DNA of 5,774 bases, taken from an uncultured Gammaproteobacteria bacterium (GTDB lineage Bacteria > Patescibacteriota > Microgenomatia > Daviesbacterales > UBA10151). Positions 1 to 5,774 of the stretch are shown piece by piece. The DNA lies in assembly GCA_964522265.1 (NCBI GenBank), contig CAZFVS010000070.1:1-5774 (forward strand), in the 5' to 3' direction. Position 1 is the stretch's first letter, and the number at the start of each line of letters is the position of its first letter. The translations under genes and the position numbers were made by a program. The notes under the pieces are model-generated. The model was given only the letters and a program-made list of their open reading frames with translations, was not told the origin of the DNA and did not search any database.

Positions 1-79
1 TGAGAAAGTTATGGATTGCTGGGGTGATCTAATTGTGGTTTTGCACCAAACTCGTATGTTGTGGTAGAGGATTGTGAGT

Positions 80-116
80 GTTAGATCCACTTTGAGGGTC
101 TAGACGCCTTTTTTTT
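80..116 (+). terminator. Candidate rho-independent terminator (imperfect hairpin plus T8) ending an upstream transcription unit
   Basis: The 5' arm gttagatcc (80-88) pairs with the 3' arm gggtctagac (96-105) around a 7-nt loop. The stem has one bulged C and one G-U wobble. It is followed by gcc and then eight T (109-116). The stem is short and imperfect, and the T-run is offset by 3 nt. Confidence 0.3.
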
Positions 117-131
117 CACGCAGTATAAACA

Positions 132-163
132 AGCTACTAGATAGATAGGTTCTAGCTTCTAGT
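132..163. repeat. Upstream arm of CTAG-core repeats: agctActag (132-140) and ctagcttctagt (152-163)
   Basis: ctagcttctagt (152-163) is the exact reverse complement of actagaagctag (517-528). A second, one-mismatch copy (agctactag) lies 20 nt upstream. Read directly from the sequence. Confidence 0.85.
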
Positions 164-169
164 AATACA

Positions 170-535
170 ATGTGGATAAAATCATATAAAGAATTAATTG
201 TTTGGCAAAAAGCTGTGGGACTTGTAAAAGAGATATTTAAACTTACAAGGAACTTTCCAAAATCAGAAATTTATGGAATTACACAACAAATGAGGCGTGC
301 TTCAATATCTATTCCATCCAATATTGCCGAAGGATCTGGAAGAAATTCAAAAAAAGAACTTAGTAGATTCTATTCAATTGCTTATGGATCAACTCTAGAG
401 CTAGAAACTCAACTGATAATAAGTCAAGAATTATCCTTAAGTTCTAAAGATACTTTTTTAACCAGTTTTGGATTATTAGAAGAAGTTTCTAAAATGTTAA
501 GAGTTATGATTAATAAACTAGAAGCTAGTAACTAG
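170..535 (+). CDS. Four-helix-bundle protein, 23S rRNA intervening-sequence protein / Avd-like family (TIGR02436, PF05635-type)
   Basis: The 121-aa ORF carries the family hallmark motifs: Y-x-x-L-x-V-W-Q-K-A, FPK-x-E-x-Y-G-I-x-x-Q-M-R-R-A-S-I-S-I-P-S-N-I-A-E-G, and A-Y-G-S-x-x-E-L-E-T-Q-L. Size and motif spacing are typical of the family. Confidence 0.92.
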   Translation: MWIKSYKELIVWQKAVGLVKEIFKLTRNFPKSEIYGITQQMRRASISIPSNIAEGSGRNSKKELSRFYSIAYGSTLELETQLIISQELSLSSKDTFLTSFGLLEEVSKMLRVMINKLEASN

Positions 536-541
536 AAGCTA
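517..541. repeat. Downstream arm of CTAG-core repeats: actagaagcta tandem pair (517-527 and 531-541, spacer gta)
   Basis: The direct repeat actagaagcta-gta-actagaagcta overlaps the last codons and the TAG stop (533-535) of the four-helix-bundle gene. Copy 517-528 is a perfect 12-nt inverted match to 152-163. Confidence 0.85.
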
Positions 542-546
542 AAATT

Positions 547-1638
547 ATGGAAGCACATCCTGTTCCACAAAATGTCACCAGTTTTGAATTCCATTTAGTT
601 GGGGATATGACCTTAAAACAGTTTGGGTATCTGGCTACGGGTTTGAGCTTTGCTTATCTGGTTTTTTTTATTTTTGCCACCCCGGCCCCTTATATTGCCT
701 GGCCTATTATTATCACATCCTCTTTAATAGGAATCATGTTTGCCTTCCTGCCAATTAGGGAACGTCCGCTGGATCATTGGGTGGGAGCATTTTTTAATGC
801 CATCTTTAAACCAACCCAATTTATTTATAAATCTGCTGTTGTGATAAAAGAGGATCCTTTTTTCCAAAAAAGGTTAAGTTTTTACCTTTCGCAATCAACC
901 AATGAACCATTAGGTAAACCTTCATGGGGAATCACCCCAAGTGTTTCTTTGCCTGCTTCAACACCAAGCATCAACCCACCACAACCAAACCAGCCCAAAA
1001 CCAGCCAGCCTCCTGTAGCTGAACAGCCGCCCACAAAAGAGGTTAATTTTTTTGAAAAACACAAACTACCAAGCACCAAAGACTTAAAAGAAACAGTTGA
1101 ACTTGCTAAACAGGCTCAGACGATCCAGGTAAAAATCATCGAAACAGAAAAACAGCTCAGCCAGGTAAAATCTCAGGCCTCAGAACCAGGAGCAGATCCC
1201 ACAAGATTCGAAAAAGACTTCCGTATTATTTTGGATAACCTGCAAAAACTAAACAACGAGGCTAGTGAGATTTCAAAACAATTGGCTAATCTTTCCAAAA
1301 CTCCTACAGAAAAGGTTTTTACACCTGCTATTACAGCCAAAAGTATTCCCACTATCAGGCTAACTTCGGTCGAGAATATCTTAAACGGCATCACCACTGA
1401 CTCTCAGGGGAATTACATCGAGGGGGCAATATTGGTTGCCCATGATAAACAGGGATTACCTGTAAGGGCATTAAGAACTAATAAGCTGGGTCAATTTATC
1501 GCCGCCACACCTCTCCCGAATGGTGTTTATACCTTAACCTGCGAAAAGGATAATCTTATCTTTGATACCATCAGAGTAGAACTCAACGGCCAGGTTCTGC
1601 AGCCTGTGATGATTTCAGCAAAGAAGGGTGGGGTATGA
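547..1638 (+). CDS. PrgI/VirB3-like T4SS membrane protein with long C-terminal extension (Pro-rich linker, coiled coil, CarboxypepD_reg-like beta-sandwich)
   Basis: The N-terminus (PVPQNV..FEFHLVGDMTLKQFGYLATG) is followed by a hydrophobic hairpin of two predicted TM helices (aa ~26-70, nt 622-756), as in PrgI-family/VirB3-like proteins. The gene also sits upstream of a VirB4 gene. Residues ~125-165 are P/Q/S-rich and ~178-252 are heptad-like and charged. Residues ~278-360 (nt 1378-1626) read LNGITTDSQGNYIEGAILV...TNKLGQFIAATPLPNGVYTLTCEKDNLIF...VELNGQV, which matches the carboxypeptidase-regulatory-like domain pattern. The TGA stop overlaps the next start (ATGA). Confidence 0.75.
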   Translation: MEAHPVPQNVTSFEFHLVGDMTLKQFGYLATGLSFAYLVFFIFATPAPYIAWPIIITSSLIGIMFAFLPIRERPLDHWVGAFFNAIFKPTQFIYKSAVVIKEDPFFQKRLSFYLSQSTNEPLGKPSWGITPSVSLPASTPSINPPQPNQPKTSQPPVAEQPPTKEVNFFEKHKLPSTKDLKETVELAKQAQTIQVKIIETEKQLSQVKSQASEPGADPTRFEKDFRIILDNLQKLNNEASEISKQLANLSKTPTEKVFTPAITAKSIPTIRLTSVENILNGITTDSQGNYIEGAILVAHDKQGLPVRALRTNKLGQFIAATPLPNGVYTLTCEKDNLIFDTIRVELNGQVLQPVMISAKKGGV

Positions 1639-2447
1639 ATACTACACAAAATTTTTTACCAATAAAGGATATTAGAAATGACCTGATTGTTCTAAAAGAC
1701 GGAGGTGTCGCCTGTGTGGTTAAAACTTCCGCTGTAAATTTTGGCCTGCTTTCAGAAAATGAGCAACTCGCCATAATTTCATCTTTTGCAGGTCTTTTAA
1801 ACTCTTTATCGTTTCCTATCCAGATAATGATACGTTCGAAAAGACTGGATATCTCAAGCTATCTGGAAAAGCTTATCGCCGCCCAAAACGCGCAAAAAAA
1901 CCCCTTGCTTCGGGAGATTATGATCCGCTACCGCTCTTTTATTGAAAGTGTAATTAGGGAAAACGAGGTGTTGGATAAACAATTTTATATAACTTTATCA
2001 GTCTCATACCTGGAGCTGGGAGTTATTAATGATATCGAGAAACACTTCACTAAAGCTATGACCATACTCAACCCAAGAAGAGACCATATTATAAGACAGT
2101 TAGAAAGGATTGGACTCCGGGCAATACAGTTAAATAATGAGGGGTTAACCAGGCTGTTTTATGATATTTTTAATGAGATCAAACAGGAAGAAACCCAACT
2201 ACCGGTTGTCTTCCCTAAAACCCAGCAGCAAACTTCAAACCCTACCTTACCAGCCCCTGCTCCTGTACAACCAGAGAGAAAAAACCCTCCTCCCCAACCT
2301 CAACCCCAACCTCAACCCAAACAACCTATGCCTCAACCCTTACCTCAACAAACTGCCCATCTACAACAGCCTGTTGCAGTATATTCCAGTAATCGTTCCA
2401 TCCCTTTTGTTGTTGAAGAGCTGCCTGATGTATACAGCAGTATATGA
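1635..2447 (+). CDS. Hypothetical protein with VirB4-N-terminal-domain-like region and C-terminal (PQ)n low-complexity tail
   Basis: The 270-aa ORF is coupled by ATGA overlaps at both ends. Its N-terminus (QNFLPIKDIRNDLIVLKDGG...VNFGLLSENEQLAIISSFAGLLNSLSFPIQIMIRSKRLD...KQFYITLSVSY) follows the pattern of the N-terminal domain of Gram-positive-type VirB4 proteins. It also parallels SLNISMFIYPSTSKTVLD...RLGLYITVPVQ in the adjacent VirB4. There is no Walker motif, TM helix or signal peptide. The function is inferred. Confidence 0.7.
   Translation: MNTTQNFLPIKDIRNDLIVLKDGGVACVVKTSAVNFGLLSENEQLAIISSFAGLLNSLSFPIQIMIRSKRLDISSYLEKLIAAQNAQKNPLLREIMIRYRSFIESVIRENEVLDKQFYITLSVSYLELGVINDIEKHFTKAMTILNPRRDHIIRQLERIGLRAIQLNNEGLTRLFYDIFNEIKQEETQLPVVFPKTQQQTSNPTLPAPAPVQPERKNPPPQPQPQPQPKQPMPQPLPQQTAHLQQPVAVYSSNRSIPFVVEELPDVYSSI
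2286..2352 (+). repeat. Imperfect tandem hexanucleotide repeat (cctcaa/ccccaa) encoding PPPQPQPQPQPKQPMPQPLPQQ
   Basis: Direct reading gives cct cct ccc caa cct caa ccc caa cct caa ccc aaa caa cct atg cct caa ccc tta cct caa caa. It lies inside the 1635..2447 CDS and also produces the spurious alternative-frame ORF 2161..2472. Confidence 0.8.
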
Positions 2448-4291
2448 ATATACCTTTTCTTTCAAACTCTAAATCAAAACCTCAGCCCCCAAAGTGGCTG
2501 CTGGAAAACCAGGAAGGCGGCAAGCTTTCCATCCCCGATGTTTTAGCACCGGCAGAGATCGAAATTGATTTCTCTTTTATCCGGATAAACAACTCACTCT
2601 ACCGGTCGTTTTTTGTCTCTTCCTATCCGCGTTATATTGAACCAAATTGGCTTGAACCATTAATTGATTTTGATCATTCACTCAACATTTCAATGTTTAT
2701 ATACCCATCAACTTCTAAAACAGTTCTTGATGATTTAAAGAGGAAGATAGCTGAGATGGAGGCCACAATCCAAACAGATATAGAAAGAGGTAGGGCTGTT
2801 AATCCCGCAGTACAGGTCGCCCTGGATGACGCCAGAGAGCTTCAAGACCAGCTGGTCAAAGGTGCAGAGAGGTTTTTCAGACTGGGGCTTTATATCACTG
2901 TACCTGTCCAAAAAAAAGAGCTTTTTGAAACCCTGGAGGACACATCAAAACAGGACAATTCTAAAAAAACCCGTTTTTCAAAAACAATAGAAGACCTTAA
3001 TAATGTTTCCAAACTGGTGGAATCCACCCTTGGTTCAATTTCTATTACCGCCCGTGAAACTACCTTACAGATGGAAGACGCCTTTATCTCCACCCTACCG
3101 CTGGGAATAGATAAGCTCACACTAAACCATAATATGGACACCACCTCACTTGCCACAACCTTTCCTTTTACAACCTCTGAACTGACAGCAAATGAGGGTA
3201 TAATGTATGGGATCAATGAACACAACGGCTCCCTGGTTATCTTTGACAGGTTCTCCCTTGAAAATGCCAATTCTGTAGTTTTTGCCAAATCTGGTGCCGG
3301 GAAATCTTATTTCGTTAAACTGGAAACGCTCAGGTCTTTAATGTTTAACACCCAAATCATCGTGATTGACCCAGAACATGAGTATATTAAACTGGCTGAA
3401 GCGGTCGGGGGGGAATATATTAATTTTTCTTCAGAATCCCCTGTTAAAATTAACCCTTTTGACCTGTCTAATGTCTTTGAAAGCGGTGAAAATGAACTTG
3501 GCCGGAAAATATTAACCCTAACCGGTTTTTTGAAGTTGGTTTTAGGGGAGCTGACATCATCTCAAGCAGCTGTTTTAGACAGAGCCTTGTCTGCTGCCTA
3601 CAGACTCAAGGGGATTACCATGGATGCTAAAACCCAGCATTTACCTCCACCACTCATGGAAGATCTCTATAAAGTACTTATCGGCATGGAGGAGCCTAAC
3701 GCCAAAGAGATTGCATTTAGACTGGAACGGTTTATTAAAGGATCCTTGGCCGGAATATTTTCCGCTCCTTCTAATATAAATTTAAACAGCCAACTGGTTG
3801 TTTTTTCAGTAAGGGATTTGGCTGATCAGCTCCGTCCTTTAGCGATGTACCTCATCTTAGATTATATCTGGACTAAAATAAGGACTAATTTAAAAAAAAG
3901 GCTTTTAATAGTTGATGAAGCATGGTATATGATGAAAAATGCCGACAGCGCAGAGTTCCTGGTTGAGATGGCAAAAAGAGCCAGGAAATATTACCTCGGG
4001 GTCACTACTATCACCCAGGATGTAGAGGATTTTCTGGAAGGAGACAGGGGTAAAGAGATTATTTCCAATTCTTCTATCCAGACACTCTTAAAACAGAGCC
4101 CTTCTTCGATAGATAAAATTGGCCAGGTATTTAACCTGTCAGAAGGGGAAAAACATCTGCTTTTGTCTGCCGGAGTAGGCCAAGGCCTTTTTTTTGCAGG
4201 CCCGTCACATGTAGCAATCCAGATTGTTGCTTCACCGGAAGAACACCAATTGATCACCTCCAACCCTGCTGAACTTATAGCTAAAAACTAA
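2444..4291 (+). CDS. virB4: VirB4/TraC-family type IV secretion ATPase (AAA_10/DUF87-like P-loop NTPase)
   Basis: The 615-aa ORF has Walker A AKSGAGKS (aa 281-288, nt 3284-3307) and Walker B LLIVDEAW (aa 487-494, nt 3902-3925). Downstream it has the RK-YYLGVTTITQ (sensor/arginine-finger region) and LLKQ...LS-GE motifs typical of VirB4/TraC. The N-terminal domain carries the YPRY/-WL--LI pattern. The gene lies downstream of a PrgI/VirB3-like gene. Confidence 0.93.
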   Translation: MNIPFLSNSKSKPQPPKWLLENQEGGKLSIPDVLAPAEIEIDFSFIRINNSLYRSFFVSSYPRYIEPNWLEPLIDFDHSLNISMFIYPSTSKTVLDDLKRKIAEMEATIQTDIERGRAVNPAVQVALDDARELQDQLVKGAERFFRLGLYITVPVQKKELFETLEDTSKQDNSKKTRFSKTIEDLNNVSKLVESTLGSISITARETTLQMEDAFISTLPLGIDKLTLNHNMDTTSLATTFPFTTSELTANEGIMYGINEHNGSLVIFDRFSLENANSVVFAKSGAGKSYFVKLETLRSLMFNTQIIVIDPEHEYIKLAEAVGGEYINFSSESPVKINPFDLSNVFESGENELGRKILTLTGFLKLVLGELTSSQAAVLDRALSAAYRLKGITMDAKTQHLPPPLMEDLYKVLIGMEEPNAKEIAFRLERFIKGSLAGIFSAPSNINLNSQLVVFSVRDLADQLRPLAMYLILDYIWTKIRTNLKKRLLIVDEAWYMMKNADSAEFLVEMAKRARKYYLGVTTITQDVEDFLEGDRGKEIISNSSIQTLLKQSPSSIDKIGQVFNLSEGEKHLLLSAGVGQGLFFAGPSHVAIQIVASPEEHQLITSNPAELIAKN

Positions 4292-4296
4292 CCAAA

Positions 4297-5774
4297 ATGG
4301 CTGCCCAAAACCAAGCTAACTTAAACCCTGAGCATATCAGCCTTTATAAAGAAGCCCGCAATTTTGTCTTTGATTACACCACCCACAATTCTATCTACCA
4401 AAGAAGTTTAATTGACCGCCTGATTAAACCGGGAGAGGTTTATGCCCTTTACCCGATAAAAAACATTGTATTTTTTCTTGTTAAATTATCTCCACCCCCT
4501 GAACTGCTTTTTGGCGCTAAACCACCTTTTTCTTACGTAAGGATCCATCCTTTTTTAAAATACTTTGGAGGAAAGGATATTTATAACAGGTTAAATGATA
4601 TAGCTGGCGGTAAATTCCAACCATTTTCTGACCAAACAGTGACTGAAGTTGAGGAGTTTAATAAATTACCTGAGGAGGTAAAAGATAAAAAACTGGGGGC
4701 TGAGGTTTCCAAAACAATAGGTATAATACCTACAGTCGGTATAGTACCAACCCCCAGCTTAGAAGAAAAAACACCGCCCAGAATACCCCAAAGGGTTAAT
4801 ATAGGCCGACTGCCTATCCCCTCTTTTGTTAAAGATTTAGGTGTTTGGAGTTTAATCCACACCGGAAATTTAGTAAACAGACACCCTAAGGTCTCTACGC
4901 CTTTATCTGTAGGAGGAACTGTCTGGCTTTTTATGAATGCTACAGGTCAAGGCCCGTACAGCTTGATTTCTGGATTACTTGCTGCTGCCGGAACCAGTCT
5001 TGCCATGGAATACTTGTCTGCCCCAAGACAACCTCAGCAGATCGGTGGTGAAGACAAACAATACAACAGCGGTGGCAACTTCCAGCCACCATGGCGGTCA
5101 AAGACTTCAAGGGCTTTAGGAAGGGGTGCGGGCAAGGCAGGGGCTAGGGCTGCAGGAGGATTGACCAGAGCAGCTGTACCGCTTTTGGCAAACCCGGTAA
5201 CCTGGGTTGTGATCGGAATAATTATTTTTATTCTCCTTTTCTTTTTTCTGATATTTAATAAAAATGCCTCTATTTTTCCGCCTTTTGGGGAATTTACTGC
5301 CACAACCGCCACCCCAAGCGCCCAACTTAAAATAGTTAAAACTGCACCACCCCAGGTGCCGAACAGCAGTCTAATCCCCTATGATATTACTGTCATATAT
5401 ACCGGTACGGGTACTGCTGATATTGAGGTTTATGATAAAGTGCCGGAGAAAACAGAGTTTGTAAGCAGTAATCCAGATGTTGCCCCTGATTCAAACGGCA
5501 TTCTGAAGTGGAATCTTTTTAAAACACCTTCTAATACACCTCAAAAAATGACTTTTACGGTTAAACCTACCCAGGATGATATTTATGTCCAAAATACCGA
5601 TTATGGTGCCAAAATAACAAGTGTTACCGGGGGGGGAGGCGGCGGCGAGATAGCTGCCTGCACCTTCTTCAGGGAAGGAGATACTACTGTAACTGGCGGA
5701 GTATCAGGATTAAAATTTAATATACCTGAGTGGCCTGCTTTGATAAATGAAGTTACTTTAAAAGTCGGTGTCCC
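4297..5774 (+). CDS. 3'-truncated ORF (not in supplied track): single-pass membrane protein with ~300-aa cytoplasmic N-domain, basic R/G/A patch, TM helix, extracellular DUF11/CARDB-like domain and Gly6 linker
   Basis: I translated frame 1 by hand from ATG 4297, the first ATG after the in-frame stop at 4282-4284 and 5 nt after the virB4 stop. It stays open for 492 codons to the window edge. The basic patch WRSKTSRALGRGAGKAGARAAGGLTR precedes the TM helix VTWVVIGIIIFILLFFFLIF (aa 301-320, nt 5197-5256), so positive-inside topology puts the C-terminus outside. Nt 5326-5628 encode LKIVKTAPPQV..LIPYDITVIYTGTGTADIEVYDKVPEKTEFVSSNPD...GILKWNL....QKMTFTVKP, which fits the DUF11 'conserved repeat domain' pattern. 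The start codon is inferred, with no obvious SD. Confidence 0.8.
   Translation, partial: MAAQNQANLNPEHISLYKEARNFVFDYTTHNSIYQRSLIDRLIKPGEVYALYPIKNIVFFLVKLSPPPELLFGAKPPFSYVRIHPFLKYFGGKDIYNRLNDIAGGKFQPFSDQTVTEVEEFNKLPEEVKDKKLGAEVSKTIGIIPTVGIVPTPSLEEKTPPRIPQRVNIGRLPIPSFVKDLGVWSLIHTGNLVNRHPKVSTPLSVGGTVWLFMNATGQGPYSLISGLLAAAGTSLAMEYLSAPRQPQQIGGEDKQYNSGGNFQPPWRSKTSRALGRGAGKAGARAAGGLTRAAVPLLANPVTWVVIGIIIFILLFFFLIFNKNASIFPPFGEFTATTATPSAQLKIVKTAPPQVPNSSLIPYDITVIYTGTGTADIEVYDKVPEKTEFVSSNPDVAPDSNGILKWNLFKTPSNTPQKMTFTVKPTQDDIYVQNTDYGAKITSVTGGGGGGEIAACTFFREGDTTVTGGVSGLKFNIPEWPALINEVTLKVGV
5629..5636 (+). repeat. G8 homopolymer tract inside the 4297..>5774 CDS (first part of the Gly6 linker)
   Basis: Read directly: acc ggg ggg gga ggc ggc ggc. 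By eye it is the longest G run in this AT-leaning window. Confidence 0.9.

Follow-up and report, generated by a model that had tools for sequence, protein, structure and literature searches.

The window analysed here (the whole stretch of DNA, 5,774 nt, corresponding to one entire contig) very probably carries the core of a known chromosomal, origin-proximal type IV secretion system (T4SS) of Patescibacteria with a wall-breaching subunit. The DNA is that of Candidatus Daviesbacteria, an ultra-small bacterium, and among the matches listed the closest VirB4 homologues were also from Candidatus Daviesbacteria. The system, including its place beside dnaA in Microgenomatia, is already known (Wang et al. 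2023; Quinonero-Coronel et al. 2025), and most of the oddities of the window have ordinary explanations.

Gene layout of the window

Four ORFs were present, all on the forward strand: ORF2 (547-1638), ORF3 (1635-2447), ORF4 (2444-4291), and ORF5 (4297 to >5774). The ORF2/ORF3 and ORF3/ORF4 junctions each consisted of a 4-nt ATGA overlap, and ORF4 and ORF5 were separated by a 5-nt gap. A scan for terminator-like sites in the stretch revealed no excess over shuffled sequences. The initial annotation had recognised a four-gene module encoding a PrgI/VirB3-like protein, a VirB4-N-domain-like protein, a VirB4 ATPase, and a membrane-anchored protein with a DUF11-like domain; the genes are real and these identities were right. 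Its placement in a CPR/Patescibacteria genome agreed with the VirB4 homologues, which were Patescibacteria proteins, and the VirB4-centred T4SS of Gram-positive kind proved to be of the MPF_FATA type. No relaxase, VirD4, or VirB6 was found inside the 5,774-bp stretch, which says little because the stretch is an entire short contig.

A VirB4 ATPase apparently divided between ORF3 and ORF4

ORF4 (2444-4291, + strand; 615 aa) encodes a VirB4 ATPase without the ~180 N-terminal residues that canonical VirB4 has. It scored 373.7 bits against the VirB4 model NF045971 (cut-off 325; model positions 183-734), and it matched Pfam P-loop_TraG (E = 1.5e-28) and the VirB4 structure PDB 4ag5 (E = 2.9e-48), confirming the earlier assignment of this 615-aa ATPase to the VirB4 family. 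The Walker A motif GAGKS (aa 284-288; 3293-3307, +) and the Walker B region LLIVDEAW (aa 487-494; 3899-3925, +) were read from the sequence, and residues G284, G286, K287, and S288 of the former and V490, D491, E492, A493, and W494 of the latter were invariant in alignment A1. All of the 120 VirB4 matches listed were 567-630 aa in length. VirB4 identity across the fetched Microgenomatia loci was 59-78%, and the VirB4 of the closest long contig (L001) was 86% identical to ORF4.

ORF3 (1635-2447, + strand; 270 aa) encodes a TrsD-like protein. It matched NF045975 (model positions 102-283, E = 2e-9), NF041427 TrsD (E = 2.6e-6), and NF045971 (model positions 2-173, E = 1.5e-5), each time scoring under the curated cut-off of the NCBIfam model concerned. 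Its orthologues carry PF26593 TraC-like, and in Firmicutes plasmids tblastn retrieved separate genes of ~180-270 aa directly 5' of VirB4 (best E = 5e-19). The HMM and BLAST matches were all confined to a folded N-domain (aa 1-190; 1635-2204, +), which was conserved in 79 of the 82 loci compared. A variable P/Q-rich linker (2205-2399, +) then leads to a C-terminal peptide, PFVVEEL (2403-2423, +), identified by locus comparison; nearly every Daviesbacteria-like locus (L001-L054) had a similar peptide, and a GYTKPLVEG-like tail took this place in Gottesmanbacteria-like loci. The predicted structure of ORF3 (pLDDT 44) gave no usable model.

When residues 1-190 of ORF3 were fused to ORF4, the fusion matched NF045971 (CD1110 VirB4) in one stretch over positions 2-733 of 752, raising the score of ORF4 alone to 391.4 bits, and TIGR00929 was likewise matched in one stretch (positions 8-726 of 792). 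Because the fusion fills the full-length VirB4 model in this way, ORF3 corresponds to the N-terminal part of VirB4 (~180 residues), detached as a separate protein. At the level of sequence, the pair ORF3 and ORF4 is colinear with a single complete VirB4, as a split gene giving two polypeptides. ORF3 had been described as an extra ATPase-less VirB4-NTD-like protein: its VirB4 N-domain identity holds, but it is not extra, as the two ORFs complete one VirB4 model. Among the T4SS components of Patescibacteria, TrsD is the most abundant (PMC12102498).

A PrgI/VirB3-like anchor with a long C-terminal extension

ORF2 (547-1638, + strand; 363 aa) matched Pfam PF12666 PrgI over residues 5-93 (E = 2.2e-6; 28.5 bits against a gathering score of 27), and its orthologues are named 'PrgI family protein' at NCBI. 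A Kyte-Doolittle scan revealed a TM hairpin (TM1 aa 26-44, TM2 aa 50-68, with a 5-residue loop; 622-750, +), and the corresponding AF2 helices spanned residues 10-43 and 48-66 in a model with a mean pLDDT of 80.9. The profile score and the two hydrophobic helices bear out the proposed PrgI/VirB3 similarity. Around the hairpin, the mean K+R count in 119 homologues was 1.0 for the N-flank, 0.27 for the loop, and 1.9 for the C-flank.

The hairpin is followed by a Pro/Gln-rich disordered linker (aa 120-175; 904-1071, +; pLDDT <55) with no detectable conservation among homologues. In relatives, the stretch separating the hairpin from the C-terminal domain differs greatly in length, and the homologues range from 297 to 823 aa. 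A helical hairpin or coiled coil (aa 177-249; 1075-1293, +; AF2 helices 177-211 and 218-249, pLDDT >90) was kept only in Daviesbacteria-like loci, 47 by phmmer and 44 by BLASTP with a coverage filter. The C-terminal beta-sandwich (aa 270-360; 1354-1626, +; pLDDT 92-97) has a CnaB/transthyretin-like fold: Foldseek matched it to 8bdw CnaB2, 6fwv, and 5aq0, the transthyretin-like domain of carboxypeptidase D, at E ~1e-4, and Pfam CarboxypepD_reg scored 22.3 bits, under gathering. Its median identity of 60% was comparable to that of the remaining core machine. The initial annotation had placed a surface beta-sandwich on this protein. The sandwich is real (pLDDT >90), and 77 of 83 loci encode it at the C-terminal end of their PrgI protein, but the surface position was unsupported, and a location in the cytoplasm is more likely.

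A membrane-anchored envelope protein cut off by the contig end

ORF5 (4297-5774, + strand; >492 aa) ends with the contig and, from its translation, encodes a membrane-anchored hypervariable envelope protein, whose L001 orthologue has 647 aa. The N-terminal 300 aa had a match in L001 only, and the ectodomain was ~34% identical in 8 loci. A K/R-rich segment, WRSKTSRALGRGAGKAGARAAGGLTR, lies ahead of the TM anchor (aa 301-319; 5197-5253, +; hydropathy 3.17), and by the positive-inside rule the part of ORF5 3' of the anchor is therefore probably extracellular. This part contains a DUF11 (CLIPPER) beta domain (aa 344-432; 5326-5592, +; PF01345, E = 3.3e-5), which scored 24.6 bits, exactly the gathering score; the L001 orthologue scored 27.8 bits.

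At 5647-5772 (+), the initial 42 residues of a divergent lytic transglycosylase domain (SLT type) were assigned by identity with the L001 orthologue: the final 42 residues of ORF5 are identical to L001 residues 457-498, and the L001 protein runs on into the divergent SLT domain. The contig ends ~12 residues short of the catalytic Glu; judging from relatives, ORF5 would continue into the full domain. Invariant E, G, Q, and Y in the SLT-like family (alignment A2, 30 members) fit the ES, GxMQ, and Y motifs, and 22 of the 30 members matched Pfam SLT (best E = 3e-8). The PDB profile matches of the family were weak and mostly to lytic transglycosylases and g-type lysozymes. The L001 domain alone had no direct Pfam match, and Cys replaces the Ser of its ES motif. 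Overall, the domain occurred in 30 loci, in 30 envelope proteins whose genes nearly always lie immediately 3' of virB4. Of the earlier description, a DUF11-like domain rather than an obvious hydrolase, the DUF11 domain stands, but the hydrolase seemed to be lacking only because the contig ends 42 residues into the SLT-like domain.

Synteny in related loci

The gene neighbourhood was compared in 83 related Microgenomatia loci from several lineages. The order PrgI-TrsD-VirB4 was found in nearly all of them. Upstream of this triad lay VirB2-like pilin arrays, followed by a polytopic protein that might tentatively be taken as VirB6; TrbL was matched by 3 of 30 such proteins (best E = 0.0015). Downstream were more wall hydrolases and small Ig-like membrane proteins, and then dnaN-dnaA. 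The cluster keeps the same chromosomal place in the 83 loci, adjoining dnaN-dnaA-rpmH. No relaxase, T4CP, or integrase family was listed within 10 kb in L001-L003, in agreement with the earlier view that classical conjugation is unlikely.

Proposed role

The system very probably derives from monoderm MPF_FATA conjugation machinery. The module very probably forms its cytoplasmic-membrane and energising core, with ORF2 as the VirB3/PrgI-like two-helix anchor and ORF3 and ORF4 as one VirB4 ATPase in two polypeptides. Relatives suggest that the full SLT domain of ORF5 would open peptidoglycan, making it a VirB1/PrgK/TraG analogue, and that the complete genome would have a pilin array and polytopic VirB6 candidate upstream, and hydrolases, Ig-like proteins, and dnaN-dnaA downstream. 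Since relatives have no nearby relaxase or coupling protein, and in line with the literature, the machine is probably non-conjugative and would serve an epibiotic lifestyle. Powered by VirB4, a pilus or channel would be assembled towards the host cell, through which proteins would be exported or macromolecules of the host taken up. Of the earlier suggestion of cell-cell interaction, DNA uptake, or effector delivery over conjugation, the probable exclusion of classical conjugation is retained.

In Southlakia epibionticum, the orthologous system (SEML1_0006-0019; Wang et al. 2023) is essential for growth on the host and has pilins, and it is without a recognisable coupling protein or relaxase (PMC10633639). 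The proposed function is drawn by analogy from this distant Saccharimonadia relative, not from Daviesbacteria. Both PMC12857230 and a 2026 preprint reporting tubular structures at the parasite-host interface agree with a T4SS role in epibiotic life. VirD4 homologues exist in many Patescibacteria genomes, distant from virB4 (survey, PMC12102498), and a coupling protein or relaxase might lie elsewhere in the present genome.

Alternative explanations

The window shows nothing beyond its four genes, as expected if they formed a truly minimal stand-alone apparatus that has non-canonical accessory proteins but does without pilin, VirB6, and hydrolase. This is highly improbable: the stretch is an entire short contig, ORF5 ends 42 residues into a hydrolase domain, and L001 and other loci have the missing parts within 10 kb. 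The module looked 'minimal' because the contig is short; pilin arrays, the VirB6 candidate, and hydrolases flank the triad in the related loci. It is also improbable, if slightly less so, that the module belongs to, or is what decay has left of, an ICE or conjugative plasmid acquired from a monoderm host, which moves or moved DNA. Outside the CPR, the nearest relatives of ORF3 and ORF4 occur in Firmicutes plasmids and in the ICE-type VirB4 families CD1110 and Mbov_0397, and a Pontibacillus plasmid has the identical gene order. However, the shared site by dnaN-dnaA-rpmH across lineages, the 59-78% VirB4 identity with a published tree that follows taxonomy, and relaxases in only 103 of 3035 genomes (PMC12102498) argue against it, as does the lack of listed mobility families near L001-L003.

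A third proposal concerns the direction of transport within the preferred explanation, with the same identity of the system: the machine might import host DNA, RNA, or nucleotides, like archaeal Ced, offsetting missing nucleotide biosynthesis. ORF4 matched CedB weakly and partially (E = 8e-12; ORF3+ORF4 fusion, E = 4.9e-14), a review speculates on uptake via a T4SS pilus (PMC12857230), and the 2026 preprint ties together RNA feeding, VirB4 monophyly, and the tubular structures. However, the CedB match spans only ~70 residues of the shared P-loop, and loss of comEC-dependent DNA uptake left S. epibionticum viability unaffected (PMC12857230), so import is a possible but rather doubtful reading.

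Comparison with known systems

The R388 TrwM/TrwK pair (MPF_T, PDB 7o41) shares the division of labour between a membrane anchor and an ATPase. The relationship is very distant: the ORF4 P-loop domain matched TrwK at E = 6e-5, the ORF3 family profile had no TrwK match in a search against PDB, and the outer-membrane core components of MPF_T are absent here, as expected for a monoderm.

The order VirB3-like protein, VirB4, and membrane-anchored cell-wall hydrolase is shared with prgI-prgJ-prgK of pCF10. PrgK has LytM, SLT, and CHAP domains and is not known to carry DUF11. The likeness to pCF10 noted earlier holds for gene order and the PrgI family match, but PrgJ is a single full-length VirB4, whereas ORF3+ORF4 follow the pGO1-type TrsD arrangement. 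Indeed, TrsD is confined to the pGO1 subclass (PMC12102498), and the pGO1/pSK41-type MPF_FATA module (TrsC-TrsD-TrsE) and Firmicutes plasmids share the order VirB3-like, TrsD-like, short VirB4 (~620 aa), and large peptidoglycan hydrolase. In the Pontibacillus plasmid NZ_CP062975, the order is pilin, VirB6-like, PrgI, TrsD-like, VirB4, and PG hydrolase, with pilin-like (PF18895) genes and a VirB6-like polytopic protein upstream as in the relatives' loci; its 274-aa TrsD-like protein is 29.5% identical to ORF3 (E = 5e-19). In contrast, its PrgI has 116 aa without the C-terminal extension of ORF2, its hydrolase carries M23 and NlpC/P60 domains rather than SLT, and the Daviesbacteria cluster lies on the chromosome near the origin, with no relaxase or T4CP listed within 10 kb (L001-L003).

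The closest likeness is to the Patescibacteria VirB4 clade nested in MPF_FATA, for which TrsD, PrgI, arrays of VirB2, a location near dnaA, and few relaxases are reported (PMC12102498). The window shares its Patescibacteria VirB4, adjacent TrsD homologue, and PrgI/VirB3 homologue, and the orthologous loci share its pilin arrays, dnaA/dnaN/rpmH/rnpA proximity, and lack of a nearby relaxase or T4CP. The terms CarboxypepD, PF13620, DUF11, and SLT are absent from the main text of PMC12102498. In that survey of 3035 genomes, only 22.6% of Microgenomatia VirB3 matches were near virB4, whereas the PrgI gene was directly 5' of TrsD-VirB4 almost everywhere in our 83 loci. VirB6 and VirB1 homologues were scarce in the survey, whereas a divergent SLT domain in 30 loci and a polytopic candidate after the pilins were found here.

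Gene layout of the window

An ORF scan placed five genes on the forward strand: ORF1 (170-535), ORF2 (547-1638), ORF3 (1635-2447), ORF4 (2444-4291), and ORF5, which starts at 4297 and runs past the window end at 5774. A 4-nt ATGA overlap was present at both the ORF2/ORF3 and the ORF3/ORF4 junctions, and the ORF4 stop and the ORF5 start were 5 nt apart. The gene layout of the initial annotation, which had described a minimal type IV secretion (T4SS)-like module, proved correct; overall, its observation was confirmed and its interpretation was supported in part. Scans of the window for tRNA genes and Rfam families gave no match, and terminator-like sites were not commoner there than in shuffled sequence.

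For genomic context, 83 orthologous loci (L001-L083) were used, namely L001-L003 and 80 more retrieved from GTDB species genomes via a VirB4 profile. Lineages represented in the latter are, among others, Daviesbacteria, Curtissbacteria, Gottesmanbacteria, and Woesebacteria.

VirB4 and its detached N-terminal domain

ORF4 matched NF045971, the model of the CD1110 VirB4, with 373.7 bits (cut-off 325) over model positions 183-734, and the Thermoanaerobacter VirB4 C-terminal domain in the PDB (4ag5, E 2.9e-48). The Pfam families P-loop_TraG (E 1.5e-28), AAA_10, and DUF87 all scored above gathering. DUF87 would also fit a HerA/FtsK identity; however, this match reflects the shared P-loop alone and is far outscored by the VirB4 models, so the initial assignment of ORF4 to VirB4 was upheld by the profile searches, with NF045971 above its curated cut-off. 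Walker A (GAGKS, aa 284-288) and Walker B (VDEAW, aa 490-494) were intact and invariant in 12 homologues. Among the 120 matches listed, which were 567-630 aa long (ORF4, 615 aa), all named ones were from Candidatus Daviesbacteria with 70-100% identity, the next-best after an identical copy being at 70-95%. These homologues place the source organism in the CPR/Patescibacteria, class Microgenomatia.

The ORF4 polypeptide lacks a complete VirB4 N-terminal domain, starting at position 183 of NF045971, whereas positions 2-173 of the same model were matched by ORF3 (E 1.5e-5). ORF3 also matched the Mbov_0397 VirB4 model of NCBIfam (positions 102-283, E 2e-9) and the TrsD/TraD model NF041427 (E 2.6e-6; 27.4 bits, below the cut-off of 200). 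It had no match in the local copy of Pfam, including the TraC-like family PF26593, which its orthologues carry in precomputed annotation. When residues 1-190 of ORF3 were fused to ORF4, the fusion aligned in a single stretch to positions 2-733 of 752 of NF045971 (391.4 bits) and, likewise in a single stretch, to positions 8-726 of 792 of the generic VirB4 model TIGR00929 (125.4 bits, versus 111.3 for ORF4 alone). Judged by these profile alignments, ORF3 and ORF4 jointly encode one canonical VirB4. The initial annotation had taken ORF3 for an extra VirB4-N-domain-like protein, which is contradicted by the colinearity of the fusion with the full VirB4 model.

The split is kept in almost every one of the 83 related loci, the N-domain of ORF3 is followed by its own tail of ~80 residues, and 113 Firmicutes plasmids carry separate genes of the same family (roughly 180-270 aa, tblastn). 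The split is thus not a sequencing artefact, and on the same three observations a frameshifted pseudogene was rejected. Both homology to the VirB4 N-terminus and a gene position between a virB3-like gene and virB4, by which TrsD is recognized, were found for ORF3. TrsD is the literature name for this type of protein, a remote homologue of the VirB4 N-terminus that MPF_FATA systems of the pGO1 subclass are known to have. With 2272 hits, no other T4SS component was found as often in Patescibacteria, and Southlakia epibionticum requires TrsD as an essential protein (PMC12102498).

In structural searches, the ORF3 family profile gave no VirB4 match among PDB sequences, only chance matches (E about 0.03), and an AF2 model of ORF3 from a 5-sequence alignment was unusable (pLDDT 44). 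After a variable P/Q-rich linker, ORF3 carries the C-terminal peptide PFVVEEL (aa 257-263, window 2403-2423). A similar peptide was present in almost all Daviesbacteria-like loci (L001-L054), and a GYTKPLVEG-like tail takes its place in the Gottesmanbacteria-like loci. PFVVEEL could be a docking motif.

The PrgI/VirB3-like protein and its beta-sandwich

ORF2 matched PrgI (PF12666) with 28.5 bits, just above the gathering threshold of 27, its residues 5-93 covering profile positions 1-90 of 91; residues 279-336 weakly matched CarboxypepD_reg. With 363 aa, it is not of the small single-domain type of ~100-120 aa, as a linker, a helical hairpin, and a beta-sandwich are added. An AF2 model built on an alignment of 119 homologues (mean pLDDT 80.9) comprised four parts: a membrane hairpin formed by two TM helices (26-44 and 50-68), a disordered Pro-rich linker (aa 120-175), a helical hairpin (aa 177-249), and a C-terminal beta-sandwich (aa 270-360, pLDDT 92-97). 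Foldseek matched the sandwich to CnaB2 (8bdw), the B. anthracis TIE protein (6fwv), and the transthyretin-like domain of carboxypeptidase D (5aq0), with E about 1e-4. In 77 of the 83 loci, the PrgI protein ended in this sandwich. The homologues of ORF2 were 297-823 aa long, indicating that the distance from hairpin to sandwich varies widely.

The initial annotation had described this domain as a surface beta-sandwich. The sandwich itself is real, but its surface location became doubtful. CnaB-like folds are typically extracellular. Across the 119 homologues, however, the mean K+R count was 1.0 in the N-flank, 0.27 in the loop, and 1.9 in the C-flank of the hairpin, which, with only two TM helices, predicts an N-in/C-in topology. 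VirB3 anchors the cytoplasmic VirB4 and in some systems is fused to its N-terminus (PMC12102498), so the VirB3 C-terminus would be cytoplasmic. Moreover, the sandwich equals the other parts of the core machine in conservation: among the Daviesbacteria-like loci, its median identity was 60%, compared with 57% for the PrgI TM region, 57.5% for the TrsD N-domain, and 73.5% for the VirB4 ATPase domain. The ORF5 ectodomain showed 34% and was detected in 8 of these loci only, and the N-terminal 300 aa of ORF5 were detected only in L001, the closest long contig (GCA_016186955.1). Taken together, the topology, the analogy with VirB3, and the conservation speak against a surface location, and the sandwich is predicted, with somewhat better odds than the reverse, to be cytoplasmic.

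ORF5 and an SLT-like domain

A single strong TM helix (301-319) follows a K/R-rich stretch in ORF5, whose DUF11 match lies exactly at gathering. Being anchored in the membrane by this helix and adjoining virB4 at 5-nt spacing, it is placed as a VirB1/PrgK/TraG-type hydrolase would be. The initial annotation had noted DUF11 rather than a hydrolase, which turned out to be a truncation artefact. In L001, whose VirB4 is 86% identical to ORF4, the ORF5 orthologue is 647 aa long and runs on into an SLT-like domain. The last 42 residues of ORF5 in the window are identical to residues 457-498 of this orthologue; they are the first 42 residues of the SLT-like domain, and the window ends ~12 residues short of the catalytic Glu.

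An iterated HMM seeded by the C-terminal domain of the L001 protein gathered 30 envelope proteins out of 30 loci; their genes lie, with few exceptions, immediately 3' of virB4. Their alignment contained four invariant positions (Glu, Gly, Gln, and Tyr), and the pattern ...RVE(S/C)... / ...G.MQ... / ...Y... fits the motifs of family-1 lytic transglycosylases. Searched singly, 22 of the 30 members matched Pfam SLT (best E 3e-8) and two matched SLT_2. The family profile gave weak PDB matches (E 0.02-2), mostly lytic transglycosylases and goose-type lysozymes, aligned at Glu and GLMQ. Used by itself as a query against the PDB and Pfam, the C-terminal domain of the L001 protein returned chance DARPin matches alone and no family. 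The L001 member has EC where the motif has ES and no direct Pfam match, and its lytic activity is thus putative.

Throughout L001-L083, the gene immediately 3' of virB4 always encodes a large protein of 500-1500 aa that is a hypervariable mosaic, with DUF11, SLT-like, and C39-like modules shuffled between lineages. For aa 1-300 of ORF5 (window 4297-5196), predicted to be cytoplasmic, the sole counterpart was in L001.

Genomic neighbourhood in related genomes

As the window spans an entire contig, little can be concluded from a gene being missing there. The gene order PrgI-TrsD-VirB4 was almost universal among the 83 loci, and in about 75 of them the PrgI gene lay immediately upstream of TrsD-VirB4. 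Upstream of this triad, the longer loci contain one to five T4SS_pilin genes (PF18895) and then a polytopic protein of ~500-600 aa. Downstream, they contain the large 500-1500-aa protein, in some loci followed by Peptidase_C39_2 or Amidase_2 proteins, then small TM-anchored Big_5 proteins and, at the end, dnaN, dnaA, and rpmH. The VirB2-like pilin array and the proximity to dnaA/dnaN were present in L001 and most other orthologous loci, and the window ends before these regions. Thus, the minimal appearance of the module arises from the contig ends, since pilins, the polytopic protein, and hydrolases flank the triad in relatives.

The polytopic protein has six hydrophobic segments (L001, 2273-4084) and counterparts in about 50 loci. 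Only 3 of 30 family members matched TrbL/VirB6, and weakly. The L001 protein matched a syntenic protein of a Pontibacillus plasmid (NZ_CP062975; BLASTP E 1e-8), which itself matched TrbL with E 2e-4. The protein, encoded just after the pilin array, is a tentative candidate for a divergent VirB6. VirB6 was reported to be scarce in Microgenomatia, where few VirB1, VirB3, and VirB6 genes lay near virB4 (PMC12102498).

Neither a relaxase nor a VirD4/TcpA-type coupling protein was found in the window (Pfam, NCBIfam) or listed within 10 kb in L001-L003, which bears out the initial annotation on this point.

Almost every Daviesbacteria-like locus has, as its conserved final gene ahead of dnaN (L001, 14873-15358), one for a TM-anchored protein of ~150 aa with a weak Big_5 (Ig-like) match. 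L004, L005, L007, and many other loci come from records labelled 'uncultured Gammaproteobacteria bacterium', and L074 from one labelled 'Candidatus Bathyarchaeia archaeon'. All carry a Daviesbacteria-type T4SS-dnaN-dnaA arrangement with VirB4 identities of 60-78%, and these MAG labels look like placeholder or wrong taxonomy.

ORF1 encodes a 23S_rRNA_IVP four-helix-bundle protein (170-535, + strand; Pfam E 1.3e-37). It is bracketed by an 18-nt inverted repeat (146-163 and 517-534, 89% complementary), and it is poorer in GC (0.33) than the T4SS genes (about 0.41). A homologous IVP gene lies on the minus strand between the VirB4 and ORF5 genes in L007, two copies flank the PrgI gene in L041, one of them between PrgI and TrsD, and an IVP gene lies upstream of PrgI in L013, L017, L024, L040, and L055. 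The ORF1 region (146-545) behaves like a small mobile insertion.

Possible mechanism

The observed protein families of the four T4SS genes, the split VirB4, the membrane anchors, and the chromosomal synteny can be arranged into a working model. PrgI would hold the TrsD and VirB4 ATPase assembly to the membrane. With its N-terminus inside and its C-terminus outside, ORF5 would present its DUF11 and SLT domains to the wall and open it locally. VirB4 may supply the energy for building a VirB2-like pilus or channel through a VirB6-like pore. The Patescibacteria T4SS might export proteins, or it might take up macromolecules from the host.

In an unlikely extension of this model, the PrgI-tethered CnaB/transthyretin-like sandwich and the TrsD-tethered, acidic-hydrophobic PFVVEEL peptide would together provide the split VirB4 with a docking platform in the cytoplasm. 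With no coupling protein present, this platform could bring in substrates or regulators instead, and the hypervariable SLT protein 3' of virB4 would be the hitherto unrecognized VirB1 of this class.

Comparison with known systems

The system is already known, and the module belongs to the T4SS of the Patescibacteria clade (PMC10633639, PMC12102498, PMC12857230). This T4SS is nested in MPF_FATA, a relaxase is almost never nearby, and T4CP homologues lie away from the cluster and are non-essential (PMC12102498). In S. epibionticum, the T4SS, pilins included, is essential for epibiotic growth (PMC10633639, PMC12857230), and a 2026 preprint described tubular structures at the parasite-host interface and proposed RNA feeding. 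The system is of interest: before it, no T4SS had been shown to be essential for its own bearer, and a monoderm may use it to build a pilus.

The window adds one more copy of a system already surveyed in about 2400 genomes. CarboxypepD, PF13620, DUF11, and SLT have no mention in the main text of the 2025 survey (PMC12102498). By keyword, three details are absent from it: the sandwich at the C-terminus of PrgI, the divergent SLT domain inside the variable protein 3' of virB4, and the position of PrgI next to TrsD-VirB4 in almost all Microgenomatia loci. Together with the PFVVEEL tail, these are refinements of a known system and not a new kind. For Microgenomatia, the near-universal triad, the extra PrgI domain, and the SLT domain in the envelope protein are clarifications that could guide structural and genetic work, and they leave the picture unchanged.

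The Pontibacillus plasmid encodes, in order, two pilins, a VirB6-like protein (779 aa), a PrgI-like protein (116 aa), a TrsD-like protein (274 aa), a CD1110 VirB4 (621 aa), and a peptidoglycan hydrolase. Its TrsD-like protein matched ORF3 with E 5e-19. Its PrgI counterpart has 116 aa compared with 363 aa in ORF2. The architecture of the module is inherited from TrsD-bearing (pGO1-subclass-like) conjugation modules of monoderms.

Follow-up and report, generated by a model that had tools for sequence, protein, structure and literature searches.

Type IV secretion systems (T4SSs) of Patescibacteria are MPF_FATA-like and lie near dnaA, and VirB1 homologues have rarely been detected near virB4 outside Paceibacteria; the survey that reported this left open whether other glycosidases take the VirB1 role (PMC12102498). 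In one tested system the apparatus is essential for epibiotic growth, and the Patescibacteria systems are relaxase-poor (PMC12102498, PMC12857230). In Ca. Southlakia epibionticum ML1, virB4 is directly followed by wall-hydrolase genes; they encode peptidase and lysozyme homologues that, in the survey's account, are reported to be indispensable for growth as an epibiont (PMC12102498, citing Wang et al. 2023). Our comparison with this organism follows the survey's description only; it belongs to Saccharimonadia, a different class from the Microgenomates group of the locus analysed here.

Enterococcus faecalis pCF10 encodes PrgK directly after prgJ, a VirB4 gene of the CD1110 family that itself follows prgI. 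PrgK, a VirB1-like protein of the DELTA class, has a poorly predicted, basic intracellular N-region of 250-300 aa, then one transmembrane (TM) helix at residues 254-274 and, outside the cell, its hydrolase domains (PMC11323569, PMC12857230); the glycan-cleaving one, of the Phage_lysozyme2/phi29 gp13-like type, is flanked by LytM and CHAP domains. Membrane-anchored SLT-type domains also occur in VirB1-like hydrolases of the ALPHA class encoded in T4SS clusters, namely TrsG (pGO1) and TraG (pIP501), the TrsG cluster including TrsC (VirB3-like), TrsD and TrsE (VirB4) (PMC12857230). TrsG has an N-terminus of ~20 residues before its TM helix, a canonical SLT domain fused to CHAP and no DUF11 domain, and trsF lies between trsG and the VirB4 gene. 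VirB1, which represents the GAMMA class in Gram-negative T4SSs, is a soluble periplasmic protein.

We analysed a 5,774-nt stretch of DNA (the window) in which the gene directly downstream of virB4 occupies the same position as prgK, and its product likewise has a basic N-region of about 300 residues, one TM helix and a predicted hydrolase domain beyond it. The protein is likely to be a VirB1/PrgK-type membrane-anchored peptidoglycan hydrolase of a Patescibacteria monoderm-type (MPF_FATA-like) T4SS, in a Microgenomates/Daviesbacteria-like member of that group. On this reading the component is of a familiar type, but so diverged that standard domain models fail to recognise it. It differs from PrgK in carrying a GH23 SLT/GEWL-like domain after a DUF11 domain, in the placement of the cysteine peptidase in a separate downstream gene of the homologous locus, and in belonging to a chromosomal, relaxase-poor Patescibacteria system (PMC12102498). 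It differs from TrsG in its long N-region, its DUF11 domain and its direct adjacency to virB4, and from VirB1 in its predicted membrane anchor.

Gene order and reading frame downstream of virB4

The + strand of the window encodes, in order, a PrgI/VirB3-like membrane protein extended at its C-terminus by a beta-sandwich (547..1638), a TrsD-like protein similar to the N-terminal domain of VirB4 (1635..2447), a VirB4-like T4SS ATPase (2444..4291) and the gene under study (4297..5774). The first of these matches Pfam PrgI (E 2.2e-6, 28.5 bits, cut-off 27) and, below cut-off, a CarboxypepD_reg-like family (E 1.8e-4). The second, which recalls the TrsD gene of the TrsG cluster, has a sub-threshold NCBIfam TrsD match (E 2.6e-6, 27.4 bits, cut-off 200) and, also below threshold, matches two VirB4 models over their N-terminal parts, and its homologue in a Daviesbacteria locus (L001) has a precomputed TraC-like Pfam match. 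The ATPase reaches 373.7 bits with the NCBIfam CD1110-family VirB4 model (cut-off 325) and matches Pfam P-loop_TraG, AAA_10 and DUF87. No Rfam families were found in the window. A bAvd-like gene at 170-535 raised the idea of a DGR, which we rejected on finding no template/variable-repeat-like repeats within the window.

The ORF at 4297-5774 is a real gene. The virB4-like frame ends at 4291 (TAA 4289-4291) and the next ATG lies at 4297-4299, leaving the gap of 5 nt given in the original prediction, and translation agrees with its reading of a large frame that runs off the edge: frame 1 of the + strand is open from 4297 to 5774, with 492 sense codons, no stop and 2 spare bases. By our own arithmetic, the chance of 492 stop-free codons is ~1e-13 at a stop frequency of ~0.06 per codon and a GC content of ~42%. 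A word-indexed protein search with the full query returned a sole close homologue, a full-length protein of 647 aa from a Daviesbacteria MAG (P0001; 69% identity); the window accordingly holds the 5' 76% of the gene (492 of ~650 codons), cut by the window end. Against the homologous gene of locus L001, differences at codon positions 1, 2 and 3 number 102, 80 and 202, with 114 synonymous and 140 non-synonymous codon changes, and this third-position excess of substitutions relative to the P0001 gene identifies the + frame, rather than the antisense ORFs, as coding. There are three such antisense ORFs of at least 60 aa in the interval (4581-4862, 5034-5312 and 5116-5325), not two as had been stated, and we judge all of them, including the overlapping pair spanning 5034..5325 on the - strand, to be spurious, since the + frame fits the substitutions and has conserved homologues. 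The + frame is absent from the ORF track because the track omits ORFs that run off the sequence end; tracks of this kind can conceal a window's largest gene.

The order PrgI-like, TrsD-like, VirB4 and target gene is kept in 12/12 related loci from Daviesbacteria and Levybacteria MAGs, which form a biased sample because they were recovered with one peptide pattern from one clade; VirB4 was confirmed by Pfam in 4 of the 12. The target gene thus lies within the T4SS cluster directly after virB4 both in the window and in every related locus recovered, a conservation for which a check had been proposed, even as the encoded proteins range from 443 to 1074 aa and change in module content. With a gap of only 5 nt, virB4 and the gene probably share a transcript, and their translation may be coupled. 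In the homologous locus, the next gene encodes a secreted C39-like cysteine peptidase, and the locus adjoins dnaN/dnaA among housekeeping genes. If the gene in the window continues like its homologue, ~155 further codons encoding PASFIAGFLRVEC...GAMQF...AYYG are expected, followed by a C39-like peptidase gene.

The surroundings of the homologous locus could also suit a general housekeeping autolysin that remodels the wall in growth or division and merely neighbours origin-proximal T4SS genes. A short form of the SLT-like domain discussed below (P0068, 284 aa) occurs in a locus without VirB4, and the domain is therefore not exclusive to T4SSs, which would also fit an autolysin. However, the tight packing after virB4, the constant order in all 12 loci despite changing lengths and modules, and the shared position with PrgK in pCF10 make this reading highly improbable, and together favour a hydrolase that would function with the T4SS.

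The N-terminal 150 aa as a query of the word-indexed protein search gave zero matches, missing even P0001, an outcome that carries no information on relatives, and a profile of the C-terminal domain gave just 3 short proteins there. JGI metagenome contigs, searched for an exact 50-nt stretch and scanned with a protein pattern, yielded no close relatives, nor was a match to the C-domain found by tblastn against 72,556 plasmids. PDB sequences gave chance-level matches only, none of them significant, both to the whole protein and to the profile of its C-domain. The later per-region statistics are drawn from alignments read by eye.

Membrane topology and the N-terminal region

The protein contains only one strong hydrophobic peak, V301-F320 (Kyte-Doolittle 3.17), corresponding to a TM helix at aa 301-320, VTWVVIGIIIFILLFFFLIF (5197..5256, + strand). 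An AlphaFold model of aa 1-345, built on a 9-sequence alignment, has a mean pLDDT of 45, and its sole confident part is a helix at residues 300-321 (pLDDT 80-84), in agreement with the helix placed there by the original prediction. The basic R/G/A segment that had been noted before the helix is likewise evident (aa 266-291; 5092..5169, + strand), with a net charge of +7 over aa 260-300 vs +1 over aa 321-345. By the positive-inside rule, a basic flank marks the cytoplasmic side of a membrane helix, and the charge of +7 on the N-side therefore places that side in the cytoplasm. We infer a bitopic topology, N-in and C-out, in which a membrane anchor is followed by a predicted hydrolase domain C-terminal to the TM helix.

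Immediately at the membrane, the motif PLLANPVTW (aa 295-303; 5179..5205, + strand) is conserved across the family (alignment A6) and resembles the juxtamembrane LILKNPISW of PrgK. Alignment of A6 with the PrgK N-region matches exactly at this motif (hhalign, 25 columns, E 5.4e-4, probability 30%), and the best BLASTP HSP against PrgK falls at the same place (E 0.36). Outside the motif, no sequence homology between the two proteins was detectable with hhalign or BLASTP.

The region N-terminal to the helix had been described as a soluble cytoplasmic domain of 300 aa that belongs to no recognisable family. The second half of that description stands, as aa 1-340 gave no family from Pfam, NCBIfam or PHROGs, but a single compact domain does not: aa 1-~300 fall into a conserved N-module of ~105 aa, a linker that evolves fast, a weakly hydrophobic Gly-rich helical stretch that is again conserved and, next to the membrane, the basic segment. 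The N-module (aa 1-105; 4297..4611, + strand) is 81% identical to P0001 in amino acid sequence and is predicted to be cytoplasmic, with no signal peptide-like hydrophobic stretch by hydropathy, no match in Pfam, NCBIfam, PDB or PHROGs, and a pLDDT below 50 in the AlphaFold model. Its profile is weakly similar to those of N-modules elsewhere in the family (hhalign E 2.2e-4, probability 45%) and has no similarity by hhalign to the 'type B' N-modules of a further four (P0003, P0080, P0060 and L008). The charged, Pro-rich linker that follows (aa ~106-170; 4612..4806, + strand) is variable, its identity to P0001 being 53% at the aa level and 59% at the nt level, and relatives have long low-complexity insertions in the equivalent region. 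Beyond it, an amphipathic conserved segment with an 'NRHP' motif leads into a helical, weakly hydrophobic stretch rich in Gly; the two (aa ~171-241; 4807..5019, + strand) can be aligned across 9 family members, consistent with representative-search matches that start from about aa 150-170. Hydropathy here peaks at 1.26 in the protein of the window and at 1.76 in P0001, and one relative (P0107) has weak Gly-zipper Pfam matches at the equivalent place (E 3.6e-4), making a membrane-associated hairpin possible.

The N-terminal ~300 residues would remain cytoplasmic or lie against the inner side of the membrane, where docking of the enzyme to the VirB3/TrsD/VirB4 translocon is a speculative role for them. 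The N-region is in this sense a candidate link of the hydrolase to the cytoplasmic ATPase, and its PrgK counterpart is as little understood.

On the other side of the membrane, a DUF11 Ig-like beta-sandwich (aa 344-432; 5326..5592, + strand) is the predicted extracellular spacer. The domain is found where an Ig-fold of this type had been anticipated: Pfam PF01345 matches the window protein with E 3.3e-5 and 24.6 bits, which equals the gathering cut-off of 24.6 exactly, and P0001 with 27.8 bits. The DUF11 region matches many giant DUF11-repeat proteins. It is missing from several syntenic homologues, among them a 480-aa protein (L011) that runs from its TM helix through a Gly-rich linker into the SLT-like domain. 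The Gly6 linker to a further domain, also foreseen, lies at aa 445-450 (5629..5646, + strand).

A divergent SLT/goose-lysozyme-type domain

The window ends within the domain that follows the linker, encoding the first 42 residues of a divergent SLT/GEWL-type (GH23) domain of ~195 aa (5647..5774, + strand), and these residues are 100% identical to P0001. By reference to P0001, the candidate catalytic Glu lies ~16 residues past the window end, and the catalytic part of the domain is presumably present in the source organism as it is in the homologue. The domain measures ~195 aa in P0001 and in more than 50 relatives, and a profile search with it returned many matches among proteins of 280-1700 aa, with E down to 1e-92. 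In these relatives wall-hydrolase modules of the Amidase_3, Amidase_2, M23, CHAP or C39_2 type often follow the SLT-like domain.

The AlphaFold model of the P0001 C-domain (pLDDT 90.5) has a lysozyme-like alpha-helical fold, and structural comparisons with it place the predicted domain, as a divergent member, in the fold class of SLT/goose-lysozyme-type (GH23) lytic transglycosylases. In the PDB every top Foldseek match is a lytic transglycosylase or a g-type lysozyme (phiKZ gp144, Slt/Slt70, MltF and phi6 lysin; probability 0.85-0.99), and in BFVD the top matches are phage proteins of the SLT/LT_GEWL kind (E from 1.7e-3, with probabilities reaching 1.00); across both databases the matches are weak, with E between 1.7e-3 and 0.1 and TM-scores of 0.35-0.45. 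By the same comparison, VirB1, Slt70, MltF, phiKZ gp144 and goose-type lysozyme share the fold class of the C-domain. Four conserved Cys residues and an N-terminal 'CTFYRGGD' extension set the domain apart from the matched structures, which have neither. With the muramidase domain of PrgK, the C-domain profile has no detectable homology (hhalign probability 1%).

Pfam SLT (PF01464) matches at E<=1 in 19/28 members of the domain family (best 3e-5) and SLT_2 in 5, and the reported SLT scores of 16.2 and 19.3 bits lie below the gathering threshold of 21.3, which most members are too divergent to reach; P0001 itself has no Pfam SLT match. In an alignment of 28 domains (A2), E59 in 'LRVE[C/S/T]' and Q89 in 'GxMQF' are invariant in 28/28, both residues lying beyond the window end. 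From knowledge of the family and the weak Pfam alignments, we take these to correspond to the SLT catalytic Glu (E-S/T) and the GLMQ-type motif. The C-domain and SLT/GH23 enzymes thus have in common a catalytic-type Glu at a helix end, then Ser/Thr/Cys, and a GxMQ motif, and glycan-cleaving activity is predicted for the domain.

The original prediction of a bitopic envelope or surface component of the virB4 apparatus is borne out by the TM helix, the basic flank, DUF11 and synteny, and an SLT/GEWL-type domain after the Gly6 linker now makes a VirB1/PrgK-type cell-wall hydrolase a better reading than a surface component of a general sort. A surface adhesin or scaffold, in which DUF11 is the functional part and a catalytically inactive lysozyme-like domain only binds glycan, could draw on the prevalence of DUF11 in surface proteins and on the regulatory, non-catalytic role of the outer LytM and CHAP domains of PrgK (PMC11323569), yet it is barely credible given the invariance of the catalytic-type Glu and GxMQF in all 28 aligned domains and the several syntenic homologues that do without DUF11.

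As a T4SS-associated hydrolase, the protein would be anchored by its single TM helix, while DUF11 and the Gly linker would hold the SLT/goose-lysozyme-type glycan-cleaving domain out in the wall. Local glycan cleavage, probably with the secreted C39-like cysteine peptidase, could then open the wall for T4SS assembly or passage. The gene family would in that case fill the VirB1-type role in the Daviesbacteria/Levybacteria branch; alignment A2 is a usable profile for annotators, and the predicted enzyme with its candidate catalytic Glu is a concrete target for experimenters.

The near-identical tract at the window end

The last part of the window (5575..5774, + strand) is almost identical to the DNA of the homologous gene in the Daviesbacteria MAG, with 2 substitutions and one 3-nt indel in ~200 nt, and identity falls abruptly to ~65% upstream of it. 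Such a pattern is the signature of a recombination tract or of an assembly break, and it suggests either a recent module exchange or a break of the latter kind.

The tract bears on the question of whose wall is cut. A surface enzyme that cleaves host peptidoglycan, instead of or besides that of its own cell, would allow the T4SS or a pilus to reach the host membrane, with swappable hydrolase modules tracking host wall chemistry. The modules after the SLT-like domain do vary between relatives, the 3' part of the gene was apparently swapped recently between lineages otherwise ~70% identical, the DUF11 spacer and Gly linker could lengthen the reach of the enzyme, and the need for the T4SS in epibiotic growth and its paucity of relaxases would suit a host-directed role. 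We nevertheless regard such a role as unlikely, because one TM anchor and a spacer of ~110 residues restrict reach, the wall on which PrgK acts, with the same anchored architecture, is that of the donor itself (PMC11323569), and an assembly artefact may account for the near-identical tract. Decidedly unlikely is the specific form in which a T4SS-docked, tethered lytic transglycosylase on an Ig-like stalk is the epibiont's tool for breaching host walls, its 3' hydrolase cassette exchanged by recombination to match hosts; were it true, the ~200-nt tract would be the footprint of cassette exchange. The near-identity is confined to the 3' end: the rest of the gene is 59-83% identical to the homologue in nucleotides, and the end of virB4, though identical in amino acids, still shows frequent synonymous differences.

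An open frame beyond virB4 and its predicted topology

On translation, frame +1 runs from 4297 to 5774 as 492 codons with zero stops, a length for which our own arithmetic gives a chance probability of ~1e-13 at ~42% GC. The preceding virB4 ORF (2444-4291) ends with a TAA at 4289-4291 and the ATG occupies 4297-4299, leaving a gap of 5 nt. The large edge-running ORF of the original prediction is thereby confirmed; it is absent from the ORF track because the ORF lister omits frames still open at the edge of the sequence. One close full-length relative was found, the 647-aa protein P0001 (69% identity across the whole query), encoded at locus L001 on a 104-kb contig of a Candidatus Daviesbacteria MAG (Microgenomates group, Patescibacteria). 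Codon-by-codon alignment of the two genes gave 102/80/202 differences at + frame codon positions 1/2/3; of the altered codons, 114 are synonymous and 140 non-synonymous. The codon-position pattern indicates purifying selection on the + frame. Antisense ORFs at 4581-4862, 5034-5312 and 5116-5325 are unsupported, since the substitutions fit the + frame.

A Kyte-Doolittle scan of the product revealed a single strong hydrophobic segment, V301-F320 (peak 3.17), and no N-terminal signal-like segment. Net charge is +7 over aa 260-300 and near-neutral after the hydrophobic segment. By the positive-inside rule the basic flank of a TM helix faces the cytoplasm, which would place the N-terminal 300 residues inside and the remainder outside. 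Beyond the helix, Pfam reports a DUF11 Ig-like domain at aa 344-432 (E 3.3e-5, exactly at cut-off; 27.8 bits in P0001), a region that matches many giant DUF11-repeat proteins in profile searches. A Gly6 linker (aa 445-450; nt 5629-5646, + strand) follows, and the window stops 42 residues into another domain. The helix, the Ig-fold segment and the linker to a further domain were all as predicted.

Of the claim for a 300-aa cytoplasmic domain of no known family, the second part stood, as no family match was found in Pfam, NCBIfam, PDB or PHROGs. A single compact domain was not borne out: conservation is patchy along aa 1-330, with identity to P0001 of 81% over aa 1-100, 53% over aa 101-200, 60% over aa 201-260 and 86% over aa 261-330, and relatives carry long low-complexity insertions in the middle of the region. 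The AlphaFold model of the N-region (pLDDT 45) is unusable except for the TM helix. From ~aa 170 the family shares an amphipathic 'RHP' segment, a Gly-rich weakly hydrophobic stretch, a basic stretch and 'PLLANP' before the helix; the Gly-rich stretch is Gly-zipper-like in the relative P0107 (E 3.6e-4) and, if it formed a membrane hairpin, would keep the N-in/C-out topology. Profile comparison weakly relates the first ~90 residues to the N-modules of one subgroup of relatives (E 2.2e-4, probability 45%) and finds no similarity to those of another. Judging by position and analogy, the N-region may dock to the VirB3/TrsD/VirB4 complex.

A divergent lysozyme-like domain at the C terminus

A profile search against 1.84 billion representative proteins returned 1237 hits at E<=1e-3, and the C-terminal ~195 residues proved to be a widespread, well-conserved domain in proteins of 280-1700 aa (E down to 1e-92). 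Across 28 aligned domains from relatives, the Glu of 'LRVE[C/S/T]' and the Gln of 'GxMQF' are invariant, and a 'YYG/YF' motif and Cys residues are conserved. The C-terminal domain of P0001 was not recognised by Pfam; among the aligned domains, weak Pfam matches were obtained to SLT (19 of 28, best E 3e-5) and SLT_2 (5). The domain was modelled by AlphaFold with a mean pLDDT of 90.5, and its top Foldseek hits in the PDB were phiKZ gp144, Slt/Slt70, phi6 lysin, GH23 chitinase, MltF and goose-type lysozyme (probability 0.85-0.99, E 0.02-1, TM about 0.4), while BFVD yielded SLT/LT_GEWL phage proteins (E from 1.7e-3, probability up to 1.00). We conclude that this is a divergent domain of the GH23 lytic-transglycosylase/goose-lysozyme type, the sequence evidence being sub-threshold and the structural scores modest; it plausibly defines a lysozyme-fold subfamily not captured by Pfam. 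The candidate catalytic Glu, whose position is known from P0001, lies ~16 residues past the window end and is therefore extrapolated from P0001 to the window organism. The 42 residues of the domain inside the window are 100% identical to P0001.

This identity extends to the DNA. Over ~200 nt, window 5575-5774 differs from L001 11300-11497 by 2 substitutions and one 3-nt indel. The boundary is sharp and coincides with the end of the DUF11 domain: immediately before 5575 identity falls to about 65%, and across the remaining gene regions it is 59-83%. For its last ~80 residues VirB4 also matches the L001 protein at 100%, yet the DNA there has frequent synonymous differences, so constraint on the protein does not by itself account for the tract. 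One explanation is a recent exchange of the 3' hydrolase part between the window and Daviesbacteria lineages, which would fit the modularity seen in relatives. The other is that the window end, which falls inside the tract, is an assembly break or a chimera from a segment common to co-occurring populations.

Further wall-hydrolase modules sit C-terminal to the SLT-like domain in relatives: Amidase_3 (P0003 and the L006 protein), Amidase_2 (P0030 and the L005 protein), Peptidase_M23 (P0012), CHAP (P0060) and a C39_2-like Cys peptidase (P0030, with a similar 'CGPTS..AMV' segment in P0053). By eye, five other relatives (P0080, P0085, P0107, P0114 and P0138) keep the N-region, TM helix and DUF11 and have another lysozyme-like or a classical SLT-like domain in its place. 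The C39_2-like peptidase fused in P0030 is a separate gene in L001, where it follows that of P0001 and has a signal peptide. Gram-positive VirB1-like proteins combine SLT and CHAP (PMC12857230), and the arrangement in L001 suggests an analogous pair of glycan-cutting and peptide-cutting activities. Downstream of the homologue in L001 (11962-13565; compare L005 9233-10242), the secreted C39_2-like peptidase is joined by a protein of 136 aa and a TM-anchored Big_5-like protein of 161 aa, and these may be further T4SS envelope parts. The Big_5-like protein of L001 is 46% identical to its L005 counterpart, and BLAST detects no resemblance to the L011 gene in the same position.

Gene order at the T4SS loci

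All window genes lie on the + strand: a 23S-rRNA-IVP/bAvd-like protein (170-535; Pfam), a PrgI/VirB3-like protein (547-1638; Pfam PrgI, 28.5 bits, cut-off 27), a TrsD-like protein resembling the VirB4 N-domain (1635-2447; sub-threshold NCBIfam hits), a CD1110-family VirB4 (2444-4291; 373.7 bits, cut-off 325) and the target (4297-5774). The same PrgI-TrsD-VirB4-target order recurs in L001, where the next genes are the peptidase, two small ones and, on the opposite strand, dnaN/dnaA. The C-domain profile, used in a pattern scan over 185,579 species-representative genomes, yielded 12 loci, all from Daviesbacteria or Levybacteria-type MAGs (two labelled 'Gammaproteobacteria'), and in every one the domain gene directly follows PrgI-like-, TrsD-like- and VirB4-like-sized ORFs and precedes dnaN/dnaA; VirB4 identity was confirmed with Pfam in all four loci tested. 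Homologue length varies from 443 to 1074 aa. In the short ones, such as the 480-aa protein of L011, a basic N-terminus of ~45 residues leads to the TM helix, after which come a Gly-rich linker, the SLT-like domain and more C-terminal sequence. Because short homologues lack them, the long N-region and DUF11 are accessory; what stays constant is the membrane anchor, the SLT-like core and the location directly after virB4.

Several features of these loci merit mention. The two mislabelled-looking loci, L008 (CAZFYQ010000004.1) and L014 (CAYWKL010000022.1), have the ORF order of the Daviesbacteria/Levybacteria loci (PrgI-like-, TrsD-like- and VirB4-like-sized ORFs, target homologue, dnaN/dnaA-sized ORFs), and their 'uncultured Gammaproteobacteria' labels or binning are probably wrong. 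The window PrgI/VirB3-like protein, 363 aa against 117 aa for pCF10 PrgI, includes a Pro/Gln-rich linker and a stretch resembling a coiled coil, ends in a CarboxypepD_reg-like beta-sandwich (E 1.8e-4, below cut-off), and is conserved in L001 (66% identity). VirB4 appears split: the 270-aa TrsD-like protein, which is similar to the VirB4 N-domain and has a (PQ)n-rich tail, overlaps the start of the 615-aa ATPase gene by 4 nt. The bAvd-like gene, encoding a four-helix-bundle protein of the 23S-rRNA-intervening-sequence/bAvd-like kind directly upstream of the T4SS genes, has no counterpart at that position in L001, and no DGR-like repeats were found within the window. A caveat to the constant position after virB4 is P0068, a short form of 284 aa that consists of a TM helix and the same SLT-like domain. 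Its gene (2827-3681 of L018, a Logan SRR22387896 contig) has no VirB4 nearby and is flanked by genes for two large proteins without Pfam match, one of 746 aa (weak reprolysin-like hits) and one of 1245 aa, so that the domain also occurs in another, uncharacterised setting.

Comparison with known T4SS hydrolases

The T4SS of Patescibacteria has been described as MPF_FATA-like, with TrsD, PrgI/VirB3 and VirB4, usually near dnaA and mostly without relaxases; VirB1 homologues were seldom detected near virB4 outside Paceibacteria, and other glycosidases are left possible in the role (PMC12102498). That study also describes essential peptidase and lysozyme homologues just downstream of virB4 in S. 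epibionticum (PMC12102498). On pCF10 the order is prgI, prgJ (VirB4, CD1110 family), prgK, and in PrgK an intracellular N-domain, poorly modelled by AlphaFold, is joined through a TM helix (254-274) to LytM, muramidase and CHAP domains outside the cell (PMC11323569). PrgK thus shares with the target its position after VirB4 and its layout but not its domains, which argues that the target works like a VirB1/PrgK-class hydrolase. The glycan-cleaving domain of PrgK is of Phage_lysozyme2 type, whereas that of the target homologue is divergent GH23-like, and comparison of the C-domain profile with PrgK was negative (probability 1%). TrsG of pGO1 differs again, with a short N-terminus, TM helix, canonical SLT and CHAP.

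The probable envelope component of the VirB4 apparatus is supported, and sharpened to a likely T4SS peptidoglycan hydrolase, by its position after virB4 in 12/12 related loci and its SLT-like C-domain. We consider it likely that the target is a membrane-anchored peptidoglycan hydrolase of the Patescibacteria T4SS, best filed as a new architectural variant with N-region, TM helix, DUF11, divergent GH23 domain and a peptidase encoded in trans. Its mechanism class is already well known and its key catalytic part lies beyond the window; the family plausibly supplies the 'missing VirB1' for the Daviesbacteria/Levybacteria branch.

The only local likeness to PrgK is a juxtamembrane motif, 'AALILKNPISWVV' in PrgK and 'AAVPLLANPVTWVV' in the window, which hhalign matched over 25 columns (E 5.4e-4, probability 30%) and at which the best BLASTP HSP also falls (E 0.36), a lead toward homology rather than proof. 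The family-conserved PLLANPVTW (aa 295-303, window 5179-5205) resembles LILKNPISW of PrgK (pCF10 prgK region, aa ~246-258), and the motif may be an element for anchoring or docking that Gram-positive-type VirB1-like proteins have in common.
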